Of a stretch of DNA of 32,000 nt, positions 1 through 32,000 are shown in pieces; positions within the stretch are counted from its first letter, which is position 1, and the number at the start of each line of letters is the position of its first letter. A program made the position numbers and the translations under genes. The stretch spans positions 1,290,001 through 1,322,000 of the forward strand of contig NZ_LN831039.1 in assembly GCF_001457595.1 (NCBI RefSeq), in the 5' to 3' direction. This DNA is from Mycolicibacterium smegmatis. GTDB taxonomy: Bacteria; Actinomycetota; Actinomycetes; Mycobacteriales; Mycobacteriaceae. The notes under the pieces are model-generated. The model did no database searches and was not told where the DNA came from. It saw only the letters and a program-made list of their open reading frames with translations.

Positions 1-850
1 CGACCGTCAGCGCCTGCAGGGTCTTGCCCAGACCCAGTTCGTCGCACAGCAGCACCCGTCGTCGCGCCAGCGCGTACTGCGCGCCGAACAGTTGGTAGCC
101 GCGCAGTTCGGTGCGCACCAACGACCGGTCGACGTCGATCTGCGTGGCCTCCTCGGCCACCGCGGCGCCGACGAAACCTTGTGCTGCGTCGACATCGGTT
201 GTCCCCGAGGCGAACTCCATCAAGAGTCGGTCGATCTCGGCGCCGTCGCGGCGGTAACCGGCCCACACGTCGGTCTCGGGTTTGCGGGCGCATTCGATGC
301 GCTCGACGAGGTCGGCCACCTTGTCCAGCAACGGATCCGGTTCCTCGACTGCAGCGGCTTCGGTACGCCGCCGTCGCCCGTTGCCGTTGGGGGCCTCGAC
401 GCGGGCCCGCACCCGGGGAAGGATGCGCCGCAGTTGCTTGGCCGGGGGCGTGGCCTTGATGAGGACCAGCAGGTCGGCCAGCAGGGCCGTGTCGCTCTCG
501 GACTCGCGGTCCAGGCGAGGCCGGGTGGTGGTGCGGATGCGGTCGGCCATCAGCTGTGCACCGGCCTGGACGGCCTGCGCGGTCGCGATGTCGACGCCGG
601 GTACCTGGGTGAGCAGTCGTGCGGGCACGGTGTGGACGTCGGCGACCGTGCGGTATTCGGAGTTGAGCAGGGCGCTGATGCGGGTGCCGAGCGTCAGGTA
701 CGGGCGCACGCCGGCCAGCGGCGTGGATTGCAGCGCACGTTCGACGACGGCGTCGGTGTTGGCGCGGACGTTGGCGGCGATCTCAGCGCGAAGCGTGCCG
801 AGGTCGGCGAGCAGGCCATCGGCACGGCGGACGAGGTCTGCGCGATCCAT
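1..850 (-). CDS. SNF2/DEAD-like helicase, N-terminal part (gene runs off the left edge)
   Basis: Absent from the ORF track because no stop lies in the window. Reverse-strand ATG at 850-848 is open to position 1 in my hand translation (MDRADLVRRADGLLADLG...). The last residues, ...LRGYQLFGAQYALARRRVLLCDELGLGKTLQALTV, give SNF2 helicase motif I (DExGLGKT). The + ORF 92..859 is its antisense shadow. Confidence 0.75.
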   Translation of the reverse strand, partial: MDRADLVRRADGLLADLGTLRAEIAANVRANTDAVVERALQSTPLAGVRPYLTLGTRISALLNSEYRTVADVHTVPARLLTQVPGVDIATAQAVQAGAQLMADRIRTTTRPRLDRESESDTALLADLLVLIKATPPAKQLRRILPRVRARVEAPNGNGRRRRTEAAAVEEPDPLLDKVADLVERIECARKPETDVWAGYRRDGAEIDRLLMEFASGTTDVDAAQGFVGAAVAEEATQIDVDRSLVRTELRGYQLFGAQYALARRRVLLCDELGLGKTLQALTV

Positions 851-913
851 GACTCCTGATCATCGCATCTTCGCGCCGCCCGGACAGGCGCCAATTGCCC
901 GGGCAAAGCGCAT

Positions 914-1171
914 TCAGAGGTCGTCGACGTCGATCAACCCGTCCTGGATCGCGCGGGCGACGAGCGCGGCCTTGGTGGTCGCGGGCCTGCCCACGGCGGC
1001 GTACTTGGCGCGGATGCGCTGCAGATGTGTTCGCACGGTGGTCGGCGCAATGTGCAGTTGACGGGCCACGCCGTCTTTGCTGTCGGTTCGGATCCACGCG
1101 AGCAGGACTTCCTTTTCGCGCGGCGCCAGCTCGGGTCGGGGGAGCGGCCTGTCGACGGGCATTGCGGTCAT
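914..1171 (-). CDS. Small LuxR/GerE-family HTH transcription regulator
   Basis: Track ORF 914..1345 trimmed to the internal ATG at 1171. Sequence MTAMPVDRPLPRPELAPREKEVLLAWIRTDSKDGVARQLHIAPTTVRTHLQRIRAKYAAVG... is a typical GerE-type HTH. Start could also be ATG 1162. Confidence 0.75.
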   Translation of the reverse strand: MTAMPVDRPLPRPELAPREKEVLLAWIRTDSKDGVARQLHIAPTTVRTHLQRIRAKYAAVGRPATTKAALVARAIQDGLIDVDDL

Positions 1172-1336
1172 ACGCGCGAACCTCCACACAGAGCAAAATC
1201 TGACTGGAGCTATCGTCCGTTCGGGCGATACGGAAAACAGGTGCGCTGGTCGCCTAATTGACGCGAGCTTAGTGTTATCAGCCACATGCTTTGAATTTGT
1301 CGGCAGGATCTTGCCCGCGTATCGGAGAATCAGCGA

Positions 1337-2086
1337 ATGGACCACAGTCTGCGGATCCTTGTGGCCTCACCTCTTGGCCGGATCGTCGCGCCGGCGATCA
1401 AGTCGGAACTGCCCGCAGCAACGGTGGAATTCGCTGAGAACAGCGACGCGGTGCGCCGCCAGATCATCGGTCGCGTGCGGTTCGACGTCGTGATCGCCGA
1501 CCTGGTGTGGAACCACCCGGAGCTGGAGTTCACGTTCGACGGGCTCGATGTGATCGACGTGCTGCACGAGGCCAACCGGATCGCACCGGTCATCCTCACC
1601 CGGCAGGGCCACAGCCTGGAGCACGACCTGATCGACGAGGCCCGGCTGCGGCCCGAGGTGGTCTCGGCATTCCACACACCCATGGGTATCGAGGCGCTGT
1701 CCCGGTTGATCCGGGACGCCGCGGTGGGTCGTCGTCACCCGGTCATGTCGCCGACCCCGCGGAAACCCTCGCTGTACGAGCTGTTTCGGACACGCAAGGG
1801 ACAGACCACGGGCCGCCTGGCAGGCGCGATCGCCGCGGGCCGTGCCACCGACGGGGCCACTCTGGCGGCTGCGGCGGGCGTGGGCATCAACACCGCGACC
1901 AAGGTGGCGACGCACTATCTGGGGCCGGTCATGCGGATGCGCGACGAGCACGATCCGGCCCTGCCGCTGACCCTGCCCGCGGTCTACCGCTGGTGTGGTC
2001 TGCACGCGCGGTACCTCATCAGTTGGTGTCGCCGTCACGGCCACGCCGATGTGGTGCAGACACCTTCCGAGGACCGCCCGGCCTAA
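1337..2086 (+). CDS. Atypical receiver-like (pseudo-receiver) domain protein with a possible C-terminal HTH
   Basis: 249-aa ORF divergent from the LuxR gene. The N-terminus has a receiver-like layout (RILVASP..., DVVIADLVW, PVILTRQG). The usual acidic DD pair is AS and the conserved K-P position reads H-T-P. The C-terminal part (GQTTGRLAGAIAAGRATDGATLAAAAGVGINTATKVATHYL) looks HTH-like. Confidence 0.6.
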   Translation: MDHSLRILVASPLGRIVAPAIKSELPAATVEFAENSDAVRRQIIGRVRFDVVIADLVWNHPELEFTFDGLDVIDVLHEANRIAPVILTRQGHSLEHDLIDEARLRPEVVSAFHTPMGIEALSRLIRDAAVGRRHPVMSPTPRKPSLYELFRTRKGQTTGRLAGAIAAGRATDGATLAAAAGVGINTATKVATHYLGPVMRMRDEHDPALPLTLPAVYRWCGLHARYLISWCRRHGHADVVQTPSEDRPA

Positions 2087-2106
2087 CCGGCTTCAACGCC
2101 GAGCCC

Positions 2107-2166
2107 GCCGAGCGTGCGTCCACGGCGGGAAAACGCGCGCGATCCCGCCACCAGCGCACGCTCGGC
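2107..2166. terminator. Compound hairpin between convergent genes (candidate bidirectional terminator)
   Basis: A perfect 12-bp inverted repeat, GCCGAGCGTGCG (2107-2118) / CGCACGCTCGGC (2155-2166), encloses an inner 7-bp inverted repeat, GGCGGGA (2124-2130) / TCCCGCC (2143-2149). It sits between the stops at 2086 (+) and 2185 (-). Confidence 0.5.
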
Positions 2167-2184
2167 GAGGCGAACGCACGAAAC

Positions 2185-4560
2185 TCAGATCATGTCGTTC
2201 TTCGTCAGCCACCGCATGACGGGCCAGCCGACGAACACCGGCAGCCAGCAGGTCAGCACGCGGTAGAGCAGCACCGCGGGCACGCCGATCGCGGGCGGCA
2301 CACCGAACGCGGCCAGACCACCGATCAGGGCGGCCTCGACGGCACCGACACCACCGGGGGTGGGGGCGGCCGAGGCCAGGGTGCCGCCGATCATCGTGAC
2401 GACCGTGACGGTGACGAATGACGTGTCGCCGCCGAACGCCTCGACGCTGGCCCAGAGTGCCAGTGCGGCACCGAGAGTCGTGCCGGCCGCGCCGAGGACG
2501 ATGAGTATCAGGCGTTTCGGTTCGCGGGCGAGCTTGATGAGGTCTTCCCAGACCTCTTCGAGCTTGGGCCGCACGGCGGATGCGAGCCAGCGGCGCAGTT
2601 TCGGCACCGCGAGGAACGCCCCGACGAGACCGAGTGCCAGACCCGCGATGAGGTAGAGGATCGTCGCGCTGGGGACGAAGTGCGACAGGTCGGCCCGCGC
2701 ACCGGCCATGGTGGAGAAGAAGATCAGCAGGATCACGTGCACGATCACCTGCACCGACTGCTGCAGCGCCACGGCCGCGGTCGCACGCATGGTGCTCAGC
2801 CCGCCCTTCTGCAGGAACCGGGTGCTCAGCGCCAGGCCGCCGACACCGGCGGGCGTGGTGGTGGCGGCAAAGGTGTTGGCAATCTGCATGATCGACAGGT
2901 TGCGGAAACTCACCAGCCCGTCGGCGCACGCCCACAGCGCGGCCGCGGCGCCCACGTAGGTCAGCGCCGAGACCGTGAGCCCCATCAGCGCCCACGACCA
3001 GTTGGCGGTGCGCAGTTCGGAGAAGAACGTGGGCACGGTGCTGATGAACGGATACGCCACGTACACCAGCGCGATCAGCAGCACCAGCTGGATCACCTGG
3101 GTGCGGGTGAATCGGGTGATGGTCTCGGCCTCGATCTGATCGGCCCCGGTCTGGTGCTTGACCTCGTCGCGTGCCTGGCCCATCACCGCTTTGGCGTCGG
3201 GCACTGTGGCGCGCACCCGCGCGGGCACCGCGGCCTTGGTGAGCCTGCGCGACGCGGTGAGCACGGTGTCACGGCCGAACGCCTTGATTGCGGCACCGAC
3301 GGCCGACTGCGCGTCGTACAGCGCAGTGGTGGTGACGAGCAGTTGCGCGATGTCGGACTGCAATTGGGCGTCGGTGGCGCCGTATTCGGAGTTGCCGAAC
3401 CCGCCGAACAGCACCGCGCCGTCCTCGACGGTGATCTCCTTGCTGCGCAGATCGCCGTGGGCGATCTGGTGGTCGTGCAGCATGCGCAGCGCGTTCCACA
3501 CGCGCCCCACCGTGGCCTCGTCGGTGCACTGGTCCAACGGGGTGCCGCGTTTGCGGTTGTGCGCGTAGAGCGTCCAGCCACGGTCCAGCGCGGCCACCGA
3601 CATCGTCGACGTGCTCGCCAGGCCCAGGTCGCCGATCGCGATCGCCATCAGCGCGCGGTGTTCGACGGCGCGGCGCATCGAGGTCTGCAGGGGAGCGGTC
3701 TCGTCGCTGCGGAACCGGATCTTGCGCCACAACTGACGGAAGGCGCCGCCGCTGCGCTGGTTCGGTCCGTACAACTCGACGACGGCCACGGCGTCGGGGT
3801 CCTGCGACGCGGCCTCCAGCAGCAGTGGTCCGGCACCCGCGGGACGCACGACGGTGAACGACTGCACCTGGAACCCGCGGCGCATCAGCGCGCGCACGGC
3901 CCCGTCGAGCGGGACCTCCAGCGCGGGGGTGCCGACGACCCACACCACGAGCGCCCCGACGAACCAGCCCACGGCCAGACCCAGCAGTGAGCGGGCCGGC
4001 ACGACGGCGCTGACCACCAGGTGGATGGGCACGAACGCCAGCAGCAGCCCCCACCACCACCGGCGCAGCCGCTGAGGCAGCCACGGCCCGGACACCGTGA
4101 GCACCGCGGCGAGCATGCCGATCCAGCGTGGATCGTCGAGGAACTGCGAGAGTTGGCTGTCCAGGCGGTCACCGAGGTCGAAGTGCCACTGCGGTGCGGC
4201 GATGCCGTTGCCCGTGATAGACAGCGACAGCATCGTGATGAGACCCGCAGCGGCGTAGGCGCCCAGCAGTTTCCACTGCCGCGAGAAGACCAGGCTGACC
4301 AGGATCACGAACGGCAGCGCCACGATCGCGACGCTGTAGGCCAGATAGACCAGGTTGGACTGCGTGGGGGTGAGGACGCCGACGACCTCGGAGATCGACC
4401 GCTCCAACGCCACCCACTCGTAGCGGGTGATCAGCGAGCTCGCGATGACCGTGGCGAGAAAGAGGGACGCGAGCGTCAGACGCAGGATGTCGTTGGTGCG
4501 CCGGGACATGGGTTGCAGCAACTTCCCGGTGACAACGATGTCCCGTCCGTCAACGCGCAT
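2185..4560 (-). CDS. Large polytopic membrane protein: N-terminal TM bundle, central kinase-like domain, C-terminal LPG-synthase-TM/flippase-like (UPF0104) domain
   Basis: Track ORF 2185..4584. I prefer ATG 4560 (MRVDGRDIVV...), preceded by AAAGGGGGAA. There are about 6 N-terminal hydrophobic helices. The soluble middle carries HDHQIAHGDLRSKEITVEDGAVLFGGFG, a kinase-like catalytic-loop and DFG-like region. The C-terminus has about 8 TM helices ending in PTPGGVGAVEAALIGGL, the signature I associate with the MprF-type flippase-like family. Confidence 0.8.
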   Translation of the reverse strand: MRVDGRDIVVTGKLLQPMSRRTNDILRLTLASLFLATVIASSLITRYEWVALERSISEVVGVLTPTQSNLVYLAYSVAIVALPFVILVSLVFSRQWKLLGAYAAAGLITMLSLSITGNGIAAPQWHFDLGDRLDSQLSQFLDDPRWIGMLAAVLTVSGPWLPQRLRRWWWGLLLAFVPIHLVVSAVVPARSLLGLAVGWFVGALVVWVVGTPALEVPLDGAVRALMRRGFQVQSFTVVRPAGAGPLLLEAASQDPDAVAVVELYGPNQRSGGAFRQLWRKIRFRSDETAPLQTSMRRAVEHRALMAIAIGDLGLASTSTMSVAALDRGWTLYAHNRKRGTPLDQCTDEATVGRVWNALRMLHDHQIAHGDLRSKEITVEDGAVLFGGFGNSEYGATDAQLQSDIAQLLVTTTALYDAQSAVGAAIKAFGRDTVLTASRRLTKAAVPARVRATVPDAKAVMGQARDEVKHQTGADQIEAETITRFTRTQVIQLVLLIALVYVAYPFISTVPTFFSELRTANWSWALMGLTVSALTYVGAAAALWACADGLVSFRNLSIMQIANTFAATTTPAGVGGLALSTRFLQKGGLSTMRATAAVALQQSVQVIVHVILLIFFSTMAGARADLSHFVPSATILYLIAGLALGLVGAFLAVPKLRRWLASAVRPKLEEVWEDLIKLAREPKRLILIVLGAAGTTLGAALALWASVEAFGGDTSFVTVTVVTMIGGTLASAAPTPGGVGAVEAALIGGLAAFGVPPAIGVPAVLLYRVLTCWLPVFVGWPVMRWLTKNDMI

Positions 4561-4632
4561 GTTCCCCCTTTCGGCTCGCACCAAGGTAGCCGGGTGTTCG
4601 TGCGATATCCGTTATTGACCTTGTTGTGCGCC

Positions 4633-4663
4633 GTCACGAAATCACATCGGTCACATGCGTCAC
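4633..4663. repeat. Array of four (G/A)TCAC pentamers spaced 8-9 bp apart in a divergent promoter region
   Basis: GTCAC at 4633, ATCAC at 4641, GTCAC at 4650 and GTCAC at 4659, followed by the inverted TGAC at 4667-4670. The array lies between the membrane-protein start (4560, -) and the kinase start (4783, +). Confidence 0.4.
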
Positions 4664-4782
4664 TGATGACGGCGAATTTCGGCGGGGCGGTGTGATCGAG
4701 GCCGACAGATTCAGCGAACGTGATGTAACTTCGATCAAGCCAAAATTGACGTGCCGAATAGGCCGCCCCCGAGGAGTAAACG

Positions 4783-6612
4783 GTGGACGCGACACCATTC
4801 GGGCACTATCAGCTGCAAAAGCTGATCGGCCGGGGTGGCATGGGTGAGGTCTATCAGGCCTACGACACCAAGACCCAGCGGATCGTCGCGCTGAAGGTTT
4901 TGCCGCCGCATCTGGCGCAGGATGCCTCGTTCCAGGACCGGTTCCGGCGGGAGTCGCACGCCGCGGCCGGTGTCAACGATCCACATGTGGTGCCGATCCA
5001 CGGGTTCGGCGAGATCGACGGCCGGCTGTATCTGGACATGCGGCTCATCGAGGGCCGCAACCTCGGCGCCATGCTGACCAGGGCCGACAAGCCGCTGGAC
5101 CCGGCGTTCGTCGTCGACATGATCGAGCAGGTCGCGACGGCGCTGGACGCCGCGCACCAGGCCGGGCTGATCCACCGCGACGTCAAACCGTCCAACATCC
5201 TCATCACCGACAACGACTTCGTCTATCTCATCGACTTCGGTCTGGCCCGCAGCGCGGGGGAGTCCGGCATGACCACCGCGGGCAGCACGCTGGGCACGCT
5301 GGCCTACATGGCGCCCGAGCGGTTCGACGCAGGCAAGGTCGATCCGCGCTCCGACATCTACGCGCTGGCGTGCGTGCTCTACGAGTGCCTCACCGGCGCA
5401 CGGCCCTATCCCGCCGACAGCCTCGAACAGCAGATCGCCGGGCACATGGTGTCCGCGCCGCCGCGGCCGTCGGACAAGGATCCGCGGCTCGCGGCGTTCG
5501 ACGACGTGATCGCCAAGGGTATGGCCAAGAAGCCCGCCAAGCGGTACCAGACCGCGGGGCGCCTCGCCGCGGCGGCGCGCGAAGCGCTCACGACGCCGGT
5601 GCTGCGCACCTCGGGCCGCTCGGGGCGGCACTCGGCACAGCGGGTGCACCGGTTGACGACCGCGCAGCGCACGCGTTCGCGGGTGCCGCGGCGCGTCGCG
5701 GTGATCGCGGGCGCCACGGTTCTGGTGGCCGCGCTGCTGTCGGTCGGGATGTGGCAGTTGCGCGACGGAAACTCTGCGGGTCGCGAGCCCGCGCTGGCCG
5801 ACACCGCGTCGACGACGGGGCCGGTTGAGGCGCCGACGGGCGCGGTGCCCGAGATCGCGGCGGCGGTGCCCGCGCACATCCGCGAGACCGGCCGGCTGGT
5901 GATCGGCGTCAACGTGCCCTACGCCCCCAACGAGTTCAAGAACTCCGACGGCGAGATCGTCGGCTTCGACGTCGACCTGATGAAGGCCGTCACCCGCACG
6001 CTGGGCCTGGTGCCCGACATCCGCGAGACCGGTTTCGAGGGCATCCTGCCGTCGGTGCGCGACGGCAGCTTCAACGTCGGCATGTCCTCGATCACCGACA
6101 CCGCCGAACGCGAGGAACTGGTCGACTTCGTCACCTACTTCCAGGCCGGCACGCTGTGGGCGCAGCGCACCGGATCCTCGGTGGACCCCGACGCGGCGTG
6201 CGGACTGCGAGTTGGCGTGGCGTACAGCACCATTCAGGAAGCCGAGGAGATCCCCGCCAAGAGCGACGCGTGCGTGGCCGCGGGGCTGCCGCCCATCGAG
6301 AAGGTCGTGCGCACGCATCAAGACGAGGTCACCGCGGCGCTGATCGCCGGTGAGGTCGACGCCATGACCGCCGACTCCCCGGTCACGGGCTTCGCGATCA
6401 AACTGTCCGGCGGCGCGCTCGCCCCGGCCGGTGAGGTGTTCGACTCCGCGCCGTACGGCTGGCCCGTGGCCAAGGATTCCGGGCTGGCCGAGCCGCTGCG
6501 CCTGGCGCTCGAGCACCTCATGGACACCGGCGAGTACCGCACCATCGCCACCATGTGGGGCGTCGAGAAGGGCATGATCAACCAGCCGGTGATCAACGGC
6601 GCCTTCCGGTAG
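4783..6612 (+). CDS. Hanks-type Ser/Thr protein kinase with one TM helix and an extracytoplasmic type-2 solute-binding (PBPb, amino-acid-binding-like) domain
   Basis: 609 aa. Kinase motifs are present: GRGGMGEVY, VALK, HRDVKPSNIL, DFGLAR, APE. A TM segment (VAVIAGATVLVAALLSVGMW) is followed by RLVIGVNVPYAPNEFKNSDGEIVGFDVDLMKAV...SSITDTAEREELVDFV, typical of polar amino-acid binding proteins. Confidence 0.9.
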   Translation: MDATPFGHYQLQKLIGRGGMGEVYQAYDTKTQRIVALKVLPPHLAQDASFQDRFRRESHAAAGVNDPHVVPIHGFGEIDGRLYLDMRLIEGRNLGAMLTRADKPLDPAFVVDMIEQVATALDAAHQAGLIHRDVKPSNILITDNDFVYLIDFGLARSAGESGMTTAGSTLGTLAYMAPERFDAGKVDPRSDIYALACVLYECLTGARPYPADSLEQQIAGHMVSAPPRPSDKDPRLAAFDDVIAKGMAKKPAKRYQTAGRLAAAAREALTTPVLRTSGRSGRHSAQRVHRLTTAQRTRSRVPRRVAVIAGATVLVAALLSVGMWQLRDGNSAGREPALADTASTTGPVEAPTGAVPEIAAAVPAHIRETGRLVIGVNVPYAPNEFKNSDGEIVGFDVDLMKAVTRTLGLVPDIRETGFEGILPSVRDGSFNVGMSSITDTAEREELVDFVTYFQAGTLWAQRTGSSVDPDAACGLRVGVAYSTIQEAEEIPAKSDACVAAGLPPIEKVVRTHQDEVTAALIAGEVDAMTADSPVTGFAIKLSGGALAPAGEVFDSAPYGWPVAKDSGLAEPLRLALEHLMDTGEYRTIATMWGVEKGMINQPVINGAFR

Positions 6613-6616
6613 AGCT

Positions 6617-7297
6617 CTACAGCGCGTTGCGACCCGCGATGGTCTTCGCGAGCTGCGCGGTCTCGCGGTCGCCGACGCCGAAGCCCGTGATGCGGACGTC
6701 GACCACCACGTCGCCTTCGGCCAGGATCGCGCGACGCGTGATGCGTTCGGTCGGGTCGATCGGCTGGTCGTTGGTGACGTCGACGCCGTCGACGACGCGG
6801 GGCGCCGCCAGCGTCTGGATCTCGGTGGTCTCACCGCCGTCGAAACTGAACGTCAGGACATCGCCCGCGCACCGGCGCCAGATGGCGACGGTGTTGTCCA
6901 CCAGCGCCTGGGCCGCGGCGGGGGTGTGGAAGCGCGTCACGGCCTGGTCGACTTCGAGTTCGTCGGCATCGTCGCTGAGCTGGTTCTCGCGGAACTGCCG
7001 GTAGCCGCTGTCGCGGTACACCCAGTCCATCGCGTTGCCCGCGACCACCATGCATTCCTGCCGTGAGATGGGCTCGAACGTCTCGTTCTTCGTCGGGGTC
7101 CGGTACGCGGTCTTGGGGCGGACGTCGACGCCCACGATGGTCCTGATCTCTGATTCGCTCGCCAGCATGCTGCCCAGCACGTCGACCTCGGGTCCGCCGT
7201 CGGGCACCGGGGTCTGCGTGTGGCACGCGACGAGGGAGAATCCGGCTGTCGCGAGTACGCCGAGTCGTTTCGCCGTGTGGGCCAGAGCAGTGGTCAC
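6617..7297 (-). CDS. Lipoprotein with PknH-like extracellular sensor domain (LppR/LpqQ type)
   Basis: 226 aa with a GTG start preceded by GAAAGGGGA. Signal peptide plus lipobox (FSLVAC). The body resembles the mycobacterial PknH_C sensor-domain family, with Cys pairs and the motifs ECMVVAGN and WRRCAG. Confidence 0.7.
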   Translation of the reverse strand: MTTALAHTAKRLGVLATAGFSLVACHTQTPVPDGGPEVDVLGSMLASESEIRTIVGVDVRPKTAYRTPTKNETFEPISRQECMVVAGNAMDWVYRDSGYRQFRENQLSDDADELEVDQAVTRFHTPAAAQALVDNTVAIWRRCAGDVLTFSFDGGETTEIQTLAAPRVVDGVDVTNDQPIDPTERITRRAILAEGDVVVDVRITGFGVGDRETAQLAKTIAGRNAL

Positions 7298-7352
7298 GGG
7301 TCCCCTTTCTGTTTGCCGATCCTAAGCCCGCTCCAGCGGTGGGCGTGACGCG

Positions 7353-7499
7353 AGTTCCACCGATCGGGGGATGCGCTTTTCGTCCGGGCAGCGGTCCGGT
7401 CGTGGGATAACCCCGGCTGCCGCGGCGCCGGATAGTTGTCTCAACGTCCTCACACGGCGGGAACCACACCGAAAAGCCTTCCCCGGCAAAGGAGTCGAT
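7353..7499 (+). promoter_or_regulatory. Conserved upstream leader, copy 1 (near-palindrome TCCACCGATCGGGGGA at 7356-7371)
   Basis: Shares ordered identical blocks with 17784-17933: GTTCC(A/C)CCGATCGGGGGA, GGTCCGGTCGT(G/C)GGATA, TCTCAACG, CGAAAAGCCTT, CAAAGGAGTCGA(T/A)ATG. Palindrome-to-ATG distance is 129 nt here and 132 nt in copy 2. Confidence 0.6.
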
Positions 7500-7649
7500 A
7501 TGAACCCCATCGTCCGACGCATCGTCGCCACGTTGACCATCACCGCCGCCCCGTTCCTGCTTGTGGTCGGTGTGGCCACGGCAAACACCGAGCCCCATCA
7601 GGCGGTGTCTCAGGCCACCCACCAGGTCACCCACGTCTCCCAGAACTAG
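7500..7649 (+). CDS. Small secreted peptide (49 aa) with a Sec-type signal; mature ~21 aa contains three His
   Basis: This is the internal ATG of track ORF 7371..7649, preceded by AAAGGAG at good spacing. Sequence is MNPIVRRIVATLTITAAPFLLVVGVATA / NTEPHQAVSQATHQVTHVSQN. It is a paralogue of the peptide at 17934 in both signal peptide and leader, and is followed by a terminator hairpin. Confidence 0.6.
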   Translation: MNPIVRRIVATLTITAAPFLLVVGVATANTEPHQAVSQATHQVTHVSQN

Positions 7650-7660
7650 CCAGGTAGAGA

Positions 7661-7697
7661 GAAGGGCCCGGACGCCGCGCGCGTCCGGGTTCTTTGT
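7661..7697 (+). terminator. Intrinsic terminator after the small peptide gene
   Basis: Stem CCCGGACGC (7667-7675) / GCGTCCGGG (7681-7689), extendable with A-U and G-U pairs, followed by TTCTTTGTG. Confidence 0.6.
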
Positions 7698-7729
7698 GCT
7701 CGAGCCGGGGTATGTGCCTAGGCAAGCAC

Positions 7730-7776
7730 CGCGGGCGGTTGGCGATAATTTGAACTTGAGAGGCTCGCGGGCGGTT
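7730..7776. repeat. 11-bp direct repeat CGCGGGCGGTT x2 upstream of the ketoacyl synthase gene
   Basis: CGCGGGCGGTT occurs at 7730-7740 and 7766-7776, a 36-bp period. Each copy is followed by an AT-richer -10-like element (GGCGATAAT and CTATTGTGG). The ATG lies 67 nt downstream of the second copy, at 7843. Confidence 0.35.
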
Positions 7777-7842
7777 CTATTGTGGTGAAGACAGACACCG
7801 CAGCAGGACCCTCGCAAACAGGAAAAACGAAAGCGCATTCCG

Positions 7843-9093
7843 ATGGTTGCGAAGACCACTGGCAATGGACTACCTGACGTCGTCGTCACCGCCGTCGCGT
7901 CGACGACCTCGCTCGCGCCTCATGCCGAGGACACGTGGAAGCTGCTGTTGGAGGGCCGAAGCGGCATCCGCGCCCTCGACAGGCCCTTCGTCGAGGAATT
8001 CGACTCGCCGGTCCGCATCGGCGGGCAGCTCACCGAGGCGTTCGCCGACAAACTCGGCCGTGTTGAACAGCACCGGCTTTCGTACATGGGCCAGATGTCG
8101 ACGGTGCTCGGGCGCCGGTTGTGGGAGATCGCGGGCAACCCCGAGGTGGACACCCGGCGGTTGATGGTGTCGATCGGCATGGCGCTGGGCACCACCGAGG
8201 AACTCATCCTGCAGTACGACCTGTGGAAGGCCAAAGGGCTGCGCGCCGTGCCTCCCACGGCGATCCAGAAGTACATGCCCAACGCGCCCGCGGCCGCCGT
8301 CGGGCTGGACCGCAAGGCCAAGGCCGGCATCATGAGCCCGATCATGGCCGACGCCTCGGGCGCGGCGGCCATCGCGCACGCATGGCGCGAGATCATCCTC
8401 GGCGACGCGGACATCGCGATCTGCGGCGGTGTCGAGACCTGGATCGAAGCCGTGCCCGTCGGCGCGTTCAGCCAGCTGGGCATGCTCTCGACCTACAACG
8501 ACGATCCCCCCGCGGCCTGCCGCCCGTTCGACAAGGACCGCGACGGCATGGTGCTCGGGGAGGCCGGGGCGCTGATGCTCGTCGAGACCGAGGAACACGC
8601 CAAGGCCCGCGGCGCGCCCATCCTGGCGCGTCTGATGGGTGTGGGGATGACCAACGACAGCTACGACATCGTCAAACCCGATCCCGACGGGCAGCTGGCC
8701 GGCGACGCGATCCGCCGGGCGATCGAACTGGCCGGGCTCACCCCGGGCGACATCGACCACATCAACGCGCACGCCACCGGCACCGACTTCGGCGATCTCG
8801 CCGAGGCCCGCGCCATCCACAACGTGCTGGGCAGTCATCGGCCCTCGGTGTACGCGCCCAAGGCCGCGCTGGGTCACTCGCTGGGATCCGCCGGTGCGGT
8901 GGAGGCCGTGCTGACCGTGCAGACGCTGCGCGACGGCATCGTGCCTGCCACGCTCAACGTGAAGAACCCCGACCCCGAGATCGACCTGGACGTCGTGACC
9001 GATCAGCCCAGGAGTGAGCACTTCCGCTACGCGCTGAGCAATTCGTTCGGCCTCGGCGGCAACAACGTGGTGCTGGCGTTCGGGGCGGCCTAA
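7843..9093 (+). CDS. KasA/KasB-like beta-ketoacyl-ACP synthase paralogue with Asp in place of the active-site Cys
   Basis: 416 aa, collinear with my recollection of M. tuberculosis KasA. Shared segments include DVVVTAV, AIAHAWREIILGDADIAICGGVE, RPFDKDRDGMVLGEAGALMLVETEEHAKARGA, INAHATGT, APKAALGHSLG, PDPEIDLDVV and SNSFGLGGNNVVLAF. The nucleophile position reads SPIMADASG (GAC at 8350-8352), whereas KasA has PVSACSSG. Confidence 0.9.
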   Translation: MVAKTTGNGLPDVVVTAVASTTSLAPHAEDTWKLLLEGRSGIRALDRPFVEEFDSPVRIGGQLTEAFADKLGRVEQHRLSYMGQMSTVLGRRLWEIAGNPEVDTRRLMVSIGMALGTTEELILQYDLWKAKGLRAVPPTAIQKYMPNAPAAAVGLDRKAKAGIMSPIMADASGAAAIAHAWREIILGDADIAICGGVETWIEAVPVGAFSQLGMLSTYNDDPPAACRPFDKDRDGMVLGEAGALMLVETEEHAKARGAPILARLMGVGMTNDSYDIVKPDPDGQLAGDAIRRAIELAGLTPGDIDHINAHATGTDFGDLAEARAIHNVLGSHRPSVYAPKAALGHSLGSAGAVEAVLTVQTLRDGIVPATLNVKNPDPEIDLDVVTDQPRSEHFRYALSNSFGLGGNNVVLAFGAA

Positions 9094-9974
9094 CCGCTCT
9101 TCGTGTAGGCGAACTGCGCGACCTCGGAGATCCCGCGGCGGAAGAAGTCGGCGCAGCCGGTCAGGTAGTGCATGTACCGGTCGTAGACCTCTTCCGACGT
9201 CGCGGCGATCGCGGCGTCGCGTTGCGCGGACAGGTTGTCGGCCCACGTGTCGAGGGTGCGGACATAGTGCGGGTTCATCACGGTCACATCGGCGGTGTGA
9301 AACCCTGCGGCACCGGAGAAGTCACGCATGTCGTCGTCGGATGGCAGCTGCCCGCCCGGGAAGATCTCCTTGTAGATGAACCGCGTGAACTTCATGTCGC
9401 TGAGCGTCACCGCGATGCCGTGCTCACGCCAGTAGTTGATGGGATGGGTGAAGATCGTCTCGATCACCATGCGCCCGTCGTCGGGCATCACCCGGTAGGT
9501 GGTGTCGAAAAACGCCTTGTACCTCGACTTCCCGAACGCCTCGAACGCCTCGATGCTCACGATTCGGTCGACCGGTGCGTCGAACTGCTCCCAGCCCTGC
9601 AGGCACACGAAGTGTGACCGCCGCGTGTCGATCTGATCCAGAAGCTGTTGGCAGAACGCGTACTGGTTCTTGCTCAGGGTGAGGCCGATGACGTTGACGT
9701 CGTACTTCTCGATCGCGCGTTTCATCAACGCGCCCCAGCCGCAACCGATGTCGAGCAGCGTCATTCCCGGTTGCAGGGCGAGCTGGTCCAGTGCGAGGTC
9801 GATCTTGGCCATTTGCGCCTGTTCGAGTGTCATGTCGTCGCGCTCGTAGTAGGCACAGCTGTAGGTGCGGGACGGATCCTGGAACAGCCCGAAGAAGTCG
9901 TCGGACAGATCGTAGTGCGCCTGGACTTCCTCGAAATACGGCCGCATCTGGGCAGTGCCGACGCCGTCAGCCAT
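9090..9974 (-). CDS. Mycolic acid SAM-dependent methyltransferase/cyclopropane synthase family (CmaA/MmaA/UmaA-like), divergent member
   Basis: 294 aa. Contains [46 protein letters not shown] and LLDIGCGWG (SAM motif I). It has SIEAFEAFG where the family usually has SIGAFEHFG, and VIETIF where it usually has LLHTI. Its ATG overlaps the upstream gene's stop by 1 nt (TGATG). Confidence 0.9.
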   Translation of the reverse strand: MADGVGTAQMRPYFEEVQAHYDLSDDFFGLFQDPSRTYSCAYYERDDMTLEQAQMAKIDLALDQLALQPGMTLLDIGCGWGALMKRAIEKYDVNVIGLTLSKNQYAFCQQLLDQIDTRRSHFVCLQGWEQFDAPVDRIVSIEAFEAFGKSRYKAFFDTTYRVMPDDGRMVIETIFTHPINYWREHGIAVTLSDMKFTRFIYKEIFPGGQLPSDDDMRDFSGAAGFHTADVTVMNPHYVRTLDTWADNLSAQRDAAIAATSEEVYDRYMHYLTGCADFFRRGISEVAQFAYTKSG

Positions 9975-10897
9975 CAGGCCACGCTCTTCTCACAGGTGAA
10001 CTGGCAGACGTCGGTGTAGCCGTCGCGGAACAGGTCCGCGCACCCCTTGAGGTACTTGAGGTAGCGCTCGTAGACCTCTTCGGACGTGATCTCGATGGCC
10101 TGGTCCTTCTTGGCCTCCAGGTTGGCCGCCCATGTGTCGAGGGTGCGCACGTAGTGCGGCCGCAGGCGCTGCTTGCGCGTGACGGTGAAACCGGCCTCGG
10201 TGGCACGGTCTTCGACCATCGCGATCAGCGGGATGCGGCCACCCGGGTAGATCTCGGTGACGATGAACCGGAAGAACCGCATCAACGACATCGTCGTCGG
10301 CAGCCCCATCTGCTCGACCTCTTCCTTGCTGGTCGAGACGATGGTGTGCAGCAGCATCACGCCGTCGTCGGGCATCAGCTCGAAGGTCTTCTTGAAATAG
10401 TCTGCGTACTTCTCGAATCCGAAATGTTCGAATGCCCCGATCGACACGACACGGTCGACCGGCTCGTCGAAGTCCTCCCACGCCTGCAGGCGAACTTCTT
10501 TGCGGCGTGGGCTGTCAGATTCGGCGAAGCGCTGTTCGATGTGCGCGAGCTGATTGTGCGACAACGTCAGCCCGATGACGTTGACGTCGTATTTCTCGAC
10601 CGCGCGCATGATGGTCGAGCCCCACCCGCACCCGATGTCGAGCAAAGTCATGCCCGGTTGCAGGCCCAGCTTGCCAAGTGCCAGATCGACTTTCGCCATC
10701 TGGGCCTCTTCGAGCGTCATGTCGTCGCGTTCGAAGTACGCGCAACTGTAGGTCTGCGTGGGGTCCTGCCACAGCCGGAAGAACTCGTTCGACAGGTCGT
10801 AGTGCGAACGGACTTCGTCTGCTGTTGATCCGTGACGCTCGCCGGGCGGAGCTCCGACCTTGACCGCGATGTTCGATTTCTGTGGCGTTTCTTTCAC
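9974..10897 (-). CDS. Mycolic acid SAM-dependent methyltransferase/cyclopropane synthase family (CmaA2/MmaA-like), canonical motifs
   Basis: 307 aa with a GTG start. Contains [95 protein letters not shown] and [12 protein letters not shown]. Confidence 0.9.
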
Positions 10898-11057
10898 CAG
10901 CCGCCCCCGAGAACGAATAGATGGCTTGGCGTACCGATTGCCTACCGTACGTCGAGACCGAACTTACTCCTCGAAACTTGGACCGTGAAGGTTCTTTTGG
11001 CGATCCTGCGCCCAGAGTTTTTGCTGCGGCAAACGTTCCGGCTGCGCGGCGACGAAC

Positions 11058-11089
11058 TGAGCCCGGACCCTGTCCAGGGTCCGGGCTCA
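11058..11089 (-). terminator. 13-bp-stem hairpin downstream of the small basic protein gene
   Basis: TGAGCCCGGACCC (11058-11070) pairs with GGGTCCGGGCTCA (11077-11089) around a 6-nt loop. It lies 27 nt beyond the stop at 11117. There is no clear U-tract on the minus strand. The stem core is identical to that of the hairpin at 18162-18190. Confidence 0.45.
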
Positions 11090-11116
11090 TGTGTCAGGTC
11101 TTATCGCCGCCGAAGC

Positions 11117-11251
11117 TCAGCGTTTGCGCATCTCGTGAACGCTGTCGGTGGGCGACGCGCTGTCAGTTTTCGCGCGCTTCTCAGCGCGCTTCTGTTTGAG
11201 TGATTGCCCGGATTTCTTGCTCATGCTCTGCCGCGGAGATTTGTCGGACAT
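11117..11251 (-). CDS. Small basic hypothetical protein (44 aa)
   Basis: Internal ATG (11251) of track ORF 11117..11359, preceded by AAGGGG. Sequence is MSDKSPRQSMSKKSGQSLKQKRAEKRAKTDSASPTDSVHEMRKR. It is Lys/Ser-rich and followed by a strong hairpin. No family recognised. Confidence 0.45.
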   Translation of the reverse strand: MSDKSPRQSMSKKSGQSLKQKRAEKRAKTDSASPTDSVHEMRKR

Positions 11252-11584
11252 GGAAGCCCCTTGATGAGTGGGGCCTGTCGTGGTCCCGGTCCTTCGACGG
11301 TACGCGTATGTTCTGTGCTGGGGCAACGACGCTGCCGTCCGGTTGACAACGGGTGTCACGCAGCGTTGACTGGTGTTCTGGCCCGGGTCCCGCCGATATG
11401 CACGGTCGATCCAATGCGCCCGCAGAAGCTTCGGTTTGTTCTGCAGGCAAAGCGAAATTCGGCTCAGTGCGCCGAAACGCGGACCAATGGGCCCTATCTC
11501 CCAGCGGCCCGGCTTCCATCGTCACGGCGACTCGATACGTGGTCGTGTGGCTTCGTACGGCCAGGCGGCGACAGAGAGGTAGTG

Positions 11585-11836
11585 ATGACGCATATCACCG
11601 AGCCGAGGGTTATCGGCAACCACGCTGACATGGGGCCGTCGCGCGCCAAAAGCGATGACGTCGAGACGGATTCGCGGCTTACTCCCTCAGGGGTATGTGG
11701 CGCCGGCGCCCGGAAGACACGCGGCAGCTTACGCAGCATGCGGCGACGGCAGAAGGTCGAGGCGCTGACGAGGTGGGAATCCGAAGGCGGAGCACCCGCC
11801 GTCCGCCCGGCTGACGATATGTCGGAAACCTCTTGA
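11585..11836 (+). CDS. Small hypothetical protein (83 aa) with a W-E-S-E-G-G-A motif, first gene of the glycosyltransferase operon
   Basis: ATG 11585 is preceded by GAGAGG. Sequence is MTHITEPRVIGNHADMGPSRAKSDD...RRRQKVEALTRWESEGGAPAVRPADDMSETS. Its stop overlaps the TTG start of the next gene (TTGA). Codon usage is weaker than in neighbouring genes. Confidence 0.4.
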   Translation: MTHITEPRVIGNHADMGPSRAKSDDVETDSRLTPSGVCGAGARKTRGSLRSMRRRQKVEALTRWESEGGAPAVRPADDMSETS

Positions 11837-13011
11837 TCACTGCATCCACATTGCCCCTGGCGCCGCGGGTCGACACACGTCGCGGCTGCCCCGACAACCT
11901 CAACGTCGGAATCCTCAGCACTTATGCGCCCACGGCCTGCGGACTCGCCACGTTCAGTGCGGCGCTCGCCGGGGGCCTGTCCGGCACCGGTGCCGACGTC
12001 AACGTGGTGCGCATCGCCGACGGCGCCCCCTCCGGTAGCGCTCGCGTGGTCGGAGAGCTGGTCAACGGCTCGGCAGCCTCGGCGGCGGCATGCGTGGAGC
12101 TGCTCAACCAGAACCATGTCGCCATCGTTCAGCACGAATACGGCATCTACGGCGGAGCAGACGGTGACGAGGTCGTGGGCATCATCGGTGCCCTCGACGT
12201 CCCGGTCATCGTGGTCCTGCACACCGTCCCCAGCGCCCCCACGGCGCATCAACGCGCAGTCCTCGAACAGGTCGCCGCGCTCGCCGCGCGCGTGGTGGTG
12301 ATGTCCGCGTCTGCCAGTCGCCGTCTGTGCCGTGACTTCCGCGTCGACCGCAGGAAGGTGACCACCATCCCGCACGGTGCGGCAGTTCCGTGCGGCCCGG
12401 TGCTCAAGCGCGGTGGGCGGCCCACGCTGTTGACCTGGGGCCTGCTGGGGCCGGGCAAGGGCATCGAGCGCGGTATCGACGCGATGAGCGTCCTGCGCCG
12501 GCTCAACGGGATGCCCCGCTATCTGATCGCCGGGCTCACCCACCCGAAGGTTCTCGCCGCCGAGGGCGAGGCCTATCGCGACGCATGTGTCGAGCGCGCG
12601 CGCAGCACGGGGGTGTCCGACGCGGTCCACTTCGATCCCGGCTACCGCAGCCCTTCGTCGCTGACGACCTTGGTGCAGGCCGCGAAAGTGGTTCTGCTTC
12701 CCTATGATTCGACCGAGCAGGTGACCTCCGGTGTACTTGTCGACGCCATCGCCCACGGCCGTCCGGTGGTCGCCACCGCCTTCCCCCACGCCGTCGAACT
12801 CCTGTCCTCCGGGGCGGGCATCGTCGTCGACCATGACGACCCCGACGCGCTGGTATCGGCACTGCGCAGTGTGATCACGCAGCCGCGGCTGGCCGGGGCG
12901 ATGGCCGCCGAGGCTCGCAGGCTGGCGCCGTCGATGGCGTGGTCCGTGGTGGCGAACGCGTATCAAACTGTGGCGCGGGAACTCCTGGCCGGCAGTCCGA
13001 GGCAACGATGA
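11833..13011 (+). CDS. GT4-family (GT-B, RfaG-like) glycosyltransferase
   Basis: 392 aa. N-terminus is VGILSTYAPTACGLATFSAAL. The C-terminal half has the GT4 pattern (LLTWGLLGPGKG..., VVLLPYDSTEQVTSGVLVDAIAHGRPVVATAFPHAVELL). TTG start at 11833; an alternative TTG lies at 11851. Confidence 0.85.
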   Translation: MITASTLPLAPRVDTRRGCPDNLNVGILSTYAPTACGLATFSAALAGGLSGTGADVNVVRIADGAPSGSARVVGELVNGSAASAAACVELLNQNHVAIVQHEYGIYGGADGDEVVGIIGALDVPVIVVLHTVPSAPTAHQRAVLEQVAALAARVVVMSASASRRLCRDFRVDRRKVTTIPHGAAVPCGPVLKRGGRPTLLTWGLLGPGKGIERGIDAMSVLRRLNGMPRYLIAGLTHPKVLAAEGEAYRDACVERARSTGVSDAVHFDPGYRSPSSLTTLVQAAKVVLLPYDSTEQVTSGVLVDAIAHGRPVVATAFPHAVELLSSGAGIVVDHDDPDALVSALRSVITQPRLAGAMAAEARRLAPSMAWSVVANAYQTVARELLAGSPRQR

Positions 13012-14045
13012 CCGGCACCCCGTCCGCGGAGGCCCCGCCGCGACCCCGGTTCGACCACCTGTTGCGGATGACCGACAACCGCGGCACGTTCGAGCACGCG
13101 TGCCTCGACGAACCGAGAACCGAAAACGGTTACTGCACCGACGATATGGCTCGTGTGCTGGTCGTCGCATCCCGTCAACCACAGGCGGGCGGTCCGGTGA
13201 ACCGCCTGGGCGGTGTGGCGGTGCGGTTCCTCAACGAGGCGCAGGCACTGACCGGCCCGTGCCGCAACCGGCTGGACAAGGACGGATCCTGGACGGACGA
13301 ACCCGCTCTCGAAGACCCGTGGGGCCGGTGCGTGTGGGGGCTGGGGACCGCCGCCGCGCGCAGCGGGGTCGCCGTGGTGCGAACCCTTGCATTGCTGCAG
13401 TTCGAACGGGCCGCGCAGTGCCGTTCGGTGTGGCCGCGCGCGATGGCCTTCGCGGCCATCGGTGCCGCCGAACTGCTCGCGGTCAACCCCGGCAACGCGG
13501 CCGCGCGTGCCCTGATCACCGATTACGTCGCGGGTCTCCCGCCACCCGCCTCCGACAGCTCCTGGCCGTGGCCGGAGCCTCGGCTCGCCTACGCCAATGC
13601 CGTTCTCGCGGAGGCGATCATCGCCGCGGGCATCGTCGTGGAGGACTCCGGGTTGTGGACCCGGGGACTGGAGCTGCTGGGTTGGCTGGTGGAGCGCGAA
13701 ACCGGGAACGGGCACCTGTCGGTCACGCCGGTGGACGGTTGGGCAGCCGGTGAAACCCGGCCCGGTTTCGACCAGCAACCGACCGAGGTCGCCACGCTGG
13801 CCGACGCATGCGCCCGCGCGGCCACCGTCGACCCCGACGCCGTCTGGCCGCACACCGTGCGGGCGGCCGCCGCCTGGTTCGAGGGTGCCAATGATCTCGG
13901 GGAGCCCATGTGGGACCCGCAGACCGGCGCCGGATTCGACGGCCTGCACGCCGACCGGGTCAACCGCAACCAAGGTGCGGAATCGACCCTGGCGGTCATC
14001 TCCACTTTCCAACAGGTGCAACACTTTTCACCCGCGATCTCATGA
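13008..14045 (+). CDS. Conserved hypothetical protein (345 aa), Ala/Trp-rich, possibly an alpha/alpha-toroid fold
   Basis: Track ORF 12939..14045 trimmed to ATG 13008, which overlaps the glycosyltransferase stop as ATGA. Begins MTGTPSAEAPPRPRFDHLLRMTDNRGTFEHACLDEPRTENGYCTDDMARVLVV... The fold guess is mine and is unverified. Confidence 0.7.
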   Translation: MTGTPSAEAPPRPRFDHLLRMTDNRGTFEHACLDEPRTENGYCTDDMARVLVVASRQPQAGGPVNRLGGVAVRFLNEAQALTGPCRNRLDKDGSWTDEPALEDPWGRCVWGLGTAAARSGVAVVRTLALLQFERAAQCRSVWPRAMAFAAIGAAELLAVNPGNAAARALITDYVAGLPPPASDSSWPWPEPRLAYANAVLAEAIIAAGIVVEDSGLWTRGLELLGWLVERETGNGHLSVTPVDGWAAGETRPGFDQQPTEVATLADACARAATVDPDAVWPHTVRAAAAWFEGANDLGEPMWDPQTGAGFDGLHADRVNRNQGAESTLAVISTFQQVQHFSPAIS

Positions 14046-15517
14046 CCGCGAGCCGGCTCGCGGTGACCCGCGGCCCGCAACGCCTGGCCGCCGATCACTC
14101 GCGTGTGCTCCTTCGGCTGTTCGTGCCGGGGCAGGAGGGATTCGAGCTCCAGGAATCCCGGGCCGGCAAGGTCTTGAAACGGATCCTCGCCCTGGACGAC
14201 AACGAGGTGCGTGCCACCCTTGCCGGGGTCGTCGCCGGCTATGGGGAGCGCCACCGCGACCTGATCTCGGTCTTCCGGCATCATGCGGGTGAGCTCGCCG
14301 ACCGGCTCGATCCCGGCAGGCAGCTCTCCGAAGCGCGGATGCTGCTGATCGGCGCGATGTTCACCAACGAGTACGCGATCGAAGGCGCGGCGCTGTGCAA
14401 TCCCAGCATGGTGGCCCACCCCGATCAGTCCGGGGTTCCCCGAGGCTGCCTGCGTTTCGTGATGAGCGTGCGCGGTATCGGGGAGGGGCACTGCTCGTCG
14501 ATAGGCTTCCGCACCGGCGTCGTCGACAGCGCGGGTAGCGTCGTCGTCGACGATGCGGTGCCGTTCACCGCCACCGGATCGACCACGCCGCCAGTGCTCG
14601 ATGCGGCGGTGTTCCGCGGTTACCTGGCGCAACTGCGCCACACCGGTGAGATCGCCGACTACGTGCTCAACGCTCTCGGCGACCGGTTCAGCCGCTCCGA
14701 CCTGGACGCGAGGCTGGCCGAGCTGCACCGGAATCGCAGTACGCGGCAGCAGGCCGCCGAGACGATCGACGCGATCCGGGCGGTCGCCGACCGCGCCTAC
14801 GGCGTCGTATTCCCGGAAGACACCGCTCTGTCCGAACGCGTCCTGTGGCCGGCCACGAGCGCCGAGGCCGCCGGTATGGAAGATGCCCGGTTCGTCCGTT
14901 TCGTCGACGACGACGGATCGATCACGTTCTACGCGTCCTACACCGCCTACAGCGGCAACCACATCAGCCAGCAGTTGCTGGCGACCACGGACTTCCGGAC
15001 GTTCACGTCGGTGCCCATGGTCGGGCCGGCGGCCGCCAACAAGGGGCTCGCGCTGTTCCCGCGCCGCATCGGCGGGCGATACGCGGCCATGTCGAGATCG
15101 GATCGCGAGTCCAACACCGTCGCCTTCACCGATCACCTCGCCGTGTGGACGGATGCCGCTCCGTGCCAGCAGCCCGTGGCGCCGTGGGAGGCGCTGCAAC
15201 TGGGCAATTGCGGCCCGCCCATCGAGACCGACGCCGGGTGGTTGGTGCTCACCCACGGTGTCGGCCCGATGCGCACGTACCGCATCGGGGCGATCCTGCT
15301 CGACCTGCAGGACCCGACCCGGATCGTCGGTCGTCTCACCGAGCCGCTGCTGAGTCCCACCGAGGACGAACGCGACGGGTATGTGCCCAACGTCGTGTAC
15401 TCGTGCGGTGGCCTCGTCCATGCCGGAACGCTGGTGCTGCCGTACGGGATCGGTGACGCCGCGATCGGGATCGCCACCGTGCCGCTGCCGGATCTGCTTT
15501 GTGCACTACGCGGCTGA
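14042..15517 (+). CDS. GH130-like glycosidase/glycoside phosphorylase domain protein with a long N-terminal extension
   Basis: Track ORF 13910..15517 trimmed to ATG 14042 (ATGA overlap with the previous stop). The C-terminal ~230 aa show a GH130-type beta-propeller pattern: NKGLALFPRRIGGRYAAMSR, GWLVLTHGVG, YRIGAILLDLQDPTRIVGR, GYVPNVVYSCGGL, LVLPYGIGDAAIGIA. I do not recognise the N-terminal ~260 aa. Confidence 0.8.
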   Translation: MTASRLAVTRGPQRLAADHSRVLLRLFVPGQEGFELQESRAGKVLKRILALDDNEVRATLAGVVAGYGERHRDLISVFRHHAGELADRLDPGRQLSEARMLLIGAMFTNEYAIEGAALCNPSMVAHPDQSGVPRGCLRFVMSVRGIGEGHCSSIGFRTGVVDSAGSVVVDDAVPFTATGSTTPPVLDAAVFRGYLAQLRHTGEIADYVLNALGDRFSRSDLDARLAELHRNRSTRQQAAETIDAIRAVADRAYGVVFPEDTALSERVLWPATSAEAAGMEDARFVRFVDDDGSITFYASYTAYSGNHISQQLLATTDFRTFTSVPMVGPAAANKGLALFPRRIGGRYAAMSRSDRESNTVAFTDHLAVWTDAAPCQQPVAPWEALQLGNCGPPIETDAGWLVLTHGVGPMRTYRIGAILLDLQDPTRIVGRLTEPLLSPTEDERDGYVPNVVYSCGGLVHAGTLVLPYGIGDAAIGIATVPLPDLLCALRG

Positions 15518-16387
15518 CTACCTGTCGGGACGCAACCGCACCATGCGGATCGTGGAGCTCTCGTCCAACTCGACATAGTCGGACCGTGAGCGCAGGAAGT
15601 CGCTGAACGACCGGAACCCCAGAGACTTCTCCGAGAACGACGGGTCCATCCGCTTCATCTGCGCCTTGACCGCCGAGTTGTGCAGCCACTCGACGTCGTC
15701 CTTCTCCAAGCCGATCTGCAGAGCGCGCAGGAGCAGCGCCGTCGCGGTGGCCTGCGGATCGGGCGGCTCCGGTTCCTCGTTTTCGTCCTTCTTGGTGCGC
15801 CGCGTGCGCCGCGGCGGGGTGCTCTGCGGCTCGGGCTCGAACACCGGCACACCGGGCAGCGCGTCGTAGATGATGAACTCGTCGCACGCGGCCGCCAGCG
15901 CGCGGCTCGAGGCCCCGGCCACCCCGATACCGACGACGTGACGGCCCAGCCGCTTGCAGCGCTGCGCGAGCGGGATGTAGTCGGAGTCGCCGGCCACGAT
16001 CACCACATGCGTCAGGTCGGGCAGCCGGAACATGTCCTCGACCGCGTCGACCGCCAACCGGATGTCGGCGCCGTTCTTGCCATACGCCGCGGCGGGGAAC
16101 AACTGCACCAGGTCCACGGCCCGGCCCACCAGTTGCTGGCGATATCCGGCGTTGACATCGGCCGACCAGTCGGCGTACGCGCGGGTGAGCACCAGCGTCC
16201 CGAACGACGACGCGAAATCCAAGATCGCACCCACGTCCACGGTGGCCTTGGTGAGCTTGTCGGCCTCCAGCCCCTTGGCCTTGTCCTTCTGGAACGAGTT
16301 TCGGCCGTTGACCTGGTCATATCGCGAGATGACGATGTTGTCGAAGTCGAGGTAGACCGCAACGCGGGTCGGAGCGGGCTCGGTCAT
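15518..16387 (-). CDS. NYN (LabA/PIN-like) domain protein with C-terminal OST-HTH/LOTUS domain
   Basis: Track ORF 15518..16837 is trimmed; its first ~145 aa overlap the desaturase gene antisense. Begins MTEPAPTRVAVYLDFDNIVISRY. Contains THVVIVAGDSDYIPLAQRCKRLGRHVVGIGVAGASS (NYN), then an acidic/basic linker, then LLLRALQIGLEKDDVEWLHNSAVKAQMKRMDPSFSEKSLGFRSFSDFL (LOTUS). Alternative start is ATG 16405. Confidence 0.85.
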   Translation of the reverse strand: MTEPAPTRVAVYLDFDNIVISRYDQVNGRNSFQKDKAKGLEADKLTKATVDVGAILDFASSFGTLVLTRAYADWSADVNAGYRQQLVGRAVDLVQLFPAAAYGKNGADIRLAVDAVEDMFRLPDLTHVVIVAGDSDYIPLAQRCKRLGRHVVGIGVAGASSRALAAACDEFIIYDALPGVPVFEPEPQSTPPRRTRRTKKDENEEPEPPDPQATATALLLRALQIGLEKDDVEWLHNSAVKAQMKRMDPSFSEKSLGFRSFSDFLRSRSDYVELDESSTIRMVRLRPDR

Positions 16388-16496
16388 GGGTCCAGTCTCG
16401 CCCATCGACGCGAGGTCGTGGCGCAGGCACGCACATCCACCTAGGCTGAAGGTGGCCGCTAAGCGCCACTGTCCCCTCAACAGACCGGAACCCCAG

Positions 16497-17588
16497 GTGG
16501 CAATCAGCGACGTTGCGATATACGCAAACTTGACCCCCGCCGAGATCGAGGCCATCGGCGCCGAACTCGACGCCATCCGTACCGACATCGAGGAATCCCT
16601 CGGTGCGCGCGACGCGGCGTACATCCGCCGCACCATCGCGTTCCAGCGAACCCTCGACGTGGCGGCGCGGTTGCTCATCGCGGGCACCCGCTCCAGGGCG
16701 GGCTGGCTGGCGGGCACCGCGGCGCTGGCGTACGCCAAGTCCGTCGAGAACATGGAGATCGGGCACAACGTCAGCCACGGCCAGTGGGACTGGATGAACG
16801 ATCCAGAGATCCACTCCAGCACGTGGGAGTGGGACATGGTGGGCCCGTCGGCGCAGTGGCGTTATTCGCACAACTACCGCCACCACGTGTTCAGCAATGT
16901 CCTCGGCGTCGACGACGACCTGGGGTTCGGGGTCCTGCGGATGAGCCGCGACCAGAAGTGGGAACCGCAGCACCTCATCCAGCCGCTGCGAAACCTGTTG
17001 CTGGCCGCGGTGTTCGAGTGGGGCATCGGCCTGCACGACTACTACTCCGAACGTGACCGCGCAGATACCCAGGACGGCAAGGACGCCGCGCGCATGGCGT
17101 TCCGGCGCAAGATCGGCCGCCAGGTCGTCAAGGACTACGTCCTGCTGCCTGCGCTGAGCCTGCGGCGCTGGCGCCGCACGCTGCTCGCCAATCTCACGGC
17201 CAACCTGGTGCGCAACGTGTGGGCGTGCGTGGTGATCTTCTGCGGCCACTTCCCCGACGGCGCAGAGAAATTCACGCCGGAGACCCTCGAGCACGAGACC
17301 AAGGGGGAGTGGTACCTGCGGCAGATGCTCGGTGCGGCGAATTTCAAAGCCGGTCGCGTGCTGGCGTTTTCCAGCGGCAACCTGTGCTACCAGATCGAGC
17401 ACCACCTGTTTCCCGACCTGCCGAGCAACCGGCTCGCGCAGATCGCCGAACGGGTCAGTGCGCTGTGCGACAAGTACGACCTGCCCTACACCACCGGGCC
17501 GATGCCGCGACAGTACCTGCAGACGCTGCGGACCATCTTCACACTCGCGCTGCCGGATACGGGCTGGCGCGGCATCTTTCGGCGCTAG
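16497..17588 (+). CDS. Membrane fatty acyl desaturase, DesA3-like (stearoyl-CoA delta-9 desaturase family)
   Basis: Track ORF 16386..17588 trimmed to GTG 16497. VAISDVAIYANLTPAEIEAIGAELDAIRTDIEES parallels the DesA3 N-terminus as I recall it. All three His boxes are present: HNVSHGQWDW, HNYRHH, QIEHHLFPDLP. Confidence 0.9.
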   Translation: MAISDVAIYANLTPAEIEAIGAELDAIRTDIEESLGARDAAYIRRTIAFQRTLDVAARLLIAGTRSRAGWLAGTAALAYAKSVENMEIGHNVSHGQWDWMNDPEIHSSTWEWDMVGPSAQWRYSHNYRHHVFSNVLGVDDDLGFGVLRMSRDQKWEPQHLIQPLRNLLLAAVFEWGIGLHDYYSERDRADTQDGKDAARMAFRRKIGRQVVKDYVLLPALSLRRWRRTLLANLTANLVRNVWACVVIFCGHFPDGAEKFTPETLEHETKGEWYLRQMLGAANFKAGRVLAFSSGNLCYQIEHHLFPDLPSNRLAQIAERVSALCDKYDLPYTTGPMPRQYLQTLRTIFTLALPDTGWRGIFRR

Positions 17589-17783
17589 CGCGTCGCCGGC
17601 TCGGTGATACGAGCCACGCCACCACAGCGGCGGTGATCCCAGAAGGGAACGCAACTTCTCATGCCCCTGTGACCTCGGGGAAACAGGGCGAAGTGCTCTG
17701 CCGTGTGGTGGCGTGCCCTGGCCTGTGCCCGTGCGCGTCGACCGCGTGAAACCCAGTCAACGCCTCTGGGCGCACGGTGTCAA

Positions 17784-17933
17784 CGTTCCCCCGATCGGGG
17801 GACACGGGTTTCATCCGGTGCGTGGTCCGGTCGTCGGATACGGCCGCGCGCCGCAACGCGGCATTCTTATCTCAACGCGCCGGACAGGCCGCCGACAACA
17901 AAACGAAAAGCCTTATCCGACAAAGGAGTCGAA
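17784..17933 (+). promoter_or_regulatory. Conserved upstream leader, copy 2 (perfect 16-bp palindrome TCCCCCGATCGGGGGA at 17787-17802)
   Basis: Same ordered sequence blocks as 7353-7499 (see that feature). It ends in CAAAGGAGTCGAAATG, providing the SD and start for the His-rich peptide. Confidence 0.6.
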
Positions 17934-18143
17934 ATGACGATGATCGCCCGTACCGCTGGTTTCGCCGCCGCTCTCGCCGCCCCCGCCCTGATCTTCCTGG
18001 GCGCCGCGACGGCCGACGCAGAATCCTCGGTGAGCAACTTCGGGCCGTCGGTCACCCACCACGACACGTTCCCGCACCAGGATCACGTACCCACCCCGGG
18101 AACCACGGAGCACCACCACCACCAGTACAACCGCGGACGCTGA
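17934..18143 (+). CDS. Small secreted His-rich peptide (69 aa; predicted mature 40 aa with 8 His)
   Basis: In frame inside track ORF 17703..18143. ATG 17934 follows AAAGGAG. Sequence is MTMIARTAGFAAALAAPALIFLGAATADA / ESSVSNFGPSVTHHDTFPHQDHVPTPGTTEHHHHQYNRGR. A strong terminator follows. Confidence 0.65.
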   Translation: MTMIARTAGFAAALAAPALIFLGAATADAESSVSNFGPSVTHHDTFPHQDHVPTPGTTEHHHHQYNRGR

Positions 18144-18159
18144 GCCGGGGGATAGGGGG

Positions 18160-18196
18160 GAGAGCCCGGACCCACACAGGGTCCGGGCTCTTTTCC
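18160..18196 (+). terminator. Intrinsic terminator after the His-rich peptide gene
   Basis: 12-bp stem GAGCCCGGACCC (18162-18173) / GGGTCCGGGCTC (18179-18190) with a 5-nt loop, then TTTTCCTGTT. Confidence 0.7.
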
Positions 18197-18230
18197 TGTT
18201 CACGGACCGTTCGCGCGGCGGGCTCCTAGG

Positions 18231-19601
18231 GTGGGGAAGGTGAGCACCCCGGGGACGCTTCCGCCAGGGCCGCCGCTACCGGCCGTCGTGCAGACCGCGA
18301 TGATGCTGCGGTACTGGTCCCGGTTCGTCTCGGCCTGTCGGCGCCGCTACGGCGACGTGTTCACGCTGCGGATCTCCTCGATGGGCACCTGGGTGTACCT
18401 GGCCGATCCGAACGACATCAAGACCGTGTTCGCCGGGGACCCGACGGTGTTCCACGCCGGTGAGGCCAACTCCATGCTCAGCGGTCTACTGGGCGACACC
18501 TCGGTGCTGGTGATCGACGAGGACGTGCACCGCGACCGGCGTCGCCTCATGCTCGCACCGTTCGCGCGCGACGCCGTCGCCCGCCAGACCGGCGTGATGG
18601 CCGAGGTCGCCGCCGCCAACATCGCGGGTTGGCCCGTCGGCACCCCGTTCCCGGTCGCACCCAAGATGGCCGCGATCGCACTTGAGGTGATCCTGCGGAC
18701 CGTGATCGGCGCGACCGATCCGGCCCGGCTCGCCGCATTGCGCCAGGTCATGCCGCAACTGCTCGGCATCGGACCGTGGCAGTCGCTGGCCGTCGCGAGC
18801 CCCGGTCTGCAACGCCGGCGCCCGTGGCGCACCCTGCAGCGCAACCTCGCCGAGGCCGACCGGCTGCTCTACGCCGAGATCGCCGCGTGCCGGGCCGACC
18901 CCCACCTGGCGTCGCGCCCCGACGCGCTCGCGATGCTGGTGCGCGCCGCCAACGACGACGGCCGCACCATGACAGACCGGGAACTGCGCGATCAGCTGAT
19001 GACGCTGCTGGTCGCCGGTCACGAGACCACCGCGACCGGGCTGTCGTGGACACTCGAACGGCTCATCCGCCACCCGGCGGTCCTGGACAAGGCCGTGGCC
19101 GCCGCGCGCTCCGACAAGGGCTCCGGCGAGGCCTACCTCGACGCGGTGGTGCGCGAATCCCTGCGCATCCGCCCCGTGGTGTTCGAGGCCGGCCGCGTGC
19201 TCACCGAACCCGTCGAACTGGGCGGATACCTCCTGCCGGCCGGGACATTGGTCGCGCCGAGCATCGGACTGGTGCACGCCAGCGCCGACGTCTATCCCGA
19301 CCCGGACCGGTTCGAACCGGACCGCATGCTGGCGTCCACCCAGACACCCAGCACGTGGCTGCCGTTCGGCGGCGGGAACCGCCGCTGTCTCGGCGCCACG
19401 TTCGCGCTCGTCGAGATGCGCGTTGTGCTGCGCGAAATCCTGCGCCGTGTCGACCTTTTCGCCACCACCGCGCGCGGTGAGAAGCAACGGCTCAAGCACG
19501 TCACGATGATCCCGCACCGCGGCGGGCGGATCTGTGTGCGGGGGCTCCGGGATGTGGCACCGGCTCCGATGACCTGTCCGGCTGAGGCGCGGCGTGCGTG
19601 A
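18231..19601 (+). CDS. Cytochrome P450 monooxygenase
   Basis: 456 aa. Contains the I-helix AGHETTA, ExxR (ESLRIRP) and the heme loop FGGGNRRCLGATFALVEM. Start is GTG 18231 or GTG 18240. Confidence 0.9.
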   Translation: MGKVSTPGTLPPGPPLPAVVQTAMMLRYWSRFVSACRRRYGDVFTLRISSMGTWVYLADPNDIKTVFAGDPTVFHAGEANSMLSGLLGDTSVLVIDEDVHRDRRRLMLAPFARDAVARQTGVMAEVAAANIAGWPVGTPFPVAPKMAAIALEVILRTVIGATDPARLAALRQVMPQLLGIGPWQSLAVASPGLQRRRPWRTLQRNLAEADRLLYAEIAACRADPHLASRPDALAMLVRAANDDGRTMTDRELRDQLMTLLVAGHETTATGLSWTLERLIRHPAVLDKAVAAARSDKGSGEAYLDAVVRESLRIRPVVFEAGRVLTEPVELGGYLLPAGTLVAPSIGLVHASADVYPDPDRFEPDRMLASTQTPSTWLPFGGGNRRCLGATFALVEMRVVLREILRRVDLFATTARGEKQRLKHVTMIPHRGGRICVRGLRDVAPAPMTCPAEARRA

Positions 19602-20655
19602 CCAGCGAGGGGTACGGAGCGGCCTGACGCGGGCCGTGCTGGCGGTCGCCGCGAGCCTGCTGCTCGTGATCGCCTGCACGCAGGACGTCGAATCCCGTGG
19701 TGAACCCGCGGGCGGGCCTCCGGCCATCGCCACCGACCTGGACGTGCCCTGGGGCATCGCATTTCTGCCCGACGGCAGCGCGCTGATCGCCGAACGAGAC
19801 AGTGCCGCAATCAAACACCTCACCGCGCCCGGCGACGTCGGGCAGATCGGTGCGGTGCCCGGCGTCGCGCCGCGCGGCGAAGGTGGTCTGCTCGGCCTGG
19901 CGACCGCCGGCGCGAACGTCTACGCCTACCTCACCACCGGCGGCGACAACCGCGTCGTCGCGATGCGCTACGCCGACGGCGCGCTGACCAACCCGGCGCC
20001 GATTCTCACCGGCATCCCCGCCGGGTCGCGTCACGACGGCGGACGCATTGCGTTCGGCCCCGACGGCAAGCTCTACGTCGCGACCGGCGAGATCGCGAAT
20101 CCACCGCTCGCGCAGGACCGAACATCGTTGGCGGGCAAGATCCTTCGCGTCAACCCTGATGGTTCCGTGCCAGCGGACAACCCGTTTCCCGGATCGCCGG
20201 TGTGGTCCTACGGGCACCGCAACATCCAGGGACTGGCGTGGGACGCCGCGGGACGGTTGTGGGCCACCGAGTATGGCGCCGACCGGGTCGACGAGCTGAA
20301 CCTGATCCGTCCCGGCGCCAACTACGGGTGGCCCGAAGCGGAGGGCCGCGCCGGTATCGAGGGCATGGTCGACCCGGTGGTCGAGTGGGGCACCGGTGAG
20401 GCCTCGCCGTCGGGTCTGGCGTTCTACGGCGGATCGCTGTGGGTGGCGGCCCTGCGCGGGGAGCGGCTGTTCCAGATCCCGGTGGCGGGCGACGGGACCG
20501 TCGGCACCCCGGCGCCGCTGTTCGTCGGGCAGTACGGGCGCCTGCGCACCGTGGTGGCCGCACCCGACGGTTCGCTGTGGTTCACCACGAGCAACCGTGA
20601 CGGACGAGGCAGCGTTCGCGCCGGTGACGACCGGATTCTGCAGTTCCGGCCGTAA
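19594..20655 (+). CDS. PQQ-dependent sugar (glucose/sorbosone) dehydrogenase-like beta-propeller lipoprotein
   Basis: 353 aa. Lipobox LLLVIAC. Motifs: PWGIAFLPDG, GEGGLLGLA, HDGGRIAFGPDGKLYVATGE, LAGKILRVNPDGS, GHRNIQGLAWD, DELNLIRPGANYGWPE. Its start overlaps the P450 stop. Confidence 0.85.
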   Translation: MRDQRGVRSGLTRAVLAVAASLLLVIACTQDVESRGEPAGGPPAIATDLDVPWGIAFLPDGSALIAERDSAAIKHLTAPGDVGQIGAVPGVAPRGEGGLLGLATAGANVYAYLTTGGDNRVVAMRYADGALTNPAPILTGIPAGSRHDGGRIAFGPDGKLYVATGEIANPPLAQDRTSLAGKILRVNPDGSVPADNPFPGSPVWSYGHRNIQGLAWDAAGRLWATEYGADRVDELNLIRPGANYGWPEAEGRAGIEGMVDPVVEWGTGEASPSGLAFYGGSLWVAALRGERLFQIPVAGDGTVGTPAPLFVGQYGRLRTVVAAPDGSLWFTTSNRDGRGSVRAGDDRILQFRP

Positions 20656-20686
20656 CGCGTGCCATGGCGGGTTTGCGCGGTACGAC

Positions 20687-21364
20687 ATGATGGAGGGCAT
20701 GGACACAACACGGGTGAAGCGGCCAGTGCGTGCCCTCGGGGTGCTCATGGGCGCGGTGATGGCGCTGCTGATGTGCGCGCCCAGCGGCGTCGCACAGGCA
20801 GCCCCAGCCGAGACCGCGCGGGACGTGATCTCCATCGGGGATCCCGGCGCACCCGGTCAGATCGAGCTTTTCGTCGACCCGTTGTGCCCGTTCAGCGGCA
20901 AGATGATCCAGCAGCAGGGCGCCGAGATCGGCAGGCGTATCGAGAACGGATCGCTGCACGTCAACCTGCGGTTCGTGAACTTCCTCGAAAGGCTCTCTGC
21001 CAGCGGCACATACGACAGCCGTGCCATCTACGCGGCGTTCGCCGTCGCCGGCTACTCCCGCGACAGCGGCGTGACGTGGCGCTTCATCGAACAGATCTTC
21101 TCGGCCGAGCAGCAGCCCAAAGAGCAGGGGAACACCGACCTCAGCAACGACCAGCTGGCCGGGCTCGCCGACCGTGCCGGCGCACCGCGGCTGGCGCAGG
21201 ACCTGATCCGGCTCGGCCTGTTCGTCGGCTACGACCCCGTCGCTATCGCCAACAGCAACCAGGCCGCACTGCGGCAGTTCGCCGAGCCCGGCGTGCCGAC
21301 CGTCCTGATCGACGGCCGGCCCTACGACGGCAACTCCGACTGGATGTCGCGGCTGCCGCGCTGA
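20687..21364 (+). CDS. Secreted DsbA-like thioredoxin-fold protein with a CPFS (CxxS) motif
   Basis: Track ORF 20396..21364 trimmed to the ATG cluster at 20687/20690/20699. ATG 20699 has the best SD (GGAGGG). Signal peptide ends ...LLMCAPSGVAQA. The sequence IELFVDPLCPFSGKMI sits where DsbA-family proteins carry CxxC. The C-terminus, GVPTVLIDGRPY, is typical of the family. Confidence 0.75.
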   Translation: MMEGMDTTRVKRPVRALGVLMGAVMALLMCAPSGVAQAAPAETARDVISIGDPGAPGQIELFVDPLCPFSGKMIQQQGAEIGRRIENGSLHVNLRFVNFLERLSASGTYDSRAIYAAFAVAGYSRDSGVTWRFIEQIFSAEQQPKEQGNTDLSNDQLAGLADRAGAPRLAQDLIRLGLFVGYDPVAIANSNQAALRQFAEPGVPTVLIDGRPYDGNSDWMSRLPR

Positions 21365-21598
21365 AGGGTGTTGTCGGGCGGATCTCGCTCGTAAGTTGCA
21401 TCGGCCCCTGGGCAGGGAATCATGCGGTTGCTGTGCTTGCTTAGGAGCGACAAACGACCTGCTACACCGCTCGTACGCTGTCCGGGAATCCGAAAACTGC
21501 CCGTCGGCCGGCATGTTCCGGCAACTCAAATTGGTGTGAGGTGGGGCGGTGCTGTCACGGGATACTTGAACTTGACGCGACGTTGCAGGAGGTAATTG

Positions 21599-21883
21599 AT
21601 GGAGGTCGATCCGCAGATTCTGAGGGCCTTGGCCGGACAAGTCGACGCAGCCGGCACGGTGATCTCGTCGGCGGATGTCGGGGGTAAGACCGTGTCCGCC
21701 GCTGACGGCCTGCCAGGTTCGACCACTCAATGGGCCACAAGGGCTGTTGGCGAACACTTCTCATCGATCGCGTCGAAGCTGGCGGAGAACGTGACCAAGA
21801 TGGGGAAGGCGGTTCGTGGCGCAGGTGATGCGTTCGAGGTCACCGATGACTCGCTTGCCAGCGACTTCGACGGGCTGTTCTAG
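21599..21883 (+). CDS. EspC/DUF2580-like small helical protein (putative type VII secretion substrate or targeting partner)
   Basis: 94 aa. ATG 21599 follows AGGAGG. Sequence is MEVDPQILRALAGQVDAAGTVISSADVGG...KAVRGAGDAFEVTDDSLASDFDGLF. The C-terminus parallels M. tuberculosis EspC (...YSEADEAWRKAIDGLFT, from memory). Confidence 0.7.
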   Translation: MEVDPQILRALAGQVDAAGTVISSADVGGKTVSAADGLPGSTTQWATRAVGEHFSSIASKLAENVTKMGKAVRGAGDAFEVTDDSLASDFDGLF

Positions 21884-21885
21884 AA

Positions 21886-23256
21886 GTGCTTCCTTCACGT
21901 TCTACGTTGACGAGCTGGAATCCCGAATCTCTAGGTGCCTCTGCATCGTCAATTGACACTGCAGCACAATCTGTGGCTGGAGCGGTGCGCGGGATCGACC
22001 AAGCCTGTCAGGAAATGCCCGTGACCCAATCGTGGTCGGGCAAGTCCCATGAGGCGGCGGCAGCCATGTTCAAACGTGCCGACCGTGATGCCGCGAAATT
22101 CTCCGGCTACGCGAACGGTGTCGCTGCTGCGCTCAGGGGTGGTGCGGAATCGATCGGGTCCGCGCGGAGCGCGCTACTTGCGAAGGCGGAGCAGCTAGAC
22201 ACTGGGCCTCTCAACGTCACGGATCAGTGGGTGGTACTGATTGACCCTGCATACATGTCGGCCGACGAATTGGCGAAGCTACAAGAACTGGCTATGGAGG
22301 AGCAGGGTGTCGTGAACCGTATGCTCAGTGCCGTTGGTGACGCGGACGAAGCGACCGCGAACGCGGTGTCCTCTGCGGGAAAAGAGTTTGGGTTCGTCGA
22401 GCCAGGACCGCCGAAGACGGGCCTCGACTTGATTGTTCCGTCAGCCCAACGACCAACTGATCAGGTTCCGGACCCGAGAACTCCAATCGGGGTAATCGGC
22501 CAGGAAGCGATCAGGTCAGCTGATGAACAGCAGAACATCCGAGAAATCACGAAGTCAACGAACGAACACGGCGAAGAACTGACGACTGTGATCAAGCAGG
22601 ATGGCAGCAAGTCGGTTCTGAAGCGCATGAATCCGTTCGACTGGCCGAGCAAGCAGAACTTTTATCAGATCGAGGAGTACGACAAAAACGGTGACTTCGT
22701 CGCGCGGACTAGTTCTTGGCACAGCGCTGGCAACGACTGCGACTACACATCAATCACATACGCCGATAACTCCAATCTCACGATGTCTATGGACTCATCG
22801 GGGCATCGGACCGTGGGATTTACAACTGCCGAGGGTCATCACAGTCAAGTACCTGTCGACTTGATCGACAGAATGTCGACGTCGACCGGTGCAGCGATGT
22901 CCGGGTTGGAGAAGCACATAGGGCGTGGCGGTTCGCTGCCGATGGTGACCGCAGAATCTGTCGAAAACATCGGAAAAAATCTGAAATGGGGTGGCCCAGC
23001 CCTTACCGCAGCGACCACGGTATTCGACATGGCGATGGCTGAATCAGGTAAAGACAGGTGCATTGCGCTTGTCGCGGGCGTGGCTGGCGGTGGTGGTGGC
23101 TGGGGCGCGGCAGAATTCGGGGCCTGGGTCGGCGCATTCGGCGGTCCCGTTGCGCCTGTCACCGTTCCCGCCGGCGCCCTCGCATTTGGGCTTGTGGGTG
23201 GTTTCGGTGGTTCTAAGCTCGGTCAGTTCATTGGAGAGGTCGTATGTCCGTCCTGA
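21886..23256 (+). CDS. WXG-domain protein with C-terminal glycine-zipper module (candidate ESX-exported membrane-active toxin)
   Basis: 456 aa, starting 3 nt after the EspC-like gene. The N-terminal helical domain carries W-S-G (TGG at 22033). The low-GC middle region matches nothing I recognise. The C-terminus reads ...CIALVAGVAGGGGGWGAAEFGAWVGAFGGPVAPVTVPAGALAFGLVGGFGGSKLGQFIGEVVCPS. Confidence 0.7.
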   Translation: MLPSRSTLTSWNPESLGASASSIDTAAQSVAGAVRGIDQACQEMPVTQSWSGKSHEAAAAMFKRADRDAAKFSGYANGVAAALRGGAESIGSARSALLAKAEQLDTGPLNVTDQWVVLIDPAYMSADELAKLQELAMEEQGVVNRMLSAVGDADEATANAVSSAGKEFGFVEPGPPKTGLDLIVPSAQRPTDQVPDPRTPIGVIGQEAIRSADEQQNIREITKSTNEHGEELTTVIKQDGSKSVLKRMNPFDWPSKQNFYQIEEYDKNGDFVARTSSWHSAGNDCDYTSITYADNSNLTMSMDSSGHRTVGFTTAEGHHSQVPVDLIDRMSTSTGAAMSGLEKHIGRGGSLPMVTAESVENIGKNLKWGGPALTAATTVFDMAMAESGKDRCIALVAGVAGGGGGWGAAEFGAWVGAFGGPVAPVTVPAGALAFGLVGGFGGSKLGQFIGEVVCPS

Positions 23257-24017
23257 GTCTTCCGGAACCAGCCGCTTGGCGTAGTGGGCGAACACTGCTT
23301 GTAGTGGCTTTAGCCGGCGCAATAGCAGTCGCGGCGGTATACATCGTTCTGGGTGTAGTCGCAGCAACTCGCGGAAACTATCTCACCACGGCGGTGGCCT
23401 TCGGATGGGCAGCCTTCTTAGTGGCATTCTCTGCAGCGGTCCTGCTCGTCGGACTTGGTCGGACGAAATCCCAATTCGCCAGTGATTCAACGGGGCTGAC
23501 GGTGCTGCCAGATCCAAGGTTCGGCGTGCTCATGCTTGTGGGTCTTGTTGTACTGATCCCCAGCTCTGTGGCGTTCGCGGTGTGCGCACCGTTCGGCGCC
23601 ATCGAGTTCGCTGACTCCAGGGGATTGCAAACGATAGGGGCTGGTTTTGCCGCCATCGTCGCGTTCGTCGCAGTTCTAGGACTGATCACATCCTGGCGGC
23701 GAGGAGGAGTCGGGCACGTCAAATTGACTCCCGCCATGATCGAGACGGTCGACATCCTCACGAAGCGGGTGTGCGAGTGGGACGACGTCATCGACGTCGT
23801 TGATCACGCTGAATCACGAAAAACACGGCGCGCGGTGGTTCTTCGACTGCGCGACGGCAGCGAAGAGGTCATCGATATCGCCGACATCTACCTGCCCCGG
23901 GGCGCGGCCCTTTACTGGCTGGTGCGGCACTATTGGCGGCATCCGGAGGACCGCATGGAGCTAGTAGATTCGCGTGCTCCGGGGCGGCTGCACGACGGTC
24001 GATTCGACATGGGCTGA
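23244..24017 (+). CDS. Four-TM membrane protein with a soluble C-terminal domain (candidate cognate immunity protein)
   Basis: 257 aa. ATG 23244 is preceded by GGAGAGG and overlaps the upstream gene by 13 nt. Four hydrophobic helices are evident: LLVVALAGAIAVAAVYIVLGVV, AVAFGWAAFLVAFSAAVLLVGL, FGVLMLVGLVVLIPSSVAFAVCA, GAGFAAIVAFVAVLGLITSW. A ~100-aa charged tail follows. Confidence 0.65.
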   Translation: MSVLSLPEPAAWRSGRTLLVVALAGAIAVAAVYIVLGVVAATRGNYLTTAVAFGWAAFLVAFSAAVLLVGLGRTKSQFASDSTGLTVLPDPRFGVLMLVGLVVLIPSSVAFAVCAPFGAIEFADSRGLQTIGAGFAAIVAFVAVLGLITSWRRGGVGHVKLTPAMIETVDILTKRVCEWDDVIDVVDHAESRKTRRAVVLRLRDGSEEVIDIADIYLPRGAALYWLVRHYWRHPEDRMELVDSRAPGRLHDGRFDMG

Positions 24018-24082
24018 CGAAGCACAAATGCCTCCGGGCGAAATAGGTTCTGTAACCCGGTTGCCGGGGGCAAACAACCTCA

Positions 24083-25372
24083 CTACGTCAGCGGCGGCAG
24101 CGGGTAGATGATCTGCGCCTGCGCCGAATCCGGCGGTGCGATGGCCTTGACCTGCCCGCCCTGGATCTGCACCAGCATCGGGTCGAGCGCGGTGTTGTTG
24201 TGGAAGTGATCGCCCTCGGTCGCGAACTTGATGGGCCCGTAGAAGGTCTCCATGTCGGTCTGCGCGATCAGGTCGTTGAGCTTGCCGCGCGCGTCCTCCG
24301 ACAACGACGGCGATTCACCGAGTTTTTCGACGGCGGCCTGCAGCACGCGACCGGCGGCGCTGCAGCCCGCGGCGGTGTAGTCCGGCGGCGAACCGTACTT
24401 GTCCTCGAACGCCTTGGCGTAGTCGGCGGCCGAGCCGAACAGGTCGTCGCTGAACGCGGCATTGGGCAGCCACACCGAGATGCCCATCACGCCGTCGGCC
24501 TGGCGGCCCAGCGCCTGCGAGAACGACGCGTCGGTGATGCCGTAGTGCTCGATGATCGCCTTCGGGGTGTATCCCGTCGCGCCCATGGCGCGCACGAAGT
24601 CGACCAGCAGCACATCGTGCCCGCCGACCGCGACGATGTCGGGCCGCTGCGCTGCGACCACCTGCGCCACCGGCGCCAGATCGGCGTTCGGCGGGAACAG
24701 CGAGTAGTGCACCACGTTGAGGTTCGCGGCCTCCGCACCCGCGCGGAAACCCTCGGCGGTGTTGTCGGAGAACGGCTCGTTGGCGCCGACGACGGCCGCG
24801 GTCACCGGCTTGGGGTTGGCGGTGTCGACGATGGACTGCATCGCGCGCGCGGCGGTGGTGTCGACGGCGGGGATGACGCCGTAGGTGAAGGCGGGCTGGT
24901 TCTTCCACACGTTGGGCGATTCGGCCGAGCCCGCGATACACGGGATGCGGTACTTGGCGCAGATCGGGTCCATCGCGAGCTGCACGCCGCTGGTGTAGGC
25001 GCCGAACATGGCGTTGACGCCTTCCTCGGTCGCCAGACGCGACGCCGCGTCGGCGCCGGTGCCGGGATCGCTCTTGCAGTCCTGCACGATCAGCTCGACG
25101 TTGTACTTCTGGTCACCGATCTGCAAGCCGCCCTTGCTGTTCACGGTGTCGGCCCACAGCTGGTAGCCGCGCTGCGCGATCTGACCGCCGGTCGCGGATT
25201 CACCGGAGAGTTCCAGCACGGCGCCCACCTTGAACGTGTCGCTGGCCCCGCCTCCGCCACCGCCGCCGGTGTCGCCGCCGCACGCGGCGAGCAGGCTCGG
25301 GGCGGCCACCACACCGCCGGCGAGCAGGCCGGCTCGGGCGAGGAACACTCGGCGGGGTATGTAGTTGGACAT
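24083..25372 (-). CDS. ABC transporter substrate-binding lipoprotein, branched-chain amino acid (LivJ/K, PBP type 1) family
   Basis: Track ORF 24083..25414 trimmed. ATG 25372 (MSNYIPRRVFLARAGLLAGGVVAAPSLLAACGGD...) has GGAGAGGA 7 nt upstream; the alternative is ATG 25378. It has a twin-Arg-like signal plus a lipobox. The body is Leu/Ile/Val-binding-protein-like. Confidence 0.9.
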   Translation of the reverse strand: MSNYIPRRVFLARAGLLAGGVVAAPSLLAACGGDTGGGGGGGASDTFKVGAVLELSGESATGGQIAQRGYQLWADTVNSKGGLQIGDQKYNVELIVQDCKSDPGTGADAASRLATEEGVNAMFGAYTSGVQLAMDPICAKYRIPCIAGSAESPNVWKNQPAFTYGVIPAVDTTAARAMQSIVDTANPKPVTAAVVGANEPFSDNTAEGFRAGAEAANLNVVHYSLFPPNADLAPVAQVVAAQRPDIVAVGGHDVLLVDFVRAMGATGYTPKAIIEHYGITDASFSQALGRQADGVMGISVWLPNAAFSDDLFGSAADYAKAFEDKYGSPPDYTAAGCSAAGRVLQAAVEKLGESPSLSEDARGKLNDLIAQTDMETFYGPIKFATEGDHFHNNTALDPMLVQIQGGQVKAIAPPDSAQAQIIYPLPPLT

Positions 25373-25410
25373 GATCATTCCTCTCCGGTTGCGGTGCAGG
25401 TGAAGGCCGT

Positions 25411-26124
25411 TCAACGGCCTCCCAGATAGAGGTGCATGAGTTCACGGTCGTCGGCGACGTCGGCGGGGGTGCCGTCGAACCGATTGCGCCCGCCCACAAG
25501 GACATACATGCGGTCGGCCACGCGCATGGCCTCGCGGATGTTCTGCTCGATCATCAGCACGCCGACGCCGCGCTGGGCGAGTTCGGCCGCGCGCACCAGC
25601 ACGTCGCCGACGAGTTTGGGGGACAGGCCCGCCGACGGTTCGTCGAACAGCAAAAAGCGTGGGTTGAGCACCAGCGCACGCGCGATCGACAGGATCATCT
25701 GTTCACCGCCCGAGAGCTGACCGGCCGCGACGGTGTAACGCTCACGCAGGCGCGGGAACTCGTCGAGCAGCGTGTCGATGCGCTGGTCCAGTTCCTTCTT
25801 GTCGCGCAGCGTGTAGCCGCCGATGCGCAGGTTCTCCCGCACCGACAAATGCGGGAACACCCCGCCGCCCTGCGGCATCATCGCCACGCCGCGGCCCAGC
25901 GTCTTGTGCGACGGCAGATGCGTGATGTCCTCGTCGTCGATCTGCACCGTCCCCGCCCACGGGTCGATCATCCCGACGATCGCCTTGAGCAGCGTGCTCT
26001 TGCCGCAGCCGTTGGGCCCGAAGATGCACGTGACCTCACCGGTGCGGGCCGTCATCGACACCTCGTGCAGGATCTGCACGCTGCCGTAGCCCGCGTCGAG
26101 GTTCTCGACGGTGATCTCACTCAT
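25411..26124 (-). CDS. livF: Branched-chain amino acid ABC transporter ATP-binding protein (LivF-like)
   Basis: Track ORF 25411..26181 trimmed to ATG 26124 (MSEITVENLDAGYG...). Walker A is GPNGCGKST, the signature is LSGGEQ, and Walker B is LLFDEPS. Confidence 0.9.
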   Translation of the reverse strand: MSEITVENLDAGYGSVQILHEVSMTARTGEVTCIFGPNGCGKSTLLKAIVGMIDPWAGTVQIDDEDITHLPSHKTLGRGVAMMPQGGGVFPHLSVRENLRIGGYTLRDKKELDQRIDTLLDEFPRLRERYTVAAGQLSGGEQMILSIARALVLNPRFLLFDEPSAGLSPKLVGDVLVRAAELAQRGVGVLMIEQNIREAMRVADRMYVLVGGRNRFDGTPADVADDRELMHLYLGGR

Positions 26125-26833
26125 TGGTGGGCACCCCCAGGTACGCCTCCATGACGTGCGGGTCGTGCGAGATCTCGTCAAAGGTGCCCTGCGCCACGAT
26201 CTTTCCGGCGTCCATCACGATGATGCGGTCACAGATGTCCTGCGCGAGTTCCATGTCGTGCTCGATGATCAGGAACGTCGTGCCCGCGTCGCGCAGCGTG
26301 CGGATGGCGTCGAGCATGATCTGGCGCAGCCGCGGGTGCACACCCGCGGCGACCTCGTCGAGCAGCGCGACCTTCGGTTTCTGCATCAGCACGCGGCCCA
26401 TCTCGACCAGCCGCTGCTGCCCGCCCGAGAGCGTGTTGGCCAGGTCGTCGGCGACCCGGGTGAGCTCGAGTTGTTCCAGCACGGCGTCGGCGTCGGCGCG
26501 CGCGTTGTCCCAGCCGAACTGCACCGCGGCGGTCCAGAGGTTCTCGCGCACCGTCATGTTGGTGAACAGCGCCGGGATCTGGAACGTGCGGCCCAGGCCC
26601 GCGCGGGCGATCTTGTACGGCGCGAGCCGGGTGGTGTTGCGGCCGAACAGTTCGATGCTGCCGCCGTCGGGTTTGATGGCCCCGGTGAGCAGGTTGAACA
26701 GCGTGCTCTTGCCGCTGCCGTTGGGGCCGATGATGCCGACGATCTCGGCCTTCTCGACGTCGAACGACACGTCGTTGACCGCGTGGATACCGCCGAAGGA
26801 GCGGGACAGGTTGGCGACTTTCAGAACACTCAT
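26117..26833 (-). CDS. livG: Branched-chain amino acid ABC transporter ATP-binding protein (LivG-like)
   Basis: Real part of track ORF 26117..27763, starting at ATG 26833 (MSVLKVANLSRSFGG...). Walker A is GPNGSGKST, the signature is LSGGQQR, and Walker B is ALLDEVAAG. It overlaps livF by 8 nt and livM as ATGA. Confidence 0.9.
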   Translation of the reverse strand: MSVLKVANLSRSFGGIHAVNDVSFDVEKAEIVGIIGPNGSGKSTLFNLLTGAIKPDGGSIELFGRNTTRLAPYKIARAGLGRTFQIPALFTNMTVRENLWTAAVQFGWDNARADADAVLEQLELTRVADDLANTLSGGQQRLVEMGRVLMQKPKVALLDEVAAGVHPRLRQIMLDAIRTLRDAGTTFLIIEHDMELAQDICDRIIVMDAGKIVAQGTFDEISHDPHVMEAYLGVPTNE

Positions 26834-27837
26834 CGCGGGGCCTCCGTCTTCACGAGGTCGTGGCGGGCCCGCCCGAGATACTGGCGTATCAGGCGCATTC
26901 GGCGCGCACGGCGGCCCAGACTCACCAGGCCGTCGGGCAGGAACAGCACGATCAGCATCACGATGGCGCCGACGATGATGATGTACGCGGTGGTCTCGCC
27001 GTAGCTGACCCGGAGTTGTTCCTGCAGCAGGAACATCGCGGCCGCGCCGAGTGCGGGGCCCCACGCGTGGCCCAGGCCGCCGACCAGCACCATGACGACC
27101 AGCTGGTCGGTGATCAGGGTGTTCAGCACGCTCTGCGGGTTGATGAAGGTGATCCAGTAGGCGTTGATGCCACCGAGCACGGCCGGGATGACCGCGCTGA
27201 GCATGAACGCCTGGATCTTGACCAGGTTGGTGTTGATGCCCTGGGCGCGTGCGGCGATCTCGTTGTCGCGCACGGCTTTGACCTTGAAGCCGAACTTCGA
27301 GCGTTCCAGCAGCAGGTAGCACACCGCGTAGGCGATGGCCGAGGCGCCGAGCATGGTGTAGAAGAAGAAGTTGTCGTCGGCGCGGATCGGGGTGCTCAGA
27401 CCGCCCGAGCCGCCGGTGAATTCGACCACCGTGGTGAGTTCGCGCACGGCCTCCGCGAGTGCCCACGTGGCGATCGCGAAGTACGCGCCTTTGAGGCGCA
27501 GCGCGGGCCAGCCAACCAGGGCCGCGACGGCGCCGGCGACGACGGCCGCGACGGGCAGCGTGGCCCAGAAGTCCCAGTCGTGCTGGGGCTGCATGAGGAT
27601 CGCGGTGGTGTAGGCGCCGATGCCGAAGAACGCGACGTGACCGAAGCTGATGTAACCGGCGTAGCCGCAGATGACGTTCCAGGACAGCGCGATCCCGGCC
27701 CACAGCGCGACGCCGGTCGCGACGCGTACGTAGTACGGCGACGTCATCAGCGGCAGCAGGCACATGACGGCGACGACGACGACGAGCACGCCGAGATTCA
27801 GGTAGGGGTTACCGCCCGAGGCGGGGCGCTTGCTCAT
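26830..27837 (-). CDS. livM: Branched-chain amino acid ABC transporter permease (LivM-like)
   Basis: Real part of track ORF 26830..28848, starting at ATG 27837 (MSKRPASGGNPYLNLGVLVVVVAV...). Polytopic, with YAGYISFGHVAFFGIGAY, typical of LivM permeases. ATGA overlap with livH. Confidence 0.9.
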   Translation of the reverse strand: MSKRPASGGNPYLNLGVLVVVVAVMCLLPLMTSPYYVRVATGVALWAGIALSWNVICGYAGYISFGHVAFFGIGAYTTAILMQPQHDWDFWATLPVAAVVAGAVAALVGWPALRLKGAYFAIATWALAEAVRELTTVVEFTGGSGGLSTPIRADDNFFFYTMLGASAIAYAVCYLLLERSKFGFKVKAVRDNEIAARAQGINTNLVKIQAFMLSAVIPAVLGGINAYWITFINPQSVLNTLITDQLVVMVLVGGLGHAWGPALGAAAMFLLQEQLRVSYGETTAYIIIVGAIVMLIVLFLPDGLVSLGRRARRMRLIRQYLGRARHDLVKTEAPR

Positions 27838-28709
27838 GCGATGCCTCGCCGGGAGATGCCCTGCGGGAACAGCAGCAGCGCCACGAACAGCACCGCGAAC
27901 ACCACCAGCAGCGTGTAGTTGGCGCCGACATACGTCGTGACCAGGGACTGCAGGATGCCCAGGAACAGGCCCGCGACCATCACCCCGACCACCGAGCCCA
28001 GGCCGGCGAGCACCACGACGAAGAACGCGAACAGCGTGTAGCGCAGCCCGACTTCGGGTGTCATGGCGTAGATCGCGCCGAGCAGTGCGCCTGCCATGGC
28101 GGTGAGGCCCGTGTAGATCGCGTAGACCAGGCTGCTGATGCGTTTGACGTCGATGCCCATCAGGCCCGCGTTCTCCTTGCTCTGCGCGGTGGCGCGGATC
28201 GCCAGGCCCGTGCGGGTGTAGAAGAGGAACGCCAGGAACAGGGCCGTCGCGATCACCGCGAATGCGAACCCGGCCACCCGGATCATGGGTGCGGTGATGC
28301 CGAATATCGAGATGTTGCCGGTGAACAGGCTGGTGGGCACGGTGCGCGGGTTGTAGCCGAACACCGTGAGCAGGCCGCCGCGGATCAGCGTCGCCAGGCC
28401 GAACGTGAACGCCAGGCCCATCAGTGCGGGTAGCGCGTACTTGCTCATCCGCACCCGGTAGATCAGCGGCGCGATGATCCACCCCACGATCCCGAACACC
28501 ACGAAGACCGCCGGCAGCAGGGCGAACGCGTCGATGCCGATGGCCTCGCTCACCACGATCGCGGCGAACGCGCCGATCACCACCCACATCCCGACGGCGA
28601 GGTCGACGACGTCGAGGACACCGAATGACAGTGAGAACCCGATGCTGATGGCGACGTACAGCCCACCGATGAGGATTCCGCCGACAAGCGCTTGCACGAG
28701 TCCGGTCAT
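27834..28709 (-). CDS. livH: Branched-chain amino acid ABC transporter permease (LivH-like)
   Basis: 291 aa, beginning MTGLVQALVGGILIGGLYVAISIGFSLSFGVLDVVDLAVG... Polytopic. First gene of the five-gene minus-strand operon. Confidence 0.9.
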   Translation of the reverse strand: MTGLVQALVGGILIGGLYVAISIGFSLSFGVLDVVDLAVGMWVVIGAFAAIVVSEAIGIDAFALLPAVFVVFGIVGWIIAPLIYRVRMSKYALPALMGLAFTFGLATLIRGGLLTVFGYNPRTVPTSLFTGNISIFGITAPMIRVAGFAFAVIATALFLAFLFYTRTGLAIRATAQSKENAGLMGIDVKRISSLVYAIYTGLTAMAGALLGAIYAMTPEVGLRYTLFAFFVVVLAGLGSVVGVMVAGLFLGILQSLVTTYVGANYTLLVVFAVLFVALLLFPQGISRRGIA

Positions 28710-28889
28710 AGGGTCCTTTCGACTGGGCGGAGGTCAGGACCCTTCGGAGCGTATCCACGGCAGGCGAATGCCGCGATCGGAACGACAGAAATTGCTGGGA
28801 GCGGGAAATTTTCGCTCGTATGAGCACCGATTGGCTTTTGATCTGCAACTCGTTGGCGCTGTTCCCACTCTCACTATAAGGGCGCAGGT

Positions 28890-28908
28890 GGGGCTTGCGG
28901 CAAGGCCC
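28890..28908. promoter_or_regulatory. RAE-like (rifamycin-associated element) 19-bp inverted repeat upstream of arr
   Basis: GGGGCTTGC-G-GCAAGGCCC, with arms matching 8 of 9 positions, lies 50 nt upstream of the arr start. From memory, a conserved inverted repeat of this type precedes actinobacterial rifamycin-resistance genes (arr, rph, rox, helR). Confidence 0.55.
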
Positions 28909-28957
28909 GGTGCCTGGTGCACAATCGGCGGTCCGATCACACGGAACAGGGGGAATA

Positions 28958-29389
28958 GTGGTGGCGAATCCGCCGAAACCGTTCGAAGTGCACGAGTCCG
29001 GGGCCTATCTGCACGGCACCAAGGCCGACCTCAAGGTGGGGGACCGACTGGTGCCCGGCCGCGAGTCCAACTTCGAGGCCGGGCGCATCATGAAGCACGT
29101 CTACATCACCCAGACGCTGGACGCCGCGGTGTGGGGCGCCGAGCTTGCTGTCGGTGAGGGTCGCGGGCGGATTTACATCGTCGAACCCGAGGGCGAGATC
29201 GAAGACGACCCGAACGTCACCGACAAGAAGCTCCCCGGCAACCCGACCCGCTCCTACCGCACCCGTGAGCCCGTGCGGATCGTCGGGGAGCTCACCGACT
29301 GGGAGGGGCATTCGCCGGAGCAGATCGCTGCCATGCGGGAGGGGCTCGAGGATCTACGGCGCAAGGGGCTCGCGGTCATCTATGACTAG
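28958..29389 (+). CDS. arr: Rifampin ADP-ribosyltransferase
   Basis: Track ORF 28895..29389 trimmed to GTG 28958 (or 28961), after GGGGGA. VVANPPKPFEVHESGAYLHGTKADLKVGDRLVPGRESNFEAGRIMKHVYITQTLDAAVWGAELA...GLAVIYD matches the M. smegmatis Arr sequence as I remember it (H-Y-D core residues; ~143 aa). Confidence 0.92.
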   Translation: MVANPPKPFEVHESGAYLHGTKADLKVGDRLVPGRESNFEAGRIMKHVYITQTLDAAVWGAELAVGEGRGRIYIVEPEGEIEDDPNVTDKKLPGNPTRSYRTREPVRIVGELTDWEGHSPEQIAAMREGLEDLRRKGLAVIYD

Positions 29390-29688
29390 GTGGGGTCTGC
29401 GGCGCTGTTCGGCGGCTCAGCGACGCGGACTGATGCCGCGAGGATGCCTAGAACCAGGATGAGTGGAACCGAAACGGGCCATGCGATCAGCAACAACATT
29501 GGACCCCACATCGTGAGGTTCACGATGAACAGGCGAACGTACTCGCCTGTTGGCACTGGGCTGGTGTCATTGCTGCCGGCGATCATGCCGACGGACAAGC
29601 CGATCCCCGCCACCGTGCAGACGAACGCGGTTGCCGCTGCCGTGCAGGCGAGCACGCGGCGTGAGCTGGGCTTGGCGAATCTGATCAT
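29386..29688 (-). CDS. Small two-TM membrane protein, hypothetical
   Basis: 100 aa, MIRFAKPSSRRVLACTAAATAFVCTVAGIGLSVGMIAG...MWGPMLLLIAWPVSVPLILVLGILAAS... Its ATG overlaps the upstream stop as ATGA. The region has lower GC. Confidence 0.5.
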   Translation of the reverse strand: MIRFAKPSSRRVLACTAAATAFVCTVAGIGLSVGMIAGSNDTSPVPTGEYVRLFIVNLTMWGPMLLLIAWPVSVPLILVLGILAASVRVAEPPNSAADPT

Positions 29689-30134
29689 CTGCGATTTTTC
29701 GGTAACAGCGCCCCGCGCGCCTCATCAATATGGGCCAGCAGCAGAGCCTTTCGCCAAGTCCACCACGTTTCTTCGTCGGCGTCGACTGGAGGGGTCTGCG
29801 GATCATCGTCAGAGCGGCTGAGCGCCAACAGGTGGCGCCATCCGTCGGACGAACCGGTGAGGCCGAAGGCGTTAGGAGCGTCGAGGGGAGCGAGCATGAC
29901 GTCGATGCCACCTTCACGTGCTGACCAACAGATCTGCAGTTTGTAGTCGGCGCTTCGATAGTAAACGGCCCACGTCGGCCGGTCTCCGTACACCATCGTG
30001 TTGTCCGCTGCCTCCAACGCGAAGCCGAGACTTGCCAACATTGGCCCCAGGTGTTGGTCGACACTCGTATGGCTCACAGTGACCATTCTTCCTCGCATCG
30101 AAAGTCCGAGGCGACTCGTGCGAAGTCGCGTCAC
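29685..30134 (-). CDS. Hypothetical cytoplasmic protein
   Basis: 149-aa ORF. Start is uncertain: GTG 30134, ATG 30098 or ATG 30086. Contains ...MVTVSHTSVDQHLGPMLASLGFALEAADNTMVYGDRPTWAVYYRSADYKLQICWSAREGGIDVMLAPL... It is translationally coupled to the two-TM ORF. No family recognised. Confidence 0.45.
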   Translation of the reverse strand: MTRLRTSRLGLSMRGRMVTVSHTSVDQHLGPMLASLGFALEAADNTMVYGDRPTWAVYYRSADYKLQICWSAREGGIDVMLAPLDAPNAFGLTGSSDGWRHLLALSRSDDDPQTPPVDADEETWWTWRKALLLAHIDEARGALLPKNRR

Positions 30135-30168
30135 GCTCCGGAGACCGCAGCCGACGAGGACTTGTGTT

Positions 30169-30438
30169 TCACGCAGGCCCTCGCCGATCGAGAGGCCAGG
30201 CTGAAAGGTAGACGCCGATGGCGTTGTCGATCGCCCTGCCGCGTTCGTTGGGTATGTGCTCGGGTCCGTAGTTGTCGCTCAACGCTTCTGAGAGCGCGTC
30301 GATGAGCGCGTCGCTCTGTTCGATGGTGGGCCGCTCACACCTCTGAAGCAGATACAGAAGTTCCGGATTTCTCTGCGCGAGTTCACCTTCGATGACTGCA
30401 CGGGCATCATCTGAGATTGCATCAAGGACACTGCTCAT
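30169..30438 (-). CDS. Small acidic helical hypothetical protein (89 aa)
   Basis: Track ORF 30169..30738 trimmed to ATG 30438, preceded by GGAGGAG. Sequence is MSSVLDAISDDARAVIEGELAQRNPELLYLLQRCERPTIEQSDALIDALSEALSDNYGPEHIPNERGRAIDNAIGVYLSAWPLDRRGPA. Confidence 0.45.
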   Translation of the reverse strand: MSSVLDAISDDARAVIEGELAQRNPELLYLLQRCERPTIEQSDALIDALSEALSDNYGPEHIPNERGRAIDNAIGVYLSAWPLDRRGPA

Positions 30439-30598
30439 GGTCTCCTCCATCCACCTCGGCGGGACGGGACTGGTGTATCGCGGCAGGCGTTCATGGCGGG
30501 CGACAATGCAAAACCGCCACCACGTACACGAACGCGATTGCCGCTGCCGTGTGGGCGAGTATGCGACGCATCTCGTTCTGGATCTGATCATCGGCAAC

Positions 30599-30946
30599 CT
30601 ACGCCGGATCGGCATAGCGGCGTGGCTCGTTCGAGACCGCAGGCCGCTCGACGGGCGGTGCAATCGTGTGTTCGACCTTCGGTGCCTGATACCGATACTC
30701 ATTCGGGATCTCCTCCACACGTGCCGGCAGTCCGTCATGCTCGTGCCCAGCCCACTGGATGGTATGAGGATCGAGAGGCTGCTCTGGAGGAAGTCCCGGC
30801 CAATCCTCCTCGAGGTCGAGCAAGTAGTAGTACCGGACGGCTTCGTCCAGGTCTTGCCACGGTCCCGGGTTGATGATCGATTGCGTCGTATCGCGGACGA
30901 GGCCCCATGGGGTGGGTGATGAAGACGCCGTGTACACCAGGTACAT
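30599..30946 (-). CDS. Hypothetical protein
   Basis: Track ORF 30599..30973; ATG 30946 gives MYLVYTASSSPTPWGLVRDTTQSIINPGPWQDLDEAVRYYYLLDLEEDWPGLPPEQPL... Lower-GC region. No family recognised and the SD is weak. Confidence 0.35.
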   Translation of the reverse strand: MYLVYTASSSPTPWGLVRDTTQSIINPGPWQDLDEAVRYYYLLDLEEDWPGLPPEQPLDPHTIQWAGHEHDGLPARVEEIPNEYRYQAPKVEHTIAPPVERPAVSNEPRRYADPA

Positions 30947-31437
30947 CTTCGTTCCGTGGGTCCACGCGTTCACTGGCCCTGTCGACAGTTGTCGGAGACA
31001 CTAGCATAATCAGGATGCGCGAGAGACATCCTGATTCACTGTTCACGCTGAACTGAGACGCGGTGAGACCCGGTTCGGGGCTGGTATCGAGTTGGCTCGG
31101 GCCTCAACTGCAAATTGGCCGTCTTCCCGAGCGCATTCGCAGAAATGTGTCAAACACAGTCCAAGGTATTCCTCGCCAAGAAGCGTTGCAGCTTAGTTGA
31201 TTTGGATAATCGGGGCGCCCCTCCGCGCAACCCGAGCCTTGGGTTCAGCACCGTGCCTCGAGCATGACCGAACCTATGGCGGCCTTGAGAAGGCCAACAC
31301 CACACGACGAAGCCAGCACCACACCCGCGATATCCGGCGGTAAGCGCCGCCCGTCGTTGTCGCGCAGCGGCGCTGCTGAAGATCGAGCACTTCGAGAGCG
31401 ATAGGACCAAGACTGCCCTCGGTGCCGACTGTGCCGC

Positions 31438-32000
31438 TCAGACGATCGGGTCCGGCCCCTTGCCGGTGGCAGCGGCGAAGCGCACCTGTACGTCTTGCCA
31501 GTTGACGACGTTCCAGATCGCCTTCACATAGTCGGCCTTGACGTTCTTGTACTGCAGGTAGTACGCGTGTTCCCACATGTCGACCAGCAACAGCGGGATG
31601 ATTCCCAGTGGGACATTTGCTTGCTGGTCGTACAACTGGAAGGTCAGCAGCCGGTCACCGAGGGTGTCGTAGCCCAACACCGCCCAGCCGGACCCCTGCA
31701 AACCGTTGGCGGCCGCGGTGAACTGCGCGCGAAAGTTGTCGAACGAGCCGAACTGGTCGTCGATCGCAGCCGCGAGATCCCCGGTCGGCTTGTCGCCACC
31801 GTGCGGGGACAGGTTCTTCCACCAGATCGTGTGGTTGACGTGCCCGCCGAGGTGGAACGCAAGGTTCTTCTCGTGCAGGAAGATCGCGCCGTGATCGCCG
31901 TTGGCGCGCGCTTCTTCAAGCTTGGCGATCGCGTCGTTGACGCCCTTGACGTAGGTGGCGTGGTGCTTGCTGTGGTGAATCTCGTTGATCTGTCCGGAGA
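31438..32000 (-). CDS. sodA: Mn/Fe superoxide dismutase, C-terminal ~187 codons (gene start lies beyond the right edge)
   Basis: The track shows only 31438..31701. The same frame stays open to the window end. It reads ...[60 protein letters not shown]...[66 protein letters not shown], with the DxWEHAYY metal-ligand motif. Confidence 0.92.

Follow-up and report, generated by a model that had tools for sequence, protein, structure and literature searches.

A recurrent 82-bp module upstream of small exported His-rich peptide genes in mycobacteria reads as a two-site promoter-operator

The window analyzed here, 32,000 nt of Mycolicibacterium smegmatis DNA, contains two copies of a leader of about 150 nt, each followed by a tiny gene. 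Judged by their conservation, both leaders are a real, selected element that marks a shared regulon. In our best reading, the upstream part of about 82 bp acts as DNA rather than RNA, and this module would be the promoter-operator of a previously undescribed regulon of small exported His-rich peptides. That the module works at the DNA level, be it by activation or by repression, we hold to be very probable; that it is a promoter plus operator subject to activation seems moderately probable. The sequence-only reading had proposed a shared regulon controlled by either an operator plus promoter or a cis-acting RNA leader. The element turned out to be real, under selection and common to unlinked loci, and the operator-plus-promoter option fits it; the RNA option was not supported.

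Copy 1 of the leader occupies 7354-7499 and copy 2 occupies 17785-17933, positions at which the duplication had been placed previously, and all five of the conserved blocks quoted at that time are present. Within the window, these blocks were found at the two leader sites only. In a global alignment, the copies are identical at 108 of 150 positions. Their local alignment score is 64, compared to 9.76 ± 1.55 (maximum 17) for 1000 dinucleotide shuffles (z ∼35) and a maximum of 17 for 1500 random 150-nt pieces of the same window, and hence the similarity is well above chance. The palindrome at the upstream end of each copy stops at 7371 in copy 1, 129 nt short of the start codon, and at 17802 in copy 2, 132 nt short of it; these distances are exactly those claimed earlier. 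Tiny ORFs do lie 3′ of both leaders; their start codons, at 7500 and 17934, are each one base off the position implied earlier. Leader 2 was also compared with that of L032, a near-identical metagenome contig that encodes the same peptide. Thirteen differences fall within 17826-17910, clustered in the variable parts of the leader, and none in the 465 nt that follow (17911-18374). Such a pattern resembles a mosaic made by recombination, or the outcome of conversion among paralogous leaders.

The ORF of copy 1 (7500-7649, plus strand) encodes a peptide of 49 aa, MNPIVRRIVATLTITAAPFLLVVGVATANTEPHQAVSQATHQVTHVSQN, and that of copy 2 (17934-18143, plus strand) a His-rich peptide of 69 aa, MTMIARTAGFAAALAAPALIFLGAATADAESSVSNFGPSVTHHDTFPHQDHVPTPGTTEHHHHQYNRGR, which ends in ...TEHHHHQYNRGR. 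By inspection, all peptides downstream of the element have a positive N-terminus, a hydrophobic core and an AxA cleavage motif, the hallmarks of small exported proteins, and these are visible in both window peptides, in agreement with their earlier description as signal-peptide genes. For the copy 1 peptide, whose homologues P0010-P0014 are 64-96% identical to it, cleavage is likely to occur after VATA and would leave a 21-aa mature part with three His residues. The copy 2 peptide belongs to a family with the pattern FPHQD-x-P-x-PGT-xx-HHHHQ. A twin arginine (T/V/I-R-R-I/V-A/T) precedes the hydrophobic core in most family members and may signify Tat export, but of this pair window copy 2 and its nearest relatives have kept just one arginine. 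Clusters of His are seen at the C-termini (HHHHQ, FHQRH, YHHHG, TVHH, THQVTH). Judged by their composition, the mature peptides, of ∼20-45 residues and exported by the Sec or Tat route, plausibly bind metal in the cell envelope. This would make a metal-related signal plausible as well. Searches of Pfam and NCBIfam with eight of the peptides returned no family, and a literature search on His-rich small secreted mycobacterial peptides found nothing specific to them.

Each ORF is followed directly by an intrinsic terminator, that is, a GC-rich stem-loop and a U-rich tract. In copy 1, a GC-rich stem and then UUCUUUGUG are found at 7661..7698 on the plus strand (−29.8 kcal/mol, z = −3.0); in copy 2, a 13-bp stem and a U tract are found at 18161..18196, also on the plus strand (−44.7 kcal/mol, z = −6.4). 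With a leader, an ORF and a terminator at each locus, both cassettes are self-contained single-gene units.

Copies of the element were gathered by three independent routes: contigs retrieved by peptide homology, a pattern scan of genomes (CCGRTYGGGGGA-N6-TTTC-N14-CCGGTCG) and a pattern scan of metagenomes that made no demand on the left half of the palindrome. The sequence-only reading had called for a search of related genomes and a list of downstream genes, and this search yielded 26 non-redundant modules from Mycolicibacterium and Mycobacterium genomes and metagenomes, several of them found solely via peptide homology; we refer to their alignment as A4. All contigs fetched via peptide homology, including those found by protein similarity only, carry the module (nhmmer E 1e-11 to 1e-21). 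In the metagenome scan, the left half of the palindrome, though unrequired, was present in every match of mycobacterial context and absent from chance matches in foreign coding DNA. Like the window, two contigs hold two complete cassettes each, 5 kb apart in L022 (modules 6066-6159 and 1130-1223, both on the minus strand) and 2.3 kb apart in L048 (modules 3563-3656 and 5844-5937). On the evidence of these loci, the cassette of module, peptide gene and terminator recurs across environmental mycobacteria. The module had no match in a plasmid collection (blastn, distant mode) and a single chance match among viral contigs.

The genes downstream are more diverse than the module itself. The HHHHQ family comprises at least 417 clusters at 90% identity in the protein database, and the named clusters come from many Mycolicibacterium and Mycobacterium species, all of them hypothetical or mis-named. 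The homologues of the peptides that bear a source name are from M. goodii. Several HHHHQ members of ∼70 aa (P0016, P0025, P0047, P0035) go under the name ‘ABC-type glycerol-3-phosphate transport system substrate-binding protein’ or else ‘heme A synthase’ in public records, which is evident mis-annotation, with the signal peptide as the probable cause. The module also lies 5′ of four further small signal-peptide ORFs, whose mature parts are unrelated (...SSFHQRHAAEVQSWYR, ...PGWYHHHGIGRLEMFNR, ...HSAITVHH and the copy-1 type). At three loci, L016, L018 and L038, it precedes a gene for a 295-aa acyl-CoA thioesterase (4HBT_3 / 4HBT_3C), through an unrelated UTR (modules at L016:6648-6731, minus strand; L018:5300-5383; L038:2758-2841, minus strand). 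At these loci the thioesterase gene sits between an SDR gene and a cysteine-desulfurase-like gene. If the module drives the thioesterase gene, the regulon is wider than the peptides.

Across the 26 copies of A4, the 82-bp module is nearly free of indels. Its order is palindrome O1 (TCCCCCGATCGGGGGA), an invariant TTC, a second site O2 (CCGGTCG-N3-GAYA), 28 nt of spacer, and a hexamer with invariant A and T. In copy 1, all on the plus strand, O1 is the near-palindrome TCCACCGATCGGGGGA at 7356..7371, the TTTC element, of which TTC is invariant, lies at 7378..7381 (A4 columns 25-28), O2 is CCGGTCGTGGGATA at 7396..7409, and the hexamer, GATAGT, lies at 7431..7436. By the same alignment, copy 2 has a perfectly palindromic O1 at 17787..17802, the TTTC element at 17809..17812, O2 (CCGGTCGTCGGATA) at 17827..17840 and the hexamer CATTCT at 17862..17867, likewise on the plus strand. 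Invariant positions of O1 are T3, C4, C5, C7, T11, G13-G17 and A18 (site TCCnCCGATCGGGGGA); its right half, GGGGGA, is the same in 26/26 copies, and position 4 of the left half is variable, being A in copy 1. The other invariants are T26, T27, C28 and C31, followed by C43, G45, T47, G53 and A54 of O2 (CCGGTCG-N3-GA), and A79 and T83 of the hexamer. Between O2 and the hexamer there are 28 nt in every copy, the sequence of this spacer being free. O1 and O2 are 36 bp apart, center to center, a distance that is shifted by 1 nt in only two copies. Unlike the module, the region after the hexamer shows frequent indels.

When modules were scanned with a weight matrix of O1 (columns 7-20, CCGATCGGGGGACA), the highest-scoring other site fell, for 24 of the 26, at O2 and on the same strand. 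With this matrix, O2 scores 8.8 bits on average versus −2.2 ± 3.9 in shuffles. One copy, L022B, shows the O1 core unaltered in O2 (CCGATCG), with GTTC in place of TTTC. By the matrix comparison, O2 is a degenerate, half-palindromic, direct copy of the O1 core, and this resemblance suggests that one protein occupies both sites. The limits of conservation are sharp. Similarity begins 2-3 nt 5′ of O1 (the L014 and L020 orthologues are unrelated further upstream), and in the most divergent group, the three thioesterase loci, it goes no further than the hexamer. Such limits would be expected if the element is a promoter, but not if it is an RNA.

In M. smegmatis, 79% of promoters have ANNNT at −13 to −6, there is no −35 consensus, position +1 is A or G, and −1 is mostly C (PMC6448022). 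The modules resemble this arrangement. The A and T of the (C/G)ANNNT hexamer (A79, T83) are invariant in the 26 copies, although neither search pattern required them, and ‘CA’ follows 6-7 nt 3′ of the hexamer in most copies. What is found, then, is an ANNNT hexamer 6-13 nt before a predicted purine start preceded by C, in a promoter type for which a −35 hexamer is not required. Together, hexamer and CA read as the −10 element and start of a mycobacterial SigA-type promoter. We place +1 at A7443 and A17874 because the hexamer spacing and the CA fit the M. smegmatis promoter rules. Given this start, O1 would be centered at −79.5 and the O2 core at −43.5, with O2 ending at −34; the TTTC element of copy 1 would lie at −65 to −62. 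The module thus has the layout of a two-site promoter, with two related putative sites, the proximal one at a fixed position beside the −35 region. The base before ANNNT, at predicted position −12, is C in nearly all copies, a non-preferred base there, and the −35 hexamer is missing; VANNNT promoters are weaker than TANNNT promoters in M. smegmatis (PMC6448022).

A sigma-70-like scan, which demands a −35 hexamer, reported no promoter at the leaders. When the supplement of the M. smegmatis transcription-start paper was searched for the conserved blocks, only unrelated coding matches were obtained. Alternative sigma factors were considered as well. SigF promoters have the consensus GTTT-N15-17-GGGTA and SigE/H promoters GGAAC-N16-17-GTT; compared by eye with these and with the known consensus for SigC/D/G/J/K/L/M, the block spacing fits none.

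The predicted start lies downstream of three of the five blocks, past the palindrome and GGTCCGGTCGTSGGATA and inside TCTCAACG, so that the transcribed blocks would be CGAAAAGCCTT and CAAAGGAGTCGA only. In copy 1, the predicted 5′ UTR has 57 nt (7443..7499, plus strand; start taken from the spacing) and holds CGAAAAGCCTT and AAGGAG at 7489-7494; in copy 2 it has 60 nt (17874..17933, plus strand), with the Shine-Dalgarno sequence AAGGAG at 17923-17928. Both predicted UTRs carry GAAAAGCC together with this ribosome-binding site, and UTR lengths predicted across the family range from 36 to 69 nt, mostly 53-60. We take the transcribed blocks, GAAAAGCC and CAAAGGAGTCGA-N-ATG, for UTR and ribosome-binding sequence that has been passed down in the family of paralogous cassettes. 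Two other coding interpretations of the leaders were rejected. N-terminally extended ORFs (7371-7649; the 100-aa call P0001) conflict with UTR indels that are not multiples of three and with conservation of the Shine-Dalgarno sequence and ATG. A minus-strand ORF over leader 2 (17659-17856), with high GC3, does not keep its frame in relatives and is spurious.

Each cassette would accordingly comprise a regulated promoter, a 5′ UTR of ∼57-60 nt, the gene for a small exported His-rich peptide and, last, an intrinsic terminator. In the mechanism we propose, a candidate dimeric transcription factor would bind the palindromic O1 tightly and, by cooperativity, help the same factor onto the weak, half-palindromic O2 over the −35 region; from O2 it would contact RNA polymerase and switch on an otherwise weak promoter, in the manner of class-II-type activation. 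The strong distal site, the precisely placed weak proximal site, the missing −35 hexamer and the conserved C at −12 all point to an activator-dependent promoter. One caveat here is that 36 bp is a non-integer number of helical turns, which counts against this explanation.

Alternatively, the same promoter could be held off by a metal-sensing repressor of the CsoR/RcnR, ArsR or TetR type, with O1 and O2 as operators, which would block RNA polymerase at O2 until released by its ligand. We take this alternative seriously but regard it as rather unlikely. O2 does cover the −35 region, as such a repressor would need to, and the products are His-rich; however, it is the weak site that is proximal, the strong one being found well upstream, at −87 to −72, and the single-base precision between O2 and the hexamer is unneeded for steric blocking. 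Against repression stands, too, the non-optimal core promoter, which lacks a −35 hexamer and almost always has C instead of T at −12. C-tract/G-tract palindromes are typical of CsoR-family operators, and the 16-bp O1 is such a palindrome, like type-2 CsoR/RcnR operators. Operators of the CsoR/RcnR class combine a G/C tract with AT-rich inverted-repeat flanks, overlap the core promoter and usually lie beside the regulator gene. O1, by comparison, has a C5-GATC-G5 tract but G/C-rich flanks and an upstream position, and no CsoR/RcnR-type regulator gene was seen linked to the module in ∼30 loci. Many actinobacterial metal sensors are repressors. In M. tuberculosis, the Cu-responsive repressor RicR controls genes that include the small ORFs socAB, via a palindromic promoter motif (PMC3944814).

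More generally, no regulator gene of any kind recurs beside the module among the ∼30 loci, whose neighbors vary. The linked candidates each occur in one lineage only, namely a MarR-PDZ protein (L021), an OmpR-type two-component system (L048/L049), an ECF sigma factor (L047) and a LysR protein (L048). The familiar sites of CRP, GlnR, AldR, LexA, IdeR, Zur and MerR-type regulators do not match the module. The Cmr motif, TGTCA-N6-TGACA (PMC4705688), does not match it either. A full-text literature search with the O1 sequence and its sub-strings returned no relevant paper.

Activation from O1 and O2 and repression at O2 both treat the conserved sequence as DNA. A quite different idea is that transcription begins at an unconserved promoter beyond the leader and runs through all of its ∼150 nt, which would then act as a structured cis-regulatory RNA such as a riboswitch or attenuator. 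We consider this idea very improbable and already disfavored. No Rfam family matched at the gathering score anywhere in the window, and even at E ≤10 the two loci gave only sub-threshold matches to unrelated families. The sequence-only reading had seen a sign of conserved structure in a GC-rich hairpin of different sequence at the same place in both copies, but in 18 non-redundant copies the folding of this spacer is no more stable than that of shuffled sequence (mean z = −0.39), with only 1/18 below the 5% tail. For the 18 full leaders, RNAalifold returned a 7-pair helix between the O1 and O2 cores (−8.5 kcal/mol, covariation term −0.26) with zero compensatory pairs. Conserved RNA structure therefore finds neither an Rfam match nor a compensatory change. 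A 6-bp hairpin can be drawn at the palindrome (−12 kcal/mol in copy 2), yet one pair is unpaired, without compensation, in 8/26 copies, the fourth pair having C, A, T or G facing an invariant G; covariation alone, it should be said, cannot separate a sequence-conserved palindrome from an invariant RNA hairpin. In leader 2, a terminator-like hairpin and T-rich run were flagged (a match at 17843-17862 plus ATTCTTATCT, together 17843-17872). This candidate was rejected: its stem is the non-conserved GC-rich spacer, no better than shuffles, and its T run consists of the −10 hexamer and the bases right behind it. Several copies, all in one clade, do carry a CCGG-N5-7-CCGG stem-loop just after the predicted start (+4 to +19). 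It is absent from window copy 1, and while it is paired in 77% of cells, its covariation is not significant (41/500 shuffles as high). At ∼760-790 of L032, which is closely related to copy 2, the UTR carries CGCCGAACAGA twice as a direct repeat in the place of the CCGG...CCGG stem-loop of other copies. Also at odds with an RNA are the near-absence of indels over 82 nt, which is unlike RNA loops, the lack of a conserved promoter upstream of O1, and the pairing of the module with an unrelated UTR and gene at the three thioesterase loci.

Instead of binding a protein, O1 could also be a hairpin that works as a bidirectional terminator or insulator and keeps read-through out of the cassette, leaving only the downstream sequence as promoter. 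Its place at the extreme 5′ edge of the conserved region, its GC-rich palindromic nature and, in several loci (L010, L011, L016), its position directly after the stop codon of a co-oriented gene would all suit this role. But it is the sequence of O1 that is conserved and not its pairing, the mismatched stem is weak (−6.4 kcal/mol, z = −1.1 in copy 1), no U tract follows directly, and a terminator leaves unexplained why the O1 core recurs as O2 36 bp downstream. The chances of this alternative seem slim. Finally, that the leader similarity is a mere remnant of recent duplication or gene conversion between paralogous cassettes, of no regulatory meaning, is most improbable: the signal peptides and UTRs of the two window genes are paralogous and paired cassettes also occur in L022 and L048, but conservation is block-wise with saturated divergence between the blocks, and the same blocks are kept across many species and across peptide families without a common mature sequence, a pattern that, on our alignments, already contradicts it.

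The surroundings of the two cassettes consist of cell-envelope and lipid genes, encoding a PknH_C lipoprotein, a KAS, two CMAS paralogues, a fatty-acid desaturase and a P450. With its start 58 nt from the palindrome of copy 1, the divergent ORF for the lipoprotein (minus strand, 6617-7297; Pfam E = 2.4e-35 for PknH_C) does lie close to this copy, as had been pointed out, but it is not part of the element, being absent in relatives. In M. goodii and another relative (L010, L011), the cassette comes directly after the kinase gene, with no PknH_C lipoprotein gene at the syntenic place. The window counterpart of that kinase gene (Ser/Thr kinase; Pkinase plus SBP_bac_3; 4783-6612) lies on the other side of the lipoprotein gene from cassette 1. 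From this synteny, the lipoprotein gene is a lineage-specific insertion or loss. Downstream of cassette 1, the only sigma-70-like promoter match in the copy-1 region (7756-7783; TTGAGA-16-TATTGT) lies between the peptide terminator and the KAS gene, which probably has its own promoter there. This stand-alone KAS gene (7843-9093) adjoins the two CMAS genes, tandem paralogues for mycolic-acid cyclopropane synthases (9090-9974 and 9974-10897, minus strand; 71-77% DNA identity, offset 887 nt). Elsewhere in the window, a 456-aa ORF (21886-23256) carries a WXG100 domain at its N-terminus (E = 3.3e-6, slightly above the Pfam cut-off) and could be a type VII secretion substrate-like protein, and a 55-nt repeat (29607-29661 / 30514-30568; 82% identical, 907 nt apart) is probably the mark of a pair of neighboring paralogous genes on the minus strand.

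The regulon, on this evidence, would be of an ordinary and familiar kind, tied to a sizeable, uncharacterized family of exported peptides. Its 82-bp module with two operator-like sites is a clean regulon marker, and it also delimits a large family of small peptides, secreted by mycobacteria, that are unannotated or mis-annotated. More tentatively, we suggest that fast-growing, environmental mycobacteria possess an undescribed regulon in which several unrelated families of tiny exported His-rich peptides and at least one acyl-CoA thioesterase share one rigid two-site promoter and answer to one sensor-regulator, perhaps as a system for metal buffering or delivery in the envelope whose parts are turned on together. 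Once found, the regulator and the signal it senses would give function to hundreds of ‘hypothetical’ small ORFs and could show how environmental mycobacteria manage metals, or other stress, in the cell envelope. There is also a warning here for annotation: a conserved upstream region that ends at a −10 element should not be called an RNA motif.

How does the module compare to known systems? Like actinobacterial cis-regulatory RNAs in Rfam, the leader lies upstream of an ORF and measures ∼150 nt; unlike them, it has no model match or covariation, and its conserved part is mostly upstream of the predicted start. With the RicR/CsoR copper regulons (PMC3944814) it has in common a palindromic promoter motif at unlinked loci and targets that include tiny ORFs of unknown function. 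RicR regulon genes, except ricR itself, are restricted to pathogenic mycobacteria (PMC3944814), however, whereas the module occurs in environmental, fast-growing species, and its peptides are exported and His-rich, with no search finding a relation to SocA/SocB. Typical M. smegmatis SigA promoters (PMC6448022) show the same ANNNT at −12 to −7, absence of a −35 consensus, C at −1 and A at +1. The module departs from them in the base before ANNNT, almost always C where T is preferred, and in its two conserved upstream sites at fixed spacing.

The closest documented parallel is the DevR (DosR) regulon of M. tuberculosis (PMC3177182). The genes driven by the module are not DosR-regulon genes, and the sites differ in detail. 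The Dev box is GGGACT-N2-AGTCCC (PMC3177182); inspection of A4 shows that the module does not fit this consensus, its halves being everted (GTCCC...GGGAC) and 8 bp apart, even though the DevR half-site GGGAC resembles the end of O1 (GGGGGAC). Moreover, the sites of the module are 36 bp apart, center to center, rather than adjacent and in phase. The parallel is one of architecture. DevR promoters have at least two boxes each, strong and weak, which are bound cooperatively, with the proximal box 33-34 bp from the start (PMC3177182). Similarly, the module combines a weak core promoter with at least two related sites, one primary (strong) and one secondary (weak), which would be bound cooperatively by a putative factor, and its proximal site sits right beside the −35 region with constant spacing, O2 ending at predicted position −34.

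Follow-up and report, generated by a model that had tools for sequence, protein, structure and literature searches.

[quoted passage not shown] Glycine-zipper membrane toxins of the T7SSb are known from Staphylococcus aureus (TspA/TsaI and EsxX/ExiAB/ExiCD) and Streptococcus gallolyticus (TelE/TipE) (PMC7456083, PMC12744356, PMC10434224). TspA and EsxX are paired with the immunity proteins TsaI and ExiCD, both polytopic in the membrane, and immunity genes are also found as orphans (PMC12744356).

The locus considered here is a block of three coupled ORFs (94, 456 and 257 aa) in a window of 32,000 nucleotides from the M. smegmatis chromosome (contig NZ_LN831039.1, positions 1,290,001 to 1,322,000; Table 1). 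We consider it to be, putatively and with about an even chance of being right, an ESX (type VIIa) substrate pair together with its cognate membrane protection factor. An earlier note, made from the DNA letters, had described the same three-ORF cassette as low in GC, and both the coordinates and the composition hold: GC is 0.58-0.63 and GC3 0.63-0.75 in the cassette, compared with 0.67-0.72 and 0.85-0.92 in the flanking genes. The island consists of exactly these three genes, since the adjoining upstream thioredoxin-like gene is native (GC3 0.85), and the flanks are chromosomal housekeeping genes.

A ribosome-binding site AGGAGG (about 21586-21591) lies 7-8 nt 5' of the ORF1 ATG, with an alternative TTG start at 21596, and no match to the sigma-70 consensus was found upstream of ORF1 (21365..21598 searched). 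The ORF1 stop codon TAG is followed after 2 nt by the GTG start of ORF2 at 21886, a long start that is backed by family-wide conservation of MLPSRxxLxxW. Some NCBI records give ORF2 as a 413-aa form. ORF3 has, as had been read before, its own ribosome-binding site within the upstream gene (GGAGAGG, 23232-23238), and the 13-nt overlap between ORF2 and ORF3 recurs in loci L002, L003, L004, L007, L010, L011, L022 and L025.

Table 1. Features of the three-gene cassette, in positions of the window.
Feature	Position	Strand	Basis
Upstream intergenic region, presumed promoter and ORF1 ribosome-binding site	21365..21598	+	sequence reading
ORF1, EspC/PE-like partner, ATG start, 94 aa	21599..21883	+	
ORF2, GTG start, 456 aa	21886-23256	+	
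ORF2 residues 1-170, PPE-like helical predicted ESX-targeting domain	21886..22395	+	profile, AF2, Foldseek
ORF2 residues 171-215, Pro-rich linker	22396..22530	+	conservation; low pLDDT at 171-190
ORF2 residues 216-325, beta meander	22531..22860	+	AF2, Foldseek
ORF2 residues 326-456, amphipathic lead-in (GGPAL..TTVFDM) and Cys-bracketed two-helix glycine zipper	22861..23256	+	
ORF3, candidate immunity protein, ATG start, 257 aa	23244..24017	+	

Profiles and motifs predict that ORF1 and ORF2 are likely an ESX (type VII) substrate pair. The expected assignment of ORF1 to EspC/DUF2580 was confirmed, as the protein scores 31.1 bits against PF10824 (cutoff 23.5) and residues 1-91 align with profile positions 5-99 of 100; the same precomputed match is carried by homologues in L003, L004, L010, L011, L013 and L022. 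A PE profile was matched below its cutoff (E = 0.007). ORF1 is an EspC/PE-like helix-turn-helix with a conserved loop (DGLPGSTTQW), and in an alignment of 8 homologues its C-terminus reads VRGAGD-(F/Y)EVxD...FDGLF, a YxxxD/E-type export motif. ORF1 itself has FEVTD in the alignment column where distant paralogues have YEVDD or YEVTD, and the fit to the canonical motif is imperfect because F replaces Y in this subfamily. NCBI names ORF1 'type VII secretion target', and ORF2 is likewise named a type VII target.

The helical N-terminus of ~170 aa with a W-x-G motif that had been noted in ORF2 is borne out by modeling (residues 1-166 helical, AF2 pLDDT above 90) and by conservation, W50-S-G52 being invariant across 25 homologues down to ~21% identity. 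Invariant as well are W11, W115, Q140 and D154, and a beta hairpin is conserved at 109-119. A WXG100-clan match was anticipated for residues 1-170, and residues 11-89 do pass the WXG100 cutoff (PF06013), marginally, by 0.4 bits (27.7 against 27.3); taken one by one, 12 of the 25 divergent members reach E <= 0.01. The score against NCBIfam TIGR03930 was under the cutoff (28.9; cutoff 44.85), and the PPE Pfam profile found no match in ORF2. Foldseek aligned the modeled N-domain with PPE15, PPE41 and PPE4 at probabilities of 0.57-1.0, the PPE-like fold being assigned at 0.98-1.0; the target-normalised TM-scores were 0.39-0.45, and E was above 0.03. The model resembles the PPE fold, a likeness that does not by itself establish PPE family membership. 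The predicted composite signal, with WxG in one partner and an export motif in the other, is seen as the WxG of ORF2 and the (Y/F)xxxD of ORF1. In the linker that follows the N-domain, P197 never varies and P190, G202 and Q206 hardly do.

The middle part of ORF2 was modeled as about nine antiparallel strands in an OspA-like single-layer sheet with YD-like hairpins (AF2 pLDDT about 80-85; Foldseek probability 0.95 for OspA, besides weak Rhs/teneurin matches). D239, G240 and G269 are invariant here, and Pfam gave no match for residues 216-325. In the C-terminal part, C392 is followed by zipper helix A (G398, G404, A408, G412, G416, G420), the turn GPVAPVTVPAG, helix B with the perfect zipper run G438, G442, G446 and G450, and C454. 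With the glycine zipper defined as (G/A/S)xxxGxxxG or GxxxGxxx(G/S/T) (PMC12744356), the 63 residues from C392 to C454 hold 8 overlapping matches, compared with 1 in the other 390 residues, in agreement with the repeats pointed out before, and at least one motif lies inside the Cys-Cys span in 23 of 25 family members. The hydropathy of the C-terminus peaks at 1.67 (KD19), AF2 confidence for it is low (below 45), and phage tape-measure/tail-lysin-type proteins contain a homologue of the zipper segment in their hydrophobic, Gly-rich stretch. The Pfam glycine-zipper match that had been expected for residues ~370-456 was absent even at E <= 10, where the only C-terminal match of ORF2 was DUF7327 (17.4 bits, below cutoff); a PDB sequence search with ORF2 gave no match. 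C392, G446 and C454 are invariant in the family alignment. Judged by this pattern the C-terminus looks like a predicted membrane-inserting glycine-zipper hairpin, and the invariance of the two cysteines points to a putative extracytoplasmic disulfide.

ORF3 consists, as had been proposed, of four TM helices and a soluble tail, and the proposal is supported by both hydropathy (Kyte-Doolittle peaks 2.4-2.9) and AF2 (helices 16-42, 46-70, 91-117 and 126-153; mean pLDDT 88.7). It carries an N-terminal LPEPxxW motif, and the loop between TM2 and TM3 contains a beta hairpin. Residues 156-257, which contain LYWLVRHYWRHPEDRxEL, form a PH-like domain with a predicted location in the cytoplasm; Foldseek matched this tail to the GRK2 and Rtt106 PH domains at probabilities of 0.97-1.0, but with E of 0.03-0.1, and bPH_6 was matched weakly (15.2 bits, E = 0.022; cutoff 22). 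No DUF443/TsaI-type Pfam match was found for ORF3, and no PADLOC match for the cassette.

The three-gene set is conserved from Mycolicibacterium to Gordonia, and no member of the M. tuberculosis complex is found among the ORF2 family matches listed. ORF3 lies directly 3' of every intact ORF2 examined (11 species, Gordonia included), mostly with the 13-nt overlap kept. In one M. smegmatis lineage (L012/L014) a 768-bp deletion removes ORF1 and codons 1-105 of ORF2, and takes in upstream positions 21434-21598 as well; ORF3 of this lineage is intact and its protein 100% identical. M. austroafricanum has lost an internal part of ORF2 (about residues 141-420) and retains an intact ORF3, which makes two independent deletions that destroyed ORF2 with ORF3 kept. 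M. syngnathidarum (L002) carries two non-identical ORF3 copies in tandem. ORF3 behaves in these genome comparisons like an immunity factor for ORF2, which adds support to that putative role.

The insertion sites are variable, with flanking genes that change from species to species, and the cassette is often found within toxin or defence islands, with TA genes, RES, BrxL and DUF3427 helicases nearby; the defence neighbours include a PLD-helicase-DUF3427 gene, present in two species, as well as an nSTAND NTPase and a helicase of DEAD/YjiV/MZB type. In L011 it adjoins a cassette composed of a WXG partner, a WxG-TNT toxin and a weak Imm61 match (below cutoff), which is homologous to the prophage PEST toxins. 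ESX core genes were absent within 6-10 kb of the cassette in every locus retrieved.

Some 160 representative clusters, with identities as low as 25%, all have the same ORF2 C-terminus; the cassette is therefore not a polymorphic toxin, and the variable C-termini predicted for the ORF2 homologues did not appear within the family. Other C-termini on a related N-domain occur only at superfamily level, in P0345, where the domain is fused to an alpha/beta hydrolase (Abhydrolase_8), and possibly in the TNT protein. ORF3 co-varies weakly with the regions of ORF2 (Mantel r 0.2-0.45), without a focus in the zipper, and the ORF3 class switches independently of ORF2; a C-terminus that clearly co-varies with the downstream gene, as had been anticipated, was not observed. 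The earlier note had held that homologues sharing always the same C-terminus and having unrelated neighbours would speak against it: the C-terminus is indeed always the same, but the neighbours are not unrelated. Its overall interpretation was supported with regard to the domain predictions, and not with regard to the Pfam zipper match, polymorphism and co-variation.

Compared with PEST, the cassette shows the same order of a small WXG100/EspC-type gene (~100 aa), a large gene with a WXG N-domain (here for a putative toxin) and an immunity gene (here a candidate), both in the published description (PMC10654092) and in the annotated examples (L027, L028). Like ORF1, the small partner of phage Aegeus matches the EspC family of Pfam, and the neighbor in L011 is a chromosomal PEST-type TNT cassette. 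Aligned by hhalign, the ORF2 N-domain profile matched Aegeus gp35 weakly (E = 9e-4, probability 23%), the prophiT46-1 toxin at E = 0.39 and the L011 TNT toxin at E = 1e-4 (probability 58%). On the other hand, the present cassette is chromosomal, not carried by prophages (tblastn against 50,697 phage records and 72,556 plasmids gave no match), non-polymorphic at its C-terminus, and spread across Mycobacteriales, whereas PEST is confined to the M. abscessus-chelonae complex. ORF2 ends in a glycine-zipper hairpin and the PEST toxin in an enzymatic TOX domain, and the candidate immunity protein here is a membrane protein with four TM helices and a PH-like domain.

With TspA, EsxX and TelE the cassette shares a (here predicted) T7SS targeting domain, helical and N-terminal, to which small helical proteins are partners, a glycine zipper at the C-terminus for which membrane insertion and depolarisation are predicted, a downstream polytopic membrane protein (for ORF3, immunity is putative), and the occurrence of immunity genes as orphans and tandem paralogues. 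The staphylococcal and streptococcal systems are T7SSb systems of Bacillota with LXG toxins and Lap partners, in contrast to the T7SSa-type PPE-like/WXG and EspC-like pair, and they have no detectable sequence similarity to it. The ORF2 zipper differs as a hairpin between two invariant cysteines that follows a beta meander, and the target of the present cassette would have a mycomembrane. Immunity to EsxX is divided between ExiAB, which is soluble, and ExiCD in the membrane, whereas ORF3 unites a membrane domain and a conserved, predicted cytoplasmic domain in a single chain.

A small YxxxD/E-type hairpin paired with a larger WxG protein, with a PPE-like fold in the N-domain, is common to the cassette and to EspC/EspA, EspF/EspE and PE/PPE, and the order of small gene before large is that of pe-ppe. 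ORF2 is, however, without detectable homology to EspA or EspE, and the cassette differs from EspC/EspA and PE/PPE in being unlinked to an ESX locus or espD/espG-type genes, in the membrane protein encoded downstream and in the glycine zipper that ends ORF2. CpnT/TNT of M. tuberculosis is an ESX-dependent toxin with small upstream WXG partners (EsxE-EsxF) and an immunity factor (IFT), all of which have putative counterparts here. CpnT is distinguished by a two-WXG, PEST3-like N-domain, an NAD+ glycohydrolase warhead in place of a glycine zipper, an immunity protein that is soluble, and host cells as the target.

A toxin role of ORF2 appears plausible to us, at roughly even chances. In the mechanism that we infer, the ORF1 hairpin with its (F/Y)xxxD would pair with the PPE-like WxG domain of ORF2 to form a composite export signal, and the heterodimer would be exported by an ESX system, for which ESX-4 may be a candidate. 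Outside the cytoplasm the invariant cysteines would staple the C-terminal two-helix hairpin, which might then insert into the cytoplasmic membrane of bacterial target cells, oligomerise through GxxxG packing and form an ion-conducting lesion that depolarises cells devoid of ORF3. For the central beta meander, binding to the envelope or shielding of the hairpin is the probable task. Producers and kin would be protected by ORF3, whose translation is coupled to that of ORF2, its TM helices acting in the membrane, and its predicted cytoplasmic PH-like domain may hold the toxin before export.

Alternatively, the ESX pair could serve its own cell, with the zipper hairpin as an anchor or channel in the producer's envelope (transport or envelope function) and ORF3 as an inner-membrane assembly or regulatory partner rather than an immunity protein, which we consider unlikely but worth weighing. 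PE/PPE proteins serve as channels for nutrients in the outer membrane and EsxE/EsxF as pores, and a role of this kind would suit the fixed architecture of three genes kept together from Mycolicibacterium to Gordonia, the non-polymorphic C-terminus without zipper/ORF3 co-variation, the fixed core-genome site of a distant subfamily (purQ / M18 peptidase / purL, two species) and the strong conservation of cytoplasmic elements in ORF3. The last three also count against a toxin/immunity pair, the most conserved parts of ORF3 being predicted to be cytoplasmic and its TM helices evolving fastest; so do the Gordonia cassette, which sits among core metabolic genes, the three species in which ORF2 and ORF3 are intact but the locus lacks ORF1, the missing ESX core genes nearby, the lack of glycine-zipper, DUF443/TsaI-type and PADLOC matches, the narrow WXG100 margin, the low AF2 confidence for the C-terminus, and the mycomembrane of the target cell, for whose passage by exported ORF2 the toxin reading must account. 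However, decay after the loss of ORF2 would be the expected fate of a partner dedicated to it, and ORF3 stayed intact in both the M. smegmatis lineage and M. austroafricanum. Non-identical tandem ORF3 copies, atypical GC3, variable insertion sites, toxin/defence-island neighbors and the TNT toxin cassette beside the cassette in L011 argue likewise against a self-directed function.

The same retention of ORF3 bears on a role in intracellular defence or abortive infection, where an antitoxin-like gene would serve no purpose once its effector was gone. Here ORF2 would be an unexported, tail-anchored, membrane-depolarising protein restrained by ORF3 and released by phage infection or other stress, so that the host cell is killed or arrested. 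The repeated defence neighbors (BrxL, PLD-helicase-DUF3427, nSTAND NTPase, DEAD/YjiV/MZB helicase), the zipper segment common to ORF2 and phage tape-measure-type proteins, and the conserved PH-like domain of ORF3 as a possible sensor or regulator fit this role; viral defence is among the possible functions of PEST cassettes named by their authors (PMC10654092), and EsxX can also exert its toxicity from within the cytoplasm (PMC12744356). We nevertheless regard it as improbable, given the export hallmarks (WxG and the (Y/F)xxxD partner), the invariant Cys pair, which suggests an oxidising compartment, the lack of a PADLOC match and the absence of the cassette from the phages and plasmids searched. 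Slightly less probable still, in our estimate, is an effector against eukaryotes, in which exported ORF2 would damage the membranes of amoebae or other predators and ORF3 would protect the producer only during biogenesis. The substrate evidence is identical to that for the toxin/immunity explanation, and the family occurs, by organism names, mainly in soil mycobacteria exposed to protozoa. Action on host cells is known for ESX-1 and for the M. tuberculosis TNT toxin, the latter with an immunity factor in the producer. In contrast, orphan ORF3 in toxin-less strains and tandem ORF3 paralogues argue for selection for protection from the toxin of neighbors, and the known glycine-zipper T7SS toxins are antibacterial.

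The claim in the earlier note that such a pair would be new to mycobacteria was overstated, PEST toxin/immunity cassettes having been described there already; its narrower core stands, in that the literature search found no characterised membrane-targeting ESX toxin/immunity pair in mycobacteria. If the toxin/immunity explanation is correct, the cassette would be a chromosomal, membrane-targeting relative of the toxin cassettes of mycobacterial prophages and staphylococci.

The cassette consists of three tightly packed genes, and a re-reading of the sequence agreed exactly with the ORFs, the overlap and the internal GGAGAGG described in the earlier note. Its composition is foreign, with a GC3 of 0.63-0.75 against 0.85-0.92 for the genes on either side, in line with the low GC first noticed. 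A native-looking thioredoxin-like gene directly upstream sets the left boundary, so that the cassette begins after it, and the next gene downstream is convergent. The upstream gene (DsbA-like) was considered as a part of the module and ruled out, having native GC3 and not lying near the cassette in other species. Neither a sigma-70-like promoter nor an intrinsic terminator was found for the cassette.

Coordinates of the cassette and of other features, in the window or in homologous loci from other genomes (L-handles)
Feature	Location	Strand	Remarks
ORF1, 94 aa	21599-21883	+	AGGAGG upstream
ORF2, 456 aa	21886-23256	+	GTG start 2 nt past ORF1 stop
ORF3, 257 aa	23244-24017	+	13-nt overlap with ORF2; GGAGAGG within ORF2
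Stretch concerned by internal ORF2 starts	21886-22014		
Segment deleted in L012/L014	21434-22201		768 bp
Two tandem CMAS paralogues	9090-10897	-	
arr (Arr-ms)	28895-29389		
ORFs after arr	29386-29688, 29685-30134, 30169-30738, 30392-30919		low GC3; no Pfam match
PEST-like chromosomal cassette	L011:7033-9525		directly upstream of cassette homologue
Tandem repeats	L001:7700-7960		three copies of ~85 nt
PLD nuclease/SF2 helicase/DUF3427 gene	L002:11046-14237; L022:6914-10009		directly downstream of cassette
67-aa ORF and patatin gene, M. litorale	L005:6433-7631 (also L004)		just upstream of cassette
Patatin gene, M. pulveris	L006:13763-14803		near cassette

The window comes from Mycolicibacterium smegmatis. 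ORF2 has a 100% identical NCBI entry, WP_058125435.1, under the name "WXG100 family type VII secretion target", and ORF1 is listed as "type VII secretion target"; the annotation of both as substrates is already public in databases. A literature search with guessed mc2155 locus tags (MSMEG_1211-1215) found nothing. Several public annotations give ORF2 internal starts (413-, 396- and 427-aa forms) at which the WXG domain is partly lost; the GTG start is supported by the family-wide conservation of MLPSRxxLxxW. "Truncated" ORF2 forms (396 and 314 aa) at three M. smegmatis loci (L017-L019) were not counted as decay. The short form at L019 is a gene-calling difference, since this locus is 100% identical to the window, and L017 and L018, known from short-read assemblies, depart from it by single-base indels that could be errors. 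One identical contig was present in at least 20 sequencing samples.

Both targeting parts proposed for the cassette were recovered by profile searches. ORF1 passed the Pfam cutoff for EspC/DUF2580 (31.1 vs 23.5 bits), with weak resemblance to PE and WXG100, and residues 11-89 of ORF2 matched WXG100 barely above the cutoff (27.7 vs 27.3 bits). The latter domain was matched independently by 12 of 25 divergent ORF2 relatives, and no other domain recurred. Eight ORF1 homologues have in common a DGLPGSTTQW loop and, at the C-terminus, VRGAGD-(F/Y)-E-V-x-D...LF; distant ORF1 paralogues have an export motif of the canonical YxxxD/E form, F replacing Y in the subfamily of ORF1 itself. When ORF2 was aligned with relatives down to ~21% identity, the invariant residues were W11, W50 and G52 (the WxG motif), W115, Q140, D154, P197, D239, G240, G269, C392, G446 and C454.

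An AlphaFold2 model of ORF2, based on a 39-sequence alignment, agreed with the claim of a helical N-domain (helices 14-43, 53-105 and 126-166, hairpin 109-119, pLDDT > 90), and placed a beta meander at residues 217-322 (pLDDT ~80-85) and a low-confidence helical C-terminus behind it. In Foldseek searches against the PDB, in which no match reached E < 1e-3, the N-domain resembled PPE15, PPE41 and PPE4 (probability up to 1.0), and the meander resembled single-layer sheets of OspA type and, weakly, Rhs/teneurin. The meander had no RHS/YD profile match, ORF2 gave only chance matches to PDB sequences, and a fold search in viral structures returned nothing below E = 1e-3.

The glycine zippers described for the C-terminus of ORF2 were also seen, as two helices split by GPVAPVTVPAG with eight motif matches against one elsewhere in the protein, although no Pfam glycine-zipper family was found, contrary to what had been expected. 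Of the 63 C-terminal residues enclosed by the invariant cysteine pair, 49% are Gly, Ala or Ser, and at least one zipper is kept in 23 of 25 relatives. In a library of 1.8 billion proteins the segment, together with its KWGGxAL...D lead-in, was common to long metagenomic proteins (E ~1e-5) that lack the cysteines and either match PHROG tape-measure or tail-lysin families or bear lysozyme or M23 peptidase domains. The segment appears to be a membrane-insertion module common to phage tail proteins and the ORF2 family. The extended pattern KWGGxAL...D...GAxxGAFGGPxAPVTVPxGAL..G..GxFGGS was also present in the metagenomic proteins P0358, P0359, P0361, P0367 and P0375, one of which has both lysozyme-like and M23 peptidase domains. 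In one ORF2 relative, P0345, an ORF2-type N-domain is joined to an alpha/beta hydrolase.

The four transmembrane helices expected of ORF3 were present in an AlphaFold2-type model (pLDDT 88.7), which added a beta hairpin in the loop between TM2 and TM3 and, at the C-terminus, a beta sandwich capped by a helix. The C-terminal domain matched PH domains by fold and bPH_6 weakly by profile. The positive-inside rule predicts a cytoplasmic location for the N-terminus, the hairpin loop and the PH-like domain; conservation is highest in these parts, including LPEPxxW and LYWLVRHYWRHPEDRxEL, and the transmembrane helices diverge fastest. Searches of Pfam, NCBIfam, PHROG and PADLOC gave nothing significant for ORF3, and matches to EccD and MAB_1171c (E 0.17-0.49) were discarded as noise.

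ORF3 was found directly downstream of every intact ORF2 examined, usually with the same overlap, and no locus was found in which an intact ORF2 lacked ORF3. A divergent M. smegmatis lineage (L012/L014) carries a clean deletion that takes out the upstream region, ORF1 and codons 1-105 of ORF2, and leaves the ORF3 protein identical. In M. austroafricanum ORF3 is kept beside an ORF2 remnant without about residues 141-420, and a tandem pair of intact ORF3 genes that differ in sequence is found in M. syngnathidarum. What is left of the cassette DNA in L012/L014 differs from the window at 5 of 1898 nt (99.7% identity), against ~96-97.5% identity in the flanks, which suggests a recent within-species transfer of the cassette, or a sweep.

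Two further predictions of the earlier note failed: the C-terminus of ORF2 is not polymorphic, and co-variation of warhead and immunity gene, tested in two ways, was unsupported. ORF3 comes in two classes, and switches between them do not follow ORF2; over all pairs the correlations between ORF2 regions and ORF3 were weak (r 0.2-0.45), with their peak just before the zipper and not inside it. Three species whose ORF2 and ORF3 are intact have no ORF1 at the locus. At locus L001, where ORF2 and ORF3 are intact, tandem repeats adjoining a Doc/Fic-like toxin gene stand where ORF1 would be.

[quoted passage not shown] Unlike these, the present cassette is neither phage-borne nor polymorphic, its sequence similarity to them is weak or none, and its ORF2 C-terminus is of a different kind. 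The warhead/immunity logic also matches that of the T7SSb toxins TspA (with TsaI), TelE and EsxX, but the cassette has no sequence similarity to them and has targeting parts of T7SSa type.

An exhaustive search gave ~160 clusters at 50% identity for ORF2, nearly all with an unchanged 1-455 architecture; named members belong to Mycolicibacterium, Mycobacterium, Nocardia and Gordonia. Gordonia amarae has the small gene, a homologue of ORF2 and a distant one of ORF3 (hhalign E = 3.6e-6). As a contig scan of genomes gave two loci only, contexts were collected through exact-protein look-ups. The flanks differ from species to species, and a subfamily of 35-38% identity occupies a purQ / M18 peptidase / purL site in both M. 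porcinum and M. duvalii. No ESX core genes were found in the flanks fetched around any cassette locus, and the cassette was absent from phage and plasmid collections. Frequent neighbours are conflict genes, namely PIN/Phd, Doc, RES, nSTAND NTPase, BrxL, PLD-helicase-DUF3427 (two species) and transposases.

The large PLD-helicase gene adjoins the cassette in M. syngnathidarum (L002) and in the different species of L022, the latter also with BrxL and a transposase nearby, which suggests that cassette and defence-type gene share one island. The PEST-like set at L011 has three members: a WXG100-like protein of 88 aa; a protein of 573 aa whose WxG lies near residue 43 and which ends in a TNT (NAD+ glycohydrolase) domain; and one of 163 aa that matches Imm61 only weakly (21.5 bits, where the cutoff is 25). 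Its TNT toxin is 33% identical to annotated polymorphic toxins of M. abscessus prophages, and hhalign placed its N-domain colinearly on the ORF2 family at E = 1e-4 (probability 58%). A 67-aa ORF of M. litorale, which shares 48% identity at its N-terminus with residues 3-44 of ORF1, is followed by a patatin phospholipase of 320 aa; the two may be another pair of EspC-like partner and lipase effector. A patatin gene also occurs near the cassette in M. pulveris.

Elsewhere in the window, two mycolic-acid cyclopropane synthase/methyltransferase (CMAS) paralogues combine low overall GC (0.61) with high GC3 (0.85-0.88), and the rifampin ADP-ribosyltransferase gene arr is followed by low-GC3 ORFs; the stretch 28895-30919 may be another acquired patch.

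In the best-supported reading, to which we give about an even chance, ORF1 and the N-domain of ORF2 would jointly make up a composite ESX signal; once exported, a disulfide-stapled glycine-zipper hairpin would insert into membranes and depolarise cells, and ORF3 would shield producers and kin. ESX-4 is the candidate export route by inference, as it is reportedly the only ESX system of Gordonia and Nocardia (PMC11217815). Counted against a toxin/immunity pair were the constant C-terminus, the class switching of ORF3, the weak correlations and the loss of ORF1 in three species. That ORF2 is instead a substrate acting on its own producer's envelope, with a membrane protein as partner, seems unlikely to us. 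An intracellular defence or abortive-infection module is improbable, and an anti-eukaryote effector slightly more so.

A broader form of the toxin reading is held more tentatively. The cassette would be the founding member of a Mycobacteriales-wide family of chromosomal toxins for inter-mycobacterial competition, exported by ESX and armed with a disulfide-stapled glycine zipper. One ORF3-type protein would neutralise the toxin both in the membrane (transmembrane helices) and in the cytoplasm (PH-like domain). For EsxX, membrane ExiCD and cytoplasmic ExiAB act separately (PMC12744356), and by analogy one may speculate that a single ORF3 polypeptide does the work split between them.

New here would be a family of glycine-zipper proteins accompanied by an ORF3-type partner, together with the signs from genome comparison that ORF3 behaves as an immunity gene. 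Firmicute T7SSb is clearly used against other bacteria. Mycobacteria may use ESX against bacteria too, and possible instances so far are the prophage PEST cassettes; a 2026 preprint reportedly describes defence of Schaalia against epibionts. If the broader toxin reading is true, the cassette would give T7SSa systems their first interbacterial membrane toxin. Known immunity proteins would gain a new architecture (four transmembrane helices plus a PH-like domain), and one would have to ask how an exported toxin gets through a neighbour's mycomembrane. Should its target be the envelope of the producer itself, ORF2 would represent a new ESX substrate class with a membrane partner. The existence of natural toxin-minus, ORF3-plus M. 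smegmatis lineages makes the system ready for tests of competition, secretion route (ESX-1, ESX-3 or ESX-4) and depolarisation. The finding is not surprising conceptually, but it would place a membrane-targeting candidate effector and its protection gene in the chromosome of M. smegmatis, and gives a testable handle on ESX-mediated competition between mycobacteria in a model organism.
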